Part shown: piece after piece, positions 1 through 32,000 of the stretch
How the letters are laid out: every line of letters begins with the position of its first letter
Numbering within the stretch: position 1 is the first letter of the stretch
Source of the DNA: Candidatus Brocadia sp.
Lineage (GTDB): Bacteria > Planctomycetota > Brocadiia > Brocadiales > Brocadiaceae
Direction of reading: 5' to 3'
NCBI GenBank assembly: GCA_021650915.1
Contig: CP091279.1
Location: 2,760,001 to 2,792,000, forward strand
Length of the DNA stretch: 32,000 nt
Translations under genes and position numbers: made by a program
The notes under the pieces: model-generated
What the model was told of the DNA's origin: nothing
What the model saw: only the letters and a program-made list of their open reading frames with translations
The model's database searches: none

Positions 1-781
1 CGGCAACGACTTTGCTGTTTTGTTCTGCCGTCTGGCCGACCTTTTCAGAAACAGCCGCCCTTTTCTCTTTGAGATCACGATGGTTTCGCAACGAAAGTCC
101 GACCTTTAATTTTTTGAGATGTTCCACGTATTCCTGATATTTTCTGGCCTTCGATGCCTGGAGTTTCACTGAACGAAGCTGTTTCTGCAGCTCCTCAATG
201 ATATCGCCAACCCGGAGGAGATTTTGTTCCACGTGTTCAAGCTTGCTCAAGGCTGCCTTTTTGCGTGACTTAAACTTGCTGATGCCGGCAGCCTCTTCAA
301 ACAGCAGCCGCCTTTCACGGGAATCCGCCTGCAACATGGCCTCCACGTTGCCCTGCTCAATAACAGAATAGGCGTTAGCGCCAAAACCGGTGTCCAGAAA
401 AAGCTCCCGGATATCCTTTAGCCTGCTCGCCTGTTTGTTGAGAAGGTATTCCGACTCGCCCGATGTGTACAAACGGCGGGTTATGCAGACCTCGGAGTAT
501 TCGAGCGGCAAGAGCCCCTTATTGTTCTGGATGGTAAGAGACACCTCGGCATATCCGAGCGATGGACGTTTATCCGTGCCATTAAAGATTACATCTGCCA
601 TTTCATTGCCCCGGAGCGATTTTACGCTCTGCTCGCCAAGCACCCACTTGATGGCGTCAATGACGTTGCTCTTCCCGCATCCATTCGGCCCTACAATGAC
701 GGTTATTCCATCCTCGAAAGTGATTTCCGTTTTTTCTGCAAACGATTTAAACCCGAACAATTCCAGTTTTTTCAGTTTCAT
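1..781 (-). CDS. smc: chromosome segregation protein SMC, N-terminal part (3' end runs off the window)
   Basis: Absent from the ORF track because there is no stop in the window. My minus-strand translation from the ATG at 781 gives MKLKKLELFGFKSFAEKTEITFEDGITVIVGPNGCGKSNVIDAIKWVLGEQS..., with Walker A GPNGCGKSN followed by a long coiled-coil-like region. The listed + ORF 390..887 is its antisense shadow. Confidence 0.9.
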   Translation of the reverse strand, partial: MKLKKLELFGFKSFAEKTEITFEDGITVIVGPNGCGKSNVIDAIKWVLGEQSVKSLRGNEMADVIFNGTDKRPSLGYAEVSLTIQNNKGLLPLEYSEVCITRRLYTSGESEYLLNKQASRLKDIRELFLDTGFGANAYSVIEQGNVEAMLQADSRERRLLFEEAAGISKFKSRKKAALSKLEHVEQNLLRVGDIIEELQKQLRSVKLQASKARKYQEYVEHLKKLKVGLSLRNHRDLKEKRAAVSEKVGQTAEQNSKVVA

Positions 782-821
782 GATCGTGATAATGCAACGT
801 AAGAAAAGACTTCCAGGTACT

Positions 822-858
822 AAAAAGGGGTATTTCGTTTGTGCGAAACACCCCTTTC
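822..858 (-). terminator. putative intrinsic terminator closing the nrd operon
   Basis: Minus strand reads GAAAGGGGTGTTTCG-cacaaa-CGAAATACCCCTTTTT. This is a ~14-bp GC-containing stem with one mismatch, a 6-nt loop and a T5 run. Confidence 0.5.
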
Positions 859-1179
859 TCATTATACATACAACGGTTGGTCTCTGAAATGAAAATATAA
901 GAATTTCTTATACATTAACCATGAATATCAAATACCTATGAGATATAAAAAAACTTCACTTATTGCTAAAATAGTAACTTGTCGAAACTAAGAGTATCTT
1001 AAAAGATTTTTAAAATACTGCACAAACAATACGATCTCTCATTTATTTCTTTGTTGGCTTCTTGGTACTTTTCTTTGCAGTTCCTTTTGATGTCTTTGAT
1101 GAACTTCCACACTTCTTCGTCGCCATAAATAATCACCCCCTTTCTTTGACTTAATATGAGACCAAACGGTATAATGAAA

Positions 1180-1926
1180 TTACCAATTTCTCTGCAAAAC
1201 CTTTCCTTCCTCACCCCGCACACAACAGGAGCCAACGTAGGCGCCAGCCCGTGCAGCAAAACCCCTGAGTATTTCTGCGGAATACGGTTCAATCTTCAAC
1301 ATCCCGGCATCCAGGCAATGATTCGGCCGGAAGGCCTGCAGGACATATCGCCCAGCGCCCTGAATGGTTCTGGCGATCTCCTCAATGTCATCCCCATCGA
1401 GCTGTGATGGACAGACGGTCGTGCGAAATTCATACTCGATACCGCTTTCCATAATAATCCGGATACTCTCCCGGATGTCCTTGATATTACAAGGGACGCC
1501 GGAAACCATCTCGTATTTTTCCTGCCGGAGAGGAGCCTTAACATCCATAGCCACACAATCCAGAAGTTTTCTGGCAATGAAGTCCTCTACGATACGAGGA
1601 TTAGTGCCATTGGTGTCCAAACGCACCACCACTCCCGTATTTTTCAATAACGTAAGGAATTCATCAAGATGCTTGTGCGAAGTTGGCTCACCGCCCGTGA
1701 CGACAACACCGTCCACCCATCCAGCATTCTGCCGTATCTTGTCAATTACGGCATCGACCGGAATGGACTCCAGATCATTCGGCGTTTGAACCAAATGGGG
1801 GGCATGACAATACGGACAACGAAGGTTGCATGTGGGCAAAAAGATTATCGAGACAATCTTGCCTTCCCATTCGATAAGACTATTTTCTATGAATCCCTTG
1901 ATTGGTATAATCACGCTACAATACAA
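1180..1926 (-). CDS. nrdG: anaerobic ribonucleoside-triphosphate reductase activating protein (radical SAM)
   Basis: The 248-aa ORF carries the radical-SAM cluster motif CNLRCPYC near the N-terminus and lies directly downstream of nrdD. Confidence 0.9.
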   Translation of the reverse strand: MYCSVIIPIKGFIENSLIEWEGKIVSIIFLPTCNLRCPYCHAPHLVQTPNDLESIPVDAVIDKIRQNAGWVDGVVVTGGEPTSHKHLDEFLTLLKNTGVVVRLDTNGTNPRIVEDFIARKLLDCVAMDVKAPLRQEKYEMVSGVPCNIKDIRESIRIIMESGIEYEFRTTVCPSQLDGDDIEEIARTIQGAGRYVLQAFRPNHCLDAGMLKIEPYSAEILRGFAARAGAYVGSCCVRGEEGKVLQRNW

Positions 1927-1981
1927 TTAAAACGGGATAGGTTAAACGAAGCGTCTATTTCACCTGACCAAACCTACGGCT

Positions 1982-2010
1982 TGTAGAGCGACGAGCCTCG
2001 TCGCTCTACA
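1982..2010. repeat. perfect 14-bp-stem palindrome in the nrdD-nrdG intergenic spacer
   Basis: TGTAGAGCGACGAG-C-CTCGTCGCTCTACA is a perfect inverted repeat. Confidence 0.8.
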
Positions 2011-2056
2011 TTGTGAAGTTGCCGAAGGCACATTAATCCTAAGCGTCTAACCGCTT

Positions 2057-2082
2057 GTTGGGTGCGCCCCGCTTCACCCAAC
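2057..2082. repeat. second GC-rich hairpin in the nrdD-nrdG spacer
   Basis: GTTGGGTG-cgccccgctt-CACCCAAC forms an 8-bp stem with a 10-nt loop. Confidence 0.6.
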
Positions 2083-2184
2083 CTATATAACAAAAATAAG
2101 CGCATGCAACAAGCAGGACAATGGATGGGATTGTAAAAAACCCCTTACATAAATTAAGATATAAAACACTTACTCGTCTGAAAC

Positions 2185-4632
2185 TCAACACTTCGTTGAG
2201 CATGATGCTGCAGATGACGGCATCTCGTTGGGGATGAGGTCGCTCACCGTATAGCTCCCCTTGTGACGGTCTGCCAGCTCACCAATCTTGGATTTATTCC
2301 AGTTATTGATGCGGCTGAAATATCCTACGATCCTCGAAATACCATACACATTTTTGGAACCGCAGTGTGCGCAGATATCCGTAAGCCTTTGGGTAACCTT
2401 CTTGCAATCATTGCAAATGGTGAATTCCGGCGAGATCGTCACCTGTGCAGCCTGGGTATTCTTGAAGGTCTTTTTGACCAGATTCATGATGCTGGAGGCC
2501 GGGGGCCGTTCTTCGCCAACAAATGCATGAATAATAGCGCCAGACTCAATCATCGTATGGAACTTGCTCTGGAGGAATATCCTGGTAATCATATCCACCG
2601 GCGCATCCGGACGCAGATGCACGCTGTTGGTGTAGTAGAATTCATCCTTTTCGATATTCCCCTTGACCATCTCCGCTGCTTCCGGATAATTTCTTATATC
2701 AACCTTTGCGAGCCGCCTGCTGGCGCTTTCCGCCGGAGATTCCTCCAGGGAAAACTTCAGCTTATGCTTCCGTCCCGCCTCTTTCACGCGCATATACATG
2801 TGAGAAATGACCCGCAACCCCTGCTTAATCATATCGTCACCTTCATGCAATTCCCTTCCGGTCATAAATTGCAGGCATTCATTCAATCCCAGGATACCCA
2901 CGATGTAGGTCGAGGTTTCCAGGTCGACATAAGGACGTCCGTCCTTTGCCTTCTTGCCGATCTCCCAGAGCGGCATCTCCGGGCTGGCCATTAATTTTGC
3001 GGCAAACGCCTTTTTCTGGAGATGCGCCTTTACGGCAATCTCGATGCCTTTATCGATCTCTTTGTACAGCGCATCCCAATTGCCTCTGCCTGCCCGGTAG
3101 GATGCCTGCGGCAGGTTGATCGTAATATTCTGAAACCCGCAGAAACGCATACTTTCCGGATGCTTGATCATGTAGTTATCGTCTATCGTCGTGCGCAAAC
3201 GGCAGCAGGCCGAGAGGGTAATTTCATCCCGGTCAAAGATAAAATAGGGGACGCCATTCTCACTGGCAATCTGACAAGCATATTCAAGGATTTCATATTG
3301 TTTCGGATCGGTAAGGGTGTCCTCATTAATATGGAAATCACACTTCGGGAAGGCAAAGACGTGACCGTAGCAATCCCCTTCGCGCCATACGTCCAGCATG
3401 GCCAGAGTAAACTGCCGGGCTGCTTCCTCGTACTCCCCATAGGTCTTCCCGGTGGGTTTTCCGCCGGGCCCGATAGCAGGAATATTCCTTAAATATCGCG
3501 GGATACCGGTATGAACGTTAAAATCCAGGAATAAGGTCTGACCGCCACGGGAAAAAGCGCTCTGGGAACAACTGAAGATCAGGTGCTGCGCCTCCTGTTT
3601 CATTTCCGCATAGCTCATCCCTTCCAGATAAGGGGCATACATGATATTGACATACCCTACACCAAGCGCCCCGGCATAATAGGCCTGCATTGATGCCAGG
3701 AAGGTGTTCAGATGTCCCGTCAGGGTGCGCGCATGCTTTGCCGGAGCGGATTCTGTGTCCAGATTCTGGAGCGACAATCCGTACTTCTTCAAATATTCGA
3801 GGGAGTGGGAAGAGCAATACACCCTTGTCGGATAGCCCAGGTCGTGGATGTGCACCATGCCATTCAGGTGGGCGTCCGCCACATCTCTCGAAAACACCTC
3901 CTGAAGGGCAAACTGCTTTAACGTATTTTCAGCAATCGCAAGATTAATTGCCTCCGGGTTATTGGTGGCAATATTGCTGTTCTCCTTGTTCTTTGACATA
4001 ATCAACTCTTCGAGGTCGTACTTCGGCATACCGATCACGGCCTGCTTTTCGAGTTTCTTGTTGTAGCCTCTCTCAAAAAGCTCGTTATCCACCAGTTCGC
4101 GTATCAATGCGGTGGAAATGCGGTTCAATCCGGAAGAAAATACCCGCTGCTCAACAACACCGGCGATTTCGGACGCAACCCCTTCGGGAAGATCCGCCTC
4201 TTTCTCCAGGGCGTCTGCAATCTTCCTCTTGTCCCAGGGAAAGGTTTCATCTTTTGTTTCGGTATCGACCAAAAGGGACACGTCCGTGGTGTCTGCCCGC
4301 TTCTTCGTCTGTTTTCGCACCCGAAGGGATTCACGAATCCTTGCCCTTTTATCACGATACAAAATGTACGCCTTGGCCGTTTTGGCATGCCCCGTCTCAA
4401 TGAGCACCTTCTCTACAATATCCTGTATCTCCTCAATGCTGGGGTTTTGTCCTGCATATTTTTTTTCCAAAAACATGGCAACAACAACCGCCAGTTCATC
4501 TGCCAGGGCCCGGTCTTCACCACCCACCGCCTGTGCCGCCTTGAAAATAGCGTCAGCGATCTTTTTCTCGTTAAAAGCCACCAATCTACCATCGCGTTTT
4601 ACTACGTATTCCACTGCTGTTGTTGTGCTCAT
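2185..4632 (-). CDS. nrdD: anaerobic (class III) ribonucleoside-triphosphate reductase with N-terminal ATP-cone
   Basis: 815-aa ORF. It has an N-terminal ATP-cone-like segment (VVKRDGRLVAFNEKKI), a C-terminal zinc-site cysteine cluster (CNDC...CAHCGS) and the glycyl-radical motif RIVGYFS. Confidence 0.95.
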   Translation of the reverse strand: MSTTTAVEYVVKRDGRLVAFNEKKIADAIFKAAQAVGGEDRALADELAVVVAMFLEKKYAGQNPSIEEIQDIVEKVLIETGHAKTAKAYILYRDKRARIRESLRVRKQTKKRADTTDVSLLVDTETKDETFPWDKRKIADALEKEADLPEGVASEIAGVVEQRVFSSGLNRISTALIRELVDNELFERGYNKKLEKQAVIGMPKYDLEELIMSKNKENSNIATNNPEAINLAIAENTLKQFALQEVFSRDVADAHLNGMVHIHDLGYPTRVYCSSHSLEYLKKYGLSLQNLDTESAPAKHARTLTGHLNTFLASMQAYYAGALGVGYVNIMYAPYLEGMSYAEMKQEAQHLIFSCSQSAFSRGGQTLFLDFNVHTGIPRYLRNIPAIGPGGKPTGKTYGEYEEAARQFTLAMLDVWREGDCYGHVFAFPKCDFHINEDTLTDPKQYEILEYACQIASENGVPYFIFDRDEITLSACCRLRTTIDDNYMIKHPESMRFCGFQNITINLPQASYRAGRGNWDALYKEIDKGIEIAVKAHLQKKAFAAKLMASPEMPLWEIGKKAKDGRPYVDLETSTYIVGILGLNECLQFMTGRELHEGDDMIKQGLRVISHMYMRVKEAGRKHKLKFSLEESPAESASRRLAKVDIRNYPEAAEMVKGNIEKDEFYYTNSVHLRPDAPVDMITRIFLQSKFHTMIESGAIIHAFVGEERPPASSIMNLVKKTFKNTQAAQVTISPEFTICNDCKKVTQRLTDICAHCGSKNVYGISRIVGYFSRINNWNKSKIGELADRHKGSYTVSDLIPNEMPSSAASCSTKC

Positions 4633-4649
4633 TTCCCTTCCCCTATGGT

Positions 4650-5159
4650 CTAATGTTGAAGAGATATACTTCGGGAGTCATTACCCCCATCTTTTTTCTT
4701 CTTCTTTTCACCCGTCATTAACGGTTTCAGCTCATCAATAAATTCAGAGATATCCTTGAATTCCCGGTATACCGACGCAAAGCGCACATACGCTACGGCA
4801 TCAAGGATCTTCAATTTCTGCATCACCAGCGACCCGACAAAATTCGTTGTCACCTCACGGTCGAACTGATTGTAAATTTCACGTTCAATTTCATTTACAA
4901 TATTTTCCATGGTATCTGTAGAAACCGGCCTCTTTTCACACGCCTTCTCCAGCCCCTTCAGTATCTTCCGGCGATCGAATGACTCCCGTATTCCATCTTT
5001 CTTGACAACACGCAACGGACTCTCTTCAATCCGTTCATACGTCGTGTACCGGCGGCCGCAACCCAAACACTCCCGCCTTCGCTTAATACTCAGACCATCC
5101 ACCGATGTCCTGGAGTTAATAACTTTATCATTGTCTACCTTACAAAATAAACATTGCAT
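4650..5159 (-). CDS. nrdR: transcriptional repressor NrdR (zinc ribbon + ATP-cone)
   Basis: MQCLFCKVDNDKVINSR...RRRECLGCGRRYTTYERIEE is the canonical NrdR N-terminus. The gene ends 17 nt upstream of nrdD. It has a lysine-rich C-terminal tail. Confidence 0.95.
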   Translation of the reverse strand: MQCLFCKVDNDKVINSRTSVDGLSIKRRRECLGCGRRYTTYERIEESPLRVVKKDGIRESFDRRKILKGLEKACEKRPVSTDTMENIVNEIEREIYNQFDREVTTNFVGSLVMQKLKILDAVAYVRFASVYREFKDISEFIDELKPLMTGEKKKKKDGGNDSRSISLQH

Positions 5160-5216
5160 AAAGTTTTAGAGAAAAATGGTTTCGGAACTGAATAATTTGA
5201 ACGCCATTGCTCAAAA

Positions 5217-5266
5217 ATGCTATATATATAACAGGCAAGAGTATATAATATACAATATATATATGT
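5217..5266 (-). promoter_or_regulatory. candidate NrdR boxes / promoter region of nrdR-nrdD-nrdG
   Basis: There are AT-rich near-palindromes tgCTATATATATAac (about 5219..5233), GTATATAATATAC (5241..5253) and ACAATATATATATGT (5252..5266). They resemble the 16-bp NrdR-box palindrome acaCwAtATaTwgtgt. The outer two centres are about 3 helical turns apart. Confidence 0.4.
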
Positions 5267-5402
5267 CAAACAGATTTTTAAAAACGAGGAAAAATCCCCA
5301 CAATTTAATGGTTTTCGGACTAATACTATCAACAACAAGATCAAGCTATTTTAAACAACATTATCTTTTTTTACACACCGCATGATTATCTATTTCTCTC
5401 TG

Positions 5403-5573
5403 TTATATTTCGCATGCCCTTAATTTTTCCCTGAAGTCCTTTTCCCGGTCATTTAGAACCATGACGGCAAACTCGTTGATCTCCGCGAGCCACTTTAATT
5501 TATCCTCCGTGGATAATTTCATATATTCAATGATTTTCTCGTCTTCAAAAGTATACATAAATCCCTTATCCAT
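5403..5573 (-). CDS. small hypothetical protein (56 aa), translationally coupled to the upstream nucleotidyltransferase
   Basis: Below the ORF-track size cut-off. My translation is MDKGFMYTFEDEKIIEYMKLSTEDKLKWLAEINEFAVMVLNDREKDFREKLRACEI. Its ATG at 5573 overlaps the stop of the upstream gene (ATGGATAA, 8-nt overlap). Confidence 0.5.
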   Translation of the reverse strand: MDKGFMYTFEDEKIIEYMKLSTEDKLKWLAEINEFAVMVLNDREKDFREKLRACEI

Positions 5574-6081
5574 TCCCTTCTCCCAGATATTTTCTTACTT
5601 TATTCAGCATTTCAATATCGCTGAGATCCTGAGGTCTTCCGCTCATTTTTTTCATCTTTATTATATCATCTACCGATGCCAGATAAATGTCTACATCCTT
5701 TGCTCTTTTCACAGTTCTGTTAACAAACGACTCTTCAAAATCCAGCGGGTGAACAAGCACAACGCCAACCACCTTGTAATTGTCTTTTTTATGATAAAAA
5801 CTGAATGCCTTAAGATTTTTATTTTTAATCCAGTCCTTCACGCTATCATAATCTGCAAGGTCGTCAGGGTTTGCAGGCAGGCGAGGGACATAGCCCAATT
5901 CCTTAAACAGAGATGTTGTCTTGAGGACATTTTCTTTGTTCATAGCGATAACGATGTCGATGTCGATGTCCTGAGTCACCCGCGGAACACCATAGAGATT
6001 GACGGACAAACCACCCACAACGAGATATTTGACCTTGCTCCTGTACAAGCCTTCCAGTATATCAAAATAATACATATTCAA
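5566..6081 (-). CDS. minimal nucleotidyltransferase-fold protein (Pol-beta superfamily, DUF-type)
   Basis: The motif VVGGLSVNLYGVPRVTQDIDIDIV matches the G[GS]...D.D signature of minimal NTases. The C-terminal SGRPQDLSDIEML motif is typical of this small-NTase group. The likely true start is the ATG at 6075, preceded by GAGGG. Confidence 0.65.
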   Translation of the reverse strand: MNMYYFDILEGLYRSKVKYLVVGGLSVNLYGVPRVTQDIDIDIVIAMNKENVLKTTSLFKELGYVPRLPANPDDLADYDSVKDWIKNKNLKAFSFYHKKDNYKVVGVVLVHPLDFEESFVNRTVKRAKDVDIYLASVDDIIKMKKMSGRPQDLSDIEMLNKVRKYLGEGNG

Positions 6082-6489
6082 CCCTCTGGATCACCTTCAA
6101 AGTCAAATATCTCCCGAAGAGCTGCGCCAGGCAGGGCTTCTGACGACCTCCGGTTGCTTGTCTGTCGTTTGCTGCATTTTTTGCCTTTAACATCTTTTTT
6201 TCAAGCTTATTCAGCAAGCTCAAGTATGCAACGGGAACCCAAATATTTTTTTAGTCAGCAAGTATTTCAAATCGATTATGCCTATAAAATAGACTAAAGG
6301 CTAATACCACTACCTGGCAGTAAAAGTAAGATAATAAATTCTCGAAGGAAACTCCTTTGAAAATCCTTGTGGATGGCATAACGTCAATATTCTATAAATT
6401 TAGGTGTCAGGCTGTAAACCCGCATTGGAAACGCTTGTGCGCTAGTTATGCCATTATGGGTTTGCAAATACCACGCCCCCTTTTTCTCT

Positions 6490-6924
6490 TTATATGTCTT
6501 TGAGAATCTTATTTGATTTTCCACCATTACATTCTGAACATGCTGTAATTAAATTATTGAAAGAATCATCTCCGCCATCAACGTAGAGAACTTTATGATC
6601 CAATGTAAGAGATACCCCAACTGGTAATTCATCTTTATGCCGTTTACAGTAATGGCATCGAAGCCGTCCCTATTATATATTTCAAATCTTAAGATTTTGC
6701 TAATATGAGACCTTTTCCTTTTTTGAATACTTATCCCTTTTTTTATTTGTTGTGGCAATTTGTTGAACGCATATTTTGAAAATTCCGCACATTCACTATA
6801 ATGCTTTGAAATAACTTCCGAGCGTTTTGATTCAACAAAATATGTTGTTTCACCAAAAGCAGATGCTGTCAAAGGCCGGGGTAAATATTCAGGCTCAAAC
6901 AAAGTAACTTCTGGACAAGTATTT
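6490..6924 (-). pseudogene. HNH endonuclease domain segment (frameshifted; C-terminal piece of the disrupted GHKL...HNH gene)
   Basis: Frame A reads ...SKILRFEIYNRDGF. Frame B from about 6660 reads RCHYCKRHKDELPVGVSLTLDHKVLYVDGGDDSFNNLITACSECNGGKSNKILKDI*. One missing C at about 6660 would join them into the classical RDGFRCHYC...DH...N...N HNH motif. Confidence 0.8.
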
Positions 6925-7028
6925 GGTAGAGTAGAAAAAGAGAGACTTGGTTAAAGAAAAAGCCCTCCAAATATGGTAAAAAATAGTTTTGATACAAGAA
7001 ACTAAACCATAAAGAAAAGGAGGGCTAT

Positions 7029-8274
7029 ATGGGAGCAACCCTATGCACAGAGAGTATCACAGTAGAATTTGGTTGTCAAATTCGGGTTGAATTAAAGGAC
7101 GGCAGCCTGGAGTCGATTCTCAAGGCATTTTGCAAGATACTGCCGGAGATATTAAGGGATTTTATTCGGAAGATCGTGGTTGGTTTTGGTGAGAGTGCGA
7201 TGGCGCAATCACGGAAGCCATTTTGCTGCGACGAATGTGGGAATGACAAGGAGTTTATCTGGAAGACGAGGCATGGAAAAGAGACGAAGATACTGACGGT
7301 CTTTCAGTGGTTGAGATTAGAGCAGTTGCAGGTGCAGTGCAAGAGGTGCAGTGCAAGGGGTGTGGTCCTAAGATGTATATAACGCGAAAGCTTCTCGGGA
7401 TGGAGCGGATGAAGCGAATACCACCAGAGACGTATCGGAAGCTTGGTCTGGTAGGGTCGTTAACGACCTACCGGGTAGCGAAGAAGATCGTGTCGATGTT
7501 TGGCTGGACCGTAGACAAGATGACGATAGGGAAATCGGTACAAAAGACGGCAGCAGAGATAGATTTTCAACTCGACGAGAAGGGACTTCCCTGGGAAAAG
7601 CAGACGGGACAGGGGTAGGGATTAAGGGGATAGCCAAACGAGGCAAGGAGCTCAAGGTCTTTGTGCAATATAAGAGAGGTGGAGGGGTGAGAGTGGCAGG
7701 GCTTGACATAGGGAATTACAACGGTAGTTGGGATAAGCTTTTTGGTAAGAGTATTAAGGTGTTCAGGAAGTTTTCCCAGTTTCTTTTGATAACCGATGGC
7801 GACACCTCTATTTTGGATAGTTTGAAAGGTAAGATCAAGGTGCTTGTACAGAGATGTTTGTGGCATATTCCGTATCAGGCAAAGTATGTATTGTGGCAAG
7901 ATGGGGTCAAGAGCAAGGGGAAAGAATGGCTGGAGGTGATGTCGGAGCTTATGGAGGTCTGTGCGATACGGCCATTGGTTGATTGCCAGAAGACCATCGA
8001 GAAAATGATAGAGTCCAAGAGGAAACGATTGGGTGCGGTGATTCAGTATTGTTTGTCGAAGGGATATGCTCATACCGCATCCTATCTTGAGAATGCCAGG
8101 CCTGATATGTTTACGGCGATAGAAAAGAGGCTCAATGGCAGAACGACAAGTAAAGTAGAGCGCGTCATGCGTACGGTTAACCTGCGGGTGAATGTGAGCA
8201 AATGGAGTGTTGCCGGGGCGCTGAACGTTACCAAAATTCGGCTTGCCTATTACTACAACGGCTTTGATGCGTGA
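7029..8274 (+). pseudogene. DDE transposase broken into three frames
   Basis: A good RBS (AAGGAGGG) precedes the ATG at 7029. The N-terminus has zinc-finger cysteines (CCDECG...CKGCG). DDE candidates are ADGTGV, ITDGDTS and SKVERVMRTVN. Frame breaks lie at 7331..7358 (14-bp duplication) and about 7570..7615 (1-nt shift). Confidence 0.8.
7331..7358 (+). repeat. 14-bp tandem duplication that frameshifts the transposase
   Basis: GGTGCAGTGCAAGA|GGTGCAGTGCAAGG. Deleting one copy gives the continuous sequence ...LEQLQVQCKGCGPKMYITRKLLGMER... Confidence 0.85.
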
Positions 8275-8332
8275 CAACTATACATTGGAGGACTTTTCTC
8301 AGGTCTCCACTTGACAACGCTACTAAGTATTT

Positions 8333-8725
8333 TGAACGTAAAAAAGGATTGCAGACGATCCCCATTCGAGTTGTTCAATTTCTATTATCATACTGTCAGG
8401 CTCCCATCTCTGTTTTTGGGATTCTATGAATTCATTAAATGATATTTTATTGTTGCCAATCAAAAAACCTAACACATAACGAGTCCACACAGCACGACAA
8501 CAGTCATATAAGATTGGACATCTTTTAGGCAAGCCTTCTTTTGCTGATATTTCGTAATACTTAGTGTTTGAACGGAAACCCCCCAGAGCCCTGTAAAGTA
8601 AGGAGAAGCTGGTGAAAAATGTTCATGAAAGTCATTGAATTTTTTCGGGTAAAAGGGTAAAATATGGCGAAAATGAAGGGATTCTGGGTATAAAGAGTCC
8701 AAATATTCGATTCATTAACCCACTA
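8333..8725 (-). pseudogene. middle segment of the disrupted GHKL...HNH gene (between the two IS copies)
   Basis: After both IS are removed in silico, the same frame enters at 8725 and leaves at 8333. It is interrupted by two TGA codons (8632..8634, 8623..8625) lying between a T6 run and a C6 run. It contains the track ORFs 8323..8532 and 8469..8702. I recognise no motif in it. Confidence 0.4.
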
Positions 8726-8754
8726 GTGTGTTGACAAATTAATTACAATACATT

Positions 8755-9192
8755 ATGCTGTGCTTCATGAGACAAGCAAAAATTCAACTTACCGAGGAAG
8801 AACGAGCAACCTTGAAGTCATTTCGCTCCAAGGGGCAGCACATGACAAGAGAAGTCAATCGTGCGCATATATTATCGGCTTTAGACCAAAATGTGCCTGA
8901 AAAACATATTCTGTCTGTTCTGGGTGTTGGCCGCACTGCCATTTGGCGGACACGCTCTGCATATCTTGAGAAGGGCTTGGATTATGCACTTCACGATGTT
9001 GTCAGACCCGGCCAGCCGGTAAAATACGGAACCAACCAACAAGCCGAAGTCGTAGCTTTGGCATGTAGTGCACCACCGAAGGGTGCCAGGCGCTGGACAA
9101 TCGCCTTGTTGACTGAAGCAATAAGGCAACAGCTAAAACTTAGAAAGATTAGTCGTGAAAGTATCCGTCTCTTTCTAAAAAAACGACTGTAA
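8755..9192 (+). CDS. IS630 transposase, N-terminal HTH part (orfA)
   Basis: MRQAKIQLTEEERATLKSF...ILSVLGVGRTAIWRTRSAYLEKGL is the helix-turn-helix part. It ends ...FLKKRL* at an A7 run. The likely start is the ATG at 8767. Confidence 0.85.
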   Translation: MLCFMRQAKIQLTEEERATLKSFRSKGQHMTREVNRAHILSALDQNVPEKHILSVLGVGRTAIWRTRSAYLEKGLDYALHDVVRPGQPVKYGTNQQAEVVALACSAPPKGARRWTIALLTEAIRQQLKLRKISRESIRLFLKKRL

Positions 9193-9205
9193 GCCGTGGC
9201 GGAAA

Positions 9206-9868
9206 TTGATGTGGTGTATTGGTAAATTGACTGAGGAATACCGCCAAAGGATGTATGATTTGCTGGAACTCTACACGAGGTCTTATTGTGAGGACGAGCC
9301 AGTGATTTGCGTAGACGAGAAGAGTAAGCAGCTTTTGGAACAACCGCGCCTCCCAATTCCTGCCAGTCCGGGCAATCCTGTCAAAGAGGACTGCGAGTAT
9401 AAACGTGCCGGCACCCGTAATATTTTCATGGCAGTTGAACCTAAGGGTGGTTGTAGACAGGTTGAAGTGACAACCCGTCGTACCAAGAGAGATTTTGTCC
9501 AGTTCATCGGCCATTTGGTAAAAAAAGTCTATGTAAGGGCGCTCAAGATTCATCTGGTGTTGGACAATCTTAATACTCATTTTCGCAGTAGTTTTGAAGA
9601 AATATTGGGTGTTGAAGAAGCAACCCAGATGTTGGAACGAGTAGAATTTCATTATACTCCCAAGCATGCCAGTTGGCTTAATATGGCTGAAATTGAAATC
9701 GGCATCATGGATCGGCAGTGTACTGGGTGCCGAATACCAAACGAACAAACCCTTCGGTCGGAAGTCGCTGCGTGGACTGACCGACGCAATCAGGCCAAAT
9801 CAACAATAGATTGGAAGTTTACACGGCAAGATGCTGATCAAAAGCTGTCAAGACACTATGTTTCGTAA
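9206..9868 (+). CDS. IS630 transposase, DDE catalytic part (orfB, +1 frame relative to orfA)
   Basis: The frame opens at the A7 run as KNDCKPWRKLMWCIGKLTEEY.... Catalytic-type motifs are VICVDEKS, LVLDNLNTH and ASWLNMAEIE (DD..E). Confidence 0.85.
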   Translation: MMWCIGKLTEEYRQRMYDLLELYTRSYCEDEPVICVDEKSKQLLEQPRLPIPASPGNPVKEDCEYKRAGTRNIFMAVEPKGGCRQVEVTTRRTKRDFVQFIGHLVKKVYVRALKIHLVLDNLNTHFRSSFEEILGVEEATQMLERVEFHYTPKHASWLNMAEIEIGIMDRQCTGCRIPNEQTLRSEVAAWTDRRNQAKSTIDWKFTRQDADQKLSRHYVS

Positions 9869-9887
9869 TTAATTTGTTGTAATACTA

Positions 9888-10442
9888 GATATTTCCCCGT
9901 AAGGATGTTTGTAACCAAGAATTCGGTTAAGTCTCTGCCATAGAACAACTGTTCCGGTCGTTTCCTTAAGTGGTTCACGAATCGCAGGACCAATTCCGTT
10001 GCGTTCAAGAGGAAGAATCTCCCAGCGGTTTGTTTTCTCAATATGAGCCATATCCCAACAGTACGCCGTAATGTCTGCCCTCGCGGGATTGTTCCTGCTC
10101 GCTATGGAAAGCCGCTGGCACTGGCTTAGTGAGGCAGTCTTTAGTCCTAGGCCAAATTTACCCAAGTCCTCCTTTTCATATTCACGTTCAGCCCCATATC
10201 TCATAGCTTCTCTTAACTGAGAAGGCGTCATCCCTTTTCCATTATCAGCTATCAGCAATTCGAACCCATGAGTCATCGCCATCAAATTCCACGTCTATCG
10301 CAACAAGCGACGCGCCGGCTTCTATTGAGTTATCAACAAGGTCTGCAACTGCTGATGCGAAGTCATAACCCATATCACGAAGTGATTTTATAAGACGTCG
10401 CGCGGATGGGATGACTTCATTTCCGTTAGCGTTTTGTGGCAT
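9888..10442 (-). pseudogene. GHKL (HATPase_c_3 / MORC-like) ATPase N-terminal segment, frameshifted and truncated by IS630
   Basis: Bergerat-fold motifs are DLVDNSIEAGA, DNGKGM (restored by removing a 7-bp duplication) and GKFGLGLKTAS. The ORF runs into the IS630 right end and terminates 6 codons inside it. Confidence 0.85.
10243..10256 (-). repeat. 7-bp tandem duplication frameshifting the ATPase
   Basis: The + strand reads TATCAGC|TATCAGC. Removing one copy fuses ...FDGDDSWVRIA to DNGKGMTPSQL... Confidence 0.75.
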
Positions 10443-10466
10443 GTTTATTATCCCCGTAGCAAATTT

Positions 10467-11864
10467 TCATTTGAGATATCTGACAAGTTTTCTGGCAATT
10501 TTTTCCACCATAAGGGGAGGCACGGCATTTCCAATTTGTTTAAAAGCAGCGGTTCTGTTTTGTCCTTCTTTTATGCCCTCAAAATAATAATCATCAGGGA
10601 ATGACTGGAGCCTGGCAGCTTCCCGAACTGAGATTGAACGATTTTGTTCTATATCAGGATGTATGTAATAGTGTCCGTCTTTGGCAATATGTGCTACAAC
10701 TGTTTGTGAATACGGCATGTTATCAGCTACAACCTTAAATCTGTCAAGGAAAGCATCCCTGTTTTCATGAGTTTTAAGTGTTTCAGGAAGGTCATTATAG
10801 TTGAGCCTTTCCCTTTCCCTTTCTCTTTCCCATTTTTCAACTACAATTCTGTAAATTTCCTTATCCTGTTCTGTGTGTGGCCTTGTGACGTGCTGTGTCA
10901 GGACATCAATACCATTTCGTAACACTTTAGCTTTTTGAAAAACTCTCAATTTTATACCATATTTTGTTAAAAAACCGAATTATTAGGGCGATTTTTGGCC
11001 CTTTTTAAGCGATATTTCGACATTTTTTGGCAGTTTTTCAAAAAGCTAAATTGATACACCATTTCTTATTTTTGTGAAATACAGATAATCGTTAATTTCT
11101 GCGGTATAGGTAAGATATTTGTCTCTGCCTCCTCCTGCAAGTAATTTTGGCAAATCTTTGAAAATTGATTCTACTTTATATTCGAAGATGCATTGGTCAG
11201 TCAGATTGTCAATAGGAGGATTCAAGCCTTTCTTCCATCCTATGATTATTATCCTCCTCCTATTCTGAAGTACTCCGAATTCATTCGCGTTTATCTTCAA
11301 TGGTTCAACAACATATCCAAGACGTCTGAAATATGCCTGGATATTCTTGAAATGCTTCCCTTTTTCCGCTGATAATAAACCGATCACATTTTCAAAAACA
11401 AACATCTTTGGATTATACTTCTTCAGAAACCTTCCATACTGGACGTATAGATAATTTCTTGTGTCCTCCTGCATTCCATTCTTGTCACGCGCCCTGCCGA
11501 CCAGGGAATATGCCTGGCATGGAGGTCCACCCGCTATAATATCAATATTTTTTTTACCATTCAGTCTTTCTATTATCTGGAAGATATTAGGGTTATTTTC
11601 GTTACCGATTGACAGATTGATTACAGATTCCAGAATATGGGAGGGAACGGCAGAATAAAGCTGATCTCTGCCAATTTCTCCTTTAAGGTATTTGATGTAA
11701 ATATCTAATTTGTTATTTTCTCTGAGATAATAATAGGAAAGCCTTGTTTTTAAAGTAAAACACGCAGCGGGATCTGCCTCAATAAATGCAATGGGCTCAA
11801 AACCGGCCCTTTTAAAACCTTCTGCAAAACCGCCTGCCCCTGCAAATAAATCAATAAATCTCAT
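10467..11864 (-). pseudogene. dcm: DNA (cytosine-5)-methyltransferase, split by a MITE
   Basis: The N-terminal part has motif I (DLFAGAGGF), motif IV (GGPPCQAYS) and ENV. The C-terminal part has RSISVREAARLQSFPDDY and GNAVPP. Precise removal of 10919..11057 plus one TSD gives ...YLYFTKIRNGIDVLTQHVTRPH... in frame (about 416 aa). Confidence 0.9.
10919..11057. mobile_element. 139-bp non-autonomous element (MITE) inserted in dcm
   Basis: The 26-bp terminal inverted repeats are GTAACACTTTAGCTTTTTGAAAAACT and, reverse-complemented, GTATCAATTTAGCTTTTTGAAAAACT (24/26). The 8-bp target-site duplication ACCATTTC is at 10911..10918 and 11058..11065. It has no coding capacity. Confidence 0.85.
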
Positions 11865-12277
11865 TTTGTTAATCTCGCTGCTAACTGATTCAGGGTTTTT
11901 TCCCTATTCCCAGTTCTTAATTTGCACTCAAACACCGTTAAGATTTTCCAACCCAGTTTTTTAAACTTCCTGAAGTTCTCGGCATCAAGCTGCTTATTCC
12001 GGCTAATCTTTTCAAGCCACCATTTTGTCCGTGTTTTTGGCACTACAAAATATTTGCAGCCCTCATGTCCATGCCAGAAACAGCCGTGAACAAATATAAC
12101 TGTTTTATATTTTGGAAAAACAAGGTCTGGCTTACCAGGCAACATTTTATCATGGAGTTTATACCTAAATCCATTTCCAAAAAGAAATTTTCTGACGATA
12201 ATTTCAGGTTTTGTGTTCCTGCTCCGGATCATGGACATGTTATAACTTCTGGTTTTCTTATTGTGAACGTCTGCCAT
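11861..12277 (-). CDS. vsr: very short patch repair endonuclease
   Basis: The 138-aa ORF reads ...RSRNTKPEIIVRKFLFGNGFRYKL...VIFVHGCFWHGH..., which is the Vsr signature. Its stop overlaps the dcm start by 4 nt (ATGA). Confidence 0.9.
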   Translation of the reverse strand: MADVHNKKTRSYNMSMIRSRNTKPEIIVRKFLFGNGFRYKLHDKMLPGKPDLVFPKYKTVIFVHGCFWHGHEGCKYFVVPKTRTKWWLEKISRNKQLDAENFRKFKKLGWKILTVFECKLRTGNREKTLNQLAARLTK

Positions 12278-12293
12278 GAAGTTTTATCAGCAA

Positions 12294-12650
12294 TTAATAA
12301 ACCCTGACCGCATAGTCTTCAATAATGACAAGATGTTTTTCTGACAATTTATCGTTATATTTATCAAGAAACCGGTTTAATGATTTAAGCAAATACTCTG
12401 TTTTCGTTAAGGTAAGTTTTGTCAAGATTACACCAGCGACATTAGAGTTATTAATTTTTTTGATGTTCTGAAAATCTGCATCGCGTGTGATAATCCACAT
12501 CTTGTTTTTCTCTGCAAATTCATATACTTCACCATTTTTAATCCCACCCTTATCAATCTTTTTCAAATGCATGACAGTAAAACCTTTGCTTTCAAGTAAG
12601 TTAATCAGTGCATATGGTATATTCTCGTCGAGCAGAAATTGTATGCTCAT
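12294..12650 (-). CDS. DUF5615-type (PIN/Mut7-C-like) putative toxin
   Basis: MSIQFLLDENIPYALINLLESKGF...ITRDADFQNI matches the DUF5615 pattern. It overlaps the upstream DUF433 gene by 4 nt. Confidence 0.7.
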   Translation of the reverse strand: MSIQFLLDENIPYALINLLESKGFTVMHLKKIDKGGIKNGEVYEFAEKNKMWIITRDADFQNIKKINNSNVAGVILTKLTLTKTEYLLKSLNRFLDKYNDKLSEKHLVIIEDYAVRVY

Positions 12651-12889
12651 ATAGCATACGCCTCATATTCGCACAGTTTCGCTGCGTAATGAACAGCCGC
12701 TTTGACATCGTCTTGGGTAAGTGATGGATAATCTTGTATGATATTTTCTATACCTTCTCTCTCGGCTATAAGAGATACTATCAGATAAACAGGTATCCGC
12801 GTTCCCTTAATACATGGTTTGCCATGACAAATATTAGGATCAGATGAAATCCTCTGCAAAATTTCTTTTTCTTCCATGTTTTCCTCCAT
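12647..12889 (-). CDS. DUF433-type putative antitoxin
   Basis: ISSDPNICHGKPCIKGTRIPVYLIVSLIA...YPSLTQDDVKAAVHYA is the DUF433 signature. Confidence 0.7.
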   Translation of the reverse strand: MEENMEEKEILQRISSDPNICHGKPCIKGTRIPVYLIVSLIAEREGIENIIQDYPSLTQDDVKAAVHYAAKLCEYEAYAI

Positions 12890-12894
12890 AAATC

Positions 12895-13012
12895 ATAATT
12901 TTGTAAGGTAACAATCCATTCCCAAATTTGAATTTTCTGACCATGATTTCCGATTTCCCACCTTCAAACCGGGCATCGTAAAACCTGCAGGAAGAGCATT
13001 GCTCCTGCTTAC
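12895..13012 (-). pseudogene. relic of the 5' end of a second vsr gene
   Basis: The minus strand encodes ...GKSEIMVRKFKFGNGLLPYKI, compared with intact Vsr TKPEIIVRKFLFGNGFRYKL. Nucleotide identity is about 70 percent over about 60 nt. Homology stops about 5 nt upstream of the DUF433 ATG. The upstream part contains stops or frameshifts. Confidence 0.6.
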
Positions 13013-13024
13013 TGCATTAACGTG

Positions 13025-13429
13025 TCACCGCTGATGAGTCTTGATAAATTCCCGATACGATTCTATCACCGGTATGTCTGCTTCTGCCCAATCGAGCGTA
13101 GGGAGTTCCTGGGGAGTCAACCAGGCAAGCGCTACGTGTTCATGAAGTGTGATTTCACCGGAGATTATCTTACAAACGAATGGATGAAGCGTAACGGAAA
13201 ATGTTGGATAGTTATGGGTTGCCGGCAGAAGAGGATGGCCAACGGCGGCTTCTATGCCTAATTCTTCCTGCAATTCGCGCTTGAGACATTCTGGAAAACT
13301 TTCCCCGTTATGAATCTTGCCACCAGGAAATTCCCATTTGAGCGGCAAACTCATCGATTTGCTCCGCTGTGTTGCAAGTACTTTTCCTTCCCTCTCAATA
13401 ATGGCACAGGCGACATGAATAGGGTTCAT
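13025..13429 (-). CDS. mutT: NUDIX hydrolase, MutT-type (8-oxo-dGTP diphosphatase-like)
   Basis: The Nudix box is GGKIHNGESFPECLKRELQEELGI, within a 134-aa ORF. Confidence 0.85.
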   Translation of the reverse strand: MNPIHVACAIIEREGKVLATQRSKSMSLPLKWEFPGGKIHNGESFPECLKRELQEELGIEAAVGHPLLPATHNYPTFSVTLHPFVCKIISGEITLHEHVALAWLTPQELPTLDWAEADIPVIESYREFIKTHQR

Positions 13430-13490
13430 GAAAAAGTTAAACCTGTTGAATCTGGGGGGGGTATAAAAATCAAAATTCCTGCAAAGTACG

Positions 13491-14390
13491 TTACTTGTAT
13501 CCCAATTTATGGAGCTTGCCTTTGTCTTTCCGCCATTTTTCCATGACCTTGACCCAAAGTTCCAGGTACACCTTTCTGCCTATCTGTTTTTCTATCTCTT
13601 CTCTGGCAATAACGCCGACTCGTTTGATTGCCTTGCCATGATCACCGATGATAATGCCCTTTTGCGAGTCGCGTTCTACATAAATAACAGCCTTGATGAA
13701 GTCCTTCCCCGCCTCCCGTTCCTTAAACTCCATGATTTCAACGCTAGTGGAATACGGTATCTCCTCTCCGTAAAATTCAAAGACCTTCTCACGGATGATT
13801 TCGGCGGCAAGGAATCTTTCGTTGTAGTCGGTCATGTAATCCTCGGGATAGAAAGGCGCTCCCGCCGGTAAATATTTCACGATGAGTGTGAGCATCAGGT
13901 CGAGGTTGATTCCCTTTAAGGCAGAAATCGGAACGATCTCGGCAAATTTACCTTGAGTACTATATGTGGAAATAATGGGTATCAGGCTGTCCTTTTCCAC
14001 CAAATCTATCTTATTAATGGCCAAAATTGTCGGGATATGAAGGCGTGATACCTTTCTCAGCAAATCCCGGTCTTTTTCGTCAGGCGGTTTCAAAGACTCT
14101 GCCATCAACAAGATCACATCTGCGTCTTCTAAGGCCTCATAAGCCTTTTTTATCATATAGTTTTGCAACTCATATTTCGGTTCCATAATGCCTGGTGTAT
14201 CATAGAAGACGATCTGGTAATCTTCTTTCGTTAATACACCCATAATCTTTTGTCGTGTTGTCTGCGGCTTGGGAGTAACGATGGATAATTTACAGCCCAT
14301 AAAATCATTGATCAGGGTCGATTTCCCTACATTTGGCTTGCCTACAATAGCTACATAGCCTGCCTTAAAGGTCTCTTTCTCTGGTTGCAT
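13491..14390 (-). CDS. era: GTPase Era
   Basis: G1 is GKPNVGKST, G3 is DTPG and G4 is NKID. A C-terminal KH-domain-like segment ends ...LELWVKV. Length is 299 aa. Confidence 0.95.
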   Translation of the reverse strand: MQPEKETFKAGYVAIVGKPNVGKSTLINDFMGCKLSIVTPKPQTTRQKIMGVLTKEDYQIVFYDTPGIMEPKYELQNYMIKKAYEALEDADVILLMAESLKPPDEKDRDLLRKVSRLHIPTILAINKIDLVEKDSLIPIISTYSTQGKFAEIVPISALKGINLDLMLTLIVKYLPAGAPFYPEDYMTDYNERFLAAEIIREKVFEFYGEEIPYSTSVEIMEFKEREAGKDFIKAVIYVERDSQKGIIIGDHGKAIKRVGVIAREEIEKQIGRKVYLELWVKVMEKWRKDKGKLHKLGYK

Positions 14391-14632
14391 AAAATTTCCC
14401 TTCCAAAATTGCTTGCGCGGGAAGGCTAGTTTCGATTATGATAAAAGTCGAAATTCCAATAGTTGCGGCGCTTTTACAAATTCTAAACGTTACCCTGTAT
14501 TGAATCAAGTGTTTTCATAATGCAACTGTGCATGGTGGGTGCAACAGGAAAAAGAACATGGTGCCTGGCGCAGGCACGCCGCGATAAAATACCACGACAA
14601 AAGAGTGTTTATTAATTTTTGCATTTCCATTC

Positions 14633-14941
14633 ATGAAAAAATCAAAAACCGACAAAGAATCCCTCGTTGTATTGAAAGAAACCGTGGTCACTTTATTAAA
14701 AAATGAAAAGGTAAAAATAATACTTTTCGGTTCCCGTGCAAGGGGTGATAATTATATCTCCTCTGATGTTGACATAGGAATTATACCTGTTGGTCAGTTT
14801 AATGAAAAACCGATTACTCTTCTTAGAGAAAAGATAGATAATTTAAATATCCCCTATAAGGTTGAAATTGTAAATCTGTCGGAAGTTTCCGAAGAATTTA
14901 GAAAAGAGATCATGAAGGACTTTATTGTGTGGAAAGACTAG
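14633..14941 (+). CDS. minimal nucleotidyltransferase (MNT / HI0073-type antitoxin-like)
   Basis: The NTase motif is GSRARGDNYISSDVDIGI, within a 102-aa ORF. Confidence 0.8.
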   Translation: MKKSKTDKESLVVLKETVVTLLKNEKVKIILFGSRARGDNYISSDVDIGIIPVGQFNEKPITLLREKIDNLNIPYKVEIVNLSEVSEEFRKEIMKDFIVWKD

Positions 14942-15321
14942 CGCTAAGATATAAAGACGCCTTACGTACCTCATATACACTTGGCGAAATTTTACAACAA
15001 CCATTTTCTGTTATTGTAAGAGACGCTACGATACAACGTTTCGAATATACGTTTGAAGCGTTATGGAAATTTTTAAAAGAATATCTCAAAGAAAGAGAAG
15101 GAATTATAGCAAACTCACCAAAGGCATGTTTCAGAGAGATATTTTCGTTGGGCGTTATCTGTGAAGAAGAAACGGTTCAATTTCTTGAAATGACTGACCG
15201 GAGAAATGATACGTCACACACCTATAAGGAAGAAGTTGCTCAGATTATTTATGATAAAACGCAAAAATATTTCTTGCTCATGGAGGGTTTATTAAAAAAA
15301 TTTAGGGATAAAATTACATAA
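14929..15321 (+). CDS. HEPN-domain protein, HI0074-family nucleotidyltransferase substrate-binding protein
   Basis: IQRFEYTFEALWKFLKEYL...RRNDTSHTY contains the HEPN Rx4H motif. A GTG start overlaps the MNT gene by 13 nt. Confidence 0.8.
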   Translation: MERLALRYKDALRTSYTLGEILQQPFSVIVRDATIQRFEYTFEALWKFLKEYLKEREGIIANSPKACFREIFSLGVICEEETVQFLEMTDRRNDTSHTYKEEVAQIIYDKTQKYFLLMEGLLKKFRDKIT

Positions 15322-15370
15322 TTTTTTATCTATGAGAATTTGCAAATTAACGTGAAAAGGATTTCTGGAG

Positions 15371-16693
15371 ATGCGATATTTGAAAGAGACAAAACAACCA
15401 CAATCACTACCTGCTTCCCAGCAGGATCTTTACCTTGAAACAAGCCCGAAAAAGACCGTCAAAAGCAAAAGAAAGAGGTTCAATTCTCAAAAGCTGCGGT
15501 GGGCTGTGCAGATCGCGTTTTTTATTGTTGTGCTTGTCATCGGTTGGCAATTTTACACCTTTGTAAAATACTGTGAGGCTGGCGGAAAGGGGTTTTACCT
15601 GCCACGGCCGCCAGGAGTAGAATCTTTCCTCCCTATCAGCGCACTGATGGGCACAAAATATTTTTTCGGAACGGGGAAGATTAACCCTATCCACCCCGCA
15701 GGCTTTGTCATCTTTGGGACATTACTCCTTACCGCATTTTTTTTCAGGAGGGGATTCTGCGGATGGATTTGCCCGATCGGCACCCTTTCTGAGTGGGAGT
15801 GGCGGTTTGGAGACTGGTTTCTGAAAAAACTCCCGCAACGGGTTTCATCTATTATGCGAAATGTTCCCACCGCATTCACGGCGGGTTTGAGCCTTGTCTT
15901 TACCCCCATCATCGCCTTGCTGATTGTAGAGGTCATCACGATGGAATCCTTTAAATCCCCCCTGTTTCGATACCTGACTCCAGCCTATGTCCTGGCGATG
16001 GTATTACCCTTTGTGATCCCGCGGAAAATATGGCCGGATAAGGTTAACGATATCCTTGCAAGGGCATGGAAATTTTCTATCCTTGCCTTTTTTATCCACG
16101 TCATTATCATCAAAATGCCCATTGCACAACTGGAGGTCCTGTACACGCGCGCTCCTTTTGTGCGTGTTGCAGACGTTAAAATGCTCAAATTTTTCATGAA
16201 TATGTCCGGAATGGCCTTATCTGTCATCCTGACCATTCTCGTTATTTCCCTGATTAATAAAAACTACTGGTGCCGTTTTTTCTGCCCGTATGGCGCCCTG
16301 TTGGGTATCATCGGATACGCAAGCCCCATGAGAATTACCCGCGATACAGGAAAGTGTATTGATTGCGGCAAATGCACGAAGGCATGCGCCATGCACATCC
16401 TGGTGGAAAAGAAGAAGCACGTTCTGACTCACGAATGCGTGGCCTGCTACGATTGCGTCAACGCATGCCCGGTAAATGGGGCGCTTGATATGAAACTCAT
16501 TGGCGACCGGAAAAAGATTCACTATGGGCTTTATGCCATCATGCTCGTTGGCTTGTACGTTGTTGTAACAAATACGGCACGCGCCACGGGACACTGGCAC
16601 ACAAAGATATCGGATGCCGAATATATCATGCGGATATCTGAGCTTAACCACCCAAAGTATCTTCACAAGGCAGGCCAGTTTGAAATGGAATAA
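15371..16693 (+). CDS. membrane-bound polyferredoxin (NapH/MauN/NosR-like 4Fe-4S protein)
   Basis: It has multiple predicted TM stretches. Two CX3CP motifs are present (CGWICPIG, CRFFCPYG), as are two ferredoxin clusters (CIDCGKCTKAC, CVACYDCVNACP). Confidence 0.75.
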   Translation: MRYLKETKQPQSLPASQQDLYLETSPKKTVKSKRKRFNSQKLRWAVQIAFFIVVLVIGWQFYTFVKYCEAGGKGFYLPRPPGVESFLPISALMGTKYFFGTGKINPIHPAGFVIFGTLLLTAFFFRRGFCGWICPIGTLSEWEWRFGDWFLKKLPQRVSSIMRNVPTAFTAGLSLVFTPIIALLIVEVITMESFKSPLFRYLTPAYVLAMVLPFVIPRKIWPDKVNDILARAWKFSILAFFIHVIIIKMPIAQLEVLYTRAPFVRVADVKMLKFFMNMSGMALSVILTILVISLINKNYWCRFFCPYGALLGIIGYASPMRITRDTGKCIDCGKCTKACAMHILVEKKKHVLTHECVACYDCVNACPVNGALDMKLIGDRKKIHYGLYAIMLVGLYVVVTNTARATGHWHTKISDAEYIMRISELNHPKYLHKAGQFEME

Positions 16694-16762
16694 AGAATTA
16701 GAAGATCAGTATCTCGTAAAGAGCATTTCGACGTTGTCGGCAAAAATTATGTATACCATGAG

Positions 16763-16791
16763 CCCTGTCAGGATTTAGAACCCTGACAGGG
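16763..16791 (+). terminator. hairpin downstream of the polyferredoxin gene (weak terminator candidate)
   Basis: CCCTGTCAGG-atttagaac-CCTGACAGGG is a perfect 10-bp stem, but only a poor T tract follows it. Confidence 0.3.
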
Positions 16792-16883
16792 TTGATTCAT
16801 GGATTTCGCGTCTCGTCTGCCTGCTTGTCGGGCAGAGAGGAATTTTGTCCTTTCCGACTCGTTCAGGTCAGGTGTTCATAATT

Positions 16884-17726
16884 ATGAAAACATCCATAAT
16901 GCGTGGTTTCTCCTTGTTTCTCGTGCTCATGTCTGGTTGTGCAACCTATAAAACAGCAGTTTCGCCAAAACCGGTTTGGGATGACGCTTCAGCCATTCTG
17001 GCAAACATTCAGGGGGAAAGAAAAAATCTTTCGTTACAGGAGATCAGAGATACCTTGATTTCCCATAGCTCCAGGCTTACCAGTCTTCGCGCTAAAACAG
17101 ACTTAGCCCTCACAACGCCAGACGTCAAAGGTCCCGTCCGCTGCACGGGATTGATCTTATATCAAAGTCCCAGAAATTTGCGGGCGATGGGCGCTAAGTT
17201 TGCCACGACATTATTTGATATGTCTTCCGATGGCAACCGATTCTGGTTGTATATACCGTCGGAAAATCTTGCATACACCGGGGAGTCCAATACCTTTCAC
17301 AAGATTGAGGCTCTTGGCATCAGCATCTTTCCGGGTGATATGGCCAGCTTGTTTAATTACCGGGAAATAGTGCAGGGTCAGCGGCCAACCCTGGAAACCT
17401 GGCCTGCCTATTGGCTGCTCCATATGCTCGATGTAGAGAAGGAGGAGGTGAACCTGAAGGGAAATCTTCTGGTCGACCGGGTCAATGCGGAGGTTATTCG
17501 TTGTGAGCTGTTTAATCCGGACGGTTCCGTCCGGCTTCAGGCGCTCTTTACTGATTACACGACGCAGAATGACTGTCGGATACCACGAAAGATTGACGTT
17601 CGCTGGCCGGCGCATAACACCACCCTGAGCATAACGTTTTCAGATATAGTTGTAAATGGCGCGCTCGACCCGAAACTCTTTACCCTGTCAATTCCCGAAG
17701 GGGCGCAGATCATTACCCTGAACTAG
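16884..17726 (+). CDS. lipoprotein, LolA/LolB-like (DUF4292-like)
   Basis: The signal peptide with lipobox is MKTSIMRGFSLFLVLMSGC. The track ORF starts earlier (16845), but the ATG at 16884 gives a canonical lipoprotein N-terminus. The family assignment is from memory of sequence style only. Confidence 0.55.
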   Translation: MKTSIMRGFSLFLVLMSGCATYKTAVSPKPVWDDASAILANIQGERKNLSLQEIRDTLISHSSRLTSLRAKTDLALTTPDVKGPVRCTGLILYQSPRNLRAMGAKFATTLFDMSSDGNRFWLYIPSENLAYTGESNTFHKIEALGISIFPGDMASLFNYREIVQGQRPTLETWPAYWLLHMLDVEKEEVNLKGNLLVDRVNAEVIRCELFNPDGSVRLQALFTDYTTQNDCRIPRKIDVRWPAHNTTLSITFSDIVVNGALDPKLFTLSIPEGAQIITLN

Positions 17727-18175
17727 ATCCCTTCGCCGTTTTCGACTTCCATGATCTTTTCCACCCGGCGGGCATGTCTTCCACCCTCAAAGGGAGTCTC
17801 CAGCCAGAGATTGACCTTCTGTTCCAGGAGCTCTTCATCGATAATATCGGCGCCAATGCACAGGACATTGGAATCGTTGTGTCTCCGGCTCATCTCGACC
17901 GTATAAAGGTTATGACAGCATGCAGCCCTCACGCCTTTTACCTTATTCGCTACCAGGGACATGCCAATTCCTGTGCCACAGATCAGTATCCCCCGTTCGC
18001 ATTCTCCCGATCCAACGGCACGGGCAGCATATAAGCCGTAGTCAGGGTAATCTACCGATTCGTTATTCTTGTCGGTTCCAAAATCCTTTATCGTATGACC
18101 CGCTTGGGTAAGCATGGTTGCGACACGTTTCTTAAAATCAAAACCTCGATGGTCTGACGCTAATGCAATCTTCAT
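17723..18175 (-). CDS. rpiB: ribose-5-phosphate isomerase B
   Basis: MKIALASDHRGFDFK...ICGTGIGMSLVANKVKGVRAA is the RpiB/LacAB signature, within a 150-aa ORF. Confidence 0.9.
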   Translation of the reverse strand: MKIALASDHRGFDFKKRVATMLTQAGHTIKDFGTDKNNESVDYPDYGLYAARAVGSGECERGILICGTGIGMSLVANKVKGVRAACCHNLYTVEMSRRHNDSNVLCIGADIIDEELLEQKVNLWLETPFEGGRHARRVEKIMEVENGEGI

Positions 18176-18326
18176 TTTGTTAATAGCTTCTTATAAAATT
18201 TCTTTAAATTTAAAAATAAATGAAAATACTTTTTGAGCTTCTAAGAATACCACTGAATTTCTCTGCGGTATAAAACCGGTACCCGCTAAAATGTAACTCA
18301 CTTTTCCGCACACTACGCTGCGCATA

Positions 18327-18956
18327 TTACACCTTTGCCAAGGTATTTTCAAGACAACCTCGTATCATTGTTTCTGAGATAATACCGGTACGAATGATCT
18401 CGAAGCCTTCATCCTTTAGCTTCAGTACCGTAGAAGGCGACCGAAAACGTGTTGAGCCGCCATCGAGAATTATATGGATCTTCCCTTTGAAGTCCATCAA
18501 CACCTGTTGTGCATCGGTTGACGCGGGATATTCCGAAATGTTTGCACTCGTAGTAACAACCGGTACCTGTGCGGCACGGATTAAATCCCTTGCTGCCGTA
18601 TCATCGGGAAATCGTATGCTTATATCTGTCCCATCCTTTAAAGGGAAAACGATAGCCAACGGACCAGGCCAAAAAGATTTCATTAATTTCTTTGCCGTGA
18701 TGGAAAAATGGTCGACGTATTTCTTTACATCATCAGCGTCGGCAATCATGAGGGTGAGTCTCTTTTCTGCTCCCCGTTTTTTTACTCGGTAGATACGTTC
18801 GATAGCCTTCGCGTGATCCCTGTGCACCCCTAACCCGTATACCGTTTCCGTGGGGAAGGCAACCACCTCTCCCTCCCGTAGTGCGTAAGCCGCCTCAGCT
18901 ATGTGATCTGAATACCGACTTCGATCTTTTAAGTTCAGGACTCTCGTTTCCATCAC
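18327..18956 (-). CDS. tsaC: L-threonylcarbamoyladenylate synthase (YrdC/Sua5 family)
   Basis: The VAFPTETVYGLG motif and the SANISEYP motif are present, within a 209-aa ORF. Confidence 0.85.
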   Translation of the reverse strand: MMETRVLNLKDRSRYSDHIAEAAYALREGEVVAFPTETVYGLGVHRDHAKAIERIYRVKKRGAEKRLTLMIADADDVKKYVDHFSITAKKLMKSFWPGPLAIVFPLKDGTDISIRFPDDTAARDLIRAAQVPVVTTSANISEYPASTDAQQVLMDFKGKIHIILDGGSTRFRSPSTVLKLKDEGFEIIRTGIISETMIRGCLENTLAKV

Positions 18957-19097
18957 AATAGCTTAAAACAACATCTTGACAAAAAGTGTCGGGACGACAT
19001 TCGTCACAGCAAAGGCACAAAACAGCACTCTCTTCGAATCATTGGCAGTTTCAATAGTGTAAATCCTGAGTATCCATATTTCAACCTCTTTTCTACC

Positions 19098-19127
19098 TTG
19101 ACAATAAATTGCGAAATTTGGTAGAGT
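19098..19127 (+). promoter_or_regulatory. sigma-70-like promoter placing the start site at or next to the ATG (leaderless candidate)
   Basis: TTGACA (19098..19103), an 18-nt spacer, then TAGAGT (19122..19127). The ATG is at 19135 and there is no Shine-Dalgarno sequence in between. Confidence 0.4.
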
Positions 19128-19134
19128 TTGCTGC

Positions 19135-20952
19135 ATGAAACAAAAGATTCTCAACGTGTCCTTTCTAGTCGTGTTTTTTGGTGTTTTTTCCTCCTTTGTT
19201 TTCCCGGGCAAACCCTTCCTCTTTTCCGCAGAAACGATCATGAACGTTGATGAAATTGTGCCGGGCATGAAGGGGTACGGTAAGACCGTTTTTACCGGTG
19301 ACCGGATAGAAATATTTAATGTCGAAGTGCTGGGTATTTTACGAAACTGGGAAGCGAAGAGCAATATGATTCTGATCAGGATGTCAGGCGGTCCTTTGGA
19401 AAAATCGGGTATTATTGCCGGTATGAGCGGCAGCCCGGTTTATATCAGTAACCGGCTCATTGGCGCTGTTGCCTATGGATGGAGCTTTGCAAAGGAACCC
19501 ATTGCAGGGGTTACCCCGATTAACGAAATGAAAAACACCCTTCTCAATCTACCTTTACACGAAAAAGGCATGCTGCCGGTCTCGGCAGAGTGGGATATTC
19601 CGTCCTTTTCTCAACAGAGTCTGGTTACACCATCGACGGCAACTTCTTCGATACCTCAGGAATTTACGGACTACGATGCGGCGAAAATAACCCTTACGCC
19701 GATTCTCTCTCCCTTGGTGGTGTCGGGTATTGAAAGCGATGTCTTGCAAAGAATGAAACCGCTCTTCCATACTTATGGATGGTATCCCGTCCAGGGGGGT
19801 AGTTATGACCTTTATCCGGATAAACCGGTGAAAAGCAGGCTTGTTCCAGGTGCGTCCGTGGCAGCCATTTTGATCAGGGGTGACCTGAGTGCGGCTGTTG
19901 TCGGTACGGTAACGTACGTGGATGGAGATAACGTCCTTGCCTTTGGACATCCCTTTTTACAGACGGGGAATGCTGACCTTCCCATGGCTTCGGCTTATGT
20001 TTACACCGTCCTCAGCAGCCAGTCAAACTCTGTGAAAATGGCGTCACCGGTAGACATCATTGGCCGGATACATCAGGACCGAAGGTCAGGAATTGCCGGT
20101 ATTCTTGGTGCATCATCACGGATGATACCTTGCCATATCGAAGTGGAAGGCTCGCAAAAACTCACATACGATTTTGAGATTGTGGATAATAAACTTTTAA
20201 CCCCCAGCCTTATCCTGATGGCAGCTCAAAGCGCTGTGTTATCCACTGAACGCAAGGTAGGAGAAAAATCGGTGCAGATACAATTGTCAGCACGCATCGA
20301 AGGTTGCGAAAATCCTGTCGTTATCGAAAATGTTTTTTACGAACTTGACCAGTCATGGTTTTCCCTGAACCACATCGTCCAGCCTTTTACCATGATCATC
20401 AACAATCAGTTTCGGGAAGTGCATCCAACCAGAATCGATCTGAAAATCAGGGTGTTGGACAGCCGGAAAACTGCCTATATCGAATCGGTCAGGGTGGATA
20501 AAAAACAGGTAAAGCCCGGGGATACGCTTCAGGTGGACGTGTGCCTGAAACCTTTTACCGGTGAAAAATTTTATCAAACCGTACTCATGCACATACCAGA
20601 AGACACCCTGCCCGGGAGTATGTTAAACCTTACGGTCTGCGACGCTACCTATGGCCAGGCATTGAATTTGGGACGGTCTGCCGGGAAGTATTTTCCGGTG
20701 AATTTCGAACAACTCGTACACTATGTCGAAAACATGGAACGCAATAACAATCTTATGGTGCGTATCCTGCTGACAAAAAAGGGAATTACGTATAAAGGAG
20801 AGGGATTCCCATCGCTTCCGGCATCGGTGCTTTCTATTATGAGTTTTTCCAATTACAGCGGGGTTGGCCCTCTTTTTGACGAAGTTGTATCGAGGATTCC
20901 GATGGAATACGTCCTCAACGGAAATCAAACGATCCCCCTGTCTGTTAAGTAA
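19135..20952 (+). CDS. secreted S55 (SpoIVB-like) serine peptidase domain protein
   Basis: It has an N-terminal signal-like hydrophobic segment. SGIIAGMSGSPVYISNRLIGAVAYGW resembles the SpoIVB catalytic-serine region. Length is 605 aa. Confidence 0.7.
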   Translation: MKQKILNVSFLVVFFGVFSSFVFPGKPFLFSAETIMNVDEIVPGMKGYGKTVFTGDRIEIFNVEVLGILRNWEAKSNMILIRMSGGPLEKSGIIAGMSGSPVYISNRLIGAVAYGWSFAKEPIAGVTPINEMKNTLLNLPLHEKGMLPVSAEWDIPSFSQQSLVTPSTATSSIPQEFTDYDAAKITLTPILSPLVVSGIESDVLQRMKPLFHTYGWYPVQGGSYDLYPDKPVKSRLVPGASVAAILIRGDLSAAVVGTVTYVDGDNVLAFGHPFLQTGNADLPMASAYVYTVLSSQSNSVKMASPVDIIGRIHQDRRSGIAGILGASSRMIPCHIEVEGSQKLTYDFEIVDNKLLTPSLILMAAQSAVLSTERKVGEKSVQIQLSARIEGCENPVVIENVFYELDQSWFSLNHIVQPFTMIINNQFREVHPTRIDLKIRVLDSRKTAYIESVRVDKKQVKPGDTLQVDVCLKPFTGEKFYQTVLMHIPEDTLPGSMLNLTVCDATYGQALNLGRSAGKYFPVNFEQLVHYVENMERNNNLMVRILLTKKGITYKGEGFPSLPASVLSIMSFSNYSGVGPLFDEVVSRIPMEYVLNGNQTIPLSVK

Positions 20953-20963
20953 AAGGAACCATC

Positions 20964-23192
20964 ATGAAATATCGTGTGACGAAAAGAAGCTGTTCGGTAT
21001 TTTTCCTCATGCTTCTGAATGCTTGTGTCTTTGGTGCGACAACAAACACGTGGACACAATCGACAGAATCTGATTTCAGCAAAGGCACGACCCAAAACGT
21101 CTCTGTCAGTAATAAAGGGGAAATACGGCTTGCTCCGCGAATAGAGGTGGTTGCGGGACTCAAAAGCGCCTTTGTCTGGTCTATGGCCGCCGATCTCCAA
21201 AATCGGGTGTTTGCCGGCACGGGTGACCCGGGAGTAGTTTACCTGATAAAGGACGGTTCAGAGGCCGTGGAGCTCTTCAAATCTCCGGAATTGTATATCC
21301 AGAGTCTTGCCACGGATACCTCCGGCAATCTTTACGCAGGAACGGCACCGCGGGGTATCATTTACAAAATAAATACTCGCGGAGAGGCTTCCGTATTTTG
21401 CAACCTGCCGGTATCTTATATATGGGATATGTCCTTTGATAATAATTCAAACCTCTTTGCCGCTACCGGAAATGACGGCATTCTCTTCAAAATATCTCCG
21501 GATGGTATACCATCCGTTTTTTTTGATACACCGGAGACCAATCTCCTTGACGTGCTGCATGACCGGTATGACAATATCTATGTGGGCACAGAACCGAATG
21601 GTCTGGTGTATAAAATAGCGCCGTCAGGACAGGCTCAGGTGCTCTATGATGCAAGTGAAGGAGAAATCCATTGTCTTTCAATGGATTCTGCAGGGAATGT
21701 TTACGCCGGAACGGCATCGGGCGCCCAGGCGCAAGTGCCTGTGTCCCCGGTTTCCCCGCCGCCCGTGCAGGCCGGGGCTATTACTTCTCTTTTCAAGGAA
21801 GAAAAATCATGGGATTGGAATCTTCCGGAAGAGTTTCCCATGGCACAAGCGGCATCCCTGCAACAACAAAAAACGGTATCGAAGAGTATGGACATGCCGC
21901 CAAAGACCACAGGTCTTCCCATGGTGCCAAATTACGTTTACAAAATCAGCAAGGAAGGGCTCATACAAAAAATACTGGAAACCAGCCAGTCATTTATCCT
22001 TGGCATGTCCCTCGATGCGCACGATAATCTGTACGTAGTTACGGGAAACACCGCCGGCTTGTATAAAATCTCCGGCGATGAAGGCACAAGCAGTCTGGCG
22101 CGCGTCGAGGAGGTGCAGGCGTTGTGTTGTCTCAGTACCGGCAAAAATGAACTCTATTTTGGCACAGGCAATGTCGGAAGGGTTTATAAGATATCGCCGT
22201 CGTTTATGAACGGGGGAAGCTTCATATCGAATGTGCTCGATACCGCTGCGCCGTCGAATTGGGGGTGTATTTCCTGGGCGGGCATACAGCCGGAAGGCAC
22301 AGAACTCATTCTGTCCACCCGTTCTGGAAATGGTGAAAAACCAGATGCTACATGGAGCGGTTGGTCTGCGCCCTATGCAATAAACGGGGAAAGAATTGCC
22401 AGCCCCCCGGCGCGGTTTATACAATACAAAGCCCTTTTACAGACAAGGAACAGTGATGCGACTCCGCTGTTAAGCATGGTATCACTCTCCTATCTTCCGA
22501 AAAATGAACCCCCAAGAATAGTCAGTTTTGTGGTGGAAAAGGAATCTTCTCCCGTATCACAAAAGCCGCCGGAGGCAAAAACCGACGGCAAGATAGAAAC
22601 GATACATCAGGGGACGGCGGGTCAAAAACCACATCATCAGATTGCCCAGAAAAATATCCAGTGGGAGGTGGAAGATCCAAACAACGACACGCTGCAATTG
22701 ACGATGTATTACCGTGGCATGGAAGAAAAGATGTGGAAGGTGATCGACAAGAATCTACAAAAGAAGGGATCTTTTGCCTGGGATACCCTGCGTCTGCCTG
22801 ATGGTAAATACCAGGTAAGACTTATCGCAAGCGATGACCCTGACAATCCGCCCGAAACTGCCTGCAATGCAGAGAAGACGATAGAACCCGTAGTGATCGA
22901 TAATACCAAGCCGGACGTCAGGCTGGTAAACGCCGTGGCCGGGACGGGGGGAAGATATGTCGTTTCCGGAGTCGCGAAGGACGAGTACAGTAAGCTGGTA
23001 AAGGTCCAATACACTGTTGACGGACAGGAATGGGTCTCGGCTTATCCTGTGGACGGAGTCTTCGACAGTCCCGATGAATCCTTTCAAATTACCACCAAAC
23101 CTCTGATGCCGGGCGATTATACCCTGATTGTCAATGCATTTGATAGTGAAGGAAATATTGGGATTGGGAAGGTACTATTTGAGGTGAAATAA
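20964..23192 (+). CDS. secreted beta-propeller repeat protein with C-terminal Ig/FN3-like domains
   Basis: It has a signal-like N-terminus. Recurrent blade motifs are NLYAGT, NIYVGT, NVYAGT, NLYVVTG and ELYFGTG. The C-terminus is beta-sandwich-like (PDGKYQVRLIASD..., GDYTLIVNAFDSEGN). It starts 11 nt after the peptidase gene. Confidence 0.55.
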   Translation: MKYRVTKRSCSVFFLMLLNACVFGATTNTWTQSTESDFSKGTTQNVSVSNKGEIRLAPRIEVVAGLKSAFVWSMAADLQNRVFAGTGDPGVVYLIKDGSEAVELFKSPELYIQSLATDTSGNLYAGTAPRGIIYKINTRGEASVFCNLPVSYIWDMSFDNNSNLFAATGNDGILFKISPDGIPSVFFDTPETNLLDVLHDRYDNIYVGTEPNGLVYKIAPSGQAQVLYDASEGEIHCLSMDSAGNVYAGTASGAQAQVPVSPVSPPPVQAGAITSLFKEEKSWDWNLPEEFPMAQAASLQQQKTVSKSMDMPPKTTGLPMVPNYVYKISKEGLIQKILETSQSFILGMSLDAHDNLYVVTGNTAGLYKISGDEGTSSLARVEEVQALCCLSTGKNELYFGTGNVGRVYKISPSFMNGGSFISNVLDTAAPSNWGCISWAGIQPEGTELILSTRSGNGEKPDATWSGWSAPYAINGERIASPPARFIQYKALLQTRNSDATPLLSMVSLSYLPKNEPPRIVSFVVEKESSPVSQKPPEAKTDGKIETIHQGTAGQKPHHQIAQKNIQWEVEDPNNDTLQLTMYYRGMEEKMWKVIDKNLQKKGSFAWDTLRLPDGKYQVRLIASDDPDNPPETACNAEKTIEPVVIDNTKPDVRLVNAVAGTGGRYVVSGVAKDEYSKLVKVQYTVDGQEWVSAYPVDGVFDSPDESFQITTKPLMPGDYTLIVNAFDSEGNIGIGKVLFEVK

Positions 23193-23267
23193 ATGATGTA
23201 ATTTTTTTGGCAATTCTGATTTTTCTTTGTTTCCCTTTCGTCTTTGTGGTAAAGTAGAGTGAAAATA

Positions 23268-23346
<79 letters not shown>

Positions 23347-23489
23347 CTTTACGGAGATAGAGGGTATCCGTTTTCGTGATGGAGTTGGATGGGTCACCAT
23401 ATGCAATAAAAGACGATAAAAACTGTGTGCCTTTATGGAAGACAAAAATCCGGGTCAAAGCCTGAAAATTATTCCTGCCTTTAGATATC

Positions 23490-24605
23490 TTGCCTAAATC
23501 AATGCAATCGGTTACCGATAGTCTGTTTCCCAAAAAGATTCTATCGTTGTTCCCAAGGCCGGGTTTCTGGCAGTATCTCTTACTGCTGATACCGGTCACC
23601 ATCATTGCTTATCAGGCTCACTTCCCTGTGGTTATGACCTTTATTTTAGCTGCAGCCGCCCTTGTCCCGCTGGCGCACTTTCTGGGTGAGGCAACAGAAG
23701 TAATCTCCGATAAGACCGGCGAACACCTTTCCGGCATTATTAATGCCACCTTTGGCAATGCTGCAGAACTGGTGATTGCAATTGTCGCCATAAAAAGCGG
23801 TTTGATCGATATTGTCAAATATTCTTTGGTAGGCTCGATTATTGGCAATATCCTGCTCATCCTGGGGCTGAGCCTTTTTGTTGGCGGTATAAAATTTGGC
23901 AATTTGAGGCTGAGTCCCGTCATTACCGGAACGACAACTATCCACCTCTCCATGGCTGCCATGTGCTTTGTGGTGCCTTCTGTCTTTGCAAAAGAGGACT
24001 CAGTGCTGGCGCTCAATAAGTACAGTGTCGGCATTGCCGTGGTTTTACTGCTGGTCTATTTTGTTGGGGTCTTTTATTCCATGGTAAACCGTGAAAACAA
24101 AGAGGCGTCGCAGGTCATCCACGAGGACATCGAAGCCACGGCGCCTAAGTGGAGTTTGAGAACAAGCCTGATTGTCCTGATTTCGGCAACAGTCGGTCTC
24201 GTTTACATGTCTGAGATTTTAGTGCACCAGATAGAACCCCTTGTGGAAGCCACCCATATTCCACCAGCCTTTGTCGGTTTGATCATCCTGCCGCTGGTCG
24301 GCAACGTCGCTGAACATTCGGTTGCCGTTGGTACCGCCATGAAAAACAAGATCAACCTGAGCCTGGCCATTGCGGCAGAAAGCAGCGTACAGATTGCCCT
24401 CTTTGTTTCGCCCGTTTGCGTCCTTATTGCCGGTCTTTTTGGCCAAAATTTCAACCTGATTTTCAATAAGATCGAGTTGATTACCCTTGCCATGTCTATC
24501 GGCGGCACCTGGCTCGTCGTCCACGACAACAAGAGTAATTGGTGGGAGGGATTTTCGCTGTTGTCTTTCTATCTCATCATCGCTATCACCGCTTATTTTT
24601 TATAA
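23490..24605 (+). CDS. Ca2+/H+ antiporter (CaCA/CAX family)
   Basis: The protein is polytopic and carries the two alpha-repeat signatures GNAAELVIAIVA and GNVAEHSVAV. The true start may be the ATG at 23502. Confidence 0.8.
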   Translation: MPKSMQSVTDSLFPKKILSLFPRPGFWQYLLLLIPVTIIAYQAHFPVVMTFILAAAALVPLAHFLGEATEVISDKTGEHLSGIINATFGNAAELVIAIVAIKSGLIDIVKYSLVGSIIGNILLILGLSLFVGGIKFGNLRLSPVITGTTTIHLSMAAMCFVVPSVFAKEDSVLALNKYSVGIAVVLLLVYFVGVFYSMVNRENKEASQVIHEDIEATAPKWSLRTSLIVLISATVGLVYMSEILVHQIEPLVEATHIPPAFVGLIILPLVGNVAEHSVAVGTAMKNKINLSLAIAAESSVQIALFVSPVCVLIAGLFGQNFNLIFNKIELITLAMSIGGTWLVVHDNKSNWWEGFSLLSFYLIIAITAYFL

Positions 24606-24757
24606 ACCGCAACACAAGGGTAATTATAACAATTAGCTAATGCTATTGCAGAATCGCGGATAAGCCGAGAGTGTCCGTGCTACCCTTGTGGAGCTGCTAT
24701 TTTCTGTCGGTTTGATAAACCGTAAACGACGAACCTTCTGGGCGTATTCTGATGCAT

Positions 24758-25039
24758 TTATGAATTCCCACCGGCAATGGCAGGTACGATAGAGATATGA
24801 TCGCCATCCTTGACCGGCGTATTGAGGTTGCCCATAAATCTTATATCTTCGTCGTTGAGGTAAAAATTGATAAACCTTCGTATCTGCCCGTCGTTGTCAC
24901 AGATCCTTTCCTTAATTCCCTTATAGGTTGCTTCAAGATTGTCGACGATATCTTTAATATTCTTCCCTTCCGCCTTTACCTCGTCGGCGCCTTTGGTAAG
25001 GGTTCTCAGTGGGGTCGGAATGCGTACCGTTACTGCCAT
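24758..25039 (-). CDS. MoaD/ThiS-family sulfur-carrier protein (C-terminus ...AIAGG-NS)
   Basis: It is 93 aa, beta-grasp-like, ending ...DGDHISIVPAIAGGNS. It lies 70 nt downstream of the ThrC-like gene. Confidence 0.75.
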   Translation of the reverse strand: MAVTVRIPTPLRTLTKGADEVKAEGKNIKDIVDNLEATYKGIKERICDNDGQIRRFINFYLNDEDIRFMGNLNTPVKDGDHISIVPAIAGGNS

Positions 25040-25109
25040 GCTTATACTCCCTTCAGATGTTCATGTTGGATTGTTACTGGTTTGAGGCAATGCCTCGTCA
25101 AATAATTCA

Positions 25110-26360
25110 CTACCCTTTTTGTGCTACAGCCACTTTCTTGTTCATAATGGCGTCAAATTCAGCGAGGGAAGGATTGATAATCTTTGGCGCTTCTAATTTA
25201 TCCAGAACGGCCTCCTGCGTCTTCAGTCCATTGCCCGTTACGCTGATGACGATGGATTCGTCGTGCGGGATTTTGCCCTGTTCGATAAGTTTTTTGGTAA
25301 CCGCAACCGTGACTCCCCCTGCGGTTTCCGTAAAGATACCCTCCGTCCGGGCGAGTAATTTAATGCCTTCCACGAGTTCGTCATCGGTGACATCCTCCGC
25401 CCAACCCCCGGATACGTTAATGGACTTCACTGAATAATAGCCATCCGCAGGGTTGCCGATAGCTATTGACTGCGCGATGGTCTTTGGCTTTACGGGTTTT
25501 ATCACATCGGTTTCCTGTTTGACGGCAGTGGTTATCGGTGCGCTGCCGCTTGCCTGGGCTCCGTGGAGTTTCGTGTCCGCCTCATCAATAAGCCCCAGTT
25601 TTACGAATTCTTTTATGGCCTTTTCTATCTTCGTTATCAGAGAACCTCCTGCCATAGGAACGATGATATGTTTCGGCACTTTCCAGCCCAGCTGCTCCAT
25701 GATTTCGTATCCATAGGTTTTTGAGCCTTCTCCGTAGTAGGGTCTCAGATTCACATTTACGATTGCCCAGCCGTATTTGTCCGCAATCTCTGAGCACAGT
25801 TTGTTTACGTTATCATAGTTTCCCTTGACTTTTATCACGTTCGTGCCGTAGATCAGCGTGCCAACAATCTTTCCCTGTTCAAGATCGGCCGGCATGATGA
25901 TGTAGCTTTCCAGGCATGCCTGCACGGCCTGGGCTGCGACCGAGTTCCCCAGATTTCCTGTCGTGGCGCATCCAACCGTTTTATACCCGAACTCCTTCGC
26001 CTTTGTTAGCGCAGTAGAAACAACGCGATCCTTAAAGGAGAACGTGGGATAATTTACTGAATCATTCTTCACGTACAGTTCCCTGACCCCAAGGACTTTA
26101 GCAAGATTATTTGCCCTGACGAGTGGTGTAAAACCGACCTGAGCGCCCACGGTAGGTTCGCCGTCAACCGGAAGTAATTCCTGGTACCGCCACATGGTTT
26201 TACCGCGCGATTCGATCAGTTTCCTAGTCAAAACCTTCTTAATCCCTTCGTAATCATAATCAACCTCCAGCGGACCAAAACAAAAGCTGCAGACATGCAG
26301 GGGCTCTTTCGGATACGGTTTCCCGCACTCCCGGCACTTTAGACCATTTACAAATCCCAT
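25110..26360 (-). CDS. thrC: threonine synthase-family PLP enzyme with N-terminal zinc ribbon (context suggests a MetM-like homocysteine-forming role)
   Basis: The 416-aa ORF has an N-terminal CRECG...CSFCFGPLEV ribbon, a PLP-lysine region TFSFKDR and a glycine-rich loop PMAGGSL. A GGAGG sequence sits 6 nt upstream of the ATG. Confidence 0.8.
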   Translation of the reverse strand: MGFVNGLKCRECGKPYPKEPLHVCSFCFGPLEVDYDYEGIKKVLTRKLIESRGKTMWRYQELLPVDGEPTVGAQVGFTPLVRANNLAKVLGVRELYVKNDSVNYPTFSFKDRVVSTALTKAKEFGYKTVGCATTGNLGNSVAAQAVQACLESYIIMPADLEQGKIVGTLIYGTNVIKVKGNYDNVNKLCSEIADKYGWAIVNVNLRPYYGEGSKTYGYEIMEQLGWKVPKHIIVPMAGGSLITKIEKAIKEFVKLGLIDEADTKLHGAQASGSAPITTAVKQETDVIKPVKPKTIAQSIAIGNPADGYYSVKSINVSGGWAEDVTDDELVEGIKLLARTEGIFTETAGGVTVAVTKKLIEQGKIPHDESIVISVTGNGLKTQEAVLDKLEAPKIINPSLAEFDAIMNKKVAVAQKG

Positions 26361-26502
26361 CTATCGCCTCCATCCTATAATATCAAATTCAAGGTTCTTC
26401 CTGACTTACGGTGATTTAGCAGTTGGTGGTTAAAAGCCTGTGGAAAAGCGGGACACGTAGGTTTCTGTTGCTGCTTTTTTTACCCAAGTTTTCTGAAGAA
26501 CC

Positions 26503-26546
26503 AAATAAAAAAGCCTCTTTCTATATACATAAGATAGGAAGAGGCC
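26503..26546 (-). terminator. intrinsic terminator = expression platform of the SAM riboswitch
   Basis: The minus strand reads GCCTCTTCCTAT-...-ATAGAAAGAGGC followed by TTTTTTATTT. The upstream AAGATAAGATAGG can pair alternatively with CCTATCTTAT as an antiterminator and shares bases with the P1 3' strand. Confidence 0.75.
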
Positions 26547-26560
26547 TTTTTATTCACCTA

Positions 26561-26682
26561 TCTTATCTTTCCCCAAAACACGAGACAGGAATTAGCACCA
26601 GCATCCTGCCCACCCTATTAGCTGGACAAGACCGGTTGCTGTGGCTTCGCAGGGCCAGTCCCTCTGCCACTCTCGATAAGAC
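26561..26682 (-). promoter_or_regulatory. SAM-I (S-box) riboswitch aptamer
   Basis: The minus strand reads CTTATCGAGAGTGGCAGAGGGACTGGCCCTGCGAAGCCACAGCAACC...GGTGCTAATTCC...AGATAAGA. This matches the conserved S-box blocks CUUAUC.AGAG.GG..GAGGGA.UGGCCC..GAA.CC..GCAACC...GGUGCUAAUUCC...AGAUAAG. Confidence 0.9.
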
Positions 26683-26696
26683 AAAAATTTAATCGA

Positions 26697-26725
26697 ATTG
26701 TAACGATAAATCAGAAAGTTGTCAA
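26697..26725 (-). promoter_or_regulatory. sigma-70-type promoter driving the riboswitch-thrC-moaD transcript
   Basis: The minus strand has TTGACA (26725..26720), a 17-nt spacer and TACAAT (26702..26697), about 15 nt upstream of the P1 helix. Confidence 0.65.
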
Positions 26726-26837
26726 TGAATTATTTTCAAGGTGATTATTTCCAGAGAGCGGAAAACATAATTTGCTTAATGGATCTTCCGCCTTCTTTTT
26801 GAGACGTGATGCTGCAATTTCAGATCCGTGTTCACCG

Positions 26838-27914
26838 TTAGCAATAGCGAATGACGCGCGTTCTGCCGTATTCCTTTCCATCCCGGTCAACCTTCACTAC
26901 CCCCAGCCGAATGGTCGTAACCTTATGAATCTCTTCAACAGGGGTAAAGAGGGTTAGTTTGCCGGCAAAAGGGTCGGTATCAGCGATGGTGCCAAGTCCC
27001 AGGGTACAATTGTTGTCGTCGTTGAGACCCACCAGAAGGTCTTTCAATCCATCTCTTTCAATAAGTATGACTGATGCAACACCAAAGGATTCTTTCAACG
27101 GGGAAACCGGTATTAATGCATCTGCAGCGTCTGCTATGATTAAAAGTTCGTTGCCGCATTTTTCCAGGTATGGGCGGTTTGGGGCGTGTATGCAGAGCTT
27201 ATTTGGCAATACTGATGGATCGATCCTTTCTCCGGTGCCGAGAATGCAGGAGGGAAACACCACCCGATGGAGGGAACAATCGGTAAGTCGGGCATGTTTA
27301 AAATAGGCCTTGTATTTTTCAGTCCGGTATTTCTGTCGCTCAGCCTGCGAGCGGGCAGCCACGTGTTCTGAGCAGGTCAGCCGTATAACCTGCCAGCCCA
27401 TCTTCTCGTATCCTTTCAACAGATGCTCCATCTCATCTCCTGCCTGCAATGCAAGAATCCATTGCGGGCGGAGCATTTCTATCTTATGCTGCTTCAGGAT
27501 ACGGGCAACAGGCCCGTCAATAAAGCCTGCCGTGTCTATGAGGGTGATTTCTGCGCCTTGTTGCCGGGATTTGTCAGCCATCATTTTTACCGCATGGAGT
27601 GTCTGCACCAAAAACCCGTCAGGCGCGGTATTGCCTACAAACTGAAGATACGGAGGATTTGCATCATTACGGGGATGATGAGGGGTATCATAAATTTTTA
27701 AACTGACCGTGGTTGGGAAGCCTATGGTAGATTGCCCCAGATCGCTATCGACATATCCGACCCGCACCCTGGAAGCCGTCCATGTCTGGATCAAATACTT
27801 ACAGAGGGTGCTCTTGCCGCTATCGGTCCTGCCGAGAATAATGCCTGTTTTTGCGCCGTGCTTTATCTCCTCTGCCACGCGTCGCCATTCCCTTGGGACA
27901 ATGATCGTGTTCAT
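26838..27914 (-). CDS. Clp1/Grc3/Nol9-family P-loop polynucleotide 5'-kinase homologue
   Basis: GIILGRTDSGKSTLCKYLIQ...VGYVDSDLGQSTIGFPTTVSL...ITLIDTAGFIDG parallels the Clp1 Walker A, D.D.GQ and Walker B blocks. Its ATG shares a base with the recJ stop (TAATG). Confidence 0.7.
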   Translation of the reverse strand: MNTIIVPREWRRVAEEIKHGAKTGIILGRTDSGKSTLCKYLIQTWTASRVRVGYVDSDLGQSTIGFPTTVSLKIYDTPHHPRNDANPPYLQFVGNTAPDGFLVQTLHAVKMMADKSRQQGAEITLIDTAGFIDGPVARILKQHKIEMLRPQWILALQAGDEMEHLLKGYEKMGWQVIRLTCSEHVAARSQAERQKYRTEKYKAYFKHARLTDCSLHRVVFPSCILGTGERIDPSVLPNKLCIHAPNRPYLEKCGNELLIIADAADALIPVSPLKESFGVASVILIERDGLKDLLVGLNDDNNCTLGLGTIADTDPFAGKLTLFTPVEEIHKVTTIRLGVVKVDRDGKEYGRTRVIRYC

Positions 27915-29647
27915 TATTCATCATCAAATTTCAGATCTTTCACCTCCAGCTCAAGCTGCTCACCGTTCATCCAGGTATTTATTTTTACGGTAAAGGCAAG
28001 GGAGCACATCCTTCCGTTTTGTTTCAGCCGGTCGATCTGTTCTCCCATCCCAAAGGCAACAGCCCGGACGGCAACGTCTCCCTGTTTGACATAGAAAGTC
28101 AGGTGTTGTCCTTTTGTGCCAATACGGCGTGGCTGTCCAACGATCTTTGCGTTTGTGACGGCAAATAAGGGGATGGGATTTCCCTCGCCGTGGGGGGAGA
28201 GACGCGCCAGTTCAGCTACTACAGCCTTTGATAAGAGGGAGAGCGCGATTTCTGCATCAATGTTCAGTACGCGCACCAGGTCCGTCTTACAAAGTCTTTG
28301 GGCGGTAGTTCTGTTGAGCATGTCGCGAAATTCGTCAATATTATGCGGGTGTATCTTTAGCCCTGCCGCCTGGGCATGACCACCCACGGAAAGCAAGGTA
28401 TCCCTGCAACTCTCTAACGCCTCCAGGATATGGAATGAGGGGATGGAGCGCGCAGAACCGCGTCCGATATCGTCCGCTACGGCAATCATCACCGTGGGGC
28501 GGTTAAATTCTTCTACTATTTTCGAGGCAATAATTCCAATAATCCCGGGGTGCCAGGCGTGGTCTGCCAGTACGATCGCGGTAGTTTCATCCAGATTTAA
28601 TTCATGTAATACCTTTTTCCGCGCCGATGCCATGATATCAACCTGCATTTCCTGTCTTCGCTTATTCTCCTGCTCCAGAAAATTGGCAATTTCTGTAGCC
28701 CGCTCCTTGCAGGGTGTTGTCAACAGTTCAACAACGATTCCCGCATTTCCTATGCGTCCTGGGGCATTTAATCGGGGGCCCAAGCGATATCCCACGTGAA
28801 AGGCGTCAAGGTTGGTCCGGGAAAGATCAGCTACATCGAGAAGCGCGCGCAATCCGGGGATTTCGGTGTGTTGTAATGCGCTCAGACCGTATTTTGTGAT
28901 GATACGGTTTTCACCCACCAGCGGCACCACGTCCGCAATGGTCCCCAGGGCGACCAGCCCTACCGCGCTTAACAGAAAATCCTTGAAGTCAGGAGACACC
29001 TTCTTTTGCGGTGAAAAAAGCTGTCCGATGGCCCATGCCAGTTTAAACGCGATACCCACACCGGAGAGATCACGGAAAAGATGATGGGATGCATGCAATT
29101 TAGGGTTAATTACGGCGAAGGCGCCGGGTATTTCCTGCCCGGGCCGATGGTGGTCGGTAATGATCAGGTCGATGCCGCAGGCGCGTGCGATATCGGCTTC
29201 CCGGCAGGCGTTGATACCGCAATCAACCGTCAGGATAACGTTTGCTCCTTCCTCCCGCAGTTTTTGAATTGCATCAGCATTTAAACCGTATCCCTCCTCC
29301 AGTCGCTCTGGAATATAATAACTCACTTGTGCCCTCAGCAATTTCAGGCATCGATACATGAGAGCGGTAGCTGACAGACCGTCAACATCATAGTCGCCAT
29401 AGATGACAATTCTCTCTCCTCTCCGTATGGCCTCGTTGATACGGATGGATGCCTTTTCAATGTCAGGGAGAAGTGAAGGGTCTCCAAGTGACGCGATTTG
29501 TGGCTGAAGGAAACTTCTGGCGGATGCAACATCAACAATTCCGCGATTGACAAGCACCTGGGCTAATAAGGGCGATATCTTAAGCTTGCTGGCAATCTCC
29601 GTCTGGAGTGGCCTGTTCGGGGGGGAAAAAACCCACCTTTTTATCAT
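27914..29647 (-). CDS. recJ: single-stranded-DNA-specific exonuclease RecJ
   Basis: The 577-aa ORF has DHH-family motifs (IYGDYDVDGLSA, VDCG, ITDHH) and a DHHA1 region (GGHAQAAG). Confidence 0.95.
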   Translation of the reverse strand: MIKRWVFSPPNRPLQTEIASKLKISPLLAQVLVNRGIVDVASARSFLQPQIASLGDPSLLPDIEKASIRINEAIRRGERIVIYGDYDVDGLSATALMYRCLKLLRAQVSYYIPERLEEGYGLNADAIQKLREEGANVILTVDCGINACREADIARACGIDLIITDHHRPGQEIPGAFAVINPKLHASHHLFRDLSGVGIAFKLAWAIGQLFSPQKKVSPDFKDFLLSAVGLVALGTIADVVPLVGENRIITKYGLSALQHTEIPGLRALLDVADLSRTNLDAFHVGYRLGPRLNAPGRIGNAGIVVELLTTPCKERATEIANFLEQENKRRQEMQVDIMASARKKVLHELNLDETTAIVLADHAWHPGIIGIIASKIVEEFNRPTVMIAVADDIGRGSARSIPSFHILEALESCRDTLLSVGGHAQAAGLKIHPHNIDEFRDMLNRTTAQRLCKTDLVRVLNIDAEIALSLLSKAVVAELARLSPHGEGNPIPLFAVTNAKIVGQPRRIGTKGQHLTFYVKQGDVAVRAVAFGMGEQIDRLKQNGRMCSLAFTVKINTWMNGEQLELEVKDLKFDDE

Positions 29648-30166
29648 GGTGTATTTTGTTTAATGAGAAAAAGAGAATGGCAGTGCCATATAACACACAA
29701 AGCGTTTATTTCCGGAAGACCACAAAATTCCTATGATAACTTTGCCCAATGGTCTTCGTGTGCTATGGATACGTACCCAAACTGTCGAACTTGCGGCAAA
29801 TGCCTGTCAGGTCTTCATTGAGGTCCGAAATCAGAGGCAATTTCAAAATCGCCGCACCGGATATTTCTGGCCTCGTTTTTATCTCAGTTCATTGTACTTT
29901 GATTTATACGTCTTTCAAGGAAATTTAATTATTTTTCCCTGCCATTTACCCGTTTTCTGATTTCATATGGTATCCTTCTCCGTCAAGGATTGCCATAAAA
30001 CTTCTATTGAAAAAAGCACCGTGATGTGATACTATTGTTCAGTTAATTCAATAGATTCCGTGCCCGGTATCAGATATTATACTGATCGAACGCCCCTTGT
30101 TTATTCCTTCACTTTGAAACAAATAATATTCCCGTGTTTCTTATGCTCTGCTCTGCGAAGTAAGCC

Positions 30167-32000
30167 ATGAAAAAAAATAGTATCTTTCGTGAATGTGCTG
30201 CATTGTTGTCATTTGCAAAACCCTACCGGAAACATTTGGCGCTGACTATTATCAGCATGGTTATTTATACCTCAACAAGCGGTATCCAGATTTCGCTAAT
30301 CAAACCTATTGTAGACAAACTGCTCCTGGGAAATACCAATACAGGTCTTTCGTTGCCAAAGATCGATATTGACCAGGAGGGTCAATCCCACAAAAATGCC
30401 TCTCCTGTGAAACAGTTTAAAAAACAGGCCTTTTCCAAATTCACGTTTATAGAAAAAACGCGAAGACGCGCCACAAGTTCATTCACAAGCATTGGCATAA
30501 CAATGGTAATCTTTGCCCCGATTCTTTTCCTTTCTTTTTATTTTCAGCAATACTACAGAAATTATGTCATGTGGGCTATTGTTGTGGATATACGGAACAA
30601 GGTATGCGATCATATCCTTCCCCAGCCACTGAGCTTTTTTGAGAACAGAAAGAGTGGCGATCTCCTCTCCAGATTAACAAACGACATTGCAGTAACGCAG
30701 TCGGGACTTACGGTCCTCTTTGATGATGTTTTGCTGCAGCCGCTGAAGTTGATTTGCGGATTGGCCCTGGCGTTTTATTTCAGCTGGAAGCTGTCTTTGT
30801 TGGTTTTGATTGCCTTCCCTGTAATATTTATTCCCGTGCTGATCATGGGAAAGAAGATCAAGAAACACGGAAAGGGAAGTTTGCGGCATCTTTCTGACCT
30901 CACCGACGCGCTCAGGGAAATGTTTGTGGGAATTCGAATTGTGAAGGCATTTAAGATGGAGGCTGAAGAAAGCCGCGAAATACATGAAATCAGCGATCGA
31001 TTCTTCACAAAAAGAATGAAATTGGTTAAGGCAAAGGCCGTCAACACGAGCACCAGTGAATTTGTGTATACCTTGGGACTTGCCCTTTTGATTATTCTGG
31101 GCGGGTATGTAATTATGTCCAGGAAAGTTACCCCCGGAGAGCTTGGTGGATTTATTACCGCTATGGGCTTTATGGTAATCACGACCGTCAAGAAACTGGC
31201 CAAAGGATATGCAAGTTTGCAGGAATCTCTGGCTGGTGTCAATAGGGTATTTGAACTCTTTACGATCGAGCCCACCATAAAAGATCATCCCGAAGCCGTT
31301 ACGCTGCAAAATATTCATGAGGGGATATCCTTTAACAATGTCAGTTTTTCCTATGATAATAGCAATGAATTTATCCTGAGAGATATTAATCTTACGATCA
31401 ACAAAGGAGAGGTGGTTGCTATTGTAGGCAAGAGCGGGGCCGGGAAATCGACACTGATAAATCTGATACCGCGTTTCTACGATCCTGTCAAAGGCAGTGT
31501 GGAAATTGATGGAATTGATATACGAAAAATTAAACACGAATCTCTTCTCGCACACATTGCCATCGTTTCGCAACAAACATTCCTGTTTAACCGCAGTCTG
31601 CGTGAAAATATTCTCTACGGAAGGAAGGATGCTTCACCTGAGGAAATTTATGCTGCAGCAAAATCTGCCAATATCCATGAATTTATTATCAATCTCCCTA
31701 AAGGGTACGATACCGTTGTGGGTGAACTGGGGGTAAAATTATCAGGCGGTCAACGGCAACGGATTGCCATTGCCCGTGCCATACTGAAAAATGCCTCAAT
31801 TTTACTTTTGGACGAGGCGACTTCGTCCCTGGACTATGAATCTGAAAAACTGGTGCAGGATGCACTCAACAACCTGATCGCCGGGAAAACAACCATCATC
31901 GTCGCCCATCGTCTTTCCACCATACTCCATTGCGACCGGATCATTGTAATGAAAAACGGAGCCATCGTCGAGACGGGAAGCCATGAATCCCTGATGTCAG
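30167..32000 (+). CDS. ABC exporter, fused permease/ATPase (MsbA/ABCB type), 3' end off window
   Basis: Absent from the ORF track because there is no stop in the window. My translation from the ATG at 30167 gives MKKNSIFRECAALLSFAKPYRKHLALTIISMV.... Motifs are Walker A GKSGAGKST, signature LSGGQRQR and Walker B ILLLDEATS. The 300-aa minus ORF 30674..31576 is its antisense shadow. Confidence 0.9.
   Translation, partial: MKKNSIFRECAALLSFAKPYRKHLALTIISMVIYTSTSGIQISLIKPIVDKLLLGNTNTGLSLPKIDIDQEGQSHKNASPVKQFKKQAFSKFTFIEKTRRRATSSFTSIGITMVIFAPILFLSFYFQQYYRNYVMWAIVVDIRNKVCDHILPQPLSFFENRKSGDLLSRLTNDIAVTQSGLTVLFDDVLLQPLKLICGLALAFYFSWKLSLLVLIAFPVIFIPVLIMGKKIKKHGKGSLRHLSDLTDALREMFVGIRIVKAFKMEAEESREIHEISDRFFTKRMKLVKAKAVNTSTSEFVYTLGLALLIILGGYVIMSRKVTPGELGGFITAMGFMVITTVKKLAKGYASLQESLAGVNRVFELFTIEPTIKDHPEAVTLQNIHEGISFNNVSFSYDNSNEFILRDINLTINKGEVVAIVGKSGAGKSTLINLIPRFYDPVKGSVEIDGIDIRKIKHESLLAHIAIVSQQTFLFNRSLRENILYGRKDASPEEIYAAAKSANIHEFIINLPKGYDTVVGELGVKLSGGQRQRIAIARAILKNASILLLDEATSSLDYESEKLVQDALNNLIAGKTTIIVAHRLSTILHCDRIIVMKNGAIVETGSHESLMS

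Follow-up and report, generated by a model that had tools for sequence, protein, structure and literature searches.

The operon described here very probably is a SAM-repressed metM-metO pair for homocysteine synthesis in Candidatus Brocadia, judging from its leader, its two genes and their relatives. A homocysteine route instead of threonine synthesis, as a first-pass annotation of the DNA had proposed, is supported by the sequences: a paralogue of threonine synthase (ThrC) would use O-phosphohomoserine together with a thiocarboxylated carrier protein. The window, that is, the whole stretch of DNA analysed, is 32 kb long, and the features of the operon, all on its minus strand, are as follows.

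26697..26725 (-): sigma-70-like promoter, 11 of 12 consensus positions; no other site in the window comes within one mismatch of the consensus
26720-26725 (-): -35 element TTGACA, followed by a 17-nt spacer
26697-26702 (-): -10 element TACAAT
26560..26682 (-): SAM-I (S-box) riboswitch aptamer (Rfam RF00162), four-way junction of helices P1-P4
26557..26566 (-): antiterminator 5' strand, AUAAGAUAGG, overlapping the 3' strand of P1 and pairing with 26529-26538
26529..26538 (-): antiterminator 3' strand, CCUAUCUUAU, inside the terminator hairpin, towards its top
about 26503..26556 (-): intrinsic terminator predicted by folding, a 17+4 bp hairpin and U6AUUU (-24.1 kcal/mol, z -2.7)
26538-26551 and 26507-26520 (-): arms of the terminator hairpin
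26367..26371 (-): Shine-Dalgarno sequence GGAGG of the metM-like gene
25110..26360 (-): metM-like gene, 416-aa PLP enzyme of the ThrC family, carrying a Cys4 zinc ribbon at its N-terminus and predicted to make homocysteine from O-phosphohomoserine
25047..25053 (-): Shine-Dalgarno sequence AAGGGAG of the metO-like gene
24758..25039 (-): metO-like gene, 93-aa CysO-type ThiS/MoaD sulfur carrier ending in AIAGG-NS

All the leader elements named in the first-pass annotation were recovered, namely the near-consensus promoter (TTGACA-17-TACAAT), the canonical S-box aptamer and the terminator/antiterminator pair; the 416-aa "threonine synthase" gene stands behind them as had been stated. By chance, a 32-kb window would contain 0.13 promoter sites with one mismatch or none, and one was found. 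The predicted transcription start lies about 8 nt ahead of helix P1. The aptamer is the sole riboswitch that an Rfam scan detected in the window, scoring 80.7 bits where the gathering threshold is 44.4 bits (E 1e-17) and a complete alignment to the model (1-108 of 108), and the consensus fold of four orthologous leaders, from four taxa, contains the four helices.

Downstream of the aptamer there is an expression platform in which an antiterminator takes the 3' strand of P1 and thus competes with this helix, followed by a terminator with its U-tract. Folding the nascent transcript at minimum energy yields the 10-bp antiterminator AUAAGAUAGG/CCUAUCUUAU, whose duplex energy is -12.2 kcal/mol versus -10.2 kcal/mol for P1. 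When the full leader is folded thermodynamically, the terminator prevails even if P1 is absent, and switching must therefore be kinetic. The leader terminator went unreported in a simple terminator scan, its loop and stem being too long for the limits of that scan. The same antiterminator arrangement and a terminator were also found in three other anammox genomes, those of Jettenia, Scalindua and a second member of the Brocadiaceae. From aptamer and platform together, the leader is most likely a SAM-off switch. Transcription would start at the near-consensus promoter and proceed towards both genes; at low SAM the 3' strand of P1 would pair with CCUAUCUUAU into the antiterminator and RNA polymerase would continue into them, while at high SAM the aptamer would lock P1, the terminator hairpin and U-tract would form, and transcription would stop about 140 nt ahead of the start codon. 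This architecture, with mutually exclusive P1, antiterminator and terminator helices, resembles that of the S-box attenuation leaders of methionine genes in Bacillota, although the host phylum and the regulated gene are different and the 3' strand of the antiterminator sits here in the upper terminator hairpin instead of spanning its whole 5' arm.

The two open reading frames are separated by 70 nt and each is preceded by a Shine-Dalgarno sequence. The product of the second one belongs to the ThiS/MoaD family (PF02597, E 1e-15), which implies a beta-grasp fold, and its closest solved structures, aligned end to end, are of the CysO type (4n6e_B, E 3.7e-25; Mycobacterium tuberculosis CysO 3dwg_C, E 3.1e-24). 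The length of 93 aa and the family given in the first-pass annotation hold, but not the end, since the protein does not finish at GG: its C-terminus (...PAIAGG-NS) carries two further residues after Gly-Gly. Tails past GG are found in all four anammox carriers (NS, NIN, NYRF and TAASGNDRYLI), and among the carriers of the wider survey described below 43 stop at GG, 25 run on for 1-10 residues and nine carry longer C-terminal extensions or fusions. By analogy with characterised systems, the tail would be trimmed to Gly-Gly by proteolysis.

The wider survey covered 85 related loci from more than 12 phyla, with hosts that include nitrite oxidisers, methanotrophic Verrucomicrobiota, Acidobacteriota and cyanobacteria. 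A SAM-I aptamer was detected upstream of the enzyme gene in 37 loci with a model built in this analysis, all the matches being at that position, and the remaining 48 have no detectable SAM riboswitch; an Rfam search of 11 loci lacking SAM-I found none of the other SAM riboswitch classes. The complete layout of riboswitch, enzyme and carrier was also recovered with Rfam in Jettenia, Scalindua and a deltaproteobacterium. The neighbouring genes of the 85 loci comprise NIL-domain proteins (40), ThiF-type E1 enzymes (25), CysK/M-like proteins (about 21) and JAMM proteases (13), besides sulfite reductase, TusA, CysH, cysteine desulfurase and aspartate kinase, and there are fusion proteins of the MetO-ThiF and MetO-NIL types. 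A 99% identity to Ca. Brocadia sp. UTAMX2 places the organism in Brocadia. Among actinomycetes, Nonomuraea has a SAM-I aptamer ahead of an enzyme and a carrier that are 51 and 52% identical, respectively, to the window proteins, and it was the single actinomycete matched in a tblastn search of PLSDB, which besides returned haloarchaeal thrC genes. Searching for homologues of the Nonomuraea protein gave at least 120 Streptosporangiaceae clusters with no Streptomyces among the matches listed, and Streptomyces was likewise absent from the best 80 loci of the genome scan. One cluster among the representative-library relatives in the alignment is from Micromonosporaceae.

The steps that would follow transcription can be proposed by analogy with Streptomyces MetM/MetO and mycobacterial CysM/CysO/Mec. 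A JAMM protease would trim the carrier to its Gly-Gly end and a ThiF/MoeZ-type E1 would adenylate and thiocarboxylate it; the ThrC-like PLP enzyme would bind O-phosphohomoserine, eliminate phosphate and transfer sulfur from the thiocarboxylate to the gamma carbon, not water to the beta carbon, and the resulting carrier-homocysteine adduct would be hydrolysed to homocysteine for methionine synthase. Threonine would be made by a separate, true thrC. Genes for ThiF and JAMM proteins stand beside the pair in other phyla, not in the anammox loci examined: neither E1 nor JAMM genes were found in the 32-kb window, nor in the 10 kb that flank the pair on each side in the other anammox loci, and in Brocadia both would be encoded elsewhere in the genome. 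No homoserine kinase is annotated in the sister genome Brocadia UTAMX1, though the pathway needs O-phosphohomoserine.

Homocysteine would equally be the product, and repression by SAM would make the same sense, if the enzyme were an O-phosphohomoserine sulfhydrylase acting on free sulfide, with a carrier that is dispensable or used otherwise. Anammox bacteria and many of the other hosts live where sulfide is available, some loci have a small sulfite-reductase-like gene and TusA without an obvious E1, and nine of the 85 have no carrier gene nearby. Na2S has been tried with a Microcystis homologue, giving only an unidentified peak (PMC12172450). We consider this reading unlikely, as the carrier gene is kept downstream of the enzyme and on the same strand in 76 of the 85 loci, across more than 12 phyla, which implies a functional coupling with the enzyme; in some of them it is fused to ThiF, and JAMM genes co-occur. 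Moreover, the characterised Streptomyces enzyme is described as dependent on the MetO thiocarboxylate (bioRxiv 10.1101/2024.10.14.618325).

The thiocarboxylate-dependent route also requires that the enzyme be something other than the threonine synthase that every database source calls it. It is a fold-type II PLP protein (PALP domain, E 3e-68) with the catalytic lysine present in an SFKDR motif aligned to ThrC, it scores 287 bits against the thrC model TIGR00260, well above the cut-off of 167 bits, and its best PDB matches are ThrC structures (E 1e-46 to 1e-55). An ordinary threonine synthase placed behind a SAM riboswitch, for instance to balance the O-phosphohomoserine branch point, and accompanied by a molybdopterin-type MoaD would account for these scores and names, and the Microcystis homologue has indeed been reported to be active in vitro as a threonine synthase and also as a threonine deaminase, with no clear MetM function in vivo (PMC12172450), which indicates that the enzyme family may be promiscuous. 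Nevertheless, when placed against bona fide ThrC, the window enzyme falls apart from it, in a monophyletic family of 86 sequences that excludes the four true ThrC included in the tree and takes in the Nonomuraea and cyanobacterial members; Nonomuraea stands in this tree as the actinomycete proxy for Streptomyces albulus MetM. Identities are 51-93% to the paralogue family versus 35-38% to true ThrC, and against Aquifex ThrC the window enzyme reaches 190 bits versus 508 for the true ThrC of a Nitrospirota locus (L023). The active-site motifs are changed too: PT[LFWYH]S[FY]KDRV and [ST]TGNL replace in the family the PTGSFKDRG and STGNT of true ThrC, and the window enzyme has PTFSFKDRV and TTGNLG in place of the canonical motifs. 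In comparison with solved ThrC (PDB 6cgq, 2zsj, 1uim, 2d1f), it shares the PLP fold, the SFKDR catalytic lysine motif and probably the substrate, but it differs in these motifs, in its genomic partners and in an extra N-terminal Cys4 ribbon of about 55 aa. The ribbon was rejected as a MetM-specific marker, as the NCBIfam threonine synthase NF006050 and haloarchaeal thrC align across it too.

Gene content points the same way. A true thrC adjoins the MetM-like gene in three Nitrospirota loci (L023, L027 and L039), which makes the two genes distinct paralogues, and in Brocadia UTAMX1, the sister genome, two genes named "threonine synthase" are expressed (PMC5460018, Supplementary Data 3). One of them, UTAMX1_398, is 1337 bp long and adjoins htpX (PMC5460018 supplement), thus differing from the metM-like gene of the window in length and gene context. 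The carrier is nearest to CysO-type structures and no moaE is adjacent, which argues against a MoaD. Repression of threonine synthesis at high SAM would also run contrary to the logic of the branch point; in plants, threonine synthase is activated by SAM. Ordinary threonine synthesis is accordingly a very improbable function for the operon, and the homocysteine route draws support from the paralogue clade, the conserved pairing with the carrier, the recurrent SAM-I leader, the sulfur-activation neighbours and the second "threonine synthase" gene of the sister Brocadia genome.

That the pair makes some other sulfur compound, be it cysteine from O-phosphoserine as in CysM/CysO, cysteate or a specialised metabolite, would fit the CysO proteins of cysteine synthesis being the best structural relatives of the carrier, the clustering of CysK/M-like genes with the pair and a weak match to cysteate synthase (TIGR03844), but it is highly doubtful, given that the cysteine synthase-like genes, where present, are separate genes, so that the ThrC-like enzyme is not in that role, that the TIGR03844 match reaches 64.6 bits against a cut-off of 324.9 and was rejected, that the regulator senses SAM, the end product of the methionine branch, and that the Jettenia operon adjoins metK and ahcY.

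The preferred reading, a metM-metO pair, has a described counterpart. The Streptomyces pair that the first-pass annotation named does exist. In S. albulus, where the pathway was reported by Hasebe et al. (2024, Appl Environ Microbiol 90:e01247-24), MetM and MetO make homocysteine from O-phosphohomoserine together with Mec and MoeZ, and database annotation frequently mislabels MetM as threonine synthase (bioRxiv 10.1101/2024.10.14.618325). S-box control of such a pair, thought at first to be unreported, had in fact been described, a SAM riboswitch being mentioned upstream of S. albulus metM (PMC12172450, citing Hasebe et al. 2024), and Nonomuraea shows the same layout. The kind of system was thus already known (Streptomyces, 2024) and the Brocadia operon is a further member of it. 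The putative orthology to S. albulus MetM/MetO is based on the actinomycete proxy together with identities published elsewhere; a Microcystis relative is 51.6% identical to S. albulus MetM (PMC12172450). The Streptomyces system has in common with the Brocadia one a ThrC-homologous PLP enzyme, a small ThiS/MoaD carrier, the riboswitch upstream and the misannotation. It depends on MoeZ as the E1 and Mec as the JAMM hydrolase; no gene for either activity lies near the Brocadia pair. The Brocadia host is, furthermore, an anaerobic chemolithoautotrophic planctomycete. Nonomuraea differs from Brocadia in both leader and carrier: 14 nt separate its aptamer from the start codon, a spacing that points to translational control, as opposed to the intrinsic terminator of the Brocadia platform, and its carrier ends at GG, as opposed to the two-residue tail.

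Two other systems are comparable. M. tuberculosis CysM/CysO/Mec+/MoeZ (PDB 3dwg) and the Amycolatopsis carrier complex (4n6e) likewise rely on a fold-type II PLP enzyme that acts on an O-phospho amino acid with a thiocarboxylated protein, but the Brocadia enzyme is a paralogue of ThrC and not of CysK/CysM, its control is by SAM, and its expected substrate, by homology, is O-phosphohomoserine instead of O-phosphoserine. In Wolinella succinogenes, Krishnamoorthy and Begley reportedly described in 2011 an HcyS/HcyD/HcyF/MetY route in which the homocysteine sulfur comes from the thiocarboxylate of a ThiS-like protein, the extra C-terminal residue of which is said to be removed by a JAMM protease. 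This residue parallels the GG-NS tail of Brocadia, although in Wolinella a fold-type I sulfhydrylase of the MetY type acts on O-acetylhomoserine, as opposed to a ThrC paralogue and the predicted O-phosphohomoserine.

For anammox bacteria the pair bears on a gap in methionine synthesis. In Brocadia UTAMX1 methionine synthase is present but the homocysteine/methionine pathway was not detected, and Lawson et al. (2017) left anammox methionine as "Met(?)" (PMC5460018); community models treat anammox bacteria as unable to make methionine and supplied by their partners (PMC11460484, PMC9909701). The first-pass annotation knew of no report of the pair in this kind of anaerobe, and in a searchable literature library we found none for anammox bacteria, and no link of anammox bacteria or Kuenenia to MetM, O-phosphohomoserine or thiocarboxylate. 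A SAM-regulated pair common to Brocadia, Jettenia and Scalindua offers a concrete and testable explanation of the gap, and given this pair the gap is poor evidence of cross-feeding; the reported methionine dependence of anammox bacteria is probably an annotation artefact. The consequences may reach further, as the enzyme is called "threonine synthase" in every named database entry seen, so that automated predictions of auxotrophy are likely wrong for many lineages, and the [ST]TGNL and KDRV changes provide a simple way of telling the paralogue from true ThrC. Much of the loss of fixed nitrogen is driven by anammox bacteria, which are also employed to treat wastewater. We lean, if only slightly, towards the joint proposal that the operon would be the sole homocysteine route in these bacteria, making them methionine prototrophs and the cross-feeding attributed to them an artefact of annotation, and that the NIL-domain protein found in other phyla at 40 of the 85 loci, free or fused to the carrier, may belong to the pathway as a third, hitherto undescribed component.

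We read the two genes of this operon as most likely a pair for homocysteine synthesis of the MetM/MetO type, the thiocarboxylate route of Streptomyces albulus. The first-pass annotation had likewise proposed a homocysteine route rather than threonine synthesis, and it is supported by the paralogue clade of the enzyme, the CysO-like carrier paired with it, the neighbours that act in sulfur activation and the SAM-I leader. The promoter, S-box aptamer, terminator/antiterminator pair and genes recognized at that stage are all present at 24758-26725 (-), and the regulatory architecture of the window operon is established by this analysis:

26725-26697, minus strand: promoter TTGACA-17-TACAAT, 11 of 12 consensus positions
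26560-26682, minus strand: SAM-I (S-box) aptamer; covariance-model scan with RF00162, 80.7 bits against a gathering threshold of 44.4, E 1e-17, whole model
26557-26566, minus strand: antiterminator 5' strand AUAAGAUAGG, the P1 3' strand plus three bases (complementarity)
~26503-26556, minus strand: long terminator hairpin followed by U6AUUU, 3' of the aptamer (folding)
26529-26538, minus strand: antiterminator 3' strand CCUAUCUUAU, within the terminator, exact complement of AUAAGAUAGG
25110-26360, minus strand: 416-aa ThrC-family enzyme (metM-like)
24758-25039, minus strand: 93-aa carrier (metO-like)

The RF00162 match is the sole riboswitch found by an Rfam scan of the 32-kb window, and the promoter is the single window match at one mismatch or fewer (0.13 per window expected by chance), with a predicted transcription start about 8 nt 5' of helix P1. 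When the transcript stops before the 3' arm of the terminator, the 10-bp antiterminator is the minimum-energy structure on folding, with a duplex energy of -12.2 kcal/mol versus -10.2 for P1. In the complete leader the terminator is thermodynamically favored, so the switch must operate kinetically, like that of classical S-box leaders.

Both ORFs are preceded by Shine-Dalgarno sequences and are separated by 70 nt. The enzyme contains a PALP domain (E 3e-68), scores 287 bits with TIGR00260 (thrC) and shares 99% identity with a Candidatus Brocadia sp. UTAMX2 protein; the locus recurs in two Brocadia assemblies. The downstream protein belongs to the ThiS/MoaD family, and its C-terminus is AIAGG-NS, not the bare GG first described. 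None of the flanking genes has a link to sulfur metabolism: recJ and a gene for a Clp1-like P-loop protein lie to one side, and those for a Ca2+/H+ exchanger and tRNA-Pro to the other. There is no E1 or JAMM gene within the 32-kb window; both would have to be encoded at another place in the genome. The Clp1/Grc3 polynucleotide-kinase P-loop domain (PF16575, E 8e-39), of eukaryote/archaea type, lies in a 358-aa protein at 26838-27914 (-), whose gene start overlaps the recJ stop (27914-29647 (-)), so that co-transcription with recJ is probable, a pairing unusual for a bacterium. The tRNA-Pro (CGG, 23268-23345 (+)) sits between the genes of a 742-aa propeller-repeat protein and the exchanger. Farther away, the stretches 1180-1926 (-) and 2185-4632 (-) carry between them the genes of an anaerobic ribonucleotide reductase, NrdD, with two ATP-cone stretches and of a radical-SAM activase. 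A C-5 cytosine DNA methyltransferase gene (11046-11864 (-)) shares a few bases with the 3' end of a 138-aa ORF (11861-12277) that has no annotation.

The pairing with a CysO-like carrier is conserved in other phyla, within a sulfur-activation neighborhood. Our set of 85 loci comprises the window, four found via individual homologues and the best 80 from a genome scan. At 76 of the 85, a carrier homologue follows on the same strand, mostly within 200 nt. Hosts are Brocadiales, other Planctomycetota, Verrucomicrobiota including Methylacidiphilales, Acidobacteriota, Chloroflexota, Thermodesulfobacteriota, Nitrospirota, Nitrospinota, Cyanobacteriota, Methylomirabilota, Omnitrophota, Binatota, Actinomycetota, Bacillota, and Aquificota. 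The nearest solved relatives of the window carrier, aligned end to end, are of the CysO type (4n6e_B, 3.7e-25; Mycobacterium tuberculosis CysO, 3.1e-24), which passes thiocarboxylate sulfur to CysM. Neighbors, counted by ORF clustering and Pfam annotation, include a ThiF-type E1 (25 loci), a CysK/M-like enzyme (about 21), a JAMM protease (13), cysteine desulfurase and aspartate kinase (6 each), a sulfite-reductase-like protein, CysH and an Rrf2 regulator (5 each), and TusA (4). Most frequent is a NIL-domain protein (PF09383; 40/85), encoded just 3' of the carrier gene or fused at the carrier C-terminus (fusions at L012, L013, L014, L025, and L030), and absent from the anammox loci; L043 provides a free-standing gene (7536-7820). 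The NIL domain is shared with the MetN methionine-transporter ATPase and with the NIL-ferredoxin homocysteine system of methanogens. It is omitted from the MetM/MetO component list of GapMind (bioRxiv 10.1101/2024.10.14.618325). In an uncultured actinomycetotal locus (L037), a carrier-ThiF fusion (7235-8302) lies downstream of the metM-like gene and a ThiS-PALP (CysK/M-like) fusion (4834-5952) upstream, a layout by which it appears to serve cysteine and homocysteine synthesis alike via thiocarboxylates.

The riboswitch also recurs among these loci. In Jettenia (85 bits), Scalindua (75), and a deltaproteobacterium (91), Rfam places SAM-I immediately 5' of the enzyme gene, and a covariance model built on these three leaders and that of the window detected it in 37 of the 85 loci, always 5' of the enzyme gene and on the same strand: 4/4 Brocadiales, 11/13 other Planctomycetota, 10/13 Verrucomicrobiota, 5/8 Acidobacteriota, and 3/5 Chloroflexota. 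It was not found at the cyanobacterial, Nitrospirota, or Nitrospinota loci of the set, and Rfam gave no alternative SAM riboswitch class in 11 loci lacking SAM-I. The terminator and antiterminator layout is kept in four anammox leaders and several further phyla. In Jettenia the operon directly follows three other genes, as metK-ahcY-DUF1015-[SAM-I]-metM-metO. The DUF1015 gene ends just 5' of the riboswitch in Jettenia (L003, 8125-9435) and Scalindua (L005, 8322-9689), the position held by the Clp1-like gene in Brocadia.

The closest solved structures to the enzyme are true threonine synthases (E 1e-46 to 1e-55, best about 190 bits). In a neighbor-joining tree of 86 window-like proteins, four true ThrC and a CysK outgroup, all 86 form one clade with ThrC outside, and the window enzyme is 51-93% identical to clade members versus 35-38% to true ThrC. 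The clade has P[TS][LFWYH]S[FY]KDRV at the catalytic lysine, where ThrC has PTGSFKDRG, and [ST]TGNL[AG] in the substrate loop (86/86), where ThrC has STGNTS. In solved ThrC structures the PLP lysine and the substrate phosphate lie in these loops, so the substitutions would fit an altered reaction outcome. Judged by sequence, the enzyme is a ThrC paralogue and most probably not a threonine synthase; the phylogenetic placement proposed at first pass sets it apart from true ThrC, with the actinomycete Nonomuraea gerenzanensis as the proxy for MetM. Three Nitrospirota loci contain a second ThrC-family gene, a true thrC, directly downstream, within 1 kb 3' of the metM-like/carrier pair (L023, 7856-8947; L027, 1974-3101; L039, 2168-3268), whose product scores 508 bits against Aquifex ThrC and is just 36% identical to the window enzyme over the PLP domain. 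Two users of O-phosphohomoserine thus sit in one cluster. The N-terminal ~55 residues of the window enzyme, which carry a Cys4 ribbon, are unaligned in all of its best solved relatives; this zinc ribbon was dropped as a discriminating marker, since NCBIfam NF006050 and haloarchaeal thrC genes align across it too. On haloarchaeal megaplasmids (PLSDB records H2-H16: Haloarcula, Natrinema, Haloterrigena, and others) the annotated thrC aligns with a MetM-like query at 32-36% identity from the ribbon region onward, and may represent a third ThrC-family lineage with a zinc ribbon.

As the GapMind 2026 preprint relays from Hasebe et al. (2024), MetM of S. albulus is homologous to threonine synthase and "often misannotated as such," and it converts O-phosphohomoserine and MetO thiocarboxylate to homocysteine, with the sulfur ligase MoeZ and the hydrolase Mec as partners (bioRxiv 10.1101/2024.10.14.618325). 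A passage of PMC12172450 places a SAM riboswitch upstream of S. albulus metM; S-box control of such a pair, of which no report was known at first pass, was thus already published. N. gerenzanensis has the window arrangement, a SAM-I aptamer (68.7 bits) ahead of enzyme and carrier (51 and 52% identical to those of the window). From this description and this sequence proxy, the window operon is best filed with the MetM/MetO kind, which, riboswitch included, is already known.

In the mechanism proposed by analogy, the carrier would be trimmed and then thiocarboxylated, the enzyme would perform a gamma-replacement on O-phosphohomoserine, and homocysteine would be released. Its weak points are that the partner enzymes and a homoserine kinase are not accounted for in this genome, and that the Microcystis homologue (thrC/metO pair 51.6%/47% identical to MetM/MetO) is reported to act in vitro both as a threonine synthase and as a threonine deaminase (PMC12172450). 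The main rival, the same reaction in a sulfide-dependent variant, would share the substrate and the SAM-I leader; beside the carrier gene conserved in 76 of 85 loci we consider it unlikely. An ordinary ThrC, to which the Microcystis activity and the TIGR00260 score point, is highly improbable for a member of the separate clade, and a different sulfur product, compatible with a CysO-like carrier, has an equally slender chance next to SAM control.

In anammox bacteria, all four carriers extend past Gly-Gly (NS, NIN, NYRF, and TAASGNDRYLI), so trimming would be required before activation. The Wolinella HcyS/HcyD system has a parallel need. So does the MetM/MetO listing of GapMind, with its Mec requirement. 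The sister genome Brocadia UTAMX1 has two expressed "threonine synthase" genes (Lawson et al., 2017, Supplementary Data 3, PMC5460018), one of which, UTAMX1_398 (1337 bp, adjoining htpX), differs from the window gene in length and context. The same source lists zero reactions for homocysteine biosynthesis or methionine biosynthesis I or II and one of the two homoserine-to-threonine steps, so homoserine kinase is unannotated there. Anammox bacteria may use a non-canonical kinase, for example one of the HomK/ThrB2 type that GapMind 2026 describes, on which ThrC and the MetM-like enzyme alike would depend. Papers that came after Lawson et al. take a stronger line, holding that anammox bacteria are unable to make methionine and are supplied by symbionts (PMC11460484, PMC9909701), and our search of the literature library found no paper tying them to MetM/MetO, in agreement with the initial impression that the pair was unreported in this kind of anaerobe. 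The operon offers a concrete solution to the "missing methionine pathway" described for anammox bacteria and, being a widespread and misannotated pair, matters for auxotrophy predictions.

What the first reader, a model, noticed from the sequence alone, without database searches (positions are those of the whole stretch)
26838..29647. recJ translationally coupled (TAATG) to a Clp1-family polynucleotide 5'-kinase
The 358-aa protein downstream of recJ has the Clp1/Grc3/Nol9 P-loop layout: TDSGKST, then VDSDLGQS, then IDTAGF. This family is typical of eukaryotes and archaea, where it phosphorylates 5'-OH RNA or DNA ends, and it is uncommon in bacteria. Its start codon shares a base with the recJ stop, which implies co-expression and probably a fixed stoichiometry. 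RecJ is a 5'-to-3' ssDNA exonuclease that engages the 5' end. From memory and unverified, RecJ structures show a 5'-phosphate pocket. A dedicated kinase could license 5'-OH ends for RecJ resection, for example those left by toxins, RNase-type cleavage or some nucleases. I am not aware of such a two-gene end-processing module being described.
Basis: partly seen in the sequence, partly recalled or inferred. Interest (0 to 1): 0.68.

Follow-up and report, generated by a model that had tools for sequence, protein, structure and literature searches.

The report
RecJ exonuclease paired with Clp1-type kinase
In anammox bacteria of the family Brocadiaceae, the DNA-end-chewing enzyme RecJ is encoded back-to-back with a Clp1-type enzyme that adds a phosphate to nucleic-acid 5' ends; the pairing is real and undescribed but confined to this one family, and whether the two enzymes work together is untested.

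Summary
On the minus strand, recJ (27914-29647) ends in TAATG, and its last A is the first base of a 358-aa ORF (26838-27914). That ORF is a bona fide Clp1-family polynucleotide 5'-kinase: Pfam CLP1_P at E=8e-39, all four kinase motifs intact, and a predicted fold matching human and C. elegans Clp1.

The window comes from a Candidatus Brocadia genome. The recJ-clp1 order was found in every Brocadiaceae-type locus with enough upstream DNA (Brocadia, Kuenenia, Loosdrechtia, Wunengus and unnamed metagenome contigs), although both flanks change. The stop/start overlap survives in only about half of them. In one lineage a ParE/RelE toxin cassette sits between the two genes.

Outside the family the linkage vanishes: none of 73 loci with at least 1.7 kb of upstream DNA has recJ next to clp1. 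Bacterial Clp1 genes have no universal partner. In Methylomirabilota, however, clp1 sits in an fpg-clp1-radical SAM-polX cluster, a second DNA-repair context.

RecJ's 5'-phosphate pocket is documented and conserved here. "Licensing" of RecJ by the kinase remains an inference, and as I recall E. coli RecJ does not need a 5'-phosphate. Bacterial Clp1 kinases are already known. Moderate interest: a lineage-specific new pairing of known enzymes.

The parts
27914..29647 (-). recJ, single-stranded-DNA-specific 5'-3' exonuclease (577 aa, E. coli-length form without the Deinococcus/Thermus C-terminal domain)
   Evidence: TIGR00644 equivalog at 540 bits. Pfam DHH, DHHA1 and RecJ_OB. PDB sequence hits 8y30 and 5f54 at E about 1e-88. 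DHH motif D165-H166-H167. 5'-phosphate pocket R115/R298/S398/R400. Deoxyribose-selecting Y120 conserved.
26838..27914 (-). clp1-like polynucleotide 5'-hydroxyl kinase (358 aa): P-loop kinase domain (about residues 20-208) plus Clp1-type C-terminal domain (about 210-358); no eukaryote-type N-terminal domain
   Evidence: Pfam CLP1_P at E=8e-39. phmmer hit to human CLP1 8hmy_E at 1.3e-6. AF2 model with pLDDT 82 and pTM 0.79. Foldseek hits to 8hmy_E at E=1e-14 and to 4oi0, Grc3 and Nol9, over about 355 columns.
27912..27916 (-). TAATG junction: recJ stop TAA and clp1 start ATG share base 27914
   Evidence: The same TAATG is found in L002, L129, L130, L132, L139, L140 and L142. L019 has an ATGA overlap. 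Kuenenia L001 has an overlap of at least 1 nt, and 7 nt with the start called in the assembly.
27807..27833 (-). Walker A / P-loop codons (G28-R-T-D-S-G33-K34-S35-T36)
   Evidence: G28, G33 and K34 are present in 150 of 152 aligned sequences (top representative relatives plus the query); the other 2 have gaps.
27729..27752 (-). Walker B region codons (V55-D56-S-D58-L-G60-Q61-S62)
   Evidence: D58, G60 and Q61 are present in 149 of 152 aligned sequences. The region aligns to human CLP1 VELDVGQ.
27522..27539 (-). Clasp motif codons (I126-D127-T128-A-G130-F131)
   Evidence: G130 is near-invariant, D127 is D or N, and T128 is T or S. Motif naming follows Saito 2019 and Pillon 2018.
27324..27353 (-). 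Lid motif codons (R188-S-Q-A-E-R193-Q-K-Y-R197)
   Evidence: R193 and R197 are present in 151 of 152 aligned sequences. The segment aligns to the human CLP1 lid segment RSKDFRRECR.
29648..30164 (.). Divergent intergenic region between recJ and an ABC-exporter gene on the + strand; probable recJ-clp1 promoter region
   Evidence: Sigma-70-like sites on the minus strand at 29918-29891 (10/12) and 30103-30076 (10/12). An ABC exporter ORF opens at about 30165 on the + strand and runs off the window. These are consensus matches only.
26560..26725 (-). Downstream boundary of the unit: promoter-like site (26725-26697) and SAM riboswitch (26560-26682) belonging to the next gene (thrC-like, 25110-26360)
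   Evidence: RF00162 at 80.7 bits against a gathering score of 44.4. Promoter-like site at 11/12. This shows that clp1 is the last gene of the recJ unit.

Best explanation
A two-gene operon specific to the anammox family Brocadiaceae encodes the housekeeping RecJ 5'-3' ssDNA exonuclease followed by a catalytically intact, prokaryote-type Clp1 polynucleotide 5'-OH kinase.

Shown:
- Both identities.
- The integrity of the Walker A, Walker B, clasp and lid residues.
- The overlapping junction, and the independent transcription unit downstream.
- Retention of the gene pair across genera while the flanks change.

Inferred:
- The kinase transfers the ATP gamma-phosphate to 5'-OH termini of DNA strand breaks. 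Prokaryotic Clp1 enzymes phosphorylate both RNA and DNA in vitro.
- This produces 5'-phosphate ends that fit RecJ's terminal 5'-phosphate pocket and are also ligatable.
- The pair would therefore work as a 5'-end clean-up kit: phosphorylate 5'-OH ends, and resect or remove dRP with RecJ.
- This is the DNA analogue of Grc3/Nol9 phosphorylating pre-rRNA to mark it for Rat1/Xrn2.
For: - Identity of both proteins.
- Catalytic residues near-invariant across 152 aligned sequences.
- Junction and lack of a Shine-Dalgarno sequence.
- Separate downstream unit with promoter plus SAM riboswitch.
- Pair kept in Brocadia, Kuenenia, Loosdrechtia, Wunengus and unnamed Brocadiaceae-type contigs. The upstream neighbour varies (ABC exporter, UvrA, GlyQ), and so does the downstream neighbour (thrC-like, GcvT).
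- RecJ 5'-phosphate pocket documented (PMC4846377) and conserved here.
- Prokaryotic Clp1 phosphorylates ssDNA as well as RNA (PMC6777427).
- Independent second DNA-repair context: in Ca. Methylomirabilota, clp1 lies in fpg-clp1-radical SAM-polX. The PolX PHP domain supplies 3'-phosphatase activity (PMC6616362 abstract).
- Kinase-then-5'-exonuclease logic is established for Grc3 and Rat1 (PMC5900568).
- GC and GC3 of clp1 equal those of recJ, so clp1 is not a recent insertion.
Against: - The linkage is confined to one family: 0 of 73 loci elsewhere, with no universal partner. It could therefore be inherited synteny.
- An overlapping junction also makes a gene pair mechanically hard to separate.
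- Coupling is lost in 8 of 18 family loci.
- The only characterised bacterial Clp1 prefers RNA and needs more enzyme for ssDNA.
- As I recall, E. coli RecJ is equally potent on 5'-P and 5'-OH ends (Han et al. 2006; not held).
- drRecJ assays used purchased 3'-FAM oligonucleotides with no stated 5'-phosphorylation, and these were digested well.
- After the first cleavage RecJ's substrate carries a 5'-phosphate anyway.
- No source of 5'-OH DNA ends is encoded nearby.
- There is no evidence of physical interaction.
Confidence: 0.4

Rival explanations
1. The kinase is an RNA 5'-OH kinase, as in the rest of the Clp1/Grc3/Nol9 family. It would act in RNA repair or mark 5'-OH RNA fragments for 5'-monophosphate-dependent decay. 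Its position after recJ would then be lineage-specific inherited synteny of two housekeeping genes with no mechanistic link.
For: - Ts-Clp1 prefers ssRNA and dsRNA.
- All characterised eukaryotic members act on RNA.
- Bacterial clp1 neighbours are heterogeneous: radical SAM, histidine phosphatase, CoxG, GidA/GidB and others, with no universal partner.
- recJ linkage is absent outside Brocadiaceae.
- Spacers and a TA cassette are tolerated between the genes.
Against: - The pair survives rearrangement of both flanks across four genera.
- A second lineage places clp1 between fpg and polX.
- No RNA ligase, RtcB, Hen1 or cyclic phosphodiesterase partner was seen among about 267 scanned neighbours.
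Confidence: 0.35
2. The Clp1-like protein is mainly a nucleotide-binding scaffold or regulator of RecJ, like yeast Clp1 in CF IA, which binds ATP but has no kinase activity. It would use its C-terminal domain as a docking platform rather than acting as an enzyme.
For: - Yeast Clp1 lacks kinase activity yet is functional (PMC6777427 discussion).
- Clp1 and Grc3 C-terminal domains mediate partner binding in solved complexes that are the top fold matches: TSEN, Pcf11 and Las1 complexes.
- Translational coupling favours co-assembly.
Against: - All catalytic motifs, including lid arginines R193 and R197 and the clasp, are near-invariant across 152 aligned sequences. This argues for retained catalysis.
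- Coupling is dispensable in many family members.
- No interaction data exist.
Confidence: 0.07
3. The pair processes mixed or short nucleic acids rather than chromosomal breaks. Examples are 5'-OH RNA-DNA junctions or oligonucleotides left by toxins or ribonucleotide-excision side reactions. The kinase would prepare them and RecJ would degrade the DNA part.
For: - Low substrate specificity of prokaryotic Clp1, which acts on both RNA and DNA.
- A ParE/RelE-family toxin cassette is inserted exactly between the two genes in one lineage. RelE-type toxins leave 5'-OH ends (my knowledge).
Against: - The TA insertion is most simply a mobile cassette landing in an operon junction.
- RecJ Y120, the residue that excludes ribose in drRecJ, is conserved.
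- There is no direct evidence.
Confidence: 0.1

Closest known systems
Prokaryotic Clp1 polynucleotide kinases (Thermus scotoductus Ts-Clp1; Pyrococcus Clp1)
   Same: Same family (CLP1_P) with the same Walker A, Walker B, clasp and lid motifs. Neither has the eukaryotic N-terminal domain. Bacterial occurrence is patchy, and sources often annotate them as 'GTPase or GTP-binding protein'.
   Different: Ts-Clp1 is a roughly 27-kDa kinase-only protein without a C-terminal domain. The window protein has a Clp1-type C-terminal domain of about 150 aa, like most of its top 150 relatives. No gene-context or RecJ link was reported for Ts-Clp1. The activity of the window protein is untested.
Las1-Grc3/Nol9-Rat1/Xrn2 pre-rRNA ITS2 processing (kinase marks a 5'-OH end for a 5'-3' exonuclease)
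   Same: A Clp1-family kinase is paired with a 5'-3' exonuclease that has a 5'-phosphate-recognising site. The logic is 'phosphorylate, then degrade' (PMC5900568; RecJ pocket).
   Different: The known system is eukaryotic, acts on RNA, and includes the endonuclease Las1 that makes the 5'-OH end and activates the kinase. Here the exonuclease is the DNA-specific RecJ (DHH family, not Xrn). No endonuclease partner is encoded nearby, and dependence of RecJ on 5'-phosphate is doubtful.
Bifunctional end-healing enzymes: T4 Pnkp, bacterial Pnkp/Hen1, mammalian PNKP
   Same: They carry out 5'-OH phosphorylation to restore processable or ligatable ends. Mammalian PNKP works with Nei-like glycosylases (my knowledge), which recalls the fpg-clp1-polX cluster in Methylomirabilota.
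   Different: Those kinases belong to the T4 Pnk/adenylate-kinase-like branch and are fused to a 3'-phosphatase. The window protein matches no phosphatase family in Pfam and belongs to the Clp1 branch.
Canonical bacterial RecJ (E. coli, D. radiodurans, T. thermophilus)
   Same: Full RecJ architecture, with catalytic, 5'-phosphate pocket and ribose-excluding residues conserved.
   Different: Nothing in the RecJ sequence itself is unusual. Only its operon partner is new.

Membership tests
Clp1/Grc3/Nol9 polynucleotide 5'-kinase family (Pfam CLP1_P, PF16575) | Profile match above the curated threshold over the whole kinase domain | tested here: met
   133.9 bits against a cutoff of 26.6, E=8e-39, covering profile positions 1-187 of 188.
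Clp1/Grc3/Nol9 polynucleotide 5'-kinase family (Pfam CLP1_P, PF16575) | Walker A GxxxxGK[ST], Walker B D-x-D-x-G-Q, clasp [DN]-T-x-G, lid R-x3-R | tested here: met
   G28/G33/K34/S35; D56/D58/G60/Q61; D127/T128/G130; R193/R197. All are present and near-invariant in 152 aligned sequences. Motif definitions come from PMC6777427.
Clp1/Grc3/Nol9 polynucleotide 5'-kinase family (Pfam CLP1_P, PF16575) | Clp1 fold: central P-loop kinase domain plus C-terminal domain | tested here: met
   AF2 model with pLDDT 82. Foldseek top 23 PDB hits are all Clp1, Grc3 or Nol9. Best hit is 8hmy_E at E=9.8e-15 and TM 0.60, over 353 columns.
Clp1/Grc3/Nol9 polynucleotide 5'-kinase family (Pfam CLP1_P, PF16575) | ATP-dependent phosphorylation of 5'-OH RNA/DNA | not testable with these tools
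   Biochemical assay needed. The only bacterial precedent is Ts-Clp1.
Eukaryotic Clp1 sensu stricto (CF IIm / TSEN-associated) | N-terminal beta-sandwich domain (Clp1_eN) preceding the kinase domain | tested here: not met
   The kinase domain starts at about residue 20, and there is no N-terminal domain in the sequence or the model. This is the prokaryotic layout described in PMC6777427.
RecJ (TIGR00644) | Equivalog-level profile match; DHH, DHHA1 and OB domains; DHH catalytic motif; 5'-phosphate pocket | tested here: met
   540 bits against a cutoff of 397. Three Pfam domains. D165-H166-H167, R115, R298, S398, R400 and Y120 align with the drRecJ residues.
Kinase-licensed 5'-3' exonuclease module (Grc3-Rat1 type logic) | Kinase and exonuclease co-expressed | tested here: met
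   Overlapping genes, no internal promoter-like site on the minus strand, and a separate downstream unit. Co-transcription itself has not been measured.
Kinase-licensed 5'-3' exonuclease module (Grc3-Rat1 type logic) | Exonuclease activity depends on a 5'-phosphate created by the kinase | not testable with these tools
   The pocket exists. However, E. coli RecJ is reportedly indifferent to 5'-P versus 5'-OH (my memory; paper not held).
Kinase-licensed 5'-3' exonuclease module (Grc3-Rat1 type logic) | Dedicated endonuclease producing the 5'-OH end (Las1 equivalent) | tested here: not met
   No nuclease gene lies in the unit or its immediate flanks in the window or in L001-L004.
PNKP-type bifunctional end-healing enzyme | 3'-phosphatase domain fused to the kinase | tested here: not met
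   Pfam shows only CLP1_P plus weak generic P-loop hits. The C-terminal domain superposes on the Clp1 C-terminal domain.
Anti-phage defence systems (PADLOC) | Match to a known defence-system component | tested here: not met
   Only a marginal P-loop hit (mad8, E=9.5e-4) for the kinase, and none for RecJ.

The most novel reading that the evidence does not exclude
Two-domain bacterial Clp1 proteins are DNA-repair 5'-OH kinases rather than RNA-processing enzymes. In Brocadiaceae the kinase is wired to RecJ, for phosphorylation-assisted engagement or ligation-ready 5' ends. In Methylomirabilota it is wired to Fpg and PolX. Together with the 3'-phosphatase of the PolX PHP domain, this would form a split prokaryotic counterpart of eukaryotic PNKP in strand-break and base-excision repair. 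Nuclease-kinase pairing would then be an ancient theme of the whole Clp1 family. Archaeal clp1 is likewise coupled to an RNase H-fold nuclease-like gene and lies next to radB.
Probability: 0.25. Interest if true: 0.65.

Novelty: new variant of a known kind. Interest (0 to 1): 0.42.

Why it matters
Bacteria are generally thought to lack a dedicated DNA 5'-kinase in chromosomal strand-break repair. The known bacterial polynucleotide kinases (Pnkp/Hen1 and phage Pnkp types) are tied to RNA repair. No physiological role is assigned to the scattered bacterial Clp1 homologues.

If the Brocadiaceae kinase really prepares 5'-OH DNA ends for RecJ or for ligation, three things would follow:
- Bacterial Clp1 would gain a function.
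- The eukaryotic "phosphorylate, then 5'-3' degrade" logic of Grc3-Rat1 would extend to bacterial DNA metabolism.
- 5'-OH breaks would be implicated as a relevant lesion in anammox bacteria and nitrite-dependent methane oxidisers.

If it is only synteny, the finding is an ordinary lineage-specific operon of two known enzymes. The question can be tested directly with two recombinant proteins and labelled oligonucleotides.

Tried and rejected
- The search for related loci on genome contigs failed with two diverse alignments, because no stretch was conserved enough. I replaced it with a hand-made degenerate Walker A / Walker B DNA pattern, which was highly specific: 119 of 120 hits were Clp1-like.
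- The NCBIfam scan gave no specific family for the kinase.
- Han et al. 2006 (RecJ substrates) and Burroughs & Aravind 2016 (RNA repair systems) are not held. Text searches for the 5'-P versus 5'-OH statement found nothing usable. That point therefore rests on memory.
- I considered a defence-system reading and rejected it (PADLOC).
- I considered recent horizontal insertion of clp1 behind recJ and rejected it. GC and GC3 are equal, and the pair is present family-wide.
- I considered 'a different P-loop family', such as GTPase, MobB or APS kinase. These are only weak P-loop-level hits.
- I considered an AlphaFold prediction of a RecJ-linker-Clp1 fusion to test interaction but did not run it.
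- I looked for a universal operon partner of bacterial clp1 among 267 neighbour proteins and found none.
Full report
**1. What is in the sequence**

Both genes lie on the minus strand. recJ occupies 27914-29647 (577 aa) and a 358-aa ORF occupies 26838-27914. Read on the coding strand, the junction is GATGATGAATAATGAACACG. The recJ stop TAA and the ATG of the next ORF share base 27914. No Shine-Dalgarno-like purine run lies 5-13 nt before that ATG, which fits termination-reinitiation coupling.

On the minus strand the promoter scan found no promoter-like site between the recJ start and the end of the 358-aa ORF. Candidate promoters lie at 29918-29891 and 30103-30076, in a 517-nt divergent region shared with an ABC-exporter gene that opens at about 30165 on the plus strand.

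Downstream, a near-consensus promoter-like site (26725-26697) and a SAM riboswitch (26560-26682, 80.7 bits) precede a thrC-like gene. The unit therefore consists of exactly two genes.

**2. Identities**

The upstream protein is an ordinary RecJ:
- It hits the TIGR00644 equivalog at 540 bits and has DHH, DHHA1 and RecJ_OB domains.
- It matches solved RecJ structures at E about 1e-88.
- The catalytic DHH triad is D165-H166-H167.
- The four residues of the terminal 5'-phosphate pocket of D. radiodurans RecJ (R109, R280, S371, R373) correspond to R115, R298, S398 and R400.
- The tyrosine that excludes ribose (Y114 in drRecJ) is conserved as Y120.

The downstream protein is a Clp1-family kinase:
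- Pfam CLP1_P scores E=8e-39 over the whole profile.
- phmmer finds human CLP1, yeast Grc3 and C. elegans Clp1 among solved structures.
- An AlphaFold model (pLDDT 82, pTM 0.79) has Clp1, Grc3 or Nol9 structures as its top 23 Foldseek hits. The best is 8hmy_E at E=1e-14, aligned over about 355 columns. Both the kinase domain and the C-terminal domain are therefore Clp1-like.
- It lacks the eukaryotic N-terminal domain.
- Walker A (G28, G33, K34), Walker B (D56, D58, G60, Q61), clasp (D127, T128, G130) and lid (R193, R197) are present. They are near-invariant in an alignment of the query with the best representative relatives.
- I infer an active kinase. Activity itself cannot be tested here.

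**3. Where it comes from and how widespread the kinase is**

The closest protein (98% identity) is from Candidatus Brocadia sp. UTAMX2. All hits above 50% identity that carry a name are from Brocadia, Kuenenia, Loosdrechtia, Wunengus or unclassified Brocadiaceae/Planctomycetota. The four named genera all belong to Ca. Brocadiaceae.

An exhaustive profile-free search of 1.84 billion cluster representatives found 2023 relatives at E<=1e-3. Most of the top 150 have the same two-domain length of about 355 aa at 28-37% identity. Named members are from Nitrospirota, NC10/Methylomirabilota, Planctomycetota and Abditibacteriales.

Of these, 119 encode a Clp1-like protein. About 76 are bacterial: Armatimonadota, Chloroflexota, Actinomycetota, Thermodesulfobacteriota, Rokubacteria/Methylomirabilota, Nitrospirota, KSB1, WOR-3, Poribacteria and a few Pseudomonadota. 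The other 44 are archaeal.

This agrees with Saito et al. 2019. They found Clp1 in 0.9% of complete bacterial genomes and showed that Thermus scotoductus Clp1 phosphorylates RNA preferentially, and ssDNA at higher enzyme amounts (PMC6777427). The family is uncommon in bacteria but already described there.

**4. Is the recJ linkage conserved?**

Within the family, yes. recJ lies directly upstream on the same strand in all of the following:
- Kuenenia (L001) and Loosdrechtia (L002-L004).
- A Planctomycetota MAG (L019) and Ca. Wunengus (L062).
- Every Brocadiaceae-type metagenome contig with enough upstream sequence (L129-L134, L136-L140, L142, L143).

The flanks differ between lineages. Upstream is an ABC exporter in the window and Kuenenia, UvrA in Loosdrechtia, and GlyQ in L131. 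Downstream is the riboswitch-controlled thrC-like gene in the window, and GcvT in Kuenenia, Loosdrechtia and L131.

The junction state varies across the 18 loci:
- TAATG in eight loci.
- An ATGA overlap in one locus.
- A short overlap in Kuenenia.
- A 40-nt spacer in L138, 92 nt in L143 and 163 nt in L062.
- 946-964 nt in five loci, where a ParE/RelE-family toxin gene (PF05016, E=2e-8) and a 69-aa upstream ORF have been inserted.

The clp1 start in the interrupted loci is still preceded by a relic of the old junction (TTTGATAATG...). The overlap is therefore ancestral, and its loss is tolerated.

Outside the family the linkage disappears. I examined 141 non-Brocadiaceae bacterial or unassigned loci, of which 114 had a called clp1 gene. 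Of these, 73 had at least 1.7 kb upstream and 63 had at least 1.7 kb downstream. phmmer and tblastn with the window RecJ found a single recJ. It is in a Lindowbacteria contig, about 3.7 kb from clp1 with opposite-strand genes between.

**5. What else sits next to bacterial clp1?**

I scanned 117 putative operon partners and 150 further neighbours against Pfam. No family is present in more than about 10% of loci. The commonest are radical SAM (11), histidine-phosphatase branch 1 (9), CoxG (5), Fpg (4-5) and PolX (3-5).

The Fpg, PolX and most radical SAM hits belong to one lineage. It is identified through a named cluster member as Ca. Methylomirabilota. There the order is fpg (TIGR00577) - clp1 - radical SAM - polX (NF006375), on one strand with short gaps (L196 4061-8918; also L145, L154, L157, L159, L176, L178). 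This is a second, independent DNA-repair context. PolX PHP domains have 3'-phosphatase and 3'-phosphodiesterase activities (PMC6616362 abstract).

In archaea, 16 of 44 loci have a translationally coupled upstream gene of about 215 aa with weak DUF460/YqgF-like (RNase H-fold) hits. The same number have a divergent RadB/Rad51-like gene. No RNA ligase, RtcB, Hen1 or cyclic phosphodiesterase appeared among the top families.

**6. Mechanism**

*Best-supported reading (confidence about 0.4).* The operon co-expresses RecJ with an active 5'-OH polynucleotide kinase. The kinase converts 5'-OH DNA termini into 5'-phosphate termini. These fit RecJ's terminal phosphate pocket and are also substrates for ligase, giving a 5'-end clean-up pair. 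The logic has a precedent within the same kinase family: Grc3/Nol9 phosphorylates pre-rRNA to mark it for the Rat1/Xrn2 5'-exonuclease (PMC5900568).

The identities, the operon anatomy and the family-wide retention are shown. The DNA substrate and any benefit to RecJ are inferred.

The evidence against this reading is substantial:
- The linkage is confined to one family and could be inherited synteny.
- Coupling is dispensable.
- The one characterised bacterial Clp1 prefers RNA.
- By my recollection, E. coli RecJ is equally potent on phosphorylated and unphosphorylated 5' ends (Han et al. 2006; not retrievable).
- drRecJ assays used purchased 3'-FAM oligonucleotides with no stated 5'-phosphorylation.
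- After the first hydrolysis RecJ's substrate carries a 5'-phosphate regardless.

*Main rival (about 0.35).* The protein is an RNA 5'-kinase whose position behind recJ has no mechanistic meaning.

*Minor rivals.* It could be a scaffold or regulator role like yeast Clp1 (about 0.07). Alternatively, the pair could process chimeric or short nucleic acids (about 0.1).

**7. Comparison with the known, and verdict**

- The kinase is a member of the Clp1 family (prokaryotic layout), and the exonuclease is a canonical RecJ.
- Neither is a PNKP-type bifunctional enzyme, since there is no phosphatase domain, and neither is a defence-system component.
- The held literature contains no description of a recJ-clp1 or fpg-clp1-polX arrangement.
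- The finding is a lineage-specific new pairing of two known enzyme types, with a plausible but unproven functional link.

Its interpretation is partly supported.

The most novel reading not excluded is that two-domain bacterial Clp1 proteins are DNA-repair 5'-kinases, here wired to RecJ and in Methylomirabilota to Fpg and PolX. I put that at about 0.25. It would merit an interest score of about 0.65 if true.

Noticed in passing
window 24758-26725 (minus strand): A SAM riboswitch (26560-26682, RF00162, 80.7 bits) and a near-consensus promoter-like site precede two genes. The first is a ThrC-like PLP enzyme with an N-terminal zinc ribbon (25110-26360). The second is a ThiS/MoaD-like small protein (24758-25039). 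SAM control plus a sulfur-carrier partner suggests a methionine/homocysteine-synthesis pair (MetM/MetO-like, from my memory) rather than threonine synthase.
   Followed up: partly
L131:4328-4803 (also L133, L134, L136, L137): A ParE/RelE-family toxin gene (92 aa, PF05016, E=2e-8) with an overlapping 69-aa upstream ORF is inserted exactly between recJ and clp1 in one Brocadiaceae lineage. The ORF is a putative antitoxin with no Pfam hit. The insertion leaves a relic of the old overlapping junction in front of clp1.
   Followed up: partly
L196:4061-8918 (also L145, L154, L157, L159, L176, L178): In Ca. Methylomirabilota (NC10), clp1 lies in a same-strand cluster fpg - clp1 - radical SAM - polX. 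This links a Clp1 kinase to base-excision and gap-filling repair genes. The radical SAM protein matched no specific NCBIfam family.
   Followed up: partly
L012:4148-5556 and 15 other archaeal loci (e.g. L021, L023, L026, L044, L047): Archaeal clp1 genes are preceded by a translationally coupled gene of about 215 aa with weak DUF460 / Tex_YqgF (RNase H-fold nuclease) matches. They are flanked by a divergent RadB/Rad51-like gene. Each feature is present in 16 of 44 loci. This is a conserved nuclease-like + kinase pairing that I did not pursue.
   Followed up: no
L032:990-1634, L122:5734-6375, L015:744-1463 and about 6 more loci: A histidine-phosphatase superfamily (branch 1) gene sits directly downstream of clp1 on the same strand in about 9 bacterial loci, mostly Armatimonadota. 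This kinase + phosphatase pair is reminiscent of end-healing enzymes.
   Followed up: no
L005:4661-6867: A short (288 aa) Clp1-like gene overlaps by 4 nt the end of a 447-aa HSP70/actin-fold ATPase gene. This is another lineage-specific coupling of unknown meaning.
   Followed up: no
window 30165-32000 (+ strand) and 23268-23345: An ABC exporter gene (ABC_membrane-type N-terminus) runs off the window end, divergent from recJ as in Kuenenia. The ORF tool does not list it for that reason, and the 300-aa minus-strand ORF at 30674-31576 is probably its antisense shadow. A tRNA-Pro (CGG) lies at 23268-23345.
   Followed up: partly
L002:1035-3860: In Ca. Loosdrechtia the gene divergent from recJ-clp1 is uvrA, so three DNA-repair-related genes are neighbours there. 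This was not seen in the other genera.
   Followed up: no
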